This document shows, piece by piece, positions 1-64,000 of a stretch of DNA of 64,000 bases. Origin of the DNA: Myxococcota bacterium. Its GTDB lineage: Bacteria > Myxococcota_A > UBA9160 > SMWR01. The notes under the pieces are model-generated. The model made no database searches. It saw only the letters and a list, made by a program, of their open reading frames with translations, and was not told the origin of the DNA. How positions within the stretch are numbered: the first letter of the stretch is position 1; each line of letters opens with the position of its first letter. The position numbers and the translations under genes were made by a program. The stretch lies in the NCBI GenBank assembly GCA_036274295.1, contig DASUFZ010000291.1, positions 3,455-67,454 of the forward strand, read 5' to 3'.

Positions 1-1
1 C

Positions 2-79
2 GCGCACGGCACGCCGATGAAGAGCAAGGGCAAGATCCGCCGCTTCATCGACGTGGGCCGCCTCACGAAGGGCCGCTAG
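2..79 (+). CDS. 3' end of a CDS truncated by the window edge (…AHGTPMKSKGKIRRFIDVGRLTKGR*)
   Basis: Open frame with GC3-biased codons ending TAG at 77-79, followed by a strong hairpin. Product cannot be determined. Confidence 0.5.
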   Translation, partial: AHGTPMKSKGKIRRFIDVGRLTKGR

Positions 80-88
80 CCGAGAACG

Positions 89-118
89 AGCGGGCGCGGC
101 CTTCGGGCCGCGCCCGCT
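89..118. terminator. Hairpin between convergent genes, probable bidirectional terminator
   Basis: Perfect 13-bp stem AGCGGGCGCGGCC / GGCCGCGCCCGCT closed by a C(TTCG)G tetraloop. No U-tract. Confidence 0.7.
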
Positions 119-857
119 AGTCGATCGCGAGGCGCGCCAGCGCCTCGAGGCCGGGCACGTCGCACAGGGTGATCCGGCCCTTCGACGAGATGATCAGGCC
201 CTGCTCCGCCCACGCGCGGAGCTGCTTGTTGATGCTCTCGCGGCTCGTTCCGACCATCTCGCCGAGCTCCTGCTGGGAGAGCGGCAGGTCGATCTCGATG
301 CCCTCCCGCGTCTTGCGGGCGTAGCGCTGCGCCAGCGAGACGAGCTTCTTCGCGAGCCGCGCGCGCAGCGCGAGCAGCACGGAATCCTCGGCGAGCTCCG
401 AGAGCCGGCGCAGGCGCGCCGCCAGCAGCTCCGCCAGCTCGATCGCGACGCGCGGATGCTTCTCGAGGAACGGGAAGAAGTCGCGCCGGTCGAGCACGAG
501 GAGCTCCGACGGCTCGATCGCGACGATGGTTGCCGAGCGCGGGTTCGAATCGAGCAACGCGATCTCGCCGATCACCTCGCCGGGATCGCACACGTTGAAG
601 ACGATCTCCTTGCCGTCGGCGCCGGATGCGACCGCCTTGACCCGCCCCGACAGCACGCCGTAGAGCTGGCGGCCCGCCTCGCCCTTGCGGAAGAGCACTT
701 CGCCCGAGCCGAGCCTGCGGGTGCTGGTCGCGCGCACGAGCGCGTCGAGCGAGCGCTCGTCCAGCGACGAGAAGATCTCCAGGTTCGCGAGCAGGCGCCG
801 CCGGTCGAGCGGGCGTCCGTTCTCGCCGCCGTTCTCCCGATCCGCGCCACCCGTCAC
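117..857 (-). CDS. Crp/Fnr family transcriptional regulator
   Basis: cNMP-binding motif GEVIGEIALLDSNPRSAT and C-terminal HTH LSQQELGEMVGTSRESINKQL. GTG start at 857 is approximate. Confidence 0.93.
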   Translation of the reverse strand: MTGGADRENGGENGRPLDRRRLLANLEIFSSLDERSLDALVRATSTRRLGSGEVLFRKGEAGRQLYGVLSGRVKAVASGADGKEIVFNVCDPGEVIGEIALLDSNPRSATIVAIEPSELLVLDRRDFFPFLEKHPRVAIELAELLAARLRRLSELAEDSVLLALRARLAKKLVSLAQRYARKTREGIEIDLPLSQQELGEMVGTSRESINKQLRAWAEQGLIISSKGRITLCDVPGLEALARLAID

Positions 858-882
858 GGGTCCGCCTCTCGCCTCGTGCGCC

Positions 883-1800
883 TCAACGCGGCGCAAAGGC
901 CGCGAAGAGCTCCTCGAAGGCGTTCATCTGGTTGCCGTGCGCCGACGACGGCACCAGGATGGGAGTCGTGACGCCCGCCGCGCGCCAGGCCTCGACGCCG
1001 TCGCGCACTTCCGTCGCGGTGCCGAAGAGCGTCACGTCGGCCAGCCAGCGGTCGCTCATCAGGCGGGTCAGGTCCTCGCCGCGCCCCGACGCGACCGCCT
1101 TCTCGATGGCGGTCATCTCCTCGACGTAGCCGGCTTCTTTCCAGTAGTTCCGGTAGTTCGGCAGCGACACGTACATGACGAGCGTGCGCCGGTTGCGCTC
1201 CATGGCCGCCGCGCGGTCGTCGGAGATGCAGACCGGGATCATGTCGCCGACGAAGAAGCCCGGGTCGCGGCGCCGCGACGGCGGCAGCGCCTCGAGCGAG
1301 CGCGCGACGTGCGAGCGCGCGACGTTCGCGAAGACGAGTCCGTCCGCGACCTCGCCGGCCAGCGCCACCATGCGCCGGCGCAGGGCGGCGAGCACGACCG
1401 GCGGCAGCTCGCCGACGCGCTGCGTGGCGCGCAGCTCCTCGACGAAGCGGCGCGCGTCCTCCAGCGGGCGTCCGGTGCGGATCCCCATGCGGCGGTTCAC
1501 CGGCGCGTGGCTCACGCCGACACCGAAGCGGAAGCGGCCGCCCGACAGCTCGTGGATGAATGCCGCGCTGATCGCGTAGTCGCTCGCGTGTCGCGTGTAC
1601 AGGTTCGCGATGGCCGTGCCGAACGGGATGCGCTTCGTCACCAGCGCGAGCGCCTCGCACAGCCCCATCGCGTCGCCGAAGCTCGCGCAGTAGATGCCCT
1701 GGAAGCCGCGATTCTCGATCTCGGCGGCGAGCTCGAGCGTGGCGCGCCGGCGGCCCGGGACGGCTGCAAGTGCGACGGCGGGAAGCGAGGGGTCCGACAC
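883..1800 (-). CDS. LLM-class (luciferase-like) flavin/F420-dependent oxidoreductase
   Basis: TKRIPFGTAIAN, ELSGGRFRFGVGVS and ALAGEVADG motifs. Confidence 0.88.
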   Translation of the reverse strand: MSDPSLPAVALAAVPGRRRATLELAAEIENRGFQGIYCASFGDAMGLCEALALVTKRIPFGTAIANLYTRHASDYAISAAFIHELSGGRFRFGVGVSHAPVNRRMGIRTGRPLEDARRFVEELRATQRVGELPPVVLAALRRRMVALAGEVADGLVFANVARSHVARSLEALPPSRRRDPGFFVGDMIPVCISDDRAAAMERNRRTLVMYVSLPNYRNYWKEAGYVEEMTAIEKAVASGRGEDLTRLMSDRWLADVTLFGTATEVRDGVEAWRAAGVTTPILVPSSAHGNQMNAFEELFAAFAPR

Positions 1801-1814
1801 CGCGCGCCAGCCTA

Positions 1815-2648
1815 TCACGCTCCGCCGGATCCGGAGCGCCGGAATCCGCTCTGTCCGTCACCCGGCGGGGTCAGCTCGTAGCTCGCGGAGAGTCCGCCGT
1901 CGATCGCAATCTCCTCGCCGTTCACGAAGCTCGACTCGTCGGAGGCGAGGTAGACGATCAGCGGGGCGATCGCCTCGGGCTGCGCCAGCTCGACGCTGCG
2001 GCGGAACGCCGCTGCGGCTTCGGGGTTCGTATCCATGTCGACGCCAGTGCTCTCCTTCACGGCCGCGCGCATGAGGCGCGTCTCCACGCCGCCCGGATGG
2101 ATCGAGTTGCAGCGGATCGCCTCGCCGCGCTGGCGGCAGTGGAGCGACACCGTCTTCGTGAGCGAGCGCACGGCGCCCTTGCTGGCGCTGTAGGCCGCGT
2201 AGATCGGCGTGCCGCGCAGGGCAGCGAGCGACGAGACGTTGACGATCGAGCCGCCGCCCGCGCGCCGCATCGCGGGGATGGCGTGCTTGCAACCGAGGAA
2301 GACGCCCTCGGCGTTGACGGCGTGGATGCGCCGCCACTGCTCGAGCGTGGTGTCCTCGATCGTCGCGACGACGATGATGCCCGCGTTGTTGACTAGCACG
2401 TCGAGCTTCCCGAAGCGCGACTCGGTGTCGGAGATCAACCGCACCCAGCTCGCCTCGTCGCACACGTCGTGCATCGCGAAGAGCACCTTGCCGCCGAGCT
2501 CCTTGGCGAGCGCCTCTCCGCGCTCGCGGTCGACGTCGGCCGCCACCACGGCGGCGCCCTCCGCCGCCAGCATCCGCACCGTCGCCGCGCCGATCCCCGA
2601 CGCCCCGCCCGTCACGATCGCCACCTTGCCTTCGACTCGTCCCGCCAT
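1815..2648 (-). CDS. Short-chain dehydrogenase/reductase (3-beta-HSD/cyclopentanol DH-like)
   Basis: TGGASGIG, NNAG, YSASK and NSIHPG motifs. Confidence 0.93.
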   Translation of the reverse strand: MAGRVEGKVAIVTGGASGIGAATVRMLAAEGAAVVAADVDRERGEALAKELGGKVLFAMHDVCDEASWVRLISDTESRFGKLDVLVNNAGIIVVATIEDTTLEQWRRIHAVNAEGVFLGCKHAIPAMRRAGGGSIVNVSSLAALRGTPIYAAYSASKGAVRSLTKTVSLHCRQRGEAIRCNSIHPGGVETRLMRAAVKESTGVDMDTNPEAAAAFRRSVELAQPEAIAPLIVYLASDESSFVNGEEIAIDGGLSASYELTPPGDGQSGFRRSGSGGA

Positions 2649-2672
2649 GGCTTCCTCCGAACGGCTGGGCCT

Positions 2673-3875
2673 CTACGAGGCCTCGCCGCGACTCGCTGCC
2701 CTCTCCACCTCGCCGAGCACCCGCAGCAGATTCTCGCCGAGCACCTTGCGCACGACCTCCGGAGCATGGCCGCGCTCGAGCAGTCCGCGGGTCAGCGCCG
2801 GCAGGTGGCTCACGTCCTCCATGCCGCGCGGCATGGAGGGCACGCCGTCCCAGTCCGCGCCGAGGCCGACGTGATCCGGCCCCGCCACCTCGATCGCGTG
2901 GTCGAAGTGGTCGAGCAGCACCGAGAGGTCTGCCCGCGGGACCTCGACCTCGCGGAAGAGCGCGCGCATGGCGCGCATGCGCGCGACCGGATCGTCCGCG
3001 TACTGCTCGCGCAGCGCCGCGAAGCGGGGCGCGAAGCCGACGAAGAGCTGGCGCAGCGGCTCGACGAGCGAGGCGTCGATGTAGCCGGAGTAGAAGTTGA
3101 TCATCACCACGCCGCCGTTCTTCGCGAGCGCCCGCAGCATGTCGTCCGACAGGTTGCGCGGGTGGTTCGCGACGGCGCGCGTCGCCGAGTGCGACGCGAT
3201 CACCGGCGCGCGCGTCACCCGCAGCACGTCCTCGAAGGTCGCGTCCGAGACGTGCGAGACGTCGACCAGCATGCCGAGCCGATTCATCTCGCGGACGACG
3301 TCCTCGCCGAAGGGCGTGAGGCCCCCATGCTTCGGCGGCAGCGGCTCGTTCGTGCCGGCCGAGTCGGCCCAGCTCGTGTGGAACGAGTGCGTGAGCGTCA
3401 TGTAGCGGACGCCGAGCCGGTAGTAGGTGCGCAGCACCGGCAGGCTGTCCTCGATGATGTGCCCGCCCTCGACGCCCATCAGGCAGGCGATGCGCCCCTG
3501 CGACGCCGCGCGGCGGATCTCGTCGGCGGTCGTCGCGAGCGCGAGATCGCGCGGGTGCTTCCGCACCAGCTCGTGCACCGCGTCGATGCGGGCGATCGCC
3601 TCGCGGACGGCGCGCCCGCTGCCCGGCGTCTCGCCCATGTAGATCGACCAGAACTGCGCGTCGAGCCCGCCCTCGCGCATGCGCGGCAGGTCCTCGTTGC
3701 CCTCTTCGTGGCGCTCGTCGAAGCGCCACTCCGGATCCTCGAACCAGGGCGTGGTGTCGGAGTGCGTGTCGACGACGATGGCGTCGCGGTGGAGCGCCAG
3801 GGCGGCATCGCGCTCGCCCTGCCCGCAAGCGGCGCCGAGCAGAGCCATCAGCGCGATCGGCGCGAAGGTGCGCAC
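2673..3875 (-). CDS. Membrane dipeptidase (peptidase M19), predicted lipoprotein
   Basis: DTHSD, EGGH, YMTLTH, DVSH, IASHS and GLGADWDG motifs. Lipobox LGAAC. The real start lies within the longer 2673..5189 ORF. Confidence 0.9.
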   Translation of the reverse strand: MRTFAPIALMALLGAACGQGERDAALALHRDAIVVDTHSDTTPWFEDPEWRFDERHEEGNEDLPRMREGGLDAQFWSIYMGETPGSGRAVREAIARIDAVHELVRKHPRDLALATTADEIRRAASQGRIACLMGVEGGHIIEDSLPVLRTYYRLGVRYMTLTHSFHTSWADSAGTNEPLPPKHGGLTPFGEDVVREMNRLGMLVDVSHVSDATFEDVLRVTRAPVIASHSATRAVANHPRNLSDDMLRALAKNGGVVMINFYSGYIDASLVEPLRQLFVGFAPRFAALREQYADDPVARMRAMRALFREVEVPRADLSVLLDHFDHAIEVAGPDHVGLGADWDGVPSMPRGMEDVSHLPALTRGLLERGHAPEVVRKVLGENLLRVLGEVERAASRGEAS

Positions 3876-3889
3876 GCGTCGGCGCGGCG

Positions 3890-5152
3890 TCAGCCGAGCT
3901 CCGCGAGCGGCACGACGCGCGTCGTCGGCGTCGGCGGGTCGCCGTCCGGGAGCAGGAAGCGCCAGTAGATGGTGCCGCTGCGACGCCCGGAGGTGTCGAG
4001 CCAGTTCGGGACGCCCGGGTCGCGGTGCGCGATGACGATGCGGTACGCGCCGCCCTCGCCGAGCTGCATCTGCTTGCGGTTGAGCGAGATGCGCCGCCAC
4101 GGGTACTCGAAGGTCTGGAGATAGCGGTTCCAGAGCATCACGTTGGCGAAGCGGCAGGCGGGCATGCGGCCCTCGATCACCAGCGCCTGGTCGGGCTCGA
4201 GCAGGAACGGCCCCATCGAGTAGGCGTTGTCGACCGCGCCGAAGCCGCCGAACTTCGGATCCCACTTCATGGGCTTGCCGAGCGTGTTCGGCACCACCGA
4301 GACGAACGGGGGCAGCTTCTTCGGATCCGGGATCGGCTGGCCGAGGGTCGCGCCGCGCACGAAGTTCGCGACCCAGCGCGCGCGCTGCGCGACGAAGGCG
4401 TCGTCGGGGCGCGGCGGCGGCCCCGGGTCGACGAGCGGCTCGATCGAGAGCGGCACGAAGATGGCGGGATCCGCGGCCGCCGACGTCTCGTTCTCGAAGT
4501 AGTGTCGCGTCGTGACGGTGCCGGCGTCGGGCTCGAGGCGCAGCCAGTTGCCGGGCTGCTTCTCCGCGGACACGGCGATCTCGTAGCTGCCGTCCGGCGC
4601 GATCTGCATCTCCTTGTCGGAGAGCGCCGAGACGACGCGCTTCGGGTAGCTGCCGTCCGCATTGCCGCCCTCGATGCTGAACGACGTGTACACGGCGCCC
4701 GCCGTCTTGCCGCGGACGCGGTAGGCGCGGTCCCCGCGCACCGGCGCGCTGAAGTAGATCGCGTCGGGGTTGTCGCCGAGGAACTTGCGCGCGGGCGTGA
4801 CGATGCGCGTGAAGACGGGGCGCTCGGCGTCGCGCTCCGCGTACTGGTCGAGACCGCCCCACAGGAGCTGGAGCAGGAAGCGCTGGCCGTCGACGACGTC
4901 CTCCGGCGTGCGCACGCCGCGCGCCGGCGTGAAGTACTCCGCGTCGACCTGCCGCAGCGCATCGAGCAGCTCGCCGAACGCGCGCTGGCTCTCGAGCGGA
5001 GGAGCGGACGCGCCGGCGTCTTGCGCCGCCTGCGCGAACGCCGCGCCTCCGAGCGGGAGCACCGTCGCGGCGCCGGCGATGCCGAATGCCTTCAGCAGCT
5101 CGCGGCGCTCGAGACCCGCCGGTCGCCCTGCATCCTGAGGGTCGCGCTGCAT
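3890..5152 (-). CDS. Tat-exported DUF1214-type protein
   Basis: Twin-arginine ERRELLK plus an AFA cleavage site. GDNPDAIY, PGNWL and DPGVPNWLDTSG motifs are typical of DUF1214 proteins. Confidence 0.75.
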   Translation of the reverse strand: MQRDPQDAGRPAGLERRELLKAFGIAGAATVLPLGGAAFAQAAQDAGASAPPLESQRAFGELLDALRQVDAEYFTPARGVRTPEDVVDGQRFLLQLLWGGLDQYAERDAERPVFTRIVTPARKFLGDNPDAIYFSAPVRGDRAYRVRGKTAGAVYTSFSIEGGNADGSYPKRVVSALSDKEMQIAPDGSYEIAVSAEKQPGNWLRLEPDAGTVTTRHYFENETSAAADPAIFVPLSIEPLVDPGPPPRPDDAFVAQRARWVANFVRGATLGQPIPDPKKLPPFVSVVPNTLGKPMKWDPKFGGFGAVDNAYSMGPFLLEPDQALVIEGRMPACRFANVMLWNRYLQTFEYPWRRISLNRKQMQLGEGGAYRIVIAHRDPGVPNWLDTSGRRSGTIYWRFLLPDGDPPTPTTRVVPLAELG

Positions 5153-5218
5153 CTTGTGATTGCCTCCGTGACTTCGCGCGCGCGATCATACGAGAATTCG
5201 ACGAGCGGAGGACACGCG

Positions 5219-5752
5219 ATGAAGCTCGATCCCAGCAAGACCTGGCGTCCGGTGGAGGCGCGCCTCGCGCGCGAGCGCGACCCGCGCAAGCGGCGGATTC
5301 TCGAGACCCTGCTCGCGCACATGAAGGCCGAGGCCGCCGGTGACCTCGACGCCCTGATGGCGACCGTCGCGGAGAACGCGCACTACCACGCCTACGGCAG
5401 CGACGACCCCATCTTCAGCCCGCGCGGCAAGGAGGAGGTCCGCAAGTTCTACTCGGCCTACGTCGCGTCGGGGGCGCACCGCCTGGAGTTCGAGGTCGAC
5501 CGCCTCGTCGTCGACGACGACTGCGTGCTGACCGAGGGCACGATGCGCATCGCCTATCCCGGCAACCTGCTGCGCTTCATGGGCCACGAGATCGACGACC
5601 CCGACGCGTTCTACCTCTACGTGACGCGCATGGCCGTCGTGTGGCCGATGGACGAGCAGGGCCTCGTGATCGGCGAGGACACCTACAACGCGAGCGACGG
5701 CTTCGCGGGCATCGCGAGCCGCAAGGTCAGCGCCGAGGATCTCGCCGCCTAG
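5219..5752 (+). CDS. SnoaL-like/NTF2-family protein
   Basis: GGAGG RBS, HMKAEAAGDLDALMATV and RGKEEVRKFY motifs. Confidence 0.8.
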   Translation: MKLDPSKTWRPVEARLARERDPRKRRILETLLAHMKAEAAGDLDALMATVAENAHYHAYGSDDPIFSPRGKEEVRKFYSAYVASGAHRLEFEVDRLVVDDDCVLTEGTMRIAYPGNLLRFMGHEIDDPDAFYLYVTRMAVVWPMDEQGLVIGEDTYNASDGFAGIASRKVSAEDLAA

Positions 5753-5859
5753 TTCTGCCGGACCTTCGCGCTCGCTGATCGCTCGCGCTCGGGCATTCCG
5801 GCCTTCGTTCGGCTTCGCCTCACTGCGCGTCGGCCGACATGTGTCGGCCTCCTTGCTAG
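5749..5859 (+). repeat. Dispersed ~100-bp intergenic repeat, copy 1 (CTAG-flanked)
   Basis: Near-identical to 30503-30609 and to the reverse complement of 12847-12953. Terminal hairpin GGCCGACA-TG-TGTCGGCC. Confidence 0.85.
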
Positions 5860-6812
5860 AAGGCGAAGCGTTCTCCGACCATCTCCTCGGAGACGCGCCA
5901 CAGCTTCTCGGCGGCAGCCGCGTCGAGCGCCCACGCCTCGACGCCGCCCTCGTCCTCGGGCGACTTGCGCAGCTCCGCGACGTGACAGTCCTCGAGGTAG
6001 AGCCCGCCGCGGCCCTCGAGCTCCGGCGCGGTCGCGGCCCACGTCGACGTGGCGGCGCCGGACGGCACCGTCTTCCACTCCATGCGCCCGCCCGGCGAGC
6101 GCGCCTGGAGCTGCTTGATGTCATCGGGCGAGAGATGGCGGCCGAGCTCCGTCACGATCGCGCCCGGGTGCAGCGCGTTCGCGCGCACGCCGGCGCTGCG
6201 CAGGCGGCGGTCGAGCTCGACGGCGAAGAGCACGTTCGCGGTCTTCGACTGGCCGTAGCTCGACCACTTGTCGTAGGCGCGCCGCTCGAAGTGGATGTCC
6301 TCGAAGACCACCGGCGAGAAGCGATGGCCGCGCGAGCTGACGGAGACGACGCGCGCCGGCGCGCCGGCGCGCAGCGCGGGCGCGAGCAGGCCGGTGAGCA
6401 GGAAGTGGCCGAGGTGGTTCGTCGCGAACTGCATCTCGTAGCCCTGCGCGGTGCGCGCGAGCGGACAAGCCATCACGCCGGCGTTGTTGATCAGCGCGGT
6501 GAGCGGCGCGTTCTTCGCGAGGAACGCCTTCGCGAACTCGCGCACGCTGCGCGGATCGTCGAGCGCGAGCGCCATCACCTCGAGGCGGTCGTTGCCGGTC
6601 GACTTGCGGATCGAATCGACGACCTCGCGCCCCTTCGGCAGGTCGCGCGCCGTGAGAGTCACGCGCGCGCCGCGCTCGGCGAGGGCGCGCGCCGTCTCCG
6701 CGCCGAGCCCTCCCGACGCGCCGGTGACGAGCGCGTGCATGCGCGAGAGGTCGAGGCCCGCGACGACCTCCGATGCGGTCGAGTTCTTGTCGAACGAACG
6801 AGCGCTGGCCAC
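5856..6812 (-). CDS. SDR oxidoreductase (retinol dehydrogenase/WWOX-like)
   Basis: TGASGGLG, INNAGVM, QFATNHLGHF and YGQSKTAN motifs. Confidence 0.93.
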   Translation of the reverse strand: MASARSFDKNSTASEVVAGLDLSRMHALVTGASGGLGAETARALAERGARVTLTARDLPKGREVVDSIRKSTGNDRLEVMALALDDPRSVREFAKAFLAKNAPLTALINNAGVMACPLARTAQGYEMQFATNHLGHFLLTGLLAPALRAGAPARVVSVSSRGHRFSPVVFEDIHFERRAYDKWSSYGQSKTANVLFAVELDRRLRSAGVRANALHPGAIVTELGRHLSPDDIKQLQARSPGGRMEWKTVPSGAATSTWAATAPELEGRGGLYLEDCHVAELRKSPEDEGGVEAWALDAAAAEKLWRVSEEMVGERFAF

Positions 6813-6891
6813 TGGGATCCTCCTCGGACGGGGCGCAGGCCCTTCTCTACCATCCGCCGCGCCGCGGGATCAAGTGCGCGAGGAGGGATGC

Positions 6892-7650
6892 ATGCACGCG
6901 CTGCGCGTCGAGCGCGCCGACGGCGTGGTCAGCTTGACCCTGGACCGCCCGGAGCGTCGCAATGCCATCGACGTCCCCACCTGGCACGCCCTCGCCGAGG
7001 CGCTGCGAACGATCGCCGACACGCGCGACGACCGCGTGGTCGTGCTGACGGGCGCGGGCGGAAACTTCTGCGCGGGCGGCGATCTCCAGGGCGCGGCGAG
7101 CGGCGGCGCGTCGCCGGAGGGCGCGCGTCAGGCGATGCGCGGCAGCGTCGGCGCCGCCTGCATGGCGCTGCACGCGCTGCCGAAGCCCTGCATCGCCGCG
7201 GTCGAGGGCAGCGCGGCCGGCGCGGGTGCGAACCTCGCCTTCGGCTGCGATCTCGTGGTGGCGGGCGCATCCGCGCGCTTCGGCGAGGTGTTCGTCCACC
7301 GCGGGCTGTCGGTCGACTCCGGCGGGAGCTGGCTCCTGCCGAGACTGGTGGGACTCCACCGCGCCAAGGAGCTCGTGCTCCTCGGGGACTGGATCGGCGC
7401 ACCCGACGCGGCGCAGATGGGCCTCGTGAACCGGGTCGTGCCCGACGGCAACGCGCTCGCGGAGGCGGGCGCGCTCGCGCGGCGACTCGCCGCCTCTTCC
7501 CCGGTCGCGCTGGCGCGCTCGAAGCGCGCGCTCGACGCCGCCTTCGCGCGGAGCTTCGAAGAGGCGCTCGACGACGAGGCCGACGCGATCGTCGAATGCG
7601 TCGCGAGCCCGGAGTTCGCGGAGGCGATGCGTAAATTCGCGAAGCGCTGA
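6892..7650 (+). CDS. Enoyl-CoA hydratase/isomerase family protein
   Basis: LDRPERRNAI, FCAGGDL, AAGAGANLAFGCD and LLPRLVG motifs. AGGAGG RBS. Confidence 0.92.
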   Translation: MHALRVERADGVVSLTLDRPERRNAIDVPTWHALAEALRTIADTRDDRVVVLTGAGGNFCAGGDLQGAASGGASPEGARQAMRGSVGAACMALHALPKPCIAAVEGSAAGAGANLAFGCDLVVAGASARFGEVFVHRGLSVDSGGSWLLPRLVGLHRAKELVLLGDWIGAPDAAQMGLVNRVVPDGNALAEAGALARRLAASSPVALARSKRALDAAFARSFEEALDDEADAIVECVASPEFAEAMRKFAKR

Positions 7651-7698
7651 CAAGCTCGGCGCGTTCCCTCCGACCGGCGCGAGGCGTATGCTGGAGCC

Positions 7699-8742
7699 GT
7701 GCTCGACGACTCCTGGGTCCACTTCATCGAGACACACACGAGCGGCGTCGTCGCTCAGGCCAAGCTCGTGGCGAGCGGCGCCTCGCGGCGCACCTGGCTC
7801 GTCGACGTCGAGAAGGGCGGGCGCACGCTCGAGCTGGTGCTGCGCTGCGACGGCGGCGACGGCCCCTTCCGCGGCAGCGAGCTCGACCTCGCGCGCGAAG
7901 CCGTCGTCTACCGCGCGCTCCAGGGGCGCGGCGTGCGCATCCCGAAGCTCTACGCGGGGAACGCCTCCGCGCTGCTGCTCGAGCGCGTCCCCGGCACCGA
8001 CGCCTTCGACGCGGTGCTCGATCCGACGCGGCGCGCGGCCATCGAGCGCGATTTCTTCGTCGCGCTCGCGGAGCTCCACCTCGTGAACGCGGACCGGCTC
8101 GCGCTGCCGGGCTTCGCGGTGCCGGCCGACGGTCCCGACCATGCGCGCTGCGATCTCGACCGCTGGCGGCGCCTCGCGGCGGAGCGCGTCGGCCCCGATC
8201 CGCTCTGCGACTTCGCCGCGCGCTGGCTCGACACCAGCGCGCCGGCGGCCGATGGCACGGTCTTGTGTCACGGCGACGCCGGTCCCGGCAACTTCCTCTT
8301 CGAGGGCGAGCGCGTCACCGCGCTGCTCGACTGGGAGTTCGCGCATCTCGGCGACCCGCTCGACGACCTCGCCTGGGTCGCGATGCGCGCGCACCTGCAC
8401 GGCGGCTTCGGCGACCTGAGCGAGGGCTTCCGCGCCTGGCGCGAGGCCTCGGGCATGCGCTTCGACGTCGCGCGCGTCGAGTACTACCGGGCGCTGGTGC
8501 TGCTGCGCATGGCGATCGCCTGCCGGATCGCGCTCGCGCACGCCGAGGCGCGCGGCGCCGACACCACCGCGTACGGCCTCATGCTCCCCTACCTGCGCTG
8601 GCTGCTGCCCGACGCGCTGGCGCGCGCCGGCTGCAAGTCGCCCGAGCTCGCGCAGCTCGCGGAGCAGGGGAGCGACGCGCTCGAGCGCACGCGGGCCCTC
8701 GCCTCGCGCGCGCGCCCGCTCGAGCCGCTGCCCGCCGCCTGA
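7699..8742 (+). CDS. Aminoglycoside-phosphotransferase-family (APH) protein
   Basis: GASRRTW, CHGDAGPGNFL and LLDWEFAHLGDPLDDL motifs. Confidence 0.88.
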   Translation: MLDDSWVHFIETHTSGVVAQAKLVASGASRRTWLVDVEKGGRTLELVLRCDGGDGPFRGSELDLAREAVVYRALQGRGVRIPKLYAGNASALLLERVPGTDAFDAVLDPTRRAAIERDFFVALAELHLVNADRLALPGFAVPADGPDHARCDLDRWRRLAAERVGPDPLCDFAARWLDTSAPAADGTVLCHGDAGPGNFLFEGERVTALLDWEFAHLGDPLDDLAWVAMRAHLHGGFGDLSEGFRAWREASGMRFDVARVEYYRALVLLRMAIACRIALAHAEARGADTTAYGLMLPYLRWLLPDALARAGCKSPELAQLAEQGSDALERTRALASRARPLEPLPAA

Positions 8743-8749
8743 GGCGAGC

Positions 8750-10708
8750 TCACTCCTTCAGCGCGAAGGCCAGCAGCGCGTCGCCGACCTTCGTCAGCGG
8801 ATTGCCGCCGGCGGCGACGACGACGAACTGACGCGAGTCGGGGCGCAGGCGGAAGCTCATCGGCACGGCGTTGGCCGTGAAGGGGATGCGCTCGCGCCAG
8901 ATCTCGCGACCGTCGCGCACGTCGAAGGCGCGGAAGTAGCGGTCGGTGGTGGCGCCGATGAAGTAGAGGCCGCTCGCGGTCAGCAGGCCGCCGCCGAAGT
9001 TCGGCACGCCGACGTCGCCGATGCCCGGAATCGCCCAGAGCGGGAACGGGGCCTGATCGCGGATCGTGCCGAGCGGCACGCGCCAGACGACGTCGCCGGT
9101 CTTGAGGTCGACGGCCGTGAGCGTGCCCCACGGCGGCGGATTGCACGGCGCGCCGAAGCTCGAGAAGATCGGGCCGCGCACGACGCCGTAGGGCGTGCCG
9201 CGCATCGGGTACGCCTCCTGCGGATACGCGAGCGCGCCCTTCATCGCGTCGAACTCCGCGCGCGGCACGAGCTTCACCTGCATCGCGACGTGCGTCTGGT
9301 TCGTGAGCAGGAGACCGCTGCGCGGGTCGACGGCGACACCACCCCAGTTCATGCCGCCCGCGGTGTTCGGGAACTGGACGGAGCCCTCGAGCGTCGGCGG
9401 CGTGAAGGCGCCGTCCCAGCGGAGCCTCTCGATCCGCGCGCGGCACGACGCGCGATCGATCGGCGTGTAGCCGAACGCGTTCGCGACGTTCACCTCGTAG
9501 GGATGCAGCGGCGCCGGGTGCGTCGGGAAGGGCTGCGTCGGCGCGAGCGTCTCGCCGGGCACGCCGTTCTGCGGCACCGGCCGCTCCTCGACGGGATAGA
9601 GCGGCTCACCGGTCTCGCGATCGAGCAGGAAGATGTGTCCCATCTTCGTCGCCTGCGCGACGCCAGGACGGCCGCCGCCGACGCCGTCGATCTGGAAGAG
9701 CGTCGGCTGCGGCGCGGCGTCGAAGTCCCACACGTCGTGGTGCACGGTCTGGAAGTGCCACACGAGCTTGCCGGTCTTCGCGTCGAGCGCGACGACGGAG
9801 CTGCCGTAGTAGTCGAGGCCCTGGCGGAGCCCGCCGAAGCTGTCGGGCGACGGGTTGCCCGTCGGCACGAAGACGAGGCCGCGCTCCGGATCGCCCGAGA
9901 TCAGCGACCACACGTTCGGCGTGCCGCGCTGGTAGAGCGAGCCCTCGGTCGGCACCTCGGGGAAGCCCGGCGGAATGGGATCCCACGCCCACACGAGCTT
10001 GCCGCTGCGGACGTCGAAGGCGCGCACGACGCCGGCCGGCGCGTCGGTGCGGAGCTGGTCCGCCACCAGCGCGCCGATCACCGCGATGTCGCCCATCACG
10101 AGCGGCGCGGACGTCGGGTAGTACTCCCAGGTCTCGGCCTGGCCGATGCCCTCGCGCAGCTGCACGACGCCGTCGTCGCCGAAATCGGCGCAGGGCAGGC
10201 CCGTGTCGGCGTCGATCGCGTGGAGCTCCGAATCCTTGGTGCCGTACAGGATCCGCTTCTCACAGGCGGCCCCCGGCTGCGGGCTCGCGGCCTCCCAGTA
10301 GGCGACACCGCGGCAGGTCAGCGGGTACGGACCTCCGGTCGCGCGCGCGCGCAGGTGCGGATCGTAGACCCACTTCTGCTTGCCGGTCTCCGCCTCGAGC
10401 GCGAACACGCGCATGTAGCCGGTGCAGTAGTAGAGCGTGTCGCCGACGACGAGCGGCGTGACCTGCATCGTGGTCGGCGCGTTCTGCGCGTCGCCCGGGT
10501 GGAAGTCGCCGCTGTGGTGCGTCCAGGCGAGCTCGAGCGAGCCGACGTTCGAAGGCGTGACCTGAGTGAGCGGCGAGAAGTGCAGCGCGCCCTTGTCGCC
10601 CGCGAAGTCGCGCCACTCCGCCGTCGGGCCGGAGTAGTCGATGGGCGCGCGCCCGCAAGCCAGCGCCGCGAGCACGAACGGGAACGCGGCGCGAATCGAG
10701 CGGCGCAA
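8750..10708 (-). CDS. PQQ-dependent dehydrogenase (quinoprotein glucose/quinate dehydrogenase family), lipoprotein
   Basis: HFSPLTQV, CRGVAYW, WHFQTVHHDVWDFD, GGMNWGG and PCNPPPWG motifs. GGAGGAG RBS before TTG at 10708, lipobox ALAC. Confidence 0.92.
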   Translation of the reverse strand: MRRSIRAAFPFVLAALACGRAPIDYSGPTAEWRDFAGDKGALHFSPLTQVTPSNVGSLELAWTHHSGDFHPGDAQNAPTTMQVTPLVVGDTLYYCTGYMRVFALEAETGKQKWVYDPHLRARATGGPYPLTCRGVAYWEAASPQPGAACEKRILYGTKDSELHAIDADTGLPCADFGDDGVVQLREGIGQAETWEYYPTSAPLVMGDIAVIGALVADQLRTDAPAGVVRAFDVRSGKLVWAWDPIPPGFPEVPTEGSLYQRGTPNVWSLISGDPERGLVFVPTGNPSPDSFGGLRQGLDYYGSSVVALDAKTGKLVWHFQTVHHDVWDFDAAPQPTLFQIDGVGGGRPGVAQATKMGHIFLLDRETGEPLYPVEERPVPQNGVPGETLAPTQPFPTHPAPLHPYEVNVANAFGYTPIDRASCRARIERLRWDGAFTPPTLEGSVQFPNTAGGMNWGGVAVDPRSGLLLTNQTHVAMQVKLVPRAEFDAMKGALAYPQEAYPMRGTPYGVVRGPIFSSFGAPCNPPPWGTLTAVDLKTGDVVWRVPLGTIRDQAPFPLWAIPGIGDVGVPNFGGGLLTASGLYFIGATTDRYFRAFDVRDGREIWRERIPFTANAVPMSFRLRPDSRQFVVVAAGGNPLTKVGDALLAFALKE

Positions 10709-10787
10709 GGTCTCCTCCGAAAGCGGGCGCACTCTAGCCCGCGTTCGCGGGCGGGTCCCGTGGTATAAGACGCGCGGCTCCCATTCG

Positions 10788-12209
10788 ATGCGCGCGCTCC
10801 TCGCCATCCTGGCCTTCTGCGCGGCGGCCCATGCGGCCGACGCCTCCGCGCTGCTCGTGCGCGACGCGCGCCTGATCGACGGCCGTGGCGGCGCCGTCCA
10901 GGAGCGCGTCTCCATCCTCGTGAAGGAGGGCCGCATCGCGGCGATCGGAGCCGATCTCCTGGCTCCGCCCTCGGCGCGCGTGATCGACGCGTCCAGGCTG
11001 ACCGCGCTGCCGGGCCTGATCGACTCGCACGTGCACTTCGTCTACGCGTCGGGCAGCGCCTACCGCGGCGACTCCGACGAGACCATCCGCGAGCTGAACC
11101 GCCAGCACCTGCGCGGCTACCTGGCCTGCGGCGTCACCACGGTGCTCGACGCCGGCGCCTTCGTGGAGACCGTGCGCGACATCCAGGGCTGGCTCGCCGC
11201 CGGGCACCCGGGTCCGCGCTATCTGACCCTCGGCCCCTACCCGCGCCCGCCGAACGGCTACGGCCACCCGCGCTTCGGCGAGGAGTCGACGCTCGCGCAG
11301 GTCGCGGCGAAGCTCGATCTGATCCAGTCGCTCGGCGCGGTCGGCGTGAAGCTCGCGATCGAGCACGGCTTCGGCGCGAGCGGCGGAGCGCCCGCGCAGT
11401 TCACGCCCGAGCTGCTCCAGGCCGTCGTGCAGGGAGCGAAGCAGCGCGGGCTGCCGCTCTACGTGCACGCGATGAACGAGGCGGCGCAGAGCGAGGCGCT
11501 CGATCTCGGCGCGCACGCGCTGATGCACGCGGCCCTCGACGCGCAGTGGCCGACACCGCTCTCGGACGCCTTCGTCGCGCGCATGAAGGCGAGCGGGGCG
11601 TACCAGGCGACCACGCTCTCCCTCTTCGCGACGTTCCCGTCGATGTTCGATCCCGCGCGCCTGAAGGACCCGCTGACCCTGCTCGTCGTGCCGAAGCTCG
11701 AGCTCGAGACGGCCGCCGCGCCCGACGCGCCCGACCGCTTCGCCGTCGCCATCTTCGGCTACGCGGCGCCGTGGACCTTCGAGTTCGCGCGTCCGTGGCT
11801 CGCGAGCTTCTTCATGTCGCAGAGCCGGCTGCAGGCGGCGATCGCCATGGCGCAGCAGAACCTGCTCGCCCTGCACCGCGCCGGCGTCCCGATCGTCGTC
11901 GCGACGGACGCGCCGTCGCCGTGGCCGGACGCGATCCACCACTTCCACGGCGTGCAGACGCTCGAGGAGGTGCAGCTGCTCGGCGCGGCGGGGCTCACCC
12001 CGCTCGAGACGATCGCCGCGGCCACCTCCGTGCCGGCGCGCATGCTCGGGCGCGGCGACGAGATCGGCACGCTCGCGCCAGGGATGCGCGCCGAGATCCT
12101 GCTCGTCGAGGGTGCGCCCGACCGCGATCTGCGCGACCTGCGCCGCGTCCGCTACACGGTGCAGGGAGACGTTGCGCGCACGCCGGCCGAGTGGATGGCG
12201 GCGCCGTGA
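10788..12209 (+). CDS. Secreted amidohydrolase family protein
   Basis: Signal peptide, LPGLIDSHVH, GVTTVLD, YVHA and ATDA motifs. Confidence 0.88.
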   Translation: MRALLAILAFCAAAHAADASALLVRDARLIDGRGGAVQERVSILVKEGRIAAIGADLLAPPSARVIDASRLTALPGLIDSHVHFVYASGSAYRGDSDETIRELNRQHLRGYLACGVTTVLDAGAFVETVRDIQGWLAAGHPGPRYLTLGPYPRPPNGYGHPRFGEESTLAQVAAKLDLIQSLGAVGVKLAIEHGFGASGGAPAQFTPELLQAVVQGAKQRGLPLYVHAMNEAAQSEALDLGAHALMHAALDAQWPTPLSDAFVARMKASGAYQATTLSLFATFPSMFDPARLKDPLTLLVVPKLELETAAAPDAPDRFAVAIFGYAAPWTFEFARPWLASFFMSQSRLQAAIAMAQQNLLALHRAGVPIVVATDAPSPWPDAIHHFHGVQTLEEVQLLGAAGLTPLETIAAATSVPARMLGRGDEIGTLAPGMRAEILLVEGAPDRDLRDLRRVRYTVQGDVARTPAEWMAAP

Positions 12210-12550
12210 AGCGGATCGACCTGCGCGGGATCGAGACCGAGCCGATCGACGGCTACGACAGCGCGCTTGCGTTCCGGAACGCGCTCGCCGACGGCGAGGG
12301 CGAGGCTCACTTCTACTTCATCCGCATCGAGGCGGGCGGCGGCATCGGACGCCACGAGGCGGGCTTCGGCCAGCTCTTCCTGGTGCTCGAGGGAAGCGGC
12401 TGGGCGGCGGGCGGCGACGGGAAGCGGGTGCCCATCTCGGCCGGACAGGGCGTGTGGATCGCGCGCGGCGAGCACCACGAGAAAGGCAGCGAGATGGGCC
12501 TCTCGGCGCTGATCGTCCAAGTGCGCGACCTGACGCCGCGCGCGGGCTAG
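12206..12550 (+). CDS. Cupin domain protein
   Basis: GTGA overlap with the upstream stop. IGRHEAGFGQLFLVLEGSGW…GEHH cupin motifs. Confidence 0.8.
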   Translation: MKRIDLRGIETEPIDGYDSALAFRNALADGEGEAHFYFIRIEAGGGIGRHEAGFGQLFLVLEGSGWAAGGDGKRVPISAGQGVWIARGEHHEKGSEMGLSALIVQVRDLTPRAG

Positions 12551-12559
12551 GTTCGACGC

Positions 12560-12850
12560 GTGGACGCGAGCATCGAGATCGTCGTCACGGGCGCCGTCGA
12601 GCGGGGCGGACGCCTGCGCCTCGAGGCCGGCTCCACCCTGCGCGTCGCGATCGAAGCGGCCGGCGGGCTCGCCTACCGGCCGGGCGCGCGGCCCGAGGGC
12701 GCGCTGCTGCTGCGCCGACGCGGGCCGACGTCGCGGCAGGTACGCATGCTGCGCTGGGACCTCTTCCGCGACGACCCGCATGCCTGGGAGTCGGCGCGGC
12801 TCGAGCACCGCGACGTGATCGTCGTCGCCTGGTCGCTCTCGGAACGCTAG
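12560..12850 (+). CDS. Stand-alone SLBB (beta-grasp) domain protein
   Basis: VTGAVERGG…TLRVAIEAAGGL…LEHRDVIVV matches the SLBB pattern VxGxVxxPG…TLxxAIxxAGG…LxxGDxIxV. Confidence 0.65.
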   Translation: MDASIEIVVTGAVERGGRLRLEAGSTLRVAIEAAGGLAYRPGARPEGALLLRRRGPTSRQVRMLRWDLFRDDPHAWESARLEHRDVIVVAWSLSER

Positions 12851-12953
12851 TCGGCCGACGCAAGTCGGCCGACGCGCAGCGAGGCGCAGCCGAGCGAAGG
12901 CCGGCAGCCCGAGCGCGAGCGATCAGCGAGCGCGAAGGTCCGGCAAGAGCTAG
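12847..12953 (-). repeat. Dispersed ~100-bp intergenic repeat, copy 2 (inverted, CTAG-flanked)
   Basis: Reverse complement aligns with copy 1. CTAG at 12847-12850 and 12950-12953 supplies both genes' stop codons. Confidence 0.85.
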
Positions 12954-14134
12954 TCGGCGGCGAGCGCCAGCACCGCATCGAGCCCCGCGAAGAGATCGTC
13001 CTCGGGGATGTTCAGCGCGGGGAAGAAGCGCACGACGCTGCCCGCCGTCACGTTGACGAGTACGCCGCGCTCGAGCGCGCGCAACGGCAGCGCCGCGGCG
13101 CGATCCACGTCCGTCAGCACCAGCGCCTGGAGCAGACCCTTGCCGCGCGCCGACGCCACGCGATCCGGCCGCTCGGCGGCGAAGGCGCGCAGCCGCGCGT
13201 GCAGGCGCGCGCCGAGCTCGGCCGCGCGCGCGACGAGCTTCTCCTCCTCCACCACGCGCAGCACCGCGTTGGCCGCCGCGCAGGCGAGCGGATTGCCGCC
13301 GAAGGTGGTGCCGTGCTCGCCGAGCGCGACCGTCGAGGCGACGGCGTCCGTGCACAGGAACGCCGCGACGGGGAAGCCGCCGCCGAGCCCCTTGCCGAGC
13401 GCCATCACGTCGGGCACGACGCCCTCGTGCTCGACGGCGAACATCTTGCCCGTGCGGCCGATGCCCGTCTGCACCTCGTCCGCGATCAGCAGCGCGCCCG
13501 ACGCGTGACACAGCTCGGCGAGCGCGCGCAGGTAGCCGTCGCGCGGGACGTTGACGCCGCCCTCGCCCTGCACGGGCTCGACGATGAAGGCCGCCGTCTG
13601 CGCGTCGATGGCGCGCGCGGCGGCATCGAGATCGTCGAAGGGCACGCGCACGCTCTCGTGCAGCAGCGGCGCGTAGGGCGCGCGGTGCTTCTCCGTGCCG
13701 ATCACGTGGAGCGCGCCCAGCGTGCGCCCGTGGAAGGCGCCGTGCGTCGAGACGAACTTCGCGCGGCCCGTCGCGCGGTGCGCGAGCTTGATGGCGCCCT
13801 CGATCGCCTCCGTCCCGGAATTCGTGAAGAAGGAGCGGTTGACGTCGCCCGGCGCGACGGCGGCGAGCCGCTCCATCAGCTCCGTCTGCGGCAGGGTGTA
13901 GAAGACGTTGGTCGTCTGCATGAGCCGGCCGGCCTGCTCGCGGATCGCCTCGACGAGCGCGGGGTGGCAGTGCCCGATGCAGGTCACGCCCCAGCCGGCC
14001 ATCAGATCGATGTACTCGCGCCCCGCGACGTCGCGCACGCGCGAGCCGCGGCCCTCCACCAGCGCGACGGGGTGTCGCTTCACGACCGGGAGGAAGTGCG
14101 CGGCTTCGGCGCGCCGCACGTCGTCGAGCTTCAT
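12950..14134 (-). CDS. argD: Acetylornithine aminotransferase (class III PLP)
   Basis: FFTNSGTEAIEGAIK, FHGRT, EPVQGEGG, ADEVQTGIGRTG, LGKGLGGG and HGTTFGGNPLA motifs. Confidence 0.88.
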   Translation of the reverse strand: MKLDDVRRAEAAHFLPVVKRHPVALVEGRGSRVRDVAGREYIDLMAGWGVTCIGHCHPALVEAIREQAGRLMQTTNVFYTLPQTELMERLAAVAPGDVNRSFFTNSGTEAIEGAIKLAHRATGRAKFVSTHGAFHGRTLGALHVIGTEKHRAPYAPLLHESVRVPFDDLDAAARAIDAQTAAFIVEPVQGEGGVNVPRDGYLRALAELCHASGALLIADEVQTGIGRTGKMFAVEHEGVVPDVMALGKGLGGGFPVAAFLCTDAVASTVALGEHGTTFGGNPLACAAANAVLRVVEEEKLVARAAELGARLHARLRAFAAERPDRVASARGKGLLQALVLTDVDRAAALPLRALERGVLVNVTAGSVVRFFPALNIPEDDLFAGLDAVLALAAD

Positions 14135-14215
14135 ACGGCTTCTCCGCTTGGGGGGACGCATTCTATCGGGCGCGCGGCCGCTTGCATCGAAGCCGCTGCG
14201 CGGCAGACTCGCTGC

Positions 14216-14596
14216 ATGGCGCCCGGCTCGCGCGACGTGATCCTGCTCGAGGGCATCCAGGTGCCGGCGGCGCTCGGCGTCACCGCGGCGGAGCGCCGCA
14301 TGCGCCGCCCCGTGCGCCTGGATCTCGAGGTCGCGCGCGACCTGCGCCCGGCCGGCCGCAGCGACAGCATCCGCCAGACGATCCACTACAAACGCGTCTT
14401 CGAGGTGGTGGAGGATGTGGCCGCCAATCAGCAGCACAAGCTGGTGGAGGCGCTGGCCGACCGCATCGCCCGCGCGGTGCTCGCGAAGTTCGACGCCGAC
14501 GCCGTCACGGTCTGCGTGCGCAAGCCGACCCCCATCGCCGGCGTGCTGGAGTCGGCGGGGGTGCGGGTCACGCGCACGCGCGCGGACGTCGAGTAG
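14216..14596 (+). CDS. folB: Dihydroneopterin aldolase
   Basis: LGVTAAER, SDSIRQTIHY, LVEALADRIA and VRKP motifs. Confidence 0.88.
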   Translation: MAPGSRDVILLEGIQVPAALGVTAAERRMRRPVRLDLEVARDLRPAGRSDSIRQTIHYKRVFEVVEDVAANQQHKLVEALADRIARAVLAKFDADAVTVCVRKPTPIAGVLESAGVRVTRTRADVE

Positions 14597-14670
14597 GGGC
14601 GCCCATCCCTCTTACGGCACCTACGGGCCGGATCCCGGCGACACGGCGTCAACGAGATGGAATCAGTAGA

Positions 14671-14698
14671 CGCCGATCATCGGATGTTATGATCGGCG
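14671..14698 (+). promoter_or_regulatory. Extended -10 promoter (TGtTATGAT, 14685-14693) overlapped by a 10-bp inverted repeat, upstream of cofG
   Basis: CGCCGATCAT-N8-ATGATCGGCG in an AT-richer intergenic region. Confidence 0.45.
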
Positions 14699-14732
14699 CC
14701 GCGCCCCCAGGTTGACAAAGGCGAGCCCGCGA

Positions 14733-15965
14733 GTGACAGCGACCTCCTCCGCCCTCTCGCGCCGCGAAGCGGCGGCGCTCGTCCGCGACGCGGTCGACGC
14801 CGGCCGGCTCGAACGCGGCGCCGCCGAGCGCCTGGCCGCCGCTCTCCTCTCGCCGGAAGTCCTCGCGACCCTCCTCGAAGGCGCCTTCGAGAGCAAGCGG
14901 CGCGGCAAGGGGACGAAGATCAGCGTCTCGCGCAACGTCTTCATCCCGCTCACCAACCTGTGTCGTGACCGCTGCGCCTACTGCACGTTCGCGAAGCAGC
15001 CGGACGATCCCACGGCGAAGACGTATACGCTCGGCGAGGTGGCGCAGGTCGTGCGCGACGCGCTGCGCGCCGGCTGCATCGAGGCGCTCTTCTGCCTCGG
15101 CGACAAGCCGGAGGTCGCCTACAAGGGCTACCGCGAGTGGCTCGCAACGCGCGGCCTCGCGAGCACGGCCGAGTACCTCGTGCAGGCGTGCGAGGTGGGT
15201 TTCGCTGAGGGCATGCTGCCGCACAGCAACGCGGGGATCCTGTCCGCGGGCGAGATGCAGGCGCTCAAGCGCTCGAACGCCTCGCTCGGCCTCATGCTCG
15301 AGAGCACGAGCCCACGCCTGCGCGAGCGAGGCCAGGCCCACTACTACTGCCCCGACAAGGACCCCGCCGTCCGCATGCGCATGCACGAGGAAGCGGGCGA
15401 GCTCCGCATCCCGTTCACGAGCGGGATCCTGCTCGGCATCGGCGAGACCGCCGCCGAGCGGGTCGACACCCTGCTCGCTATCCGCGCGCTCTCGGATCGC
15501 TACGGGCACGTGCAGGAGACGATCGTGCAGCCCTTCCACGCGAAGCACGACACGCCGATGCGCGGCCTGCCGTCGCTCTCGAACGAGGAGATCGCGGGCT
15601 GGGTGGCGCTCGCGCGGCTCGTCCTCGGGCCGCAGGCCAACGTGCAGGCGCCGCCGAACCTCGCGCCCGACGTGCTCGAGCTGCTCGCGCGCTCGGGCCT
15701 CAACGACTGGGGCGGCGTCTCGCCGCTCACCGTCGACTTCATCAACCCGGAGGCGCCGTGGCCGAAGCTCGCGGAGCTGCGGCGGCGCACCGAGGCGTCG
15801 GGGCAGCAGCTCGTCGAGCGCCTGCCCGTCTACCCGGAGTACCTCGCGCGGCCCGAGTTCTTCGAGCCGCGCGTGCGCGACGCGTGCCTGGCCCGCGTCG
15901 GCGCCGATGGATTCGTCCCGCCGGCCCCGCGCGGTCCGGACGGCGACGCGGTGGAGGCCGCATGA
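14733..15965 (+). CDS. cofG: FO synthase subunit 1 (radical SAM)
   Basis: SRNVFIPLTNLCRDRCAYCTF, LPHSNAG, GLMLES, QAPPNL and NDWGGVSPLTVDFINPEAPWP motifs. Start approximate. Confidence 0.93.
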   Translation: MTATSSALSRREAAALVRDAVDAGRLERGAAERLAAALLSPEVLATLLEGAFESKRRGKGTKISVSRNVFIPLTNLCRDRCAYCTFAKQPDDPTAKTYTLGEVAQVVRDALRAGCIEALFCLGDKPEVAYKGYREWLATRGLASTAEYLVQACEVGFAEGMLPHSNAGILSAGEMQALKRSNASLGLMLESTSPRLRERGQAHYYCPDKDPAVRMRMHEEAGELRIPFTSGILLGIGETAAERVDTLLAIRALSDRYGHVQETIVQPFHAKHDTPMRGLPSLSNEEIAGWVALARLVLGPQANVQAPPNLAPDVLELLARSGLNDWGGVSPLTVDFINPEAPWPKLAELRRRTEASGQQLVERLPVYPEYLARPEFFEPRVRDACLARVGADGFVPPAPRGPDGDAVEAA

Positions 15966-17206
15966 GCCTGGAACGCCTGCTCGGCGACGTCAGTGCGGAC
16001 GTCGCGCGCATCCTCGACGGGGCGCTCTCGGGGCGCGAGCTCGCATGGCAGGAGGCCGCGCGCCTGCTGCGCACGTCCGGATCCGATTTCCACGCCACCT
16101 TGCGGGCCGCGGATCTCGCGCGCGCGGACGACAAGGGCGACGACGTCTCCTTCGTCATCTGCCGCAACATGAACTTCACGAACGTCTGCTACGTCGGCTG
16201 CTCGTTCTGCGGCTTCTCGCGCCACCGCGACGACGAAGACGCCTACGACCATCCGATGGAGACCCTGCTCGCCAAGGCGCGCGACGCCGTCGCGCGCGGC
16301 GCCACCGAGGTCTGCATCCAGGGCGGCATCCACCCGCAGAAGACCCACGAGCACTACCGCGACATCCTCGTCGCGCTGAAGCGCGAGTTCCCGAAGCTCC
16401 ACATCCACGCCTTCTCGCCGGAAGAGATGGACTTCGGCCACAAGAAGAGCGGCATGCCGCTGCGCGAGTACCTCGCCTGGCTCGTCGAGGCGGGGCTCGA
16501 CACGATGCCCGGCACGGCCGCCGAGATCCTCGACGACGAGATCCGCAAGGTGATCTCGCCGAACAAGCTGCGGCGCGATCGTTGGATCGAGATCGTGACG
16601 ACGGCGCACGAGATCGGGCTGCGCTCGACCTCGACCGTGATGTACGGGCACATCGAGACGCCCGAGCACGTAGCAAACCACATGGATCTGCTGCGCAGCA
16701 TCCAGAAGCGCACCGGCGGCTTCACCGAGTTCGTCCCGCTCGGCTTCATCCACGAGAAGAACACGCTCTTCAACCACATGCACGCGCGGCCCGGCGCCTC
16801 GATGAGCGAGGACCTGCTCACCATCGCGGTGGCGCGCCTCTTCCTGCGGCCGTGGATCACGAACATCCAGATGAGCTGGGTGAAGATGGGCCCGAAGCTG
16901 GCGCAGCTCGCGCTCTGCTCGGGCGCGAACGACTTCGGCGGCACGCTCATGGAGGAGTCGATCTCGCGCGAGTCGGGCGCCGACTTCGGCGAGAACCTGC
17001 CGGCCGAGGAGATGCGGCGGCTGATCCGCGACGTCGGCCGCACGCCGGTGCAGCGCAGCACCACCTACCAGATCCTCGCCCGCTTCGACGACCCCGCGCA
17101 GGATCCGCCGTCGCTCGAGCCGGTGAAGACGCCGGAGCTCTCCGGACCGACGCGCTGGCGCCTGGCCCAGGAGCGCTTCGCCAAGCGCGCCGCTTCGGGG
17201 TATTAG
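15962..17206 (+). CDS. cofH: FO synthase subunit 2 (radical SAM)
   Basis: RNMNFTNVCYVGCSFCGF, TEVCIQGGIHP, MPGTAAEIL and GANDFGGTLMEESISR motifs. ATGA overlap with cofG. Confidence 0.93.
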   Translation: MSLERLLGDVSADVARILDGALSGRELAWQEAARLLRTSGSDFHATLRAADLARADDKGDDVSFVICRNMNFTNVCYVGCSFCGFSRHRDDEDAYDHPMETLLAKARDAVARGATEVCIQGGIHPQKTHEHYRDILVALKREFPKLHIHAFSPEEMDFGHKKSGMPLREYLAWLVEAGLDTMPGTAAEILDDEIRKVISPNKLRRDRWIEIVTTAHEIGLRSTSTVMYGHIETPEHVANHMDLLRSIQKRTGGFTEFVPLGFIHEKNTLFNHMHARPGASMSEDLLTIAVARLFLRPWITNIQMSWVKMGPKLAQLALCSGANDFGGTLMEESISRESGADFGENLPAEEMRRLIRDVGRTPVQRSTTYQILARFDDPAQDPPSLEPVKTPELSGPTRWRLAQERFAKRAASGY

Positions 17207-17213
17207 AAGGGGC

Positions 17214-17723
17214 ATGCGCGCGCTGCCCTGGCGGATGCTCGTCCGCGACGCCCTGATCGTCGCGCTGACCTGGTTCGTCTGGCGCGCGGACGCGCTGCTG
17301 CGGATCGAGACGGGCTTCGTGCCGGCGGCGGTCGCGGTGCTGGCCGGCACGCTCGCCGCCGTCAGCGCCTACCTCGCGCACGAGTGGGGACATCTCCTCG
17401 CCGCGAAGGCGAGCGGCGCCGTCGTGCACTACCCGGAGCGGGTCGCGTCGACGTTCCTCTTCTACTTCGACGTCTCTCGCAACGACGCGCGCCAGTTCCT
17501 GGCGATGTCGCTCGGCGGCTTCGCCGCCAGCGCGATGGCGCTGCCCCTGTTGGTCCTCTGGCTGCCGGCCGGCGCGCTCTCGACCTGGGTGGCCTACGCG
17601 CTCGCCGGCGCCGGGCTCGTCGCGACGCTGGCGACGGAGCTTCCGCCGTTCTTCCGGGTGGCGCGCGGCGGGCGGTTGCCGCGGGGCTTCGTCTACCGCG
17701 AAGACGCGCGGCAGGGGATCTAG
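17214..17723 (+). CDS. Small membrane protein with HExxH motif (site-2 protease/M50-like)
   Basis: About four hydrophobic segments and YLAHEWGHLLAA. Confidence 0.6.
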   Translation: MRALPWRMLVRDALIVALTWFVWRADALLRIETGFVPAAVAVLAGTLAAVSAYLAHEWGHLLAAKASGAVVHYPERVASTFLFYFDVSRNDARQFLAMSLGGFAASAMALPLLVLWLPAGALSTWVAYALAGAGLVATLATELPPFFRVARGGRLPRGFVYREDARQGI

Positions 17724-17992
17724 TGGAGCGCGACGAGCTCCAGAAGACCCTGGCGCGTCTGCGCGCCGAGCTGCGCAACGGCCCGCCGCTCGACACCGGC
17801 GCGCGAGCCCAGCTCGAGGGGCTCGCGCACGACATCGAGCAGCGCCTGCGTCCGGATCGCACGGAGCCCGAGGCGTTGGAGGCGCTGGCGAAGAACCTGC
17901 GCGAGGCGATCGAGCGCTTCGAGGAGACGCATCCCGAGCTGACGGCCGCCGTGAACCGCGTGGCCGACGCGCTCTCGCGCATGGGCATCTAG
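17723..17992 (+). CDS. DUF4404-family protein
   Basis: C-terminal ERFEETHPELTAAVNRVADALSRMGI signature. GTG overlaps the upstream TAG. Confidence 0.8.
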   Translation: MERDELQKTLARLRAELRNGPPLDTGARAQLEGLAHDIEQRLRPDRTEPEALEALAKNLREAIERFEETHPELTAAVNRVADALSRMGI

Positions 17993-18276
17993 TCCGGCTT
18001 CGGCCCGTTCCTCCCGACGAGCGCCTGCGCCTCGCGCTTCGCGCGATGCAGCAGCCTGCGCGCCCACGCGAACTCCGCCGCCAGCACCGCAAGTCCCGCA
18101 CCGATGGCGATCACCCCCGGCCCGGGCAGCACGAGCATCGCCACGCCGAAGGCGAGCAGGGTTCCGCCGATGACGGCGACAGCCAGCTTGCGCGCCGTGC
18201 GGATCCCGAGCGCGAGCGTCCCGCCGCTCGGAGTTGCGTCGTCTCGCCGATCGTCCAGGAAGGCGAATCTAGCCAC
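17989..18276 (-). CDS. PGPGW-domain transmembrane protein
   Basis: MLVLPGPGVIAI…LAVLAAEFAWARR. Confidence 0.82.
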   Translation of the reverse strand: MARFAFLDDRRDDATPSGGTLALGIRTARKLAVAVIGGTLLAFGVAMLVLPGPGVIAIGAGLAVLAAEFAWARRLLHRAKREAQALVGRNGPKPD

Positions 18277-18282
18277 GCCGGT

Positions 18283-19788
18283 TCAGGCGTCGCCGGTCTG
18301 CTCCTCGCGCAGCGCCTCGAGACGCGTCGTCAGCTCTTCGACCTGGTAGCGCTCGCGCGCGCGCTCCAGGATGCGCCGCTCGACGCTGCGCGCCGCGTTG
18401 CGGACGGCCGTGTGCTCGCGGCCGAAGAGCCGCCCGATCTCGGCGGCGCTCGAGTCCGTGTGACGGAGGCACAGCGACATCGCGAGCTGGCGCGGCCACA
18501 GCACGTCGCGACGGCGCGTGCGCGCGGCGAGCGCGTCGGCCCGCACGCCGAAGAAGCCCGCGACGACCTCGATCACGTCGCGCGCAGCGAGCCGGCGCGG
18601 CGCGGCGGGAGCGGGCAGCAGTTTCTGCAACGCCCCGCGCGCGAGATCGATGTCCAGCGGCCGCTTCAGCAGCGACGCGCTCGCGACGAGCTGGATCAGC
18701 GCGCTCTCGAGATCGCGCACGCTGCCGCGCACCGATTCGACGAGCAGCTCGAGGCAGTCCTCGGGCAGGCGCACGCCGCCCGCCGCCGCCTTGCGCCGCA
18801 CGATCTCGCGCCGCACGCCGACGTCCGGCGGCTCGAGCTCGGCGACGAGCCCGGCCGCGAGCTGCGAGCGCAGCCGCGGATCGAAGTCCTGGTACTCGCG
18901 CGGCATGCGGTCGCCGGTCACGACCACGCGTGCTCCCACGTCGACGAGATGCGCGACGGTATGCAGCAGCTCGAGCTGCGTCGCGCGCTTCGCGCGCAGG
19001 AAGTGGACGTCGTCGATGACGAGCAGGCGCACGTTCTCGCGATAGCGGCGCTTGAAGCGCGCGGTCTCGCGGTTCCGGATCGAGGCCAGGAACTCGTTCG
19101 TGAATGCCTCGGCCGGCGCGTAGACGACGCGCCCGCCGTTGTGGTGGAGGGCTTCCACCGCGATCGCGCGCGCGAGGTGGGTCTTGCCGAGCGCGGCGCG
19201 CGAGAAGACGTAGAGCGGGTTGATGCGCTGCTGCTGCCCGCGCGCGACGGCGAGGCCGGCCTCGCGCGCAAGCGCGTTGCAACGCCCGACGACGAAGTTC
19301 TCGAAGCGGTAGGGCAGCTCGAGCTGGAGCGGTGCGGGCTGCGCGGCCATCTCGGAGGCGGGCTCCCGATCCTCGGCATGCTTCGACGTCGCCTGCGCCT
19401 CTTCCGATTCAGCCGGAACAACCGGGTTCCCAGACGATCTGGCGCGACGTCCCGAGCACGGCGGACTCACGACGAGCTCGAGCTCGACCCGCTGTCCGCG
19501 CTCGGCTTCGAGATGCCGCTCGATCAGCGGCAGCAAGCGCACGCGCACCCGCTCGCGATGGAACGCGGTCGGACACACGAGCCGTAGGCGCTCCCCCTCG
19601 ACGCGAGGCTCCAGGGGTCGTACCCAGGCCTCGAGCGTATGAGAGCTGATCTCGGCTCCGAGACGGCGCAGAACGCCATCCCAAAGTTGCTGGGGGGCTT
19701 GGCTCAATTTCTTCGTTCTACGGAGGATTTCGAGAGTTTGCGCCGGATCCCCATCGAACCCGTCTGGCGCGGCGCGGGAGTAGAGCAT
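18283..19788 (-). CDS. dnaA: DnaA-family protein (divergent paralog, domains I-IV)
   Basis: Domain I LWDGVL…AWVRPL, YRFENFVVG, NPLYV…LGKTHL, LLVIDDVHF, SVRDLE and domain IV PRQLAM…EIGRLFGREHT. Start uncertain. Confidence 0.88.
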   Translation of the reverse strand: MLYSRAAPDGFDGDPAQTLEILRRTKKLSQAPQQLWDGVLRRLGAEISSHTLEAWVRPLEPRVEGERLRLVCPTAFHRERVRVRLLPLIERHLEAERGQRVELELVVSPPCSGRRARSSGNPVVPAESEEAQATSKHAEDREPASEMAAQPAPLQLELPYRFENFVVGRCNALAREAGLAVARGQQQRINPLYVFSRAALGKTHLARAIAVEALHHNGGRVVYAPAEAFTNEFLASIRNRETARFKRRYRENVRLLVIDDVHFLRAKRATQLELLHTVAHLVDVGARVVVTGDRMPREYQDFDPRLRSQLAAGLVAELEPPDVGVRREIVRRKAAAGGVRLPEDCLELLVESVRGSVRDLESALIQLVASASLLKRPLDIDLARGALQKLLPAPAAPRRLAARDVIEVVAGFFGVRADALAARTRRRDVLWPRQLAMSLCLRHTDSSAAEIGRLFGREHTAVRNAARSVERRILERARERYQVEELTTRLEALREEQTGDA

Positions 19789-20081
19789 GGGTCGGACAGC
19801 CTTTCAATGACGAACGCTCGATTCGGTGACGACTCCTCTACACGAAAGTGTCACGCGTGTGCAGTGCGCATCACAGCGTCGGAAACCGGCGTTTTGCTCC
19901 GCTCTTCGCGCTTCGATTCCGCGGAGTTCAGCGCGCATCCTCGACCGCTGCCGACGCTCGTCGCGGCGTCTCGCCACACCGGCGTTCGAGATTCGGTGAT
20001 CTCTGTATTTCGAGGTTTCTCGCCTGAATCCTCGAAAATCCAGCCGCATGCAACGCGCGCGCGCGGAGAGCCGGCGCGAGC

Positions 20082-20750
20082 CTAGTGGAGCGGTCGGCGA
20101 CCCGGCTCCGCGCGCATCTCGAGCTCGGCGCGGCGGAACGAGAGCGCACTCGCGAGACGCGCGTAGCGCTCCGGAATGCTCTCGGCCTCGAGCAGGCTCT
20201 GCTTCTCTTCGCTCGGAAATGCAATGGCGTTCGCGAGCACGTTCACGAACGTCGCGTCGTCGATGCCGGCGAACAGCGAGGCGTCGAAGCGCGTGCCCTC
20301 GGATTCCGCCTCGCGCGCGAGATACGCGACGTTCTCGACGACGCTCGAGCGCAGGCGCGCGACGCGATCCCGCTCTTCCTCGGGAAAGGGTTCGTCGAGC
20401 GGCTGCACGCGCGCGACGCGGTAGAGCCGCTCTGCGGGGCGCGGCTCCTCCTCGACGATGCGGAAGCGCCAGATGCCGTGCAGCACGAGGTCGTAGCGGC
20501 CGTCGGGCCGCTTCTGGAACTCCGTGATCTCGCCGCAGCAGCCGACGGGATAGAGCGGCGGATCGCCGAGCATGTCGCCCTGGTGCTCGGGCCGCACGAC
20601 GGCCATCGCGATGTGGCGGTCCGCCTCGAGCACATCGTGCATCAGCTGGCGGTAGCGCGGCTCGAAGATGTGGAGCGGCGTCTTCACACGCGGGAAGAGC
20701 ACCACGTTCGAGAGCGGGAACAACGCGACGCGCGCGACGTCCGAAGGCAT
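20082..20750 (-). CDS. LON peptidase substrate-binding (N-terminal) domain protein
   Basis: LFPLSNVVLFP…PLHIFEPRYRQL, DGRYDL and EKQSLLE motifs. Confidence 0.9.
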   Translation of the reverse strand: MPSDVARVALFPLSNVVLFPRVKTPLHIFEPRYRQLMHDVLEADRHIAMAVVRPEHQGDMLGDPPLYPVGCCGEITEFQKRPDGRYDLVLHGIWRFRIVEEEPRPAERLYRVARVQPLDEPFPEEERDRVARLRSSVVENVAYLAREAESEGTRFDASLFAGIDDATFVNVLANAIAFPSEEKQSLLEAESIPERYARLASALSFRRAELEMRAEPGRRPLH

Positions 20751-20810
20751 GGGCGGAATCTATCATCCGCGTTGACCGCGGCAGCGATGGCTGGAACACT
20801 GCGAGCGATC

Positions 20811-21263
20811 ATGGATGCTGCGAGCCGCGCGTCGCTGCTCGAGAGCCTCACGCGCGACGCCGAACGGATCTCCCGGCAGTTCGGGCTCCGCTACAAATCG
20901 ATCGGCGCAGAGCGCGCGAACGTGACGAGCCGCTACGGCGTGTGCTTCGCAGATGGCGCGATCCGCATCCGCCTGCGCCACGCCGTCACGGGACGGCCGC
21001 TCAAGTACTCGAGCCTCGTGAACACCCTGTGCCACGAGCTCGCGCACCTGCGCCACTTCAACCACGGCCCGCGCTTCAAGGTCTTCTACTTCGAGCTGCT
21101 CGACTTCGCGCGCGTGCGGGGCATCTACCAGCCGGGGCCGGTCACCGCGGGCGTGCGCGCACTTCCCGACCCGTCGCCGTCTCTCGCGCGCTCGGCTGCG
21201 CGCGTGGGGGTTGGATCCCGCTCGCTGCCGCGCGGCGCGCCGACCCAGCTCTCACTGCTCTGA
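20811..21263 (+). CDS. Small zinc metallopeptidase (WLM/YgjP/SprT-like)
   Basis: YGVC…IRIRLR…TLCHELAHLRHFNHGPRF. Confidence 0.8.
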   Translation: MDAASRASLLESLTRDAERISRQFGLRYKSIGAERANVTSRYGVCFADGAIRIRLRHAVTGRPLKYSSLVNTLCHELAHLRHFNHGPRFKVFYFELLDFARVRGIYQPGPVTAGVRALPDPSPSLARSAARVGVGSRSLPRGAPTQLSLL

Positions 21264-21291
21264 AGTGCCGCCGATCGAGCGCGGCGGGGAG

Positions 21292-21492
21292 CTACTGCGT
21301 GATCTGGTCGTACTCTTCGAGCGTGTTCGGGCCGTCCTGGAGCTTCGCGGTGATCTCGTCGCAGGCGATGGCCTTGTCGAGGATCTCGCGGACGAGTCCT
21401 TCGACGGTGAGCTCGTCGTACTCGGCCATCGCGTCTTCGAGCGCGGTGTTCGAGACCGAGAACTGCACCAGGATCTTGATGTTGACGCTCAT
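21292..21492 (-). CDS. Small acidic hypothetical protein (66 aa)
   Basis: Strong GC3 codon bias and protein-like composition, unlike shadow ORFs. GGGAG upstream. Confidence 0.75.
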   Translation of the reverse strand: MSVNIKILVQFSVSNTALEDAMAEYDELTVEGLVREILDKAIACDEITAKLQDGPNTLEEYDQITQ

Positions 21493-21743
21493 CCCAGGAC
21501 TCTCGCTCCCTCCGGCTCGGTCGTGACGCCCGAAGGGGGCGGTTGCGTGCTCCCGAAACCGTCTCGAAGTGGCGGCGCCGAGCTCGTCTCGACGCTGTGT
21601 AGGCCCGGTCGCCGTGCCGCTTGGCGTGTCGGCTGTAACTACGCGAATTAGAAAGGTTTTTCGACCGAAGCGGCAAAAGGATACACCAGCGATCCACTCG
21701 CGGCCAAGAAAATTTCGACTGGCGTCAACTTTGCAAGCGCACC

Positions 21744-22289
21744 TCAGGGTCGAACGCGGGAATGGTTCCTGTCTGTCCCACTCTCTTCTGCATCTCGGGC
21801 GGCGTGGAGTCCGGCGAGCACGAGCGCGGCGATCAGCACACAGCTGTAGATCGTCATCGAGAGCCGATGGAGCTCGGTGAAGCGGGCCGCCAGCGTTTCG
21901 TTCCCCTCGGGGCCAAATACCAGATCCCGGATCTCAGCTAGTTCCGCGGACACGCCGAACTGGGAATAGAGACAGGCCGCCGCCATCAAGAGGGGGATGG
22001 CGATCCGCAGCGCGCCGCGCCGCAAGGCGAGCGCAAGCGCTGCGAGACAGAGGCCCGCAAAGACCCCGTAGAGATGGAGCGCGTCGAGCACCGGAGCCAC
22101 CAGCGCGCCCGCGGCGCCGGGGCTCGGGAGGACGCGGAATGCGGTGGGCGCCACGACCAGAGCGAAGAGCAGCCAGGAGCCGATCCAGCTCCCGAGCAGC
22201 ACCCAGAGCAGGCCGCGCAGCAGCGCCGGCACGAGCCAGCGGGTCGCGGCGGCAGGACGCAACGTGGAGACGCGGACCTCTGCGGACAT
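21744..22289 (-). CDS. DUF4149/TMEM205-like membrane protein
   Basis: GSWLLFALVVAPTAFRVL…FTELHRLS with four TM segments. Confidence 0.78.
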   Translation of the reverse strand: MSAEVRVSTLRPAAATRWLVPALLRGLLWVLLGSWIGSWLLFALVVAPTAFRVLPSPGAAGALVAPVLDALHLYGVFAGLCLAALALALRRGALRIAIPLLMAAACLYSQFGVSAELAEIRDLVFGPEGNETLAARFTELHRLSMTIYSCVLIAALVLAGLHAARDAEESGTDRNHSRVRP

Positions 22290-22337
22290 GCTTGCAGTCT
22301 CCGAGACGGCCGCCGGGCTGTAAAGGTGGCTCGCATC

Positions 22338-23231
22338 GTGGCGTGGAACGCACTCCGGGAATGGATCACCGAGCGGGTCACGCGCTTCCTCAACGAGCCC
22401 GTCGGCCATTACGAGCAGCACCACCCGAGCGATCTCGAGGCGCTGAAGCGACAGGTCCGCAAGGGCGACGTCCTGTTGGTCGACGGCGACCTGCGCGTCT
22501 CGGTGCTGATCAAGTACCTGACCCACAGCCCCTGGTCGCACGCCGCGCTCTACGTCGGCGACGAGCTGCTGCAGCGCGGCGGCGCCATGCGCGCGCTCGC
22601 GGAGGAGCACTTCGGATCCGAGGCCGAGCACATCGTGGTCGAGGCCGTGATGGAGGGAGTGGTCGCTTCCCCTCTCTCGAAGTACGCCGACCACAACGTC
22701 CGCCTTTGTCGGCCCCACCGGCTGCTCCCGAAGCAGCTCGAGGGGATCCTGGCAGGGGCGATCGACGCGATCGGCTGGCGCTACGACCTGCGCAACGTGA
22801 TCGACCTCGCGCTCCACCTCGGCAGCGCGGCCTTGCTCCCGCCGAAACGCCGCAAGCGCGTGCTGCGTTTCGGCAGCGGTGCGGCGCGCTCCGTGATCTG
22901 CACGAGCCTGCTGGGCCAGCTCTTCGCGGAGGTCGGGTTCCCCGTGCTCCCGCAGGTGACCTTCACGGACGCGCCGGGCGGCTCCGAGCGACCCGCCCGC
23001 CGCCCGCTCCTCCTCTCGGTCTGGTCGCGCCGCGGAGACGGCCACGAGAGCTTGTTGCAGGGCCGCCACCCCACCCTGCTGATGCCTCGCGACTTCGACC
23101 TCTCCCCGTTCTTCCAGGTCGTGAAGGTCGGCGCGCCGGAAGTCCTCGACTACGAGCGGATCTGGGAGGACGACGTCGAGGAGGCGCGCCAGTTCACGGA
23201 CCTCGAGGGCGAGTCCGAGCCGACGGCGTAG
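22338..23231 (+). CDS. YiiX/YebB-like permuted papain-fold (NlpC/P60) hydrolase
   Basis: GDVLLVDG…IKYLTHSPWSHAALYVG, YDL, ICTSLL (His before Cys) and PRDFDLSPFF. Confidence 0.82.
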   Translation: MAWNALREWITERVTRFLNEPVGHYEQHHPSDLEALKRQVRKGDVLLVDGDLRVSVLIKYLTHSPWSHAALYVGDELLQRGGAMRALAEEHFGSEAEHIVVEAVMEGVVASPLSKYADHNVRLCRPHRLLPKQLEGILAGAIDAIGWRYDLRNVIDLALHLGSAALLPPKRRKRVLRFGSGAARSVICTSLLGQLFAEVGFPVLPQVTFTDAPGGSERPARRPLLLSVWSRRGDGHESLLQGRHPTLLMPRDFDLSPFFQVVKVGAPEVLDYERIWEDDVEEARQFTDLEGESEPTA

Positions 23232-23360
23232 CGCGCTGGTGTCATGCTGCGTGCGCGGGAACGCGCAAGCGGCCGGCAGAATTCCCTCAAGCCCGCGCAG
23301 CTCTCGCCGATGAGCAGGGGCGTTCGGGTCCTGGCCAGGGGGGGGTAGGGATCCGGACAA

Positions 23361-23388
23361 TCGCCCCGGGGCTCACGCCCCGGGGCGA
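23361..23388. terminator. Palindromic hairpin between convergent genes (REP-like/terminator)
   Basis: TCGCCCCGGGG-CTCACG-CCCCGGGGCGA, a perfect 11-bp stem 8 bp from the thiC stop. Confidence 0.6.
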
Positions 23389-23395
23389 ATGCATT

Positions 23396-25165
23396 TCAGG
23401 ACCCGGCCAGCGGCTCGAGCGTCTCCGGGTCGAGCCTCTGCGACTGGACCTGGCGGGCCTGCGCGTCCGACGAGACGTCGCTGTGACACGCGGCGCGGCT
23501 CCCGCGCTGCGCGCCGAGCGCGCGGCGCATCTTGCCGGCGAGCCGGTGGATCTCCTCGGGCGAGAGCACGCCGCGGCGCGCCAGGATCTCCTGCTGCTCG
23601 CGCGTGAGCGCGTCGCTGACGCGCGCGCCGTCCCAGGCGAACTCCGGATCCTTGCCCGACACGAACTCCGTGATCTCCTTCGAGATGCGCACGGAGCACC
23701 AGTCGTGCCCGCACATGGCGCAGAAGTCCGTGTCGACGTCGAGATCCTCGTCGTGATACGCGCGCGCGAGGTCCGGATCGAACGAGAGCTCGAAGTGGCG
23801 CTCCCAGTTGAGCGCCGCGCGCGCGCGCGTCAGCTCGTCGTCGCGGTCGCGGCTCCCCGGGATGCCGAGCGCGACGTCCGCAGCATGCGCGGCGATCTTG
23901 TAGGCGACCACGCCCTGCTTCACGTCGTCGCGCTTCGGCAGACCGAGGTGCTCCTTCGGCGTCACGTAGCAGAGCATGGCCGCGCCGTGATAGGCGGCAG
24001 CCGTGGCGCCGATGCAGCTCGTGATGTGGTCGTAGCCGGGGAACATGTCGGTCACGAGCGGCCCGAGCACGTAGAAGGGCGCGCCGTGGCAGAGCCGCCG
24101 CTGCAGCTTCATGTTGAACTCGATCTGGTCGAACGGCACGTGGCCCGGCCCCTCGACCATCACCTGGCAGCCGTGGCGCCAGGCGCGCTCCGTCAGCTCG
24201 CCGAGCGTCTCGAGCTCCGCGAGCTGCGCGCGATCGGTGGCGTCGGCGAGACCGCCGGGCCTCAGGCCGTCGCCGATCGAGAACGTCACGTCGAAGCGGC
24301 GCATCACCTCGCAGATCTCGTCCCACAGCGCGTACATCAGGTTCTGGCGCCTGTGGTGCAGCATCCACTTGGCGAGCAGCGAGCCGCCGCGGCTGACGAT
24401 GCCGATCAGGCGTTTCGCCACGAAGGGCAGGTGCTCGCGCAGCACGCCCGCGTGGATCGTGAAGTAGTCGACTCCCTGGCGCGCCTGGTGCTCGAGCGTC
24501 TCGAGCACGGCCGCCTCGTCGAGGTCCTCGATGCGCCGCCCGATGATCATCGAGTAGATCGGCACCGTGCCGATCGGCACGCTGGCGTGCTTGATGATCG
24601 CCTCGCGGGTCGCGTCGAGATCGCCACCGGTGGAGAGATCCATCACGGTGTCGGCGCCCCAGCGCTCGGCCCAGCGAAGCTTGTCCACCTCCTCGTCGGA
24701 CGAGCTCGCGACGGGCGACGCGCCCATGTTCGCGTTGATCTTGGTGCGGCAGGCGCGGCCGATTCCCATCGGGTCGAGGCTCTTCGCGAGATGCGCCTTG
24801 TTGGCGGGGATCACCATGCGCCCGGCGGCGACCTCGTCGCGCACCTGCTCGAGCGTGAGGTGGCCCTCCCGCTCCGCGACCCGGCGCATCTCCGGCGTCA
24901 CGATGCCGAGGCGCGCGAACTCGAGCTGCGTGACGGGCTGGAAGCCGTCCGGCGCGGCCCAGCTCCCGTCGGCGCGGCGCATCCAGTCGGGCGGCATGAA
25001 GTCCCAGGCCGTCCGCTCCGACGTGGGCGGCATGCCGGGCGCGTCGGGCGAGGAGAAGGTCCACGGCGTACCGACGCGCGCGGCGTTCGCGAAGCTGCCC
25101 GGCGTCGTGCCCTGCGCGGAGCTCGACGGGTTCCCACCCGTCGCGGGAATCGAATAGCGAGTCAT
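23396..25165 (-). CDS. thiC: Phosphomethylpyrimidine synthase
   Basis: [50 protein letters not shown] and CAMCGHDWC motifs. Confidence 0.96.
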
Positions 25166-25217
25166 GGCGACCTCCTCGAGCGCACTGCGGAGCGCCGAGG
25201 CTGCGGCCTGCGACGAG

Positions 25218-25321
25218 AGCCATTCCCTACGCTCGTGCGAACGAGGTCAGGTTCCAAGGGTTTGTTCTCAGGCCCCGCGCTCACTCCAGTTCGCTTCGCG
25301 CGGGCGGCCACCCCCAGGCTC
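25218..25321 (-). promoter_or_regulatory. TPP riboswitch
   Basis: Minus strand reads GGGGG…CTGAGA-acaa-ACCC-ttg-GAACCTGA-cctcgttcgcacga-GCGTAGGGAA, about 50 nt upstream of thiC. Confidence 0.92.
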
Positions 25322-25391
25322 CGCTTCGAGGCCCACCCTATCACCAGCGCAGCGCCCGAACAATCGCCGCGCTTCGCTACGGTGTGCGCCC

Positions 25392-25961
25392 ATGCGTGCG
25401 CGTAGCCGGATCGCCCTGCTCGGCGCAGCGCTCGCACTGTATGGCTGCGACCGCAACCTCGAGCCCTACGACCCGGCCGAGCAGCCGCGCCAGCCCGATC
25501 TCTCGCACATCTTTCCGGCGGGCGCGGAGCGCGCCGAGCGTGCGCAGCCGGGGCTGCCCGCTGCGCCGGAAGCGGCGCGCGGCACGGCGGACGTCGCCGC
25601 GGAGTCCGGCGCGCCCATCCACGGCACCGTCCAGCTCGCGAAGGACCTCGAGGGTCAGGTGGTCCCCGGCTCCGTGCTCTTCCTGATCGCGCGCCGCCAG
25701 CAAGGCGGCCCGCCGCTCGCGGTGAAGCGGATCCCATCACCGCGCTTTCCCCTCGATTTCGAGCTCGGCCCCGACGACCGCATGATCCAGGCCCTGCCCT
25801 TCGCCGGCCCGCTCTCGCTCTCGGCCCGTGTGGACTCGGACGGCAACGCCATGAGCCGCACCCCCGGCGATCTCCAGGGCGAGGCGGCGGGGCCGTTCGA
25901 GCCCGGCGCGAACGGCATCGTGCTGGTGATCGACCAGGTGGTCCCGGCGCCGCCGGGCTAG
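25392..25961 (+). CDS. Lipoprotein with CcmI/CycH-type C-terminal Ig-like domain
   Basis: Lipobox LYGC. VLFLIAR…GPPLAVKR…FPLDFELGPDDRM…SARVDSDGNAM…PGDL. Confidence 0.75.
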   Translation: MRARSRIALLGAALALYGCDRNLEPYDPAEQPRQPDLSHIFPAGAERAERAQPGLPAAPEAARGTADVAAESGAPIHGTVQLAKDLEGQVVPGSVLFLIARRQQGGPPLAVKRIPSPRFPLDFELGPDDRMIQALPFAGPLSLSARVDSDGNAMSRTPGDLQGEAAGPFEPGANGIVLVIDQVVPAPPG

Positions 25962-25974
25962 GAGACCGATCCGG

Positions 25975-27681
25975 ATGGCGCGCGCGCGCGGGACGGCACA
26001 CGGCGCGATGCGGCCGCGCATGCGGCTCGGCGACTTCCTCGTCGCGTACCTGCGGCGCGCCGGCGTCCGACACATCTTCGGGTTGCCTGGCGATCTCGTG
26101 CTCGGCCTCTTCCAGCGCTTCGGCCGGAGCCGCGATCTCGAGATCGTGACCTTCTCGCACGAGCCCTCCGTCGGCTTCGCGGCGGACGGCTATGCGCGCA
26201 GCACGCGGCGCCTCGGCGTCCTGTGCGTCACCTACGGCGCCGGCGGCCACAACGTCGTCAACCCCGTGGCCGGCGCCTATGCCGAGCAGGTCCCGCTGCT
26301 CGTGGTGTCGGGCGGCCCCGGCGAGGCGGAGCAGAAGCTCGGCGGCGTCCACCACCAGGCGAAGGAGGTCGAGAGCCAGTGGCGCATCTTCCAGGAGGTG
26401 ACCTGCGCCGCGCGCGTGCTGCGCGAGCCGCTGCTGGCGGCGCAGGAGGTGCACGAGGTCGTGCGCGCGATCGCGAGCGAGCTGCGCCCCGGCTACCTGG
26501 AGATCCACCGCGACCAGGTCGACACCGTGATCCCGGTGCCGCGCGAGGTGCTCGAGTGGGACGGCTCCTTCCCGGCGCCGCAGTCGGATCCTCGCAAGCT
26601 GCGCGAGGCGGTGGCCGAGGCGCGCACGCGCATCCGCAGCGCGCGGCGCCCCATCCTGATCGGGGGCGTCGAGCTCTACCGCGAGCGCGCCGAGCGCGAC
26701 TTCCTGCGCCTGGCCGAGCGCATGGGCGCGCCCGTCGTCACGACGCCGCTGGCGAAGGGTGTCTTCCCGATGGACCACCCGCAGCACATGGGCATCCACA
26801 TCGGGCCCTTCAGCGCGGAGCCGATCTCGCGCCGCGTCCGCCAGGCGGATCTCGTGCTCTCGCTCGGCAACCAGCTCACCGACATGAATCTCGGCGCGGC
26901 GAAGCCGCAGGTGGTGCGCGACCGCTCGATCTGGGCGCTCGCGAACCGCGTCAACGTCTCCTTCCACACCTACACCGACGTGACCTTGCGGGATTTCGTG
27001 CGCGAGCTGGCGGCGCAGGACCTGCCGCGCATGCGCGAGCGCATCCGCTACTGCGACAACCTGAAGCGCACGCCCCTGCGGCCGCGTGCGCAGCGTGCCG
27101 GCGCCGGCGTCTCGATCAACGATCTGCTGGTCGAGGTGAACGACTTCCTGGCGGAGCACCGCGGCTACGACGTCTTCGCCGAGTCGGGCGACATGCTCTT
27201 CGGCGGGCTCGAGATCCGACAGCCCGCGGGCGGCCTCTACTTCGCGCAGGGCTACTACGCGTCGATGGGCTTCGCCGTCCCCGCGGCGCTCGGCGCGCAG
27301 ATCGGCACCGGCAGACGTCCCCTCGTGCTGTGCGGCGACGGCGGCTTCCAGATGACCGGCCCCGAGATCTCGCACGCGCCGGCGCACGGGCTGACGCCCG
27401 TCGTGCTGCTCGTCAACAACGGCGGCTGGGGGATCTTCCGGCCGGTCACGAAGCGCCGCGACCTGCTCGAGATCCCGCCGTGGCCCTACGCGGAGCTGGC
27501 GCAGGCGTGGGGCGGCGTCGGCTTCCAGGTCGAGTCGCGCGCGGAGCTGCGCGAGGCGCTGCGCGCCGCGAACGAGGTGCGCGAGTTCGCGTTGATCGAG
27601 TGCCGCGTGCCGCCGACCGACATCTCGCCGATCTCGCGCCGCTACATCCGCGCGAGCGCCAGCAAGGGGGCGGCTCCTTGA
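25975..27681 (+). CDS. TPP-dependent 2-oxoacid decarboxylase (indolepyruvate/phenylpyruvate decarboxylase-like)
   Basis: IFGLPGD, HEPSVGFAADGYAR, VTYGAG, VHH and GDGGFQMTG…NNGGW motifs. Start could be the Met at ~26020. Confidence 0.88.
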   Translation: MARARGTAHGAMRPRMRLGDFLVAYLRRAGVRHIFGLPGDLVLGLFQRFGRSRDLEIVTFSHEPSVGFAADGYARSTRRLGVLCVTYGAGGHNVVNPVAGAYAEQVPLLVVSGGPGEAEQKLGGVHHQAKEVESQWRIFQEVTCAARVLREPLLAAQEVHEVVRAIASELRPGYLEIHRDQVDTVIPVPREVLEWDGSFPAPQSDPRKLREAVAEARTRIRSARRPILIGGVELYRERAERDFLRLAERMGAPVVTTPLAKGVFPMDHPQHMGIHIGPFSAEPISRRVRQADLVLSLGNQLTDMNLGAAKPQVVRDRSIWALANRVNVSFHTYTDVTLRDFVRELAAQDLPRMRERIRYCDNLKRTPLRPRAQRAGAGVSINDLLVEVNDFLAEHRGYDVFAESGDMLFGGLEIRQPAGGLYFAQGYYASMGFAVPAALGAQIGTGRRPLVLCGDGGFQMTGPEISHAPAHGLTPVVLLVNNGGWGIFRPVTKRRDLLEIPPWPYAELAQAWGGVGFQVESRAELREALRAANEVREFALIECRVPPTDISPISRRYIRASASKGAAP

Positions 27682-28421
27682 GCCCGCCCGCCGCGACGCC
27701 TCCGCGCCGCGAGCACCGCAAGTTCGTGATGGTGCTCGTCGCGCTCTTCGCTATCGAGTTCGCCGCGCTCGCCGTCTCGCCGGTCTCGCGCTCGACCTGG
27801 CTGCTGGAGAACACGCTCGTCGTCGGGCTCGGCGGCGCGCTGCTGCTCAGCTATCGCCGCTTCCGCTTCTCGCGCGTCTCCTACACGCTGCTGTTCGTCT
27901 TCCTCGCGCTCCACGAGATCGGCGCGCACTACACCTATTCGCTCGTGCCCTTCGACGCGTGGTCGCAGCGCTTCCTCGGCTTCTCCATCGACGAGACGTT
28001 CGGCTTCCAGCGCAACCACTACGACCGCGCGCTCCACTTCCTGTACGGGCTGCTCTTCGCCTATCCGATCCGCGAGGTGTTCCTGCGCATTGCGGACGTG
28101 CGCGGCTTCTGGGGCTACTTCCTGCCCCTCGATCTCACCATGTCGACCTCGATGATCTACGAGCTGATCGAGTGGGGCGCCGCCGTCGTCTTCGGCGGCG
28201 ACCTCGGCCAGGCGTATCTCGGCACCCAGGGCGACCCCTGGGACTCGCACGTGGACATGGCGCTCGCGAGCCTCGGCGCGCTCGTCGCGATGGGCATCAC
28301 GCTCTGCATCAACCTCGCGCTGCAGCGCGACTTCGCGTCGGAGTGGGCCGAGAGCTTCCGCATCAAGCAGGCGGAGCCGCTCGGCGAGGAGGCAGTCGCG
28401 CGGATGATCGCGGAGAGCTAG
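27678..28421 (+). CDS. DUF2238-family membrane protein
   Basis: TWLLEN, HEIGAHYTYSLVP, RNHYDRALH, YELIEW and YLGTQGDPWD motifs. Confidence 0.88.
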   Translation: MSPPAATPPRREHRKFVMVLVALFAIEFAALAVSPVSRSTWLLENTLVVGLGGALLLSYRRFRFSRVSYTLLFVFLALHEIGAHYTYSLVPFDAWSQRFLGFSIDETFGFQRNHYDRALHFLYGLLFAYPIREVFLRIADVRGFWGYFLPLDLTMSTSMIYELIEWGAAVVFGGDLGQAYLGTQGDPWDSHVDMALASLGALVAMGITLCINLALQRDFASEWAESFRIKQAEPLGEEAVARMIAES

Positions 28422-28580
28422 CAGGTTGCGGAAAAACGCCGGACCGAGCCGGACGCCGAGATATGACCCGCTCGCAAGGCGCGAAAGCGCAGCCATAGCA
28501 GGCCTACGGCGAGCTTTCGCAACGCAGCGAGCGGGTCCAGAGATCGGTGTCCGGCGACGGGAGAGTTTTTCCGCAGCCTG
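28422..28580. mobile_element. Non-autonomous MITE (159 bp) with 16-bp TIRs and CTAG target duplication
   Basis: CAGGTTGCGGAAAAAC (28422-28437) and GTTTTTCCGCAGCCTG (28565-28580), 1 mismatch. CTAG at 28418-28421 and 28581-28584. Confidence 0.82.
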
Positions 28581-28955
28581 CTAGGCGGGGCTCTCGCGCG
28601 CGTCGGCGATACGCGACAGCGCGACCTCCACGAGGCGCGCGTCGAGCCCGAGCGGCTCGCCGATCTTCACGCGCAGCTCGGGATGGCGCTCGCGCGCCGC
28701 CGCCACGGCGCGCGGGATGTCCTCTGCGGTGTGGCGCCCCGGCGCGAGGAACCAGGGCAGCAGCACGACCTCGCGCGCGCCGGACGACGCGCACGTCGCG
28801 AGCGCCGCGGCGATGTCCGGCGCGGCGATCTCGAGGTGCGCCGTCACGACCAGGGTGCCGGGCTCGCGCTCGCGCAGCCGCTCGGCCAATGCCTCGAGCT
28901 GCGCGTTCGCCTCGGCGCGCCGGCTGCCGTGATCGACGAGCACGACGGCCCGCAC
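28581..28955 (-). CDS. Small CbiX/SirB-type sirohydrochlorin chelatase
   Basis: LVDHGSR, AHLE and PWFLAPGRHTAEDIP motifs. Confidence 0.88.
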   Translation of the reverse strand: MRAVVLVDHGSRRAEANAQLEALAERLREREPGTLVVTAHLEIAAPDIAAALATCASSGAREVVLLPWFLAPGRHTAEDIPRAVAAARERHPELRVKIGEPLGLDARLVEVALSRIADARESPA

Positions 28956-28961
28956 GGCTCC

Positions 28962-29252
28962 CTACCAGTACGACGCGCGCACCCGGGCGTCGGCCGAGAG
29001 GATCACGCGGCAGGCGAGGCGCTCGGACGCGTCCACGCGGTTGCGCCGCTTGCTGCGCTGCTCGTCCTCGCTCTCCGCGCCGAGCGCTTCGGCGCCGTCG
29101 AGGATCTCGAGTCCGCAGCGCCCGCAGAGGCCGCCTGCGCCGCAGGCGCTCGCGATCGGCAGGCCCGCGCACCGCGCCGCCTCGAGCAAAGTCGTGCCGC
29201 GCACGACGCGCACCTCGCGACCCGAGGGCTCGAAGCGGACCTTCACGCGCAT
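28962..29252 (-). CDS. 2Fe-2S ferredoxin-type protein
   Basis: TLLEAA…CGAGGLCGRC…RLAC. Confidence 0.88.
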   Translation of the reverse strand: MRVKVRFEPSGREVRVVRGTTLLEAARCAGLPIASACGAGGLCGRCGLEILDGAEALGAESEDEQRSKRRNRVDASERLACRVILSADARVRASYW

Positions 29253-29336
29253 GGCGTCGAGCATAGATGCGAGCGGGTGCGCGGCACAACGCGCTTCGTT
29301 CGCCCGCCCCTGCGAAACCCGATACCCTCGCGCGCC

Positions 29337-30062
29337 ATGCCGACCGCCGGAATCCTCGTGATCGGAAACGAGATCCTCTCCGGCAAGGTCGTCGACACCA
29401 ACTCCCCGTACCTGTGTCGCGAGCTGCGCGCCCTCGGCGTCGACGTCGAGCGCATCGTCACCATCCCGGACGCGATCGACGTGATCGCCGAGCACGTCCG
29501 CGTGATGAGCGAGACCTACGACTTCGTGCTCACGTCGGGCGGCATCGGCCCCACGCACGACGACCTCACCGTCGAGGGCGTCGCCGCTGCCTTCGGGCGC
29601 CCGCTCGAGCAGAGCGACTCGATCCTCGAGCGCCTGCGGCGCGCGGTCGGCGGCGAGCCGAACGCGAGCCAGAAGAAGATGGCCCAGATCCCCGCCGGCT
29701 CGAACCTGCTCGACGCGGGCGACCTGTGGTTCCCGCTCGTCGTGGTCGGCAACGTCTACATCTTCCCAGGCATCCCGGAGCTGCTGCGCAAGAAGTTCGA
29801 GTCGGCGCGCGAGCGCTTCCGCGGCGTGCCCTTCGTGCTGAAGCGCGTCTACGTGCGCTCGATGGAGAGCGAGATCGCCGAGGATCTGCACGCGCTGCTC
29901 CGCCAGTTCCCCGACCTCCTGCTCGGCTCGTATCCGCGCATCCAGGAGGAGGCCTTCCGCGTGCTGCTGACCCTCGAGTCGCGCGACGCGGGCTACGTGC
30001 AGCAGGCGCTCGACGCGCTGCTCGAACGGCTGCCGGCGGCGGCGGTCTTCAAGGTCGAGTAG
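29337..30062 (+). CDS. Molybdopterin-binding/CinA N-terminal-like protein (FAD/ADP-ribose pyrophosphatase-like)
   Basis: IGNEILSGKVVDTN, SGGIGPTHDDLT, PGIP and LGSYP motifs. Confidence 0.88.
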   Translation: MPTAGILVIGNEILSGKVVDTNSPYLCRELRALGVDVERIVTIPDAIDVIAEHVRVMSETYDFVLTSGGIGPTHDDLTVEGVAAAFGRPLEQSDSILERLRRAVGGEPNASQKKMAQIPAGSNLLDAGDLWFPLVVVGNVYIFPGIPELLRKKFESARERFRGVPFVLKRVYVRSMESEIAEDLHALLRQFPDLLLGSYPRIQEEAFRVLLTLESRDAGYVQQALDALLERLPAAAVFKVE

Positions 30063-30503
30063 CTGGACCCCACAGCGCAGGATCCGCTCGCGCGCGCGCT
30101 CGCCTATGCGCATCCGGTGTGGATGGCGCTCTGCCTGCTGCTCGCCGCGGTGACGTTCCGCGCCGGCCTCTCGCTGCGCCGCGCCCGCAACGCGCGGCGG
30201 CCGCCGCCTTCCGGCGCGCGCCGGCTGCACCTGCGCGTCGCGAAGCCGACGGTCGCACTTCTCTGCGTCGGCTTCGCGGCCGGGCTGGCCTCGGCGGTAT
30301 GGCTGCGCGGCATGACGCCGCTCGCGAGCTTCCACGGGCTCCTCGGCGTCGGCGCGCTCGCGCTCTTCGTCGCAACCTGGCGTCAGGGCGCGCGGCTCGA
30401 GCGCGGCGACACGCGCGTGCGCGTGCTGCACGCGCGTCTCGGCGCCGGCGCGCTGCTCCTCGCCGTCGCCGCGGCGATCGCCGGCTTCGCGATCCTGCCG
30501 TGA
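30063..30503 (+). CDS. DUF4079-like membrane protein
   Basis: YAHPVWM, four TM segments with His residues (RLH, SFHG, VLHA). Start uncertain. Confidence 0.6.
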   Translation: MDPTAQDPLARALAYAHPVWMALCLLLAAVTFRAGLSLRRARNARRPPPSGARRLHLRVAKPTVALLCVGFAAGLASAVWLRGMTPLASFHGLLGVGALALFVATWRQGARLERGDTRVRVLHARLGAGALLLAVAAAIAGFAILP

Positions 30504-30609
30504 TCTTGCCGGGCGTTCGCGCTCGCTGTCCGCTCGCGCTCGGGCATTCCGGCCTTCGCTCGGCTGCGCCTCGCTGCGCGTCGGCCGACTTGTGTCGGCC
30601 TCCTTGCTG
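30503..30609 (+). repeat. Dispersed ~100-bp intergenic repeat, copy 3
   Basis: Aligns by eye with copy 1 (CGCTCGCGCTCGGGCATTCCGGCCTTCG…GTCGGCCGAC.TGTGTCGGCCTCCTTGCT). Confidence 0.85.
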
Positions 30610-30729
30610 CTGCCGGTCCCGCGTCCGCGAACGCGACGCGGATTAGATCGGCTAACGAAGAGACGTCGCGCGTAGCGAGCGGAGCTACGCTCGCGCGCCG
30701 ATGCCCCGCGCCGGGGAACCGAGGGCTGC

Positions 30730-31920
30730 ATGGTGATCGACGAGTCGGGCCGCATCAATCTCTTCCACGAAGAGTTCGCGCGCTGCCCGCAGCCCGCCTA
30801 CAAGGAGCTGCGCACGCGCTGCCCCGTCGGACGCAGCGTGCTGTCGAACGCGCCGGTCATCTCGCGCTACGAGGACGTGCTCTGGGCGCTCCGTCATCCG
30901 GAGATCTTCTCTTCGGAGATGGAGATGCACATGCAGCTCGGGACCGAGCGCCCGATGATCCCGCAGCAGATCGATCCGCCGGCGCAGACCCGCTACCGCC
31001 GCCTCCTCGATCCGCACTTCTCGCGCCGCAAGATGGAAGAGCTCGCGCCGGGCGTCGCGCGACACGCGCGCGCGTTGATCGACGGCTTCGCGCGCGACGG
31101 CGAATGCGAGTTCGACGCCGCCTTCGCCATCCCGCTGCCCTGCACCGCCTTCCTCGATCTGCTCGGCCTGCCCGCTTCCGACCTCGGCTTCTTCCTCGAG
31201 CTGAAGGACGACATCATCCGCCCGCACAAGGGCCGGCCGGGCATCGCGCACACCGAGCTCCAGCCCGTGCGCAACGCGGCGGGCGCGCGCAACTACGAGT
31301 ACTTCCGGCGCGCGCTCGACGAGCGCGAGGCGCACCCGCGCGACGACATGCTGACCGCCCTCGCGCGCGCCGAGATCGACGGCGAGCGCCTGTCGCGCAA
31401 CGAGATCCTGGACATCTGCTTCCTGCTGCTGCTCGCCGGACTCGACACCGTCACCTCGACGCTCGGCTGCAACATGACGTACCTCGCTTCGAACCCGGAG
31501 CAGCGCCAGCGCCTGCTCGACGACCCGAAGCTGATCCCGGGCGCCGTCGAGGAGCTGCTGCGCTGGGAGACGCCCGTGGTCGCCGTGCCGCGGCTCGTGA
31601 AGCAGAGCGTGACGCTCAGCGGCGTCGAGCTGAAGGAGGGCGAGCTCGCGACCCTGCTGATCGGCTCCGCCAACACCGACGACGAGCACTTCGAGGACGC
31701 GCAGATCGTCGACTTCGAGCGCGAGCGCAACATCCACGCCGCCTTCGGCGCCGGCCCGCACCGCTGCCTCGGCTCGCACCTCGCGCGCATGGAGCTGCGC
31801 GTCGCCATGGAGGTGTGGCACGAGCGCATCCCGCACTACCGCATCAAGCCCGGCGAACAGCCCCGCTTCTCGCCGGGCATCCGCGAGGCGCTCTACCTGC
31901 CGCTCGTCTGGGACCTCTGA
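30730..31920 (+). CDS. Cytochrome P450
   Basis: I-helix LAGLDTV, EELLR (ExxR) and heme motif FGAGPHRCLG. Confidence 0.96.
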   Translation: MVIDESGRINLFHEEFARCPQPAYKELRTRCPVGRSVLSNAPVISRYEDVLWALRHPEIFSSEMEMHMQLGTERPMIPQQIDPPAQTRYRRLLDPHFSRRKMEELAPGVARHARALIDGFARDGECEFDAAFAIPLPCTAFLDLLGLPASDLGFFLELKDDIIRPHKGRPGIAHTELQPVRNAAGARNYEYFRRALDEREAHPRDDMLTALARAEIDGERLSRNEILDICFLLLLAGLDTVTSTLGCNMTYLASNPEQRQRLLDDPKLIPGAVEELLRWETPVVAVPRLVKQSVTLSGVELKEGELATLLIGSANTDDEHFEDAQIVDFERERNIHAAFGAGPHRCLGSHLARMELRVAMEVWHERIPHYRIKPGEQPRFSPGIREALYLPLVWDL

Positions 31921-32111
31921 TGCGCGTGCACGTCGACCGCGCGAAGTGCGTCGGTCACGGGCGCTGCTACGTGCTGGCCCCCGACGTGTTCGAGGACGAC
32001 GAGCGCGGCCACTGCGTGGTGCGGAAGACGGAGCTCCCGGCCGAGCTCGAGGAGCAGGCGCGCCGCGGCCAGCAGAACTGCCCGGAGCACGCGATCTCGC
32101 TGCTGCCTTAG
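31920..32111 (+). CDS. 3Fe-4S ferredoxin (P450 partner)
   Basis: CVGHGRC…NCPEHAI. TGATG overlap with the P450 gene. Confidence 0.92.
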   Translation: MRVHVDRAKCVGHGRCYVLAPDVFEDDERGHCVVRKTELPAELEEQARRGQQNCPEHAISLLP

Positions 32112-32139
32112 CCGGGCCTTCGGTCGGCCTCCTTGCTAA
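32109..32139 (+). repeat. Internally deleted copy 4 of the dispersed repeat
   Basis: GCCGGGCCTTCG (left end) joined to GTCGGCCTCCTTGCTA (right end), between convergent stops. Confidence 0.6.
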
Positions 32140-33233
32140 GGGAGAGGCGGCAGCGCATCGACGGCGCGCTGGCGTAGCCAGTGGTCCGCGAGCACGAGGC
32201 AGACCATCGCCTCGACCATCGGCACCGCGCGCGGCAGCACGCAGGGATCGTGACGCCCGCGCGCCTCGAGCACCGCGGCGTCGCCGCCGCGCGTCACGGT
32301 CTGCTGCGCGAGCGCGATCGTCGCCGTCGGCTTGAAGGCCACGCGCACGACCACCGGCTCGCCGTTGCTGATGCCGCCCTGCACGCCGCCCGAGCGGTTC
32401 GCGGCGGTGCGCGGACGGCCGTCCGGTCCGGGCACGAAGGGATCGTTGTGCTCGATGCCCGTCATGCGCGTGCCGGCGAAGCCGCTGCCGATCTCGAAGC
32501 CCTTCGACGCCGGCAGCGAGAGCAGCGCGCGCGCGAGATCCGCCTCGAGCTTGTCGAAGACGGGCTCGCCGAGTCCCGGCGGCACGCCGCGCGCGACGCA
32601 CTCGACGACGCCGCCGAGCGAGTCGCCGCGCTCGCGCGCCGCGTCGATGGCCTGGATCATCTGGCGCGCGGCCGAGGGATCCGGGCAGCGCACCTCGCTC
32701 GCCTCGACCGCCTCGAGGCTCACGACGTCGCCGTCGACCTTCGCCTCCACCTCGTGCACGCGCTGCACCCACGCGACGATCTCGACGCCCGCCGCGTCGC
32801 GCAGCAGCTTGCGCGCGATCGCGCCCGCCGCGACGCGGCCGATCGTCTCGCGCGCGCTCGAGCGCCCGCCGCCCTGCCAGTTGCGGATGCCGTACTTGGC
32901 CTCGGTCGTGTAGTCCGCATGCGACGGCCGATACACGTCCTTCATGTGCTCGTAGGCCGAGGGCCGCGCGTCCTCGTTGCGCACGAGCAGCGCGATCGGC
33001 GAGCCGATGGTCCGGCCCTCGAAGAGGCCCGAGAGGATCTCGACCCGGTCCGCCTCCTGGCGCGGCGTCGTGAGCCGGCTCTGTCCCGGCCGGCGCCGGT
33101 CGAGATCGCGCTGGATGTCGGCGACGTCGAGCGCGAGCCGCGGGGGACAGCCGTCCACGACGACGCCGACACCGCCGCCGTGGCTCTCGCCGAAGGTGGA
33201 GATGCGGAAGACGCGGCCGAAATCGCTGCTCAT
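32136..33233 (-). CDS. aroC: Chorismate synthase
   Basis: [35 protein letters not shown] and GRHDPCV motifs. Confidence 0.97.
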
Positions 33234-33685
33234 GTCTCGTCCTGCTCTCCACGCCGGCGGTTCGCGGCGGAGGATACCGCCGGCTCGCGCACCCGCCGGA
33301 TCCACACGAGCGTGGCGCCCGCTCCGCCGAGCGCGCGCGGGGCCGTCGCGAAGGCGAGCACGAGCTCGGATTGCGGCGCCTCCTGGAGCCAGCTCGGCAG
33401 CGCATCCCGCAGCACCGGGCGCGACTCCGAGTGGATGCCACGTCCATGCACCACGAGCACGCATCGCTCGCCCGCCGCGCGCGCCTCGCGAAGCTCTCGC
33501 GCAAGCCGCTGCCTGGCGTCGCGCGCCGGGAGTCCGTGGAGATCGACTTCGCGATCCGGCTCGGCGCCGCTCGAGCGGAGCTTCGCGAGGATCGCGCGCG
33601 ACACGTCCTCGGGGCGCCCGCTGACGACGTCGCCCGACACCTCGACGACGAAGCGCCGCGGCTCGCCCGGACGCCGCTTCGTCAC
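33230..33685 (-). CDS. Smr/MutS2-type domain protein
   Basis: [15 protein letters not shown] and GGAGATLV motifs. Confidence 0.9.
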
Positions 33686-34746
33686 GTCGCGACGGGCAGC
33701 GCGAGCTCGAGCGCCTTGCGGGTCGGCCCGCCCTGCGGCAGCGCGCGCAGCTCCGGGGGCGCGAGCCAGCGATGCGCCGTCGGACCGCGCAGGCGCACGC
33801 GGCCGGCGCCGACCCGGCACTGGAACACGTGCAGGCGGAGCGCGATGTGCGTGAAGCCGTGCTCGACGCGACCGAGCGCCCGCGCCTCGGCGACCTCGAG
33901 CCCCACGCGTTCCGCGAGCGTACGCGCGATCGCGTCGTCGGTGCTCTCGCCGGCCGCGACGTCGCCGCCGGGCAGCTCCCACATGCCGGCCAGCAGGCCC
34001 GTGTCCGGGCGCCGCACGGCCAGCGCGCGCCCGCGCCGCAGCACCAGCGCGGCGACGGCGTCGACCTCGCGCACGCGCGTCCTGCGCGGCTTGTGCGGCA
34101 GCGATTCGGCGTCGCCGGCGCGGTGCGCGTCGCAAGCGCGCGCGACCGGGCACGCCTCGCAGCGCGGCGCGCGCGGCGTACACACGGTGGCGCCGAGCTC
34201 CATCAGCGCCTGGTTCAGCGCGCCGGGCTCGGGTCCGTCGGCGAGCGCGGCGGCCTCCTGCCACAGGCGCTTGCGCGAGCCGGCGGCCGCGATGTCTTCG
34301 CGGATGCCGAGGAGACGCGCGAGGACGCGCGCAACGTTGCCGTCGACGATCGGCTCCGGGCGGTCGAAGGCGATCGACGCGACGGCGCCCGCCGTGTAGG
34401 GCCCGATGCCCGGCAGCGCGCGCAGCGATCCGGCATCGTCGGGCAGCTCTCCGCCGTGGCGCTCGACGACGACCTGCGCGGCGCGGTGCAGGTTGCGCGC
34501 GCGCGAGTAGTAGCCGAGCCCCGTCCACAGGCCGAGCACCTCGTCGATCTCGGCGCGCGCGAGCGAGCCGACGTCGGGAAAGCGCGCGAGGAAGCGCGCG
34601 TAGTACGGCAGGACCGTCTCGACGCGCGTCTGCTGCAGCATCGACTCGGAGATCCAGATGGCGTACGGATCCCGCGTGCGCCGCCACGGGAGGTCGCGGC
34701 GCTCCGCGTGGTACCAGGCGAGGAGACGCGCGCGCAGCGCGCTCAG
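33682..34746 (-). CDS. mutY: A/G-specific adenine glycosylase
   Basis: [58 protein letters not shown] and a NUDIX-like C-terminus. Start uncertain (CTG 34746 or ATG 34824). Confidence 0.95.
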
Positions 34747-36086
34747 CCGCCGTTTGCCTCGGCCTGCGGCTGCGCCTGCCAGCGGTCGCGGATGTGCGTC
34801 TCCACCCACTTCGCATCCCACCATTCGACGGGGTCGACGTAGGTGTCGCCCACGAGCACCGCGAAGTGCAAGTGATCGCCGCCCGCCAGACCCGTGGACC
34901 CGGAGCGGCCGAGCGTCTGCCCCTGCTTCACCGTGTCGCCGGCGTGGACGTCGAAGCTCGACAGATGGCCGTAGAGCGTGCCGACGCCCATGCCGTGGTC
35001 GATCAGCACGCAGTTGCCGTAGATGCCGAGCTCGTCGGCGTAGGCGACGCGGCCGGCCGCGGCCGCGGTGATGGGCGCGCCGGCCGTGGACGCGAGGTCG
35101 TAGCCGTAGTGCGTCGCCTTCGAGACGGCCGCGCCGTCGACGAAGTAGGTGCGCTGCTCGGCAAAGCGGCTCGTGACCTGCGAGTTGGCGAGCTGCTGGA
35201 GGCCGCCGTCGAAGAGCGGCGCGGTCGAGGTATCGGCGAGCAGCTCGCGGATGCGCTTCTCGTTCTCCGCCCGCACGCGCGTGTTGACGTCGTCGAAGCT
35301 GGCGGCCGGATCGGGCGTCTCGCCGCCCGCGAGGCGCGGCAGCACGTTGTCGAAGAAGGAGCGGGTCAGGGTCACGCTGGCGATCGGCTGCTGGACCTCT
35401 TTCACGACGAGCGGCCAGCTCGCGGTCGTCTCGTTGCCGGCCGCGTCGCGCGCGACCACCTGCGGCGTCCCGGCGATGCCGAACGGCAGGGCGAAGATCG
35501 CGATGCGCTCGCCCTCGGCGCCGCCCGGCTTCGGGTAGCCGCGATAGAAGCGCTCGCCGACGCGCACGCCGTCCGCCGAGGTCGGCTCGGAGACGCGGTA
35601 TGCGACGGCCCCCGAGCCGCCGCGCTGTCCGTAGCTCAGGCCCGTCTCGACCGAGAGGCGCGGGGGGTCGACGTCCACGACGATCGGGAGATCGCGCTCC
35701 GCCGCGTTCCCGGAGAGCCACTGGCGCCACGACCAGTCGCGCGCGGTGATCCGCACCTTCGCCTGGTCGCCGAGCTTGCCGAGCGCTTTCGGATCGAGGG
35801 GGACGGAGGCGGCGTGCTCGATCCGCGGCCCGCCGGAGATGAGGCTGCCGGGGTACGCCTCCTCGAGCAGCACCTGCGTCTTGTCGCCGTCCACGAGCTC
35901 GACGCGCAGCGAGCGCAGGCCCGAGCGCGGATCGGCCAGCGCGATCTCGAGCGGCGCGGCCGCGCGGCCGACGAGCAGCGACTCGGGCGCCGTCAGGCTC
36001 GGCGCCTCACCCTCGGCGCGGATCCAGAACGCGGCGCCCGCGCCCACCAGCACCAGCAGTGCAACGATGGCAAGTAGAGCTCTCAC
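34743..36086 (-). CDS. M23-family metallopeptidase
   Basis: N-terminal TM, HYGYD, YGNCVLIDHG, LYGHL and GDHLHF motifs. Confidence 0.92.
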   Translation of the reverse strand: MRALLAIVALLVLVGAGAAFWIRAEGEAPSLTAPESLLVGRAAAPLEIALADPRSGLRSLRVELVDGDKTQVLLEEAYPGSLISGGPRIEHAASVPLDPKALGKLGDQAKVRITARDWSWRQWLSGNAAERDLPIVVDVDPPRLSVETGLSYGQRGGSGAVAYRVSEPTSADGVRVGERFYRGYPKPGGAEGERIAIFALPFGIAGTPQVVARDAAGNETTASWPLVVKEVQQPIASVTLTRSFFDNVLPRLAGGETPDPAASFDDVNTRVRAENEKRIRELLADTSTAPLFDGGLQQLANSQVTSRFAEQRTYFVDGAAVSKATHYGYDLASTAGAPITAAAAGRVAYADELGIYGNCVLIDHGMGVGTLYGHLSSFDVHAGDTVKQGQTLGRSGSTGLAGGDHLHFAVLVGDTYVDPVEWWDAKWVETHIRDRWQAQPQAEANGG

Positions 36087-36119
36087 GGTCCCCCCCAGTG
36101 ACCCGACCGATTCGCAGTC

Positions 36120-36200
36120 TAGAGCGCACGCGCGGAGGCCGCATAGAGCGCACGCGCGGAGGCCGCATAGAGCGCACGCGCGGAGGCCGCATAGAGCGCA
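36120..36200. repeat. Perfect 24-bp tandem repeat, ~3.4 copies
   Basis: (TAGAGCGCACGCGCGGAGGCCGCA)x3 + TAGAGCGCA. Confidence 0.95.
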
Positions 36201-36251
36201 TTGACGCTGCCGGCCGTGTCCACCATCCTCGCGGACCTTTCGGAGAGACGC

Positions 36252-36869
36252 GTGTCGCACCTTCGCCGCATCGTGATGATCCGACACGGAGAGACGGTCG
36301 GGAACTCGCGCGAGCGGCTGCACGGCGCCGCGGACATCGCGCTCTCGGACGAGGGCCGCGCCCAGATGCGCGCCGCCGCGAGGACGCTGCACCAGGAGGT
36401 CTTCGACGTCGTGGTCGCGAGCCCGCTCCAGCGCTCCTGGCAGAGCGCGGCGGCGATCGCGCCGTGCGCGCCGGTCCAGCTCGTGCCCGAGTTCCGCGAG
36501 ATCGACTTCGGGCGCTGGGAGGGCATGAGCCTCGACGAGGTGAAGGCCGCCGATCCCGTCCTCTACGCGGACTGGCGGGCGCGCAAGCCCGGCTTCGAGT
36601 ACCCGGGCGGCGAGCTGCGAGCCGCGTTCCGCGAGCGCGTCGGCCGCGGGCTGGCGAGGGTCGAGCAGACCGGCGCGCAGGGCGCCCTGCTCGTCCTGCA
36701 CAAGGGCGTGATCCGCACGATCGCGGAGCTGCTGCGCGGGGCGCCGCTGGAGGGCAACGAGCCCGAGCTCGGCGGGCGCATCGCGATGTCGCTCGACGCG
36801 GACGGCCGCTGGTTCCTCGGACGCGACAGCAGCAATCCGCAGCCGCTGGAGGAGGATCCCCCGCGATGA
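36252..36869 (+). CDS. Histidine phosphatase (PGM family)
   Basis: IRHGET, SPLQR, REIDFGRWEG, PGGE and LHKGVIR motifs. Confidence 0.9.
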   Translation: MSHLRRIVMIRHGETVGNSRERLHGAADIALSDEGRAQMRAAARTLHQEVFDVVVASPLQRSWQSAAAIAPCAPVQLVPEFREIDFGRWEGMSLDEVKAADPVLYADWRARKPGFEYPGGELRAAFRERVGRGLARVEQTGAQGALLVLHKGVIRTIAELLRGAPLEGNEPELGGRIAMSLDADGRWFLGRDSSNPQPLEEDPPR

Positions 36870-37690
36870 CCGGACGCATGCACGCGGGACGGGTCGCGCT
36901 GGTGACGGGCGCGGCCTCCGGAATCGGGCGCGCGACCGCGCGGCTGCTGGCGTCGGAAGGGGCGAAGGTCTGCGTCGCGGACCTCGATCGCGCGGGCGCC
37001 GAGTCCGTCGCGAAGGAGATCGGCGAGGCGGGCGGCGAGGCCTTCGCGTGCGCGGTCGACGTCGCGCGCGAGGCCGACAACACCGCGATGGTCGAGCAGA
37101 CGCTCGGGCGCTACGGCGCGCTGCACGCCGTGCACCTGAACGCCGGCATCGCGCGCTACTCCACGATCGTCGGCGGCGATCTCGCCATCTGGGACCAGGT
37201 CATCGCCGTGAACCTGACCGGCGTCTACCTCGGGCTGCGCGCCGTCGCCGGCGCGATGATCGCGGGCGGCGGCGGCGCCATCGTCGCCACCGCGTCCGTC
37301 GCGGGCCTGACCGGCGGCTCGGGCATGCCGTCCTACTACGCGTCGAAGCACGGCGTCGTCGGGCTCGTGCGCGCTGCCGCGACCGAGCTCGCGCCGCAGA
37401 AGATCCGCGTCAACGCGGTCTGCCCCGGCATCATCGACACCGCCATCCTCGGACCCGGCCACGGCGTCGCCGAGATCACCGACCGGCTCGGCCAGGCGCA
37501 CCTGCTGCGCCGGGTCGGGCAGGCCGAGGAGGTCGCGCAGCTCGTCTCCTTCCTGCTCTCGAACGGCGCGAGCTTCATGACCGGCGGCGCCTACACGGTC
37601 GACGGCGGCATGACGGCGACCTTCGAGCGCGGCGAGCGCGAGCCCGTCGACGAGGCCGCGCTCGAGAAGCTGCTCGGCCCGAGGAGCTGA
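36866..37690 (+). CDS. Short-chain dehydrogenase/reductase
   Basis: TGAASGIG, LNAG, YYASKHG and NAVCPG motifs. Confidence 0.92.
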   Translation: MTGRMHAGRVALVTGAASGIGRATARLLASEGAKVCVADLDRAGAESVAKEIGEAGGEAFACAVDVAREADNTAMVEQTLGRYGALHAVHLNAGIARYSTIVGGDLAIWDQVIAVNLTGVYLGLRAVAGAMIAGGGGAIVATASVAGLTGGSGMPSYYASKHGVVGLVRAAATELAPQKIRVNAVCPGIIDTAILGPGHGVAEITDRLGQAHLLRRVGQAEEVAQLVSFLLSNGASFMTGGAYTVDGGMTATFERGEREPVDEAALEKLLGPRS

Positions 37691-37696
37691 AGCCCC

Positions 37697-39652
<1,956 letters not shown>

Positions 39653-39669
39653 GTTCGGATCCCGTTCGT

Positions 39670-40977
39670 TCAGTGCGAGGCGATCAACGCCTCGAGCTCG
39701 TCGGGATCCTTCGGGATGCCCGCAGTGAGATTCTCGCAGCCGCCCGCGGTGATCACGACGTCGTCCTCGATGCGCGCGCCGATGCCGCGAAAACGCGGAT
39801 CGGCCTGCTCGAGATCCGGCGCGATGTAGATGCCGGGCTCGACGGTGAACACGATGCCGGGCTCGAGCACGCGCGCCGCGCCGCCGACCTTGTAGGCGCC
39901 GACGTCGTGCACGTCGAGGCCGAGCCAATGGCTGGTCGAGTGCATGTAGTACGGGCGATACGCCTCGCGCGCGATCAGCTCCTCGAGGTCGCCCTTCAAC
40001 AGGCCGAGCTCGAGCAGCCCGGCGACGATCTGACGCACGGCTGCGTCGTGGACGTCGGGCAACGTCCTGCCGGGACGGCACTGCGCGAGCGCCGCCTCCT
40101 GTGACGCGAGCACCACTTCGTAGATCGCGCGAGCCGGACCCGTGAAGCGCCCGCCGATCGGGTAGGTGCGCGTCACGTCGGACGCGTAGCCAAGGAGCTC
40201 GCAGCCGGCGTCGACGAGCACGAGCTCCTCCTCGCGGAGCTTCTGGTCGTTGCGCACGTAGTGGAGCACCGTCGCGTTGCTGCCGCCGCCGACGATGCTC
40301 GTGTATGCGGGGCCGCGCGCGCCGCGACGCCGGAATGCGTACTCGATCGCCGCCTCGAGCTCGTACTCGTAGCGGCCCGGGAAGGCGAGCCGCGCCGCGG
40401 ACTCGTGGCCCTCCTTGCTGATGTCCGACGCACGCCGCATCACGTCGAGCTCGGCCGGCTCCTTGAACAGCCGCAGCGCGTGCGTGATCCCGCGCGGGTC
40501 GACGATCGCGTCGGCCGGGTCGACGCCCAGGCGCGAGCGCATGCGCAGCATCTCGAGCGTCTCGGTGATCTTCGCGTCGACGGCGGCGTCGCGGCCGAGC
40601 ACGTGGAAGATGCGCCGCGCGCCCCGGATCAGGTCCGGCAGCTTGCTCAGGAACTCGCCGATCGGGGACGCCTCGTCGGCGTCGAAGTCGCGCTTCGCGC
40701 CGTCGACGCCGGGGCGGTAGCCGTTCCAGGTCTCCATCTCGCGGTCGCGCGGCTCGACGAAGAGCGTGTAGGCGGGACCCCCGTCGGTGCGCAGCACCGC
40801 GACCGCGTTCGGGTGATCGAAGCCGGTCAGGTACCAGAAATCGCTGTCCTGCCGGAACGGGTAGTCGGTGTCGCGGGAGCGGGTGACGTGGCGGGCGCCA
40901 AGAAAGATGGCGACCGCCTCGGGTCCCATCGCATCGCGCACGCGCTGGCGCCGCTCGGCGTACACGCGCGGCAGCAT
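39670..40977 (-). CDS. pepP: Xaa-Pro aminopeptidase
   Basis: [43 protein letters not shown] and RIEDD motifs. Confidence 0.95.
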
Positions 40978-41174
40978 AACTTCGCGCAGCCACTTTGCCG
41001 GGGTCCGAGCGGCCTTCGTTCCTGCCGCCGCCTCGTGCGGCACCGCCATCGCGGGGTGCGTCGGACTCAAGCCGCAGGAATCACGGGGGTTTCTCTTCAG
41101 GCCTGCGATGGGGTCGGCACGATCACGCCGGCGAGCGCCGCTTCGAGCGGCACTCGCACCTCGAACGCGCTCGA

Positions 41175-41358
41175 AGAAAAGCGCTGCTTCCGCGCGGGCT
41201 TCACTCACCGCTTCCGACAGATCGACCCTGGCACGCTTCGTGCTCTAGGGACCGCCCATGTCGAGCTGGTACGAGTCGGTCGAACGGAAGCGGGCGCGCA
41301 CGTTCGATCAAGCTCGAACCAGGGAGTCGCACCGAAGCTGCAACAAGGCGCTTTCCCC
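41175..41358 (-). ncRNA. Candidate 6S-like RNA (long interrupted rod with central bubble)
   Basis: Nested pairings AAAGCGC/GCGCTTT, GCTTC/GAAGC, CCCTGG/CCAGGG and CGCCC/GGGCG around a ~21-nt central bubble. About 180 nt, non-coding. Strand inferred. Confidence 0.45.
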
Positions 41359-41404
41359 AGAACGGCACCCCGCCTAGCTCGGGGCTCTCCCAGGTCCAGA
41401 TCGA

Positions 41405-41448
41405 ATCATCCCCTCGCGTTGGACGGTCCACGCGGGGGGATGGTCTTT
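41405..41448. terminator. Long stem-loop just downstream of rnd
   Basis: ATCATCCCCTCGCGT(T)GGA-CGG-TCCACGCGGGGGGATGGT, followed by CTTTT on the + strand. Confidence 0.6.
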
Positions 41449-41467
41449 TGGGGGTCCGGCTCCGAGA

Positions 41468-42643
41468 TCAGTCCTCGCGCGGAGCCGAATCCACCGGCGC
41501 CAGAGCGGCGGCCACCTCCGCGCCGAACTCGCGCGCGAACCAGCGCTTCAGGTCGGTCTGCGCGTCGAGATCGCGCGCGCCGTGCGGCGTGCGCACGGCG
41601 ATGCTCTCGAGCGTGGAATTCGGACACAGGACGCCGGGATCCATCGCCAGCTCGCTTGCGCGGCGCGTGCGCCACTGCTTCAGCGCGATCAGGCGCCGCT
41701 CGGCATGCCGGTCCATGCGCCGCCGTCCGCTGCCGGCGAGCTTCGGGATGGGTCCGTGGTCCGACGCGCGACCCGTGCGGATCGCCTCGAGCGCGTCGCG
41801 GCCGAGCCGCCGGATCAGCAGGTCGGTGATCCCCTTGATCTCCGCGAGCTCGCCCAGCTTGCGCGGCTGCCGCTCCGCGAGATCGAGCAGGGTGCGGTTG
41901 CCGAGCACCTTGAAGGGCGGCCGGTCCATCTCGCGCGCCTTCTGATCGCGCATGAGGTACAGCGCTCGCAGCACCGAGAGCCCGCTGCCGTCGAGCTTGC
42001 GCGCGCCCTTGATGCGCAGGTAGCCGAGCTCGTCGAACTCGCGCTCGCGCCAGACCCTGCGCTCGAGCGCCTCGAACTCCTCCTGGGCCCACGACTCGCG
42101 CCGCACCCGCTTGAGGTCCTTGGCGAGGATCTCGGCCAGCGGGATCAGGTAGAGCACGTCCGCGGCCGCGTAGCTCAACTGGCTCTGCGTCAGGGGCCGC
42201 GTCGACCAGTCGGAGCGCTGCTCGTCCTTCGGCAGGTTCACGTCGAAGTGCTGCTCGGTGAGGCTCGAGAGGCCGACGGACGAGTAGCCGAGGACCTGCG
42301 CGCTGATCATCGTGTCGAAGAGATTCGCGAAGCGGAAGCCGCAGTCGCGCTTCAACACGAAGAGGTCGTACTCCGCCGCGTGGAAGATCTTGCGGATCTC
42401 CGGCGACGCGAAGATCGGGCCGAGCGGCGCCAGCTCCGACGGACCGCCGAGCGCGAGCGGATCGACCAGGTAGATCTGACGGCGCGTGCCGATCTGGACC
42501 AGACAGGTCTTGTCGAAGTAGTGATAGAAGCTGTCGGCCTCGGTATCGACCGCGATCACCTTCTCGGCGAGCAGGTCGTGAGCGAGCGCATCGAGATCCG
42601 CTCGGGTCTCGATCCTCTCGAAGTCGGCCAATCGCGCCCTCAA
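41468..42643 (-). CDS. rnd: Ribonuclease D (DEDD 3'-5' exonuclease + HRDC)
   Basis: IAVDTE, CLVQI, KIFHAAEYD, FDT, SDWSTRPL, YAAADV and an HRDC region DRPPFKV. Confidence 0.93.
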   Translation of the reverse strand: MRARLADFERIETRADLDALAHDLLAEKVIAVDTEADSFYHYFDKTCLVQIGTRRQIYLVDPLALGGPSELAPLGPIFASPEIRKIFHAAEYDLFVLKRDCGFRFANLFDTMISAQVLGYSSVGLSSLTEQHFDVNLPKDEQRSDWSTRPLTQSQLSYAAADVLYLIPLAEILAKDLKRVRRESWAQEEFEALERRVWREREFDELGYLRIKGARKLDGSGLSVLRALYLMRDQKAREMDRPPFKVLGNRTLLDLAERQPRKLGELAEIKGITDLLIRRLGRDALEAIRTGRASDHGPIPKLAGSGRRRMDRHAERRLIALKQWRTRRASELAMDPGVLCPNSTLESIAVRTPHGARDLDAQTDLKRWFAREFGAEVAAALAPVDSAPRED

Positions 42644-42810
42644 CGGAAGTTTCTGTCTCGCCCAGGAGATCAGCCGGGGGGCGGGTTGGACCCCCCGTAG
42701 TTTGCGGGGGCCGGTGCCGAGGAGGGTCGGGACGGCGCCGGGGCCGCACTCTAGCCGAGCCCTTCGCGGGCCGAAAGCGCGGCCACGTCATAACTTGCTC
42801 TTCACCCACC

Positions 42811-43959
42811 ATGACCCGCGCCGGACTGGGACTCTCGAGCCGTGAGGACGCGCGTGAGGCGGCCGAGGAGGCCGTCGCCGCGGCGCTCGAGACCGGTCTG
42901 CGCGCGGACGGGGCCGTCCTGCTCGCGACGCCCGCCTACGGCTCGGACATGGAGGCCCTGCTCGCGGCCGCCGGCGACGCGCTCGGCACACAGACGGTCG
43001 TCGGAGCCCACGTCCATGGCGTCCTCGGCTCGGGCCAGGAGATCGAGGGTGGGCACGGGCTGGCCGTGCTGGCCATCGAAGGCCTCGAGCTCCATGGCTT
43101 CCTGCTCGAGGCCGGCCTCGGCGACGAGATCGGCGTCGCCGAGGAGATCGCCGCGCGCCTCGGCAACGCGCCGCGCCCGGAGGACCTCGTCGTGCTCTTC
43201 CCCGACCCGCGCGCGGTCCACCTGCACGCGCTGCTGGACGGCATCCGCAAGGAGCTCGGCCCCGCGCAGATCGTCGGAGCCGGCGCCGCGACGCTCGATG
43301 CCAGCGGACCCCTGCAGTGGTGCGGCCGCGAGGCGGCGACCGGCGCCGTCTCGGGTCTCGTGCTGCGCGGCGCGCGCGTGCCGCGCGTCGGCGTGACCCA
43401 GGCATGCAGGCCCTCGTCGCCGCTGCTGACCGTCACGCGCACGCAGGGGCACTGGATCCTGGAGCTCGACGGGCGCCCCGCGCTCGACGTCTACCGCGAG
43501 GTCGCGCGCGGCCCGCTGGCGGAGGACCTGCGCCGCGCGGCCGCCTTCGTGCTCGCGGCGCTGCCGCGCGACCCGGAGAGCCCCCTCGCTCCCGGGAACT
43601 ACCTCGTCCGCAACGTCGCCGGCTTCGCCCTGGAGGAGCGCGCCCTCGCGATCCCCGAGGCCCTCGCGCCGGGCGACCGCGTCGCCTTCGTGCACCGCGA
43701 TCCCGCCGCCGCCCGCGAGGACCTGAAGGCGATGCTGGCGCAGCTGCGCGAGCCGCAGCCGGCTTTCGGCGTCTACTTCGACTGCTGCGCGCGCGGCTCC
43801 TCCTTCTTCGGCGTGCCCGGCCTGGAGGCCGCGTACCTGGAGGAGAGCTTCGGGCGCGTGCCCGTCGCGGGGCTCTTCGGCTCCTGCGAGATCGGGCCGG
43901 TCGCCGGCCGCCCCGAGCTGCTGACGTACACGGGCGTGCTGGCTCTGGTAGACAGCTAG
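42811..43959 (+). CDS. FIST N/C-domain signal-transduction protein
   Basis: GVTQACRP, ILELDGRPAL, YLVRNV, CCARG and GLFGSCEIGP…YTGVL motifs. Confidence 0.88.
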   Translation: MTRAGLGLSSREDAREAAEEAVAAALETGLRADGAVLLATPAYGSDMEALLAAAGDALGTQTVVGAHVHGVLGSGQEIEGGHGLAVLAIEGLELHGFLLEAGLGDEIGVAEEIAARLGNAPRPEDLVVLFPDPRAVHLHALLDGIRKELGPAQIVGAGAATLDASGPLQWCGREAATGAVSGLVLRGARVPRVGVTQACRPSSPLLTVTRTQGHWILELDGRPALDVYREVARGPLAEDLRRAAAFVLAALPRDPESPLAPGNYLVRNVAGFALEERALAIPEALAPGDRVAFVHRDPAAAREDLKAMLAQLREPQPAFGVYFDCCARGSSFFGVPGLEAAYLEESFGRVPVAGLFGSCEIGPVAGRPELLTYTGVLALVDS

Positions 43960-44019
43960 TTCTGATCTCCGCTCGCCTGCGGCTCTCTTGAAGCCAGCTC
44001 CTCGTGCGTGGTAGCGTGC

Positions 44020-44056
44020 GTTCCATATAAACGAATCGTGTTCCATATATCGGAAC
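44020..44056. promoter_or_regulatory. Tandem IclR-type operator sites
   Basis: GTTCCATATAaacGAAT (44020-44036) and the palindrome GTTCC-ATATATC-GGAAC (44040-44056), 20 bp apart, directly upstream of the IclR gene. Confidence 0.65.
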
Positions 44057-44070
44057 AACGGAGCGCCGCG

Positions 44071-44832
44071 ATGGAAGCCCTCACCAGCGTCGAGAAGGCC
44101 GTCGACGTGCTGTTCGCCCTGCACGGCGCGCCGGCATCGCTCGGTGTCACCGCGCTCGGCCAGGAGCTCGGCCTGCCGAAGTCGAGCGCGCACCGCCTGC
44201 TCGCGACCCTGACCCGCCGCGGGCTCGTCGAGCGCGACGCCAGCGGGCGCTACCAGCCGGGCATTGCGCTGGTGGCGCTCGGTCTCGGCGCGCTCGAGCG
44301 CGAGCCGCTGGTCGCGCTGGCGCGCCCGACGCTCGAGCAGGAGGCGGACGTCCTCGGCGAGACCGTCTTCCTGGTCGGGGCGCGCGCCGGACGCCTCTAC
44401 GTGCTCGACAAGGCGGAGGGGACGGGCTTCCTGCGCGCGGCGCCGCGCGTCGGTGAGGCGGTGCCGGTGCACGCGACGGCCGTCGGCAAGCTCTTTCTCG
44501 CCTTCGCGCCGGCGCGGGTCGCGCTGCCGTCTGGCGCGCTGCAGCGCTTCACGCCGCGGACCCTCGCGAGCCGCCGCGCGCTCGAGCGCGCGGTGGAGAC
44601 GGCGCGCGCACAGGGCTACGCGGAGAACCGCGACGAGTGGATCCCCGGCATGTCGGTCGTGGCGGCGCCGATCCTCTCGCGAGGCGAGATGCGCGGCGCG
44701 GTCGTCGTCGCGGCGCCGAGCGCGCGCCTCGAGGAGATCGGCCGCGAGCAGACCGCGCGGCGCATGCGCGCCGCGGCGGCGCGAATCGACGCGCGCCTCG
44801 AGGGCCGCGCGCAGCAGGAGGACGAGCGATGA
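44071..44832 (+). CDS. IclR-family transcriptional regulator
   Basis: SVEKAVDVL, GLPKSSAHRLLATL, HATAVGK and GYAENRDE…VAAPI motifs. Confidence 0.93.
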   Translation: MEALTSVEKAVDVLFALHGAPASLGVTALGQELGLPKSSAHRLLATLTRRGLVERDASGRYQPGIALVALGLGALEREPLVALARPTLEQEADVLGETVFLVGARAGRLYVLDKAEGTGFLRAAPRVGEAVPVHATAVGKLFLAFAPARVALPSGALQRFTPRTLASRRALERAVETARAQGYAENRDEWIPGMSVVAAPILSRGEMRGAVVVAAPSARLEEIGREQTARRMRAAAARIDARLEGRAQQEDER

Positions 44833-45716
44833 GCGACCCGCGTTCCGGCGTGGTGTGGATCGACGGGCGCGTGGTCGACGTGAAGGACGCGCGCATCTCC
44901 ATCCTCGACCACGGCCTGCTCTACGGCGACGGCCTCTTCGAGGGCATGCGCGTCTACGGCGGCCGCGTGTTCCGCCTCGACCGCCACCTGGCGCGCCTCG
45001 CCGCGGGCGCGCGCGCGCTGTCGCTCGCGCTGCCGGGCGGCACCGACGCGTTGCGCGAGATCGTGCTGGCGACGGCGCGCGCGCACGGCGGCGCAGAGGC
45101 CTACATCCGCCTGATCGTCACGCGCGGCGAGGGCGCGCTCGGCGTAGACCCGACGAGCTGCCCGCACCCGCGCATCCTCTGCCTCGTCGATCGCGTGTCG
45201 ATCTATCCGGAGGAGAAGGTCGGCGCGGGCATCGATCTCGTCACGGCGAGCCTGCGGCGTCCGCCGCCCGACGTGCTCGACCCGCGCGTCAAGAGCCTCA
45301 ACTACCTGAACAACGCGCTCGCCAAGGGCGAGGCGCGCCGCCAGGGCGCCGACGACGCGCTGCTCCTGAACCGCGAGGGGCAGGTCGCCGAGGCCGCCGT
45401 CGCCAACGTCTTCGTCGTCCGCGAAGGCGCGCTCTGGACGCCGCCCGGCAGCGACGGCGCGCTCGAGGGCATCAATCGCGCGACCGTGCTCGAGCTCGCG
45501 CGCGAGCTCGGCATCGCGACGGCGGAGCGCTCGCTCGGGCGCTTCGACCTCTTCGCGGCGGAGGAGGTCTTCCTGACGGGAAGCGGCGTCGGCGGGCTCG
45601 TGCCCGTGCGCTCGCTCGATCGCGAGCCGGTCGGCGCGGGTCCGGGCCCCGTGTTCCGGCGCCTGCGCGCCGCATTCGAGGCGTGCAAGCCGAGGCTCGG
45701 CGTCTCGGTCTCCTGA
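44829..45716 (+). CDS. ilvE: Branched-chain amino acid aminotransferase (class IV)
   Basis: DHGLLYGDGLFEG, YIRLIVTRG, KSLNYLNN, LEGINR and EVFLTG motifs. Confidence 0.88.
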   Translation: MSDPRSGVVWIDGRVVDVKDARISILDHGLLYGDGLFEGMRVYGGRVFRLDRHLARLAAGARALSLALPGGTDALREIVLATARAHGGAEAYIRLIVTRGEGALGVDPTSCPHPRILCLVDRVSIYPEEKVGAGIDLVTASLRRPPPDVLDPRVKSLNYLNNALAKGEARRQGADDALLLNREGQVAEAAVANVFVVREGALWTPPGSDGALEGINRATVLELARELGIATAERSLGRFDLFAAEEVFLTGSGVGGLVPVRSLDREPVGAGPGPVFRRLRAAFEACKPRLGVSVS

Positions 45717-45754
45717 TCCTCGTGGTACCGTCCCCCGACTTCCGGGGGTTCCGA

Positions 45755-47482
45755 GTGCGCTGGAGCGAGTCCTTCTTCCCGACCCTGCGCGACGATCCGG
45801 CCGACGCAGAGGCGGTGAGCCACAAGCTGCTCGTGCGCGCCGGCTTCGCGCGGCAGCTGATGTCGGGCGCGTACTCGCTGCTGCCGCTCGGACAGCGCGT
45901 GTGGCTGAAGATCGTCGCGATCGTGCGGCGCGAGATGGACGGGATCGGCGCGCAGGAGTTCCGGCTGCCGGCCCTGCACCCGGCCGAGATCTGGCAGCGC
46001 TCGGGCCGCTGGTCGTCCGTCGGCGACGAGATGTTCCGCCTGAAGGACCGCCGCGGCGCGGACGTCGCGCTCGGCATGACCCACGAGGAGATCTTCGCGA
46101 CGCTCGCGGCCGAGCTGAAGAGCTACAAGCAGCTGCCGCAGATCTGGTACCAGATCCAGACGAAGTTCCGCGACGAGCCCCGCCCCAAGGCGGGCCTGCT
46201 GCGCGTGCGCGAGTTCACCATGAAGGACTCGTATTCCTTCGATCTCGACGCGGACGGGCTCGACCGCGCCTTCCAGCGACACTTCGAGGCGTACCGGCGC
46301 ATCTTCCTGCGCTGCGGGCTCGACACGCTCGCCGTAGAGGCCTCGGTCGGTGCCATGGGCGGCTCGGCGTCGATCGAGTTCATGGTGCCGTCGCCCGCCG
46401 GCGAGGACCGCATCGCCTGCTGCTCGTCCTGCGGCTACGCGGCCAACGTCGAGAAGGCGACCTCCGCGCTCGCCGCCGTGGAGGATGGCCCCGGCCTCGC
46501 GGCGCCCGAGGCGTTCGCGACGCCCGGCGTCCGCACGATCGAGGCGCTGACCCGTTTCGAAGGCGGCGCGCCCGCGGACCGCCAGATCAAGACGCTCGTC
46601 TACGTGCTCGACGGCAAGACCACCCTGGTGCTGCTGCGCGGCGACCACGCGCTCTCCGAGCAGAAGCTCCTCGACGGCAGCGGCGCGCGCGAGCTGCGTC
46701 CCGCGAGCGAGGCGGAGATCCGTGCCGCGCTCGGCGCGGGGCCCGGCAGCCTCGGCGGCGTCGGCGTGCAGGAGCACGAGATCCTGGCGGACCCGGCGCT
46801 CGAGGGCCGACGCGGCATGGTGACGGGCGCGAATTCCGACGACCGCCACTTGCGCGGCGTCGACGTCGCTCGCGATATCCGCGTCGCGCGCTGGCTCGAT
46901 CTGCGCGAGGTGCGCGAGGGCGAGCCCTGCCCCATGTGCGACACGCCGCTCAAGATCGAGGTGTCGATCGAGGTCGGGCACATCTTCAAGCTCGGCACGC
47001 GCTACAGCGAAGCGCTCGGGGCGATGGTGCTCGACGAGTCCGGCGCGTCGCGCCCGATCGTGATGGGCTCGTACGGCATCGGCGTCGAGCGCGCGATGGC
47101 CGCGGTGGTCGAGCGCTGCCACGACAAGGACGGCATCGTGTGGCCGCTCTCGATCGCGCCGTTCGAGGCCGTCGTCACGGTGGTGAATCCGAAGCAGCCG
47201 GCCACCAGCGACGCCGGCGGCGACATCTACGACGCGCTGAAACAGCAGGGCATCGACGTCCTGCTCGACGACCGCGACGAGCGGCCCGGCGTGAAGTTCA
47301 AGGACGCCGACCTGATCGGCATCCCCTACCGCGTGACGGTCGGCCCGAAGGGGCTCGAAGAGGGCAAGGTCGAGATCACGCGCCGCAAGACGCGCGCCTC
47401 GCACAGCGTCGACGTCCGCAAGGCCGCAGAGGCGGTCGCCGAGTCGGTGCTCGAGGAGCGCTCGTTCTCGCCGGGGAGGTAG
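45755..47482 (+). CDS. proS: Proline--tRNA ligase (with INS editing domain)
   Basis: SHKLLVRAG, THEE, YQIQTKFRDEPRP, REFTMKDSYSF, EVGHIFKLG and MGSYGIG motifs. Confidence 0.97.
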   Translation: MRWSESFFPTLRDDPADAEAVSHKLLVRAGFARQLMSGAYSLLPLGQRVWLKIVAIVRREMDGIGAQEFRLPALHPAEIWQRSGRWSSVGDEMFRLKDRRGADVALGMTHEEIFATLAAELKSYKQLPQIWYQIQTKFRDEPRPKAGLLRVREFTMKDSYSFDLDADGLDRAFQRHFEAYRRIFLRCGLDTLAVEASVGAMGGSASIEFMVPSPAGEDRIACCSSCGYAANVEKATSALAAVEDGPGLAAPEAFATPGVRTIEALTRFEGGAPADRQIKTLVYVLDGKTTLVLLRGDHALSEQKLLDGSGARELRPASEAEIRAALGAGPGSLGGVGVQEHEILADPALEGRRGMVTGANSDDRHLRGVDVARDIRVARWLDLREVREGEPCPMCDTPLKIEVSIEVGHIFKLGTRYSEALGAMVLDESGASRPIVMGSYGIGVERAMAAVVERCHDKDGIVWPLSIAPFEAVVTVVNPKQPATSDAGGDIYDALKQQGIDVLLDDRDERPGVKFKDADLIGIPYRVTVGPKGLEEGKVEITRRKTRASHSVDVRKAAEAVAESVLEERSFSPGR

Positions 47483-47490
47483 CGCCGCGC

Positions 47491-47994
47491 ATGGCGCTGC
47501 ACGCCGCGCATCGCCGCCTCCTGATCCTCGACAACGGCGTCGGCTCGGCGGTCTTCAACTTCCTGCTGAACGGCCTGATCGCGTGGCTGCTCTTCCGCAC
47601 GGCCACGGCCGTCCCGCTCTGGGGCGAGAACAGCGTCGCCGCCGACACCCTGATCACGGCGTTCCTGCTGCCGTTCCTCACCTGCCTGATCGTCAGCCGC
47701 ACGGTCGAGCGCCGCGTGACACAGGGACACGTCCCGCGGCTCGCCGCCGCGGAGATGCCGCCCGGCGCGTGGCCGCACCGCTCGACCCTGGCGCGGAGCG
47801 TCTTTCTCGGCGCGGCCGGAGTGCTGCTCGCCGCCGTGCCGGTCGTCGCGCTGCTCAGCGTCTCGGGCTTCTCCGGCTTCGCCGGCGTCTGGCCCTTCGT
47901 CGGGTTCAAGGCGACGTTCGCCGCGCTGCTCGCGGCGGTCGTGACGCCGCTGATCGGCTGGTGGGCGCTGGTGCGCGCGTCGCGGACGCCCTAG
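47491..47994 (+). CDS. Hypothetical membrane protein
   Basis: Four hydrophobic segments and typical codon usage. Confidence 0.7.
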   Translation: MALHAAHRRLLILDNGVGSAVFNFLLNGLIAWLLFRTATAVPLWGENSVAADTLITAFLLPFLTCLIVSRTVERRVTQGHVPRLAAAEMPPGAWPHRSTLARSVFLGAAGVLLAAVPVVALLSVSGFSGFAGVWPFVGFKATFAALLAAVVTPLIGWWALVRASRTP

Positions 47995-48947
47995 CTGAAG
48001 AGATCGCGGTTCGCGCGGCGCAGGAAGCAGAGCCCGATCGCCGCGTTGAACAGGATGAAGAAGTTGTGCTGCACGAGGCCGAAGGCCGTCAGCTCCGCCT
48101 TGTGCTCCGGGTAGAGCAGCGGCCACATCGCGACGGCGACGGCGCGGAAGGGCCCCGGCACGGCGGCGCCGAAGAAGATGATGGGGAGATAGCCGAGCAG
48201 CTCGCCGTAGCTCGCATCCACGCCGAACAGGCGCAAGGCGTGCGTGTAGACGAAGACGGCCGCGATCAGCGCCGGCGAGCGCAGCAGGATCACGACGAGG
48301 TACTGCCACCAGCGCGCCTGGCGGAACGCGTGGAAGATCTGGCGATCGCGCAGCGCAACGCTCGGCGCGAGCGCGCCGCGGAAGAACGCGACCCAGCCGG
48401 CGAAGAAGACCGCGGCGCCGAGCGCGATCTGCGGGAGCCAGTGGAAGACCGCCGGCACGCGCTCCCACTGGAGCCAGGTGCCGAGCGTCCCCCAGCCGAG
48501 CAGGTAGTAGAACTCGCAGAACATGATGAAGAGCATGCTCGACGCGACCTGCCAGCCCGGCACGCCGTCGCGCCGGTTCAGGTACATGGCCATCGCGCCC
48601 TTGCCGACCTGCTCGTTCAGGATCGAGATGATGTACGCGGAGGCGCGGATCGGCAGGATGCTCGCGTACGACACGCGCGTGTTGAACCACGTCACCACGC
48701 GCCACACGACCAGCGAGTCGATCAGGAAGAACAGGGCCGAGTACGGGACCATCAGCGCGAGCCAGCGCAGCCAGTCGACGTTGCCGAACACGTGCGCCAG
48801 CAGGCCCAGCGCGCTCTGGCCCTGGCGCCCCGCCTGGCGGTCGATCTGGAAGTAGAGGTAGGTGAAACACACGAACGTGACGAGCCAGGGCAGCGCGCGC
48901 TGCCACGCCGGCACGATGCGCGGCGCAGCGGTTTCCTGAGCGGTCAT
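47991..48947 (-). CDS. Lysylphosphatidylglycerol-synthase-TM/flippase-like membrane protein
   Basis: Multiple TMs, IRASAYIISILNEQVGKG and AAVPG. GGAGG RBS. Confidence 0.6.
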   Translation of the reverse strand: MTAQETAAPRIVPAWQRALPWLVTFVCFTYLYFQIDRQAGRQGQSALGLLAHVFGNVDWLRWLALMVPYSALFFLIDSLVVWRVVTWFNTRVSYASILPIRASAYIISILNEQVGKGAMAMYLNRRDGVPGWQVASSMLFIMFCEFYYLLGWGTLGTWLQWERVPAVFHWLPQIALGAAVFFAGWVAFFRGALAPSVALRDRQIFHAFRQARWWQYLVVILLRSPALIAAVFVYTHALRLFGVDASYGELLGYLPIIFFGAAVPGPFRAVAVAMWPLLYPEHKAELTAFGLVQHNFFILFNAAIGLCFLRRANRDLFS

Positions 48948-49888
48948 CGGACCTCCTCGCGTTCCAGCAGGGCTCGCCGCAAGGTCTCGTCGAGCGGCGT
49001 CAGCGCGATGCCGAGCCGGCGCGCCGCCGGCCCCGGGTCGATCGCGTCGTCGTGCTCGAGCACGCCGAGCATGGCGCGCGTGAGCGGCGGATCCGCCAGG
49101 GCCTTCTCGGCCAGCCAGGCGAACACGGCCACCAACGCGTAGGGAACGGAGCGCACCTCGACCCGCGTGCCGAGCACGCGCGCCGCGCGCAGGACGAGAT
49201 CGCGGTGCGGGAGCGACTCGGGGCCGGCGAGATCGAGCGCCGCGCGCAGCGGCTCCGGCAGGTAGAGCGCGGCCGTGATCGCCTCCAGCACGTCGTCTGC
49301 CGCGATCGGCTGCTCCTTCGTCGCTCCGCCGCGCACGAGCGCGACCTTGCCGCCGCGCGCCTGACGCGCGAGTGCGGCGGACGCGGGATCGCCGGGGCCG
49401 AGCACCATCGGCACGCGCAGGATCAGCGCGGGCACCGCTCCGGCGAGCAGGATCTCCTCCGCGCGTCCCTTCGAGGCGAGCGCGCGGTTCGACGAGTCCG
49501 CGCGCGAGCCGAGGATGCTGACGCTGACGATGCGGCGCAGTCCGGCCTTGGCCGCGGCGTCGGCGAGCGCGCGCGCCGGACGCTCGTGCGCGTCCTCGTA
49601 GCGGTTCGCGCGCGTCTCCTTGAGGATGCCGGCCAGGTGCACCGCGGCGTCGCAGCCCGCGGCCGCGGCCGCCAGCGCGGCGGCGTCGGCGTAATCGACG
49701 ATGCGGACGTCCGGCTGCGCGCCGCACGAACGCGCCGCCTCGGCCGCGCGCTCGGAGCGCACCAGTGCGCGCGAAGGCCGCGGCGGCTGCATGCGCGCCA
49801 GCCGACGCATCAGGCGACGGCCGAGCTGGCCATTCGCGCCGGTGACGAGGATGGGCGCCGCGGCGGGCAACCCGGCGAGGCTACTCAC
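48944..49888 (-). CDS. NAD(P)-binding Rossmann protein (NDUFA9/epimerase-like, atypical SDR)
   Basis: VTGANGQLG, VHLAG, SKGRAE and LAGPE motifs. Confidence 0.85.
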   Translation of the reverse strand: MSSLAGLPAAAPILVTGANGQLGRRLMRRLARMQPPRPSRALVRSERAAEAARSCGAQPDVRIVDYADAAALAAAAAGCDAAVHLAGILKETRANRYEDAHERPARALADAAAKAGLRRIVSVSILGSRADSSNRALASKGRAEEILLAGAVPALILRVPMVLGPGDPASAALARQARGGKVALVRGGATKEQPIAADDVLEAITAALYLPEPLRAALDLAGPESLPHRDLVLRAARVLGTRVEVRSVPYALVAVFAWLAEKALADPPLTRAMLGVLEHDDAIDPGPAARRLGIALTPLDETLRRALLEREEVR

Positions 49889-50909
49889 GCCTGCGGCCGT
49901 ACGCGATGCCGAGCGTGACGATGCGCTGCACGAGCTGCGGGTAGGCGAGGCCGACCGCCTTCGCCGAGTCCGCGAAGTCCTCGCCCTCCGCCACGTCGGG
50001 CGTGGAGTTCACCTCGATCACGTAGACGTGGCCGTCGGGCGCGAGGCGCAGGTCGAGGCGCGCGTAGCCCGAGAGGCCGAGCACGCGGTAGACGCGCTTG
50101 CACAGGCGCGCGATGCGCGCGGCCGTAGCCGGCGGCATCTCGCGCGCGGGGCCCGAATCGATGCCGACGCGCGCCTGGTACTTGCGATCGAACTTCGCCC
50201 GCGCCGTCGCGATCGGCAGGCTGCCCTCCGGCAGCTTGTCGAAGAAGAGCTCCCAGGGCGGGAAGGCCTGGAGGCGCTCGTTGCCGAGGATGCTCTGCGT
50301 GAGCTCGCGCCCCTCCACGTACTCCTCGGCGATGGCGTCCGTGCCGACGCTGCGGTGCACGAACTCGACGCGCTCCTTCAGCTTCTGCAGATCCGACACG
50401 ACCGACGCCTGCGAGATGCCGAGCGACGCCTCCTCGTCCACCGACTTGACGATCAGCGGGAAGGAGAGCTCGCGCTCCGTGGCGCGCCGCATAGGCGCCC
50501 CGCGCTCGAACACCGCGAAGCGCGGCGTCGGCACGCGGTGGTAGCGCAGGATCTTCTTGCAGAGCGCCTTGTCGCGGGTCAGCAGGATGCCGCGCGCGTG
50601 GCAGCCCGTGAAGCTCACGCCGAGGAGCTCGAGGTAGCTGGTGACGTGGGCCTGGTAGTTGCCGACGTCGCGGAACTCCATCAGCAGGTTGAAGACGACG
50701 TGCGGATCGAAGCCCAGCGCCACGCTGCGGATCGGCGCGAGGTCGTCGGAGACGCCCACCACCTGCACCTCGTGGCCGAGGTCGCGCAGCGCGCGCGTGA
50801 CGTCGTACTCCGTGCGGAAAGCGTCGACCTGCTCCGCGGGCATGCCCTCGATCGAGTCGGGCGGGATCAGGTCCTCGTGGCACAGGACGACGACGCGCAG
50901 CCGGCTCAT
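49881..50909 (-). CDS. D-Ala-D-Ala-ligase-like ATP-grasp protein
   Basis: DKALCK, FPLIVKS, EEYVEGRE, GYARLDLR and VIEVNSTP motifs. Lacks the Ddl N-terminal GGxSxE. Confidence 0.88.
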   Translation of the reverse strand: MSRLRVVVLCHEDLIPPDSIEGMPAEQVDAFRTEYDVTRALRDLGHEVQVVGVSDDLAPIRSVALGFDPHVVFNLLMEFRDVGNYQAHVTSYLELLGVSFTGCHARGILLTRDKALCKKILRYHRVPTPRFAVFERGAPMRRATERELSFPLIVKSVDEEASLGISQASVVSDLQKLKERVEFVHRSVGTDAIAEEYVEGRELTQSILGNERLQAFPPWELFFDKLPEGSLPIATARAKFDRKYQARVGIDSGPAREMPPATAARIARLCKRVYRVLGLSGYARLDLRLAPDGHVYVIEVNSTPDVAEGEDFADSAKAVGLAYPQLVQRIVTLGIAYGRRRE

Positions 50910-51931
50910 CGCACGTACTCCCGGTAGCGCATGCGCCGGATGCGGAGCGTGTGCATCGCCACCAGCACCGCGGCGCCCTCGGCCGTCTCGCGCTCGCCGT
51001 GCGCGAGGTGAAGGCCGAGATCGCGGCTGCGGCGGATCATGCCCGTCAGCACCTCGTCCACCACGAACGGGCGCTGCCCCGTCCAGCGCGCGACCTGCGT
51101 GCGCAGCGACGCGCGCCGCCCGCGCAGGAAGACCGACGCGCGCTTGCGACGCGTGCCGCTGCCGAAGAGGCGCGCGAGGTCGCGGTCGTAGACGCGCAGA
51201 TCGGCGTCGCCCCAGGTCGAGCGGCGGCGCCGATAGTACTCGCGCAAGGTGATGCGCACCGTATGGAGTGTCTCGATGCGCTCGCGCGAGCGCACCGGCG
51301 GCGCGCTGCCGCGCACCTCGCGCATCAGCGCGTCGACGTACTCGAGCTTGCGGAGCGCAGGCCAGCCCGCGTACTCGCGCCGCCAGCGCCCGCGCGTGCC
51401 GAGCCACACCGCGAAGGTCTCCGCGAAGTCCTCGATCGGGTGGCTCTGCGCGTAGTAGCGGTCGAGATGGTGGACGTAGCGACGGCTGCCGGGGCGCGGC
51501 ACGTAGCCGCGGCGATAGGGCGCCGTCGCCTTGCCGAAGACCTGGCGCCAGTCGTGACGCCGGTGCAGGCGGTACGCGTGATCGAGCGCGTGCGCGGCCT
51601 CGTGTCGCATCAGCCGCGCGAAGCTCGCGCGCGTGCCGCCCTCCACCTCGAACATGTGCGTGCGCTCCAGCGCCGCGAGGCGCGGGTGCGCGAGATAGAA
51701 GGGCACGGCGAAGCCCGGCACGCCGTCGGGCGAGAACCACGCCGTCGAGAGCCAGACGTCGGGGCGCAGCCGGAAGCCCGCGCGCTCGAGCTCGGCGTGC
51801 AGGCGCAGGGCGCGCGCGGCGAGCGGCGTCGACTCGAGCTTCAGCCCGAGATCGCAGATGCGGACGTCGAGCAGCTGCTGGGCGGGCAACGACGCCCACC
51901 AGAGCGCGCGGCGGCGCGCCGTACGCTTCAC
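50906..51931 (-). CDS. Putative zinc-binding metallopeptidase
   Basis: WFSPDG, PFYLAHPRL, RHEAAH (HExxH) and YYAQSHPIEDFAETF motifs. Confidence 0.85.
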   Translation of the reverse strand: MKRTARRRALWWASLPAQQLLDVRICDLGLKLESTPLAARALRLHAELERAGFRLRPDVWLSTAWFSPDGVPGFAVPFYLAHPRLAALERTHMFEVEGGTRASFARLMRHEAAHALDHAYRLHRRHDWRQVFGKATAPYRRGYVPRPGSRRYVHHLDRYYAQSHPIEDFAETFAVWLGTRGRWRREYAGWPALRKLEYVDALMREVRGSAPPVRSRERIETLHTVRITLREYYRRRRSTWGDADLRVYDRDLARLFGSGTRRKRASVFLRGRRASLRTQVARWTGQRPFVVDEVLTGMIRRSRDLGLHLAHGERETAEGAAVLVAMHTLRIRRMRYREYVR

Positions 51932-51934
51932 GAC

Positions 51935-52383
51935 TCGACAGCCACGACGGGCTCGGGGCGAAGGCGCTCGCCTGGTACGAGCGCTTCTTCCCTTCGCGCT
52001 GGGACCGCGCGCGGGCGTCTCTCTCCGGCCGCCGCCTCTTCACGGGCGAGAGCAGCCCCTACTACCTCTTCCACCCGTGCGTCCCCGCTCGCGTGAAGGC
52101 GTGCCTGCCTCGAGCGAAGCTGATCGTACTCCTCCGCGAGCCCGTCGCGCGCGCCTGGTCGCACTATCACCACAGCTTCCGGAAGGGGGACGAGACGCTC
52201 GGCTTCGAGGAGGCGCTCGCCCGCGAGCCCGAGCGCTTGCTCGGCGAAGAGGAGCGCCTCCTCCGCGACGACTCGTATTTCTCGAAGGCCCACCGGCACT
52301 TCAGCTAGCTGGCGCGGGGAATCTACGCCGATCAGCTCGAGCGCTGGCTCCAGAGCTTCGAGCGCGATCGCCTGCTGGTGCTA
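51935..52383 (+). pseudogene. Sulfotransferase remnant (heparan-3-O-ST-like)
   Basis: WYERFFP…TGESSPYYLFHP…KLIVLLREPVARAWSHY…HFS*LARGIYADQLERW. In-frame TAG at 52306-52308, no start codon, no 5'-PSB motif, and no C-terminus. Confidence 0.8.
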
Positions 52384-53511
52384 ACGGACGCCGCGCGCGA
52401 GCGCGGCCGAGAGCGCGATCGCCGCGCACCACACGGCCAGGCTGCCGACGCCGGCCGCGACGCCCTGCGCGTCGCCGAGCGCGCCCGTCAGCCACGGCAC
52501 CGCGGTGCCGCCGAGCGCGCCCGCGCCCGCGGCGAGTCCGGCCGCGACCCCGCGCGCGTGGCGCACGCGCTCGCCGACGAGCGCCATGATGAGCGGATAC
52601 ACGCAGCCGAGTGCCACGCCCGTCGCGAAGAAGGTCAGCTCGACGACGCCATGGCGCGTCGCGACCCCGAGGAGCAGCGCGCAGGCGGCGAGCGCGCCGG
52701 ACGCCCCGAGCGTGCGCGGGCCGAGGGTGACGGGCAGCGCCAGCACGCCTACGCGGCCCGCGAGCAGGCCGAGCCAGAAGGCGCTGATCGCCGACGCGCC
52801 GCGCGCCGCCGAGAGCCCGAGCGCCGAGGTGGCGTAGGGCACGGCGAAGATCGTGAGCGAGGCTTCGACGCCGACGTAGGCGAAGGCGATCAGGGCGAAG
52901 GGCGCGACGCTCGCAGCGAGCCGGGTGGCGCCGCGCGGAACGTGCGGCGCGTCCGCGAGCTGCAGGTGCGAGAGCGGCGGGTGCGGAAAGGAGAGACGCG
53001 ACGCCCACAGCGCGAGCGCCAGATGCGCGGCGCCGACGACGCGGAACGACGCGAGGAAGCTGCCGTTCGCGACGAAGGCAGCCGCCAGGAACGGCCCCGA
53101 CATCGCGCCGATCGTCGCGCCCGCGTGCAGCAGCGACATCGGCCGCGCAGCGGACTCGCCGTAGCGCTCGGCGACGGCCGCGTTGATCAGGGTGTCGTAG
53201 AGGCCGATGCCGAAGCCAGCCGCCGCCACGTGCAGCAGCCAGGCCGCGAACGACATCTGCTCGCGCACCGAGAGCAGCGCCGCGGCCGCGATGCAGAGCG
53301 AGGCCACGAAGAGCGGCCGGCGCGGAAAGCGGTCGAAGAGCGGGCCCGCGAGGACGACGCCGACACCGAGCCCGGCCGCCAGCGCCGAAGCCAGCAGCCC
53401 GGAGCGCGCGAGATCGAGGCCGAGCGCGCGTGCGAGATCGGCCTGGTGCGCGCCCGGCAGCACCAGCACGACACCGAAGGCGACGAAGGACGCGGCGAAG
53501 AACGCGTTCAC
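52381..53511 (-). CDS. MFS transporter
   Basis: About 12 TMs, GPLFDRFPRR (motif A) and FAYVGVE. Confidence 0.88.
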   Translation of the reverse strand: MNAFFAASFVAFGVVLVLPGAHQADLARALGLDLARSGLLASALAAGLGVGVVLAGPLFDRFPRRPLFVASLCIAAAALLSVREQMSFAAWLLHVAAAGFGIGLYDTLINAAVAERYGESAARPMSLLHAGATIGAMSGPFLAAAFVANGSFLASFRVVGAAHLALALWASRLSFPHPPLSHLQLADAPHVPRGATRLAASVAPFALIAFAYVGVEASLTIFAVPYATSALGLSAARGASAISAFWLGLLAGRVGVLALPVTLGPRTLGASGALAACALLLGVATRHGVVELTFFATGVALGCVYPLIMALVGERVRHARGVAAGLAAGAGALGGTAVPWLTGALGDAQGVAAGVGSLAVWCAAIALSAALARGVR

Positions 53512-53524
53512 CGGAGCGCGCCGG

Positions 53525-53902
53525 CTACAACATCCCGAGCTCGAGCTTCGCAGCCTCCGACATCATCGCCGGCGACCACGGCGGGTCCCAGACGAGCTCG
53601 AGCGTCACCGCGGTCACACCCTCGACGCCGCGCGCCTTCGACTCGACCTCGGGCGGCAGCTCCTCCGCTGCGGGACACATCGGCGACGTCAAGGTCATGC
53701 GGATGTTCGCGGCGCCCTCGGCGTCGAGGCTCACCTTGTAGACGAGGCCGAGCTCGTAGATGTCGACGGGGATCTCCGGGTCGAAGACGGTCTTCAGCTG
53801 CTCGACGATGCGGAGACCGACGTCGCGCATCGACTCCGGCGCGTCGACGATGCGCGCCTCGCCCGGCTCCGGGGCCCCCGCGCTCGCGTTCTCGCCCTGC
53901 AT
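53525..53902 (-). CDS. sufT: Fe-S cluster assembly factor (DUF59/SufT)
   Basis: DPEIPVDIYELGL, MTLTSPMCP and WDPPW motifs. Confidence 0.9.
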   Translation of the reverse strand: MQGENASAGAPEPGEARIVDAPESMRDVGLRIVEQLKTVFDPEIPVDIYELGLVYKVSLDAEGAANIRMTLTSPMCPAAEELPPEVESKARGVEGVTAVTLELVWDPPWSPAMMSEAAKLELGML

Positions 53903-53904
53903 GC

Positions 53905-54348
53905 TCACTCCGTGCTCACCGATTCGCCGCCCTCGAGCGCGGCGCGCAGCGCGTGCCAGCAGAGCGTCGCGCACTTGACCCGCAGCGGAAACTCGTGGAC
54001 GCCCGCGAAGACCTCCAGCTTGCCGAGCTCCGAGTCCTCGCGCGCCTCGCCCGTGGTGACGAGCTGGTGGAAGTCTTCGAAGAGCTGCTTCACGGCGGCG
54101 GCGGAGAGGCCGCGCACCGCCTCCGTCATCAGCGAGGCCGAGGCGGTCGAGATGGCGCAGCCGCGCCCGTCGAAGCCGGCCGCCTCGATCTGGTCGCCCG
54201 CCACGCGCGCCATCACGATCACGTGGTCGCCGCACAGCGGGTTGTGTCCCTCGGCGCGCCGGTTCGCGCCAACGAGCTCGCCGCGGTTCCGCGGGCTCTT
54301 GTTGTGGTCGAGGATCACCGACTGGTACAGCTCGCGCAGCTCCGACAT
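53905..54348 (-). CDS. sufU: SUF system NifU-family protein
   Basis: ILDHNKSPRN, NPLCGD, GCAISTASAS and RVKCATL motifs. Confidence 0.93.
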   Translation of the reverse strand: MSELRELYQSVILDHNKSPRNRGELVGANRRAEGHNPLCGDHVIVMARVAGDQIEAAGFDGRGCAISTASASLMTEAVRGLSAAAVKQLFEDFHQLVTTGEAREDSELGKLEVFAGVHEFPLRVKCATLCWHALRAALEGGESVSTE

Positions 54349-55565
54349 CAGGCGAACACCTCGCGCACGCGCGCGAGCCCGCGCACGAGCGCGTCGACGT
54401 CGGCGCGCGTGTTGTAGAGCGCGAGCGACGCGCGCACCATCGCCGGCGCGCCGAAGCGCTCCATCAGCGGCTGCGCGCAGTGGTGGCCGGCGCGCACCGC
54501 GACGCCCTCGGCATCGAGGATGGTGCCGACGTCGTGCGGGTGCACGCCGTCGAGCTCGAAGGCGAAGACGCCGATCTTCCCGGGCGCGGTGCCGTAGAGG
54601 CGCAGCCCGGGCACCTTCGCGAGCTCGCTCGCCGCGTACTCGCCGAGCTCGCGCTCGTGATGCTCGATCGCATCCATGCCGATTCGCTCGAGATAGGCGA
54701 TCGCCGCGCCGAGACCGATCGCCCCCGCGATGTCCGGCGTGCCGGCCTCGAAGCGCGCCGGGATGTCCGCATAGGTCGTCTTCTCGAAGTGGACCGACGC
54801 GATCATGCCGCCGCCGCCGAGGAAGGGAGGCATCGACTGGAGGAGCTCCGCGCGCCCCCACAGCACGCCGATGCCGGACGGGCCGAAGAGCTTGTGCCCG
54901 GAGATCGCGTAGAAATCGCAGCCGAGCGCCTGCACGTCGACGCGCAGGTGCGGCACCGCCTGGGCGCCGTCGACGCACAGCAGCGCGCCGCGCGCGCGGC
55001 AGAGCGCCGCGATGCGCTCGATCGGGTTCACGCTGCCGAGCACGTTCGAGACGTGCGCGACGGCCACCAGGCGCGTGCGCGGCGAGAGCAGCGCCTCGAG
55101 CGCGTCGAGGCGCAGCGCGCCGTGGTCGTCGATCGGAGCGACGCGCAGCACGCAGCCGCGCCGCGCGCAGAGCATCTGCCACGGCACGATGTTCGAGTGG
55201 TGCTCCATCTCCGTCACCACGATCTCGTCGCCGGGTCCGAAGCGCTCGCCGAGGCTGTGGGCCACGAGGTTGAGCGCCTCGGTCGCGTTGCGCACGAAGA
55301 TGATCTCGCGATCCTGCGCAGCGCCGAGGAAGCGGGCGACCCGCGCGCGCGCGTCGTCGAGCGCGCGCGTCGAGCGCAGCGAGAGCTCGTAGACGCCGCG
55401 GTGCACGTTTGCGTAGTCGCGGCGGTAGAGCTCGGCGATCGCGTCGATCACGCACTGCGGCTTCTGCGCGCTGGCGGCGCTGTCGAGGAAGGCGAGCGGC
55501 TTGCCGTGGATCGTCTGCTGGAGGATCGGGAAGTCCTTGCGAACGCGTTCCGGGTCGAAGCTCAC
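54348..55565 (-). CDS. sufS: Cysteine desulfurase
   Basis: LDSAAS, ANVHRG, MEHHSN, SGHK and RAGHHCAQP motifs. Confidence 0.96.
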   Translation of the reverse strand: MSFDPERVRKDFPILQQTIHGKPLAFLDSAASAQKPQCVIDAIAELYRRDYANVHRGVYELSLRSTRALDDARARVARFLGAAQDREIIFVRNATEALNLVAHSLGERFGPGDEIVVTEMEHHSNIVPWQMLCARRGCVLRVAPIDDHGALRLDALEALLSPRTRLVAVAHVSNVLGSVNPIERIAALCRARGALLCVDGAQAVPHLRVDVQALGCDFYAISGHKLFGPSGIGVLWGRAELLQSMPPFLGGGGMIASVHFEKTTYADIPARFEAGTPDIAGAIGLGAAIAYLERIGMDAIEHHERELGEYAASELAKVPGLRLYGTAPGKIGVFAFELDGVHPHDVGTILDAEGVAVRAGHHCAQPLMERFGAPAMVRASLALYNTRADVDALVRGLARVREVFA

Positions 55566-56922
55566 GAGAGCCCTCCGGCGTGCGCGAGGTGCAGCTTCTG
55601 CTGGAGCACGTCGTCGAGAGCGTCCGCGAGCGCGGGCGACGGCAGCCCGCGCAGGATCTCCTGCGCGAAGGCGCGCGTCAGCAGGTCGCGCGCGACGTCC
55701 TCGCCGAGGCCGCGCGAGCGCAGGTAGAAGAAGGCGTCGGGATCGAGCTGGCCGACGCTCGAGCCGTGACTGCACTTCACGTCGTCGGCGAGGATCTCGA
55801 GCTGCGGCTTGGTGTCGACCTCGGCGCCTGCGCCGAGCAGCAGGTTCGGGTTCGACTGCCGCGCGTTCGTCTTCTGCGCGTCCGGCCGCACGACGATGCG
55901 ACCGCGGAAGACGCCGCGCGCCTGGCCGCCGACGATGCCCTTGTAGGTCTCCTGGCTCGTGCAGTGGGGCACCGCGTGGTCGACGATCGTGTGATTGTCG
56001 ACGAGCTGCTTGCCGCCGGCGACGAAGAGGCCGTCGAGCCGGCACTCGGCGCCCTCGCCCACGAGCAGCACGCCGGCGTCGTTGCGCACCAGCGCGCCGC
56101 CGAAGCAGAGCGTGTGGGCCGAGAGACGGCTGTCGCGCTCCTGCACGACGGCGAGGTTGGAGACGTGGAAGCGGTAGTCCGGCTCGCGCTGGATCAGCAC
56201 GAAATCGACCTGCGCGCCGGCGCCGACCTGGATCTCCGTCACCGCGTTCGTGAAGCCGGGGCTGGTGCCGACGCACACGTGATCCTGGATCAGGGTGAGC
56301 CGGCTGCCGGGCGCCGCCTCGACGACGACGCGCGGGTGCACGAGCGCGGAGGCGCCGTCGGCGGCGGGCGCGGAGACGAACACGAGATGGATCGGCTGCT
56401 CGGTGCCCGCGCCGGGCGGCACGCGCACGCAGGCGCCGTCCAGAGCGAAGGCGTTCGCCAGCGCCGCGAACGGATGGAGCTTCACGTCGACCTGCGCGCC
56501 GAGCCGCGCGGCCAGCGCATCCGGCTCGTCGCGCAGCAGCGCGGCGATGCTCTCTACCGTCGTGCCGCACTCGAGCCGGCGCGCGGCGGAGAGCGCCGGC
56601 GCGAAGCGCCCGTTCACGAACACGAAGACGCTGCACGCGAAGACCGGGAAGGCGTGGTGCTCGAGATCGGGCCGCGCGACGGCGCCCCCCGGCGCCGCCA
56701 ACGCGAAGGGAACCTTCGCGAGCGGCGCCACGTTCGTGTTGCGCCACTCCTCCATGCGCGTGTGCGGGAGACCTTGCTCGCGGAACGCATCCAACGAGCG
56801 CGCGCGCAGCGCCGCCAGCCAGGCGGGCTCGCTCCCGCGCGTCGCCGCGAAGCCGGCGTGCAGCGCCAGGAAGCGCTCGCGGGCCTCGTCGTGCGCGCTC
56901 TTGCGTACTTCTTCGTGCACGC

Positions 56923-56926
<4 letters not shown>
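55562..56926 (-). CDS. sufD: Fe-S cluster assembly protein
   Basis: EEWRNT, AQKT, DTKPQLEILADDVKCSHG and FYLRSRG motifs. Confidence 0.95.
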
Positions 56927-57687
<761 letters not shown>

Positions 57688-57690
57688 GAC

Positions 57691-59148
<1,458 letters not shown>

Positions 59149-59160
59149 GTCCCCTCCGCG

Positions 59161-59634
59161 TCAGGACGCGGGTGTGTCGATGTCGGTGATGTCCACGCCG
59201 AGGCTTGCCAGCGGCACGATCCGCGACTGCGACGGCGAGACGAGGTCGGCGAGCGTGATGCGGTCGAGCGTCGACTGCACCGCGCGGCTGATGCGCTGCC
59301 ACGGCGCGCGCACGTGACAGCCCGCCTCCTGCGGGCACGCGCCCGGATGCTGCGCGCACTCGGTGAGGCCGATCGGGCCCTCGAGCGCCGAGATCATCTG
59401 CGGCACCGTGATTCCCTGCGCGGCGCGGGCGAGCGCGTAGCCGCCCTTGGAGCCGCGCTGCGAGACGAGGAGACCGGCGCGCGCGAGCGCCTTCAGCACC
59501 TTGCTCACGACCGGCAGCGGCAGGCGCGTCTCGGCGGCGAGCTCGCGCGCGTTGTGCGGCGCGCCCTGCGGGCAGGCCGCCAGGTGCGCCATCAGCACGA
59601 TGCCGTAGTCGGTGATGCGTGAGAGGCGGATCAT
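59161..59634 (-). CDS. Rrf2-family SUF system regulator (IscR-like, 3 Cys)
   Basis: TDYG, SQRGSKGGY and ECAQHPGACPQEAGC motifs. Confidence 0.92.
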   Translation of the reverse strand: MIRLSRITDYGIVLMAHLAACPQGAPHNARELAAETRLPLPVVSKVLKALARAGLLVSQRGSKGGYALARAAQGITVPQMISALEGPIGLTECAQHPGACPQEAGCHVRAPWQRISRAVQSTLDRITLADLVSPSQSRIVPLASLGVDITDIDTPAS

Positions 59635-59670
59635 CTCGTCCCGCTCCGGGACCTCCGGAAAAAACAGCCC

Positions 59671-59730
59671 GCAGCATATCGGACCGCTCCGGTCCTGTAA
59701 AACTCGGACCGGAAAGGTCCCAGATGCTGC
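59671..59730. promoter_or_regulatory. Two tandem Rrf2/IscR-type palindromic operators
   Basis: GGACC-GCTCC-GGTCC (59681-59695) and GGACC-GGAAA-GGTCC (59706-59720), 25-bp period, bracketed by GCAGCAT/ATGCTGC. Confidence 0.72.
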
Positions 59731-59788
59731 ATCCCTGAAGATTTTCCGCCGTGACGACGATGAGTTGCGCGCCGAGGTCCCAGCCCCG

Positions 59789-61171
59789 ATGAGCGCCCGA
59801 GCCGAAGTCCTGCGCAGCGATCTCCGCGCGATGATCGCTGATGGCGTCTTCTTCAGCGCGATGGTCGGGCTCGGCGAGGTCTACGTGCCGGCCTTCGCGC
59901 TGGCGCTCGGCCACGGCCCCGCGGATGCCGGTCTGCTCGCGACCGTGCCGCTGCTCGCGGGCGCGTTCTTCCAGCTCGTGACGCCGGAGGCGGTGCGCCG
60001 GCTGCGCAGCTACCGGCGCTGGGTCGTCGCATGCGCGTGTCTCCAGGCGCTCTGCTTCCTGCCGCTCGCCGCGAGCGCGCTGGCGGGCTGGGGTCCGCTG
60101 CTGTGGCTGCTCGCCGTCGCCAGCGCGTACTGGGGCTTCGGCATGGCGACGGGCCCCGCCTGGAACGCCTGGGTGACGACCCTGGTGCCGGCGCGCCTGC
60201 GCGTGCGCTTCTTCGCGCGCCGCTCGCGCAGCGCACAGGCGGCGCTGTTGTGCGCGTTGCTGCTCTCGGGCGCGCTGCTCGAGTGGTGTCGCCGTCGCGG
60301 CTACGAGCTGATGGCCTTCGCGGCGTTCTTCACCTGCGCCGCCGGCGCGCGCTGGATCTCCGCGCGCTTCCTGGCGCGCCAGAGCGAGTGCCCGCACGCG
60401 GCCGAGAGCCACCGCGCGCTGCCGCTGCGCGCGCTGCCGGCGAGCCTGCGCGGCACGCGCTCGGCGCGCGTGCTCGCCTATCTGCTCGGCATGCAGCTCG
60501 CGGCCCACATCGCGGCCCCGTACTTCACGCCCTACATGCTCGGTCCGCTCGCGCTCGGCTACGAGCGCTTCACCGCGCTGATCGCCGCCTCCTTCCTCGC
60601 GCGCATCGCGATCCTGCCGGTGCTGAGCCAGCTCGCGCAGCAACGCGGCAGCCGCTTCATCCTGATCGCGGGCGCGCTCGGCATCGTGCCGCTCCCGACC
60701 CTCTGGCTCGTCTCCGACCACTTCGCCTATCTGCTCGCGCTCCAGATGTTGTCGGGCTGCGCGTGGGCGGCCGTCGAGTACGCGTCGCTGCTGTCCTTCT
60801 TCGAGGGCATCGACGAGCGCGAGCGCGCGAGCGTCCTCTCCTTCTTCAACCTCGCCAACGCGGCGGCGCTGACGGCGGGCTCGCTGCTCGGCGGCGTGCT
60901 GCTGCGCAGTCTGGGCGTCGGCGTCGGCGCCTACGCATGGCTCTTCGCCGCGTCGAGCCTCGCGCGCCTCGCGATCCTGCCGCTGCTCGGGCGTACGGCG
61001 CCGGCGCGGGTTGCGCCGGAGGAGGTCTCGCTGCGCACGCTCGCGCTGCGGCCGGCGGCGGGCGCCGTGCAGCGCCCGATCCTCGCCAGCATGGAGCGCG
61101 CCCACGAGCCGCGCGTCAGACGATCCGACGCCGGGAGTTCACGAAGTTCGACGCCCAGCCCGCCGCTTTGA
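59789..61171 (+). CDS. MFS transporter
   Basis: About 12 TMs, ADGVFFSAMVG, RVRFFARR and APYFTPYML. Confidence 0.85.
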   Translation: MSARAEVLRSDLRAMIADGVFFSAMVGLGEVYVPAFALALGHGPADAGLLATVPLLAGAFFQLVTPEAVRRLRSYRRWVVACACLQALCFLPLAASALAGWGPLLWLLAVASAYWGFGMATGPAWNAWVTTLVPARLRVRFFARRSRSAQAALLCALLLSGALLEWCRRRGYELMAFAAFFTCAAGARWISARFLARQSECPHAAESHRALPLRALPASLRGTRSARVLAYLLGMQLAAHIAAPYFTPYMLGPLALGYERFTALIAASFLARIAILPVLSQLAQQRGSRFILIAGALGIVPLPTLWLVSDHFAYLLALQMLSGCAWAAVEYASLLSFFEGIDERERASVLSFFNLANAAALTAGSLLGGVLLRSLGVGVGAYAWLFAASSLARLAILPLLGRTAPARVAPEEVSLRTLALRPAAGAVQRPILASMERAHEPRVRRSDAGSSRSSTPSPPL

Positions 61172-62204
61172 CGCCTGCGAAGACGACGGCGAGGGCCGCG
61201 AAGTTCATCCAGGTCGAGCGACCGGCCGGCCCGAGCGCGCCGTTCTCCGCGAGATGGAAGAAGAACACCCAGGAGACCGCGCGCGCCTCGAGCACGGCGC
61301 CGAGCAGCAGCGAGCCGACGAGCACCACGGGCAGGAAGCCGACGAGCCAGGCCAGGCCGGGGTCGAGTCCCGGCGCGAGCGCCTGAACCATCGGCATCCA
61401 GCCGAGCTGGCCGACGCTCAGGATCGAGGTGCCGAGCGCGGGGACCAGTGCGAGCACCAGCGCGATCGCCACGCGCACGTCCCACGCCTGCTCCGAGAAG
61501 GGATTCAGGTACTGCACCACGACCTTCACCGCGTTGCGGAAGGTCAGCCGGAGCTTGTCGCCGTCGCGGCGAAAGCGCTTCAGCGCGACGTTGTGCTCCA
61601 TCTTGCGCGCGTAGTCCGCCTCGACGATGTCGGCGAGCGAGTCCGCGCCGTGGAAGCGGGCGCCGCGCGCGAGCAGCGGCCGCACGTGGTCGTCGTGCTT
61701 CTTCTTCAGCGCGAGCGGATTTCGCGCGGTGGGATGCCTGAAGACCTTCCCTTGCGGATGCGGGACGATGCCGCCCTGCTCGAGCACGGGCGTCGTCAGG
61801 ACGGAGCTGCCGTCCTCGAAGTCGGTGGCGAACTCGACGTAGCTCTTCGCCAGCTGGACTTCGCCCTTCGTCTGGCTGAGCGCCGATGCCACCGCGATCG
61901 TGGGCTCTCCGCTGCTGACGTACATCCGCGTGATGTTCTTCGAGGGGAGGTTCACCGCCACGCAGGTGAGCGCGGGCCGGAATCCCTGGGATCCGAGCAG
62001 ACCGTCCAGCTCTGCGAACCAGCGCCGCTGCGCGTCGCCGAGCTCCTCCTCCTTCACCGGCTGGATGCCGAGGCGCGCCGGCAGGCTGATGGTCTTCATC
62101 AGGGCGACGGGCCCGAGCACGGCGACCGCGCCCATGCTCCAGCAGAGATAGGACGCCACCTGGAAGAGGGCGGGCATCAGCAGATCGAGCGGCGAAGGCT
62201 CCAT
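61116..62204 (-). CDS. Hypothetical membrane protein
   Basis: N-terminal TM, soluble middle (YVEFATDFEDG) and C-terminal TMs. Protein-like composition from MEPSPLDLL. Confidence 0.7.
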   Translation of the reverse strand: MEPSPLDLLMPALFQVASYLCWSMGAVAVLGPVALMKTISLPARLGIQPVKEEELGDAQRRWFAELDGLLGSQGFRPALTCVAVNLPSKNITRMYVSSGEPTIAVASALSQTKGEVQLAKSYVEFATDFEDGSSVLTTPVLEQGGIVPHPQGKVFRHPTARNPLALKKKHDDHVRPLLARGARFHGADSLADIVEADYARKMEHNVALKRFRRDGDKLRLTFRNAVKVVVQYLNPFSEQAWDVRVAIALVLALVPALGTSILSVGQLGWMPMVQALAPGLDPGLAWLVGFLPVVLVGSLLLGAVLEARAVSWVFFFHLAENGALGPAGRSTWMNFAALAVVFAGVKAAGWASNFVNSRRRIV

Positions 62205-62275
62205 GGACGACCCCCGAGCGGGTGGATTCGTCCGGCCGCGCGACCTGCTTGAACCGCGCGCCTCGGCCTGGCGGC

Positions 62276-63436
62276 CTAGAAGATCCCGTTCGGAGGGAGC
62301 CCCAGCAGCACGCGGGAGGCGGGCTCGATCAGCGCCGGCGACACGACGATGTGCTGGCCGACGACGTGGACGTCGCGCATGCGCCGCTCGAGCGGGCTCG
62401 TGAGGGCGTTGGCGCTGGTGCCCGCCGCGCTGTGCACGATCTCCACCGCGCGCGCCGACGCCATCACCGCCTTCACGCAGGCGAGCTGCACGAGGGCGCG
62501 CTGCTTCAGGCTCGGCGTGCGGCCCGCGAGCGTCTCCTGCCAGAGCTCCTCGACCGACTCGAACACGAACGCGCGCGCCGAGCGCAGCAGGTTCTCCGCC
62601 TCGGCGATCGACTCCTGCGCAAAGCGCCGCTCGCGCAGCGGCGCGCTCATGGCGCGCGGAACCCGCGCGGACGCGAGCTCGACGAAGGCATCGAGCGCGC
62701 CGCGCGCGATGCCGGTCGCCACGCCGACCTTGTTGTACGCGAGGCGCGAGAGCGCCGGCAGCCGGAACAGGGCGCCGCGCGCGTGCATGCGGCCCGCGCC
62801 GACGCGCGTGGTGAAGCGGTCCGGCACGAAGGCGTCCTCGATCTCGACGTCGTGGCTCCCGGAGCCGCGCAGCCCCGCGACGTGCCAGGTGTCGAGCACC
62901 TCGAAGTCGCGCCGCGGCACCAGCACCTCGAGCGTCTGCGGCTTGCCGCCCTCCTCGATGACGCACTGGCCCCAGAACCAGTCGCTGTGCAGGCAGCCGC
63001 TCGCGAAGGGCCAGCGGCCGCGGACGCGCACGCCGCCTTCGACGCGCGTCGCGCGGCCCTGCGGGTTCAGCGCGCCGCAGAAGATCACCTCGGGATGCTT
63101 GGCGATCACCTCCTCGGCGACGTCCGGCAGCAGGAACGCGCTCGCGAAGCCGAGGTTCTCGACGCCGATCATGAGCGCCCAGCCCGCCGCGCCGTCGGCC
63201 TCGGAGATCGCCTCGATGGCGAGGATCTGCTCGCGCGGCGTCGCCTCCGCGCCGCCGACTTCGCGCGCCACCGCGACCCGGAAGAGACCCGCCTCGCGCA
63301 ACGCGCGCACGACCTCGGCGGGCAGGGTGCGCTCGGCCTCCGCGCGCTCCGCGTGGCGCTCCACCAACGGCTTCAGCTCCCGCGCGCGCTCGAGCAACAG
63401 CGCGCCGGAGAGCGAAGCGGGCGGCGCGGAGCTCAC
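62276..63436 (-). CDS. ACAD-fold flavin-dependent monooxygenase (HsaA/DszC-like hydroxylase)
   Basis: AEAERTLP, GRWPFASG, DTWHVAGLRGSGS and LERRMRDVH motifs. Confidence 0.88.
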   Translation of the reverse strand: MSSAPPASLSGALLLERARELKPLVERHAERAEAERTLPAEVVRALREAGLFRVAVAREVGGAEATPREQILAIEAISEADGAAGWALMIGVENLGFASAFLLPDVAEEVIAKHPEVIFCGALNPQGRATRVEGGVRVRGRWPFASGCLHSDWFWGQCVIEEGGKPQTLEVLVPRRDFEVLDTWHVAGLRGSGSHDVEIEDAFVPDRFTTRVGAGRMHARGALFRLPALSRLAYNKVGVATGIARGALDAFVELASARVPRAMSAPLRERRFAQESIAEAENLLRSARAFVFESVEELWQETLAGRTPSLKQRALVQLACVKAVMASARAVEIVHSAAGTSANALTSPLERRMRDVHVVGQHIVVSPALIEPASRVLLGLPPNGIF

Positions 63437-63702
63437 TTCCCCTGGTTCTCCAGCAGCTCTCGCAGCACGCGCGCGGTGCGCTCCTCCAGCACGAGCAGGC
63501 GCCGGCGCAGCTGGAGCGCCACCTGCACGCCGGGCGCGTTGACTCCGAGCGAGCGCATCAGCTCGGCCGCGACGCGCAGCTCGTCGGCCTCCTCGACGGG
63601 CAGCTCGTCGCTCTCGAACAGGCCCGTCGCGCGCAGCTCCTCGAGCAGCGAGCGGTCGAAGTCGAGCTGCACGAGCAGCTCCTCGATGCGGATGCGCGTC
63701 AT
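63433..63702 (-). CDS. cbpM: Chaperone modulator CbpM-like protein
   Basis: LRVAAELMRSLGVNAPGVQVALQL, coupled to a DnaJ/CbpA gene. Confidence 0.78.
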   Translation of the reverse strand: MTRIRIEELLVQLDFDRSLLEELRATGLFESDELPVEEADELRVAAELMRSLGVNAPGVQVALQLRRRLLVLEERTARVLRELLENQGK

Positions 63703-64000
63703 CGGAAGAGCCCCTTGCGCAGCGTTTCGCCTTCGTCGTGGGACGCGAGCAGCTCGTCGAGGCGCTTGCGCTCGGCCTCGTCGAGACCGCGCGGCACGCG
63801 GATCTCGACCGTCACGTAGAGATCCCCGGGCGTGCCCGATTCGGGGTCCGGCGCGCCCTTCCCGCGCAGCCGCAGCTTGCGGCCGCTGTCGGTTCCCGCC
63901 GGCACCGACACCGTCGCGCGTCCTTCCGGCAGCGGCACCTCGATCTTCGCGCCGAGCACCGCCTCGCGGACGCTGATCGGCACGCGCATGTGCAGGTCGT
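63699..64000 (-). CDS. cbpA: DnaJ/CbpA C-terminal part (truncated by the window edge)
   Basis: EAVLGAKIEVP, KLRLRGKG and GDLYVTV motifs. Confidence 0.85.
   Translation of the reverse strand, partial: DLHMRVPISVREAVLGAKIEVPLPEGRATVSVPAGTDSGRKLRLRGKGAPDPESGTPGDLYVTVEIRVPRGLDEAERKRLDELLASHDEGETLRKGLFR

Follow-up and report, generated by a model that had tools for sequence, protein, structure and literature searches.

A divergent DnaA without the arginine finger as the probable initiator of replication in an order of uncultured bacteria

The dnaA locus and its surroundings

The window analysed here is a stretch of 64,000 nucleotides from a Myxococcota assembly, and it contains a divergent dnaA gene on the reverse strand. 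As the first-pass annotation of the window had described, an open frame of 501 aa covers 18283-19788 and reaches back to an ATG at 19788. However, the real start of dnaA is likely the TTG at 19707, because a start codon lies 1-9 codons ahead of a conserved Trp in all 51 orthologues that could be scored; in this gene the TTG is located 8 codons before that Trp. The gene would then occupy 18283..19707 and encode 474 aa. Residue numbers throughout follow the 501-aa frame.

Domains I, III and IV were recognized by the Pfam models DnaA_N, Bac_DnaA and Bac_DnaA_C, and the AlphaFold2 model (mean pLDDT 88.8) is that of a normal four-domain DnaA, consistent with the four domains recognized before. Superposition of its domain III on B. 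subtilis 8bv3 gives 1.4 A. The protein falls narrowly within the DnaA family as defined by TIGR00362 (351 bits vs a cut-off of 344), and four more divergent relatives score below that cut-off.

For comparative analysis, we used 170 genomes of the class, which we take to be UBA9160, including 147 of this order and 23 of a sister family; all genomes of the order are uncultured assemblies. The genes flanking dnaA encode a PGPGW protein and a LON N-domain protein, neither of them dnaN nor rpmH, and the exact box TT(A/T)TNCACA is absent from the whole window, in agreement with what had been observed in the flanks previously. The LON N-domain gene (PF02190; 20082..20750, reverse strand) encodes a stand-alone domain, is located upstream of dnaA in the same orientation and adjoins it in 69 of the 86 loci of both orders, with some copies duplicated or shortened. 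Its product is possibly a regulator or a protease adaptor. On the opposite strand, 20811-21263 encodes a small WLM/YgjP/SprT-like metalloprotease with a clamp-binding-like motif at its C-terminus (QLSLL), which is found near dnaA in 18 loci.

A promoter-like element (TTGAAA, 17 bases, TCTACT; 19779..19807, reverse strand) overlaps ATG 19788 and is conserved in 35 of 51 orthologues; a strict sigma-70 scan found no promoter. Upstream of this element, a near-palindrome of CCG(A/T)CG(G/C) at 19874-19888 is conserved in both orders (23 of 51 by the strict pattern) and is also found in rpmH-dnaN gaps such as L031, L057 and L210. It is a candidate for either a weak DnaA site or the site of another regulator. 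An Rfam search of 17500-21500 returned nothing.

Conserved and altered residues of the protein

The protein was aligned with E. coli DnaA (named record) and B. subtilis DnaA (8BTG). Compared with E. coli DnaA, G172 is replaced by S196, G175 by A199, the finger R285 (R264 in B. subtilis) by Q309 (codon CAG) and DHTTVLHA by EHTAVRNA, while K178, T179, D235, D236, D269, R281, R334, R399, R407 and H434 are kept. These changes are not sequencing errors, because G001, a member of the same genus, carries identical motifs. The motifs that the first-pass annotation had named, including Gln at the finger and GREHTAVRNA instead of GRDHTTVLHA in domain IV, were thus confirmed by alignment. Two of its statements hold for this protein and less well for the order. 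The P-loop is indeed degenerate: Walker A (SRAALGKT, residues 196-203, 19180..19203) keeps Lys and Thr and departs from GxxGxGKT at S196 and A199. However, only the loss of the first Gly is widespread (58 of 70 genomes), whereas G175 is kept in 68 of 70 and G175A is a peculiarity of this genus. Similarly, Walker B (DD, 19009..19014), the sensor I Asp (D293) and the sensor II Arg (R358, E. coli R334, 18715..18717; kept in 67 of 70) are intact, but 64 of 70 genomes have ED as Walker B, so that the intact DD is again peculiar to the genus. Box VII reads RLRSQ (18862..18876), with R305 (E. coli R281) kept and Q309 at 18862-18864. All these motifs, and those below, are encoded on the reverse strand.

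The initiator-specific motif (18970..19110) contains the trio-binding positions, which were mapped from the B. subtilis alignment. E227, N231, L234, I237, K246, R250, K267, T270 and E273 correspond to B. subtilis E183, N187, I190, I193, R202, R206, K222, T225 and E228, whose roles are those given in PMC10721633. From 68 to 70 of the 70 genomes retain the equivalents of E183, R206, K222, T225 and E228. Other positions are softened, which counts against an initiator: N187 survives in only 38 of 70 genomes, Lys replaces R202 in 64 of 70, and I190 varies between L, M and T.

To define what is special to the order, 51 of its sequences were compared column by column with 101 outgroup DnaAs, a non-random sample. 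Only three columns that are at least 90% conserved outside were lost in the order, namely G172, D235 and R285. The finger is R in 101 of 101 outgroup sequences, and in 70 genomes of the order it is Q in 43, R in 15, H in 5, K, T and E in 2 each and L in 1. On the conservation of the changes in the clade, a point raised by the first-pass annotation, the comparison supports it: Arg is absent from 55 of 70 genomes, and the recognition helix (GREHTAVRNA, 18394..18423) usually takes the form H-P-(A/S)-V-x-N in the order. At least 16 changes on the tree are needed for the finger column, at least 9 of them being required for Arg vs non-Arg, and because of this the site behaves as relaxed. Arg persists or returns in the remaining 15 genomes, so it may still help. 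Among the best 150 cluster representatives, Arg is found in 114 of the 119 without the markers of the clade; two of the five exceptions resemble members of the clade, the other three being outsiders. Within this set, loss of the finger elsewhere is thus rare, not unique.

In domain III, dN/dS was 0.07-0.34 for 12 pairs of the order vs 0.075-0.21 for 9 canonical pairs (NG86 ratios, which are crude at high GC). These values indicate normal purifying selection on the protein, and a general decay of the gene was rejected. The order has also gained near-invariant residues, i.e., R175, E176, R207, H280 and R327. R175 (19264..19266) is present in 68 of 70 genomes and in 0 of 101 outgroup sequences, and together with R207 (19168-19170) and R327 (18808-18810) it is a candidate for a rebuilt filament interface. 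A complex predicted for a pair of domain III molecules in the presence of ATP and Mg had a score of 0.00 and gave no weight to any reading. A link of R175 and R207 to regulator-resistant mutations of B. subtilis was dropped, as no supporting paper was found.

Occurrence of dnaA in the genome and the order

PF00308 and PF08299 each have one match in this 84%-complete genome. Unfiltered HMMs built from canonical and degenerate copies detected no second DnaA in it (next match E 0.004), nor was a second DnaA-like AAA+ protein found there. Where a canonical dnaA-dnaN locus was looked for, dnaN and rpmH were found on a separate contig in a head-to-head arrangement with 389 bases between them, and the slot for dnaA was empty. 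On this contig (G000:C66, L031), gyrB and gyrA directly follow dnaN with no recF between them.

Sixty of 61 related genomes had one full-length DnaA match, and weak extra PF00308 matches in relatives had E-values of 5e-10 or worse; dnaA was recovered more often than dnaN (60 vs 51 of the 61). In the census of the order, exactly one dnaA, always of the divergent type, was present in 141 of 147 genomes, and five fragmented assemblies had none. The last genome, G113, had two canonical genes on ~3-kb contigs, one of them next to a dnaN that shares just 44% identity with the local dnaN. The rpmH-dnaN locus of G113 itself is of the order's type, and the two canonical genes are best read as contamination. 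No own canonical dnaA was found in the 147 genomes, including the single-contig G043, G100 and G159, and neither was any convincing loss of the divergent gene. The rpmH-dnaN slot lacks dnaA on contiguous sequence in 49 of 49 loci (gap 294-947 bases; one further locus was incomplete). An assembly gap was therefore rejected as the cause of the missing canonical gene. Where both genes share a contig, dnaA is 60-1,800 kb away from dnaN. In the rest of the phylum, a DnaA match was found in 120 of 122 genomes, with nearly all scores at 185-240 bits vs at most 174 in this class.

The origin region and a candidate new box

GC skew was examined in the three single-contig genomes. In G043, fourfold sites gave a positive skew in 8 of 10 samples over 50-2,300 kb, and all 10 samples over 2,550-4,760 kb were negative. 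The negative sign persists in all 9 blocks through dnaA (4,623 kb), after which the skew flattens. The cumulative minimum falls at 4,900-4,920 kb for fourfold sites and at 4,765 kb for raw skew, with dnaN at 4,898 kb, and a fine scan bounds the origin only to about 4.76-5.0 Mb. The switch in G100 lies between 4,840 and 4,980 kb, an interval that contains dnaN (4,904 kb); dnaA (4,756 kb) falls narrowly beyond it, an exclusion that depends on a single weak sample. G159 had no GC-skew pattern. Thus, in two of the three genomes a two-replichore skew puts the origin near dnaN rather than near dnaA. The first-pass annotation had considered that its view would fall if this were the only dnaA and sat at the GC-skew origin; the gene is the only one, but it lies away from the origin.

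A motif search in the 190 bases before dnaN of 34 loci yielded TTTTGTC(G), which is a candidate new origin box of the order (TTTTGTCG-type); the variant of this genome is TTTCGTCGC. In 35 rpmH-dnaN gaps, TTTGTC was found 42 times vs 7.2 ± 2.8 expected and trio pairs 71 times vs 34.3 ± 5.8 expected, both above all of 60 shuffles, while canonical boxes were found 4 times vs 10.6 expected from shuffles. In most loci the forward new box is placed ~9-14 bases before the trio tract, and in many of them a reversed box lies ~44 bases further upstream. For comparison, the box-to-trio spacing peaks at 10-13 in PMC8287927. The layout of basal unwinding, with a box within 16 bases of the trios and upstream of dnaN, is therefore present, although the box differs from the published consensus.

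Within the last 200 bases before dnaN, a canonical box (at most 1 mismatch) is found in 13 of 17 phylum outgroups (17 of 30 outgroup loci were counted, the other 13 not reaching dnaN), 8 of 8 loci of the sister family and 4 of 54 of the order. The corresponding numbers for TTTGTC are 1 of 17, 0 of 8 and 39 of 54. In the sister family, canonical-like boxes occupy the same two places as the new boxes of the order. The DHTTV helix that goes with TTATCCACA-type origin boxes, now left in only those 4 of 54 gaps, is absent here (EHTAV), and the new DNA specificity suggested by the first-pass annotation is likely. TTT(C/G)GTC was observed in only 3 of 49 genomes, the three with a His-Thr helix and an assembled origin, which belong to one clade. 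A pairing of His-Ser helices with TTCTGTC boxes failed (3 of 8 vs several His-Pro cases). Because kin are not independent, these counts describe one switch: box and helix changed on a single branch, which is not proof of co-evolution.

The new box was not enriched upstream of dnaA itself (6 vs 15 expected), and no autoregulation by it was seen there. In one genus (L336-L339, L201), an insertion of ~20-45 residues follows the Walker A helix in the AAA+ domain and the origin has tandem new boxes. Origin-prediction tools that rely on canonical boxes and the position of dnaA would likely miss these origins.

Evolutionary origin of the gene

Among the 23 genomes of the sister family, 21 have two divergent DnaAs, one has one and one has three. 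The dnaN-linked copy lies between rpmH and dnaN in 6 of 6 fetched loci and before dnaN in 2 more; it is degenerate, has a short N-terminus, lacks the sensor II Arg and shows a domain III dN/dS of 0.42-0.46 (2 pairs). The displaced copy (type A) has the finger Arg in 8 of 8 sequences and, like this order, it combines an ED Walker B with a LON N-domain neighbour. In the trees, our gene joins the displaced copy (1.0; SH-aLRT 99 in a quick search), and both nest among deltaproteobacterial second copies including the second dnaA of G187 (0.80; SH-aLRT 97 in the quick search, a value to be trusted less as long branches are present). Since trees and LON synteny join the gene to displaced copies, it is a second dnaA copy by descent, and the dnaN-linked copy was lost in this order. 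In ancestry, then, the first-pass annotation was right to call it a second DnaA. The later trees do not distinguish a duplication from an ancient transfer, since they leave the dnaN-linked sister copy on a long unplaced branch.

Second-copy DnaAs of the same branch occur in other deltaproteobacterial lineages (L351 on G187:C203; P0043, P0124, P0033, P0053 and P0062). Unlike this order, G187 carries a canonical copy in addition, and the sister family retains one linked to dnaN. Most of these second copies keep the finger Arg; P0062 has Gln there and resembles the order at all three changed sites (Ser, ED and Gln).

In the sister family, the dnaN-linked DnaA (L184, L186, L188, L190, L192, L195, L203, L206) has lost sensor II and much of the strand-binding motif, and keeps a constrained domain IV with HHTTALH. 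The two DnaAs are possibly a split-labour initiator pair in which the distant copy retains the finger. Upstream of the displaced dnaA, the type A loci (L183-L196) carry repeated TGTG(C/A)AC boxes that look like autoregulation; GCGAAG-like repeats are found in their place upstream of dnaA in this order.

Discussion

The sole DnaA of this order is probably a functional, stand-alone initiator that uses a new box and assembles independently of the finger. The altered domain IV would read the new origin box, and protomers would be loaded onto the DnaA-trios and capture bases as in B. subtilis. ATP should still be bound by the protein, which keeps Lys, Thr, D236, sensor I and sensor II. The filament would be held by the remodelled interface with the new R175, E176, R207, H280 and R327, and its assembly would depend little on sensing the gamma-phosphate of the neighbour. 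DnaB would then be loaded with DciA, both of which are present. According to PMC8287927, DnaA-trios should not be retained where initiation does not involve DnaA, which counts for an initiator, and the unwinding with ADP by three Gram-negative DnaAs is a partial precedent. On the other hand, the same paper reports that replacing the finger by alanine abolishes unwinding by the DnaA of B. subtilis and by those three DnaAs (S. elongatus, H. pylori and D. radiodurans), which counts against it. We also consider, with more reserve and short of calling it probable, that a second-copy DnaA took over initiation order-wide, rewrote the boxes and dropped the ATP switch of the finger. The filament would then be blind to nucleotide state in trans and timing would be achieved by another route, with the sister family at the two-copy handover stage.

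Alternatively, the protein might need a partner for initiation, one that provides the missing contact or controls assembly, such as the upstream LON N-domain protein or another factor. The frequent LON neighbour, the new conserved surface residues that could form a partner site and the two different DnaAs of the sister family, an evolutionary setting for mixed complexes, are all compatible with this possibility. However, the LON link predates the loss of the finger, as the sister copy has both the LON neighbour and Arg in 8 of 8 cases, and the search for a second DnaA-like AAA+ protein in this genome was negative; we regard a required partner as unlikely. It is quite unlikely that the rpmH-dnaN gap fires without DnaA or through another box-reading protein, with DnaA serving as a transcription factor or helicase adaptor. 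Such an origin would fit the joint change of three residues of the nucleotide site, each with at least 90% conservation elsewhere, and the distance of dnaA from dnaN, and DnaA-independent initiation exists in some bacteria, as stated in PMC8287927. Against it, the order retains the trios, their spacing from the box and the trio-binding residues, dnaA has not been convincingly lost in 147 genomes, and several trios of this genome have a middle C, the one substitution that B. subtilis tolerates.

The first-pass annotation had instead seen a non-initiating paralogue that could cap or poison a true DnaA, which would have to be a canonical copy missed by the incomplete assembly. Membership in a second-copy family and the incompleteness of the assembly agree with such a paralogue, but the canonical slot is empty on one contig, none of the 147 genomes has a canonical copy of its own and the origin is devoid of canonical boxes. 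This reading is extremely improbable here and is refuted in the genomes searched.

Compared with the canonical DnaA and basal unwinding system (B. subtilis 8BTG and 8BV3; E. coli; TIGR00362; PMC8287927 and PMC10721633), the DnaA of this order shares the four domains, the domain III fold, most trio-binding residues and R281, R334, R399, R407 and H434, and its origin shares the box, the ~12-base spacer and the trios just before dnaN. It differs in the finger, the first Walker A Gly and the first Walker B Asp, all changed across the order, as well as in the recognition helix, the origin box, the distance of the gene from the origin and its second-copy descent.

The DnaA box of Thermotoga maritima is non-canonical. 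Its DnaA (PDB 2Z4R) is, like the present one, a sole initiator with a non-DHTTV helix (RSHPVV), but it keeps the finger, the Walker A Gly and DD. Hda and HdaA have the DnaA-type AAA+ domain in common with our protein and give weak matches far below the cut-off; they consist of AAA+ only and use the finger (PMC5295017), whereas domains I and IV are present here and the finger is absent.

The finger is called invariant, and in PMC8287927 it was needed for unwinding in all four species mutated. Our literature search, which covered mainly sources other than subscription journals, found no report of the DnaA of this lineage or of any sole DnaA that naturally lacks the finger. The sole DnaAs of this order, with Gln, His, Lys, Thr, Glu, Leu or Arg at the finger and with matching origins, would be natural tests of filament contacts, and such variants let one ask whether the ATP/ADP switch is universal. 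The order also offers a candidate new DnaA box with a matching helix. Finally, it may represent a rare case in which an essential initiator has been replaced by a paralogue while the intermediate stage is still alive.
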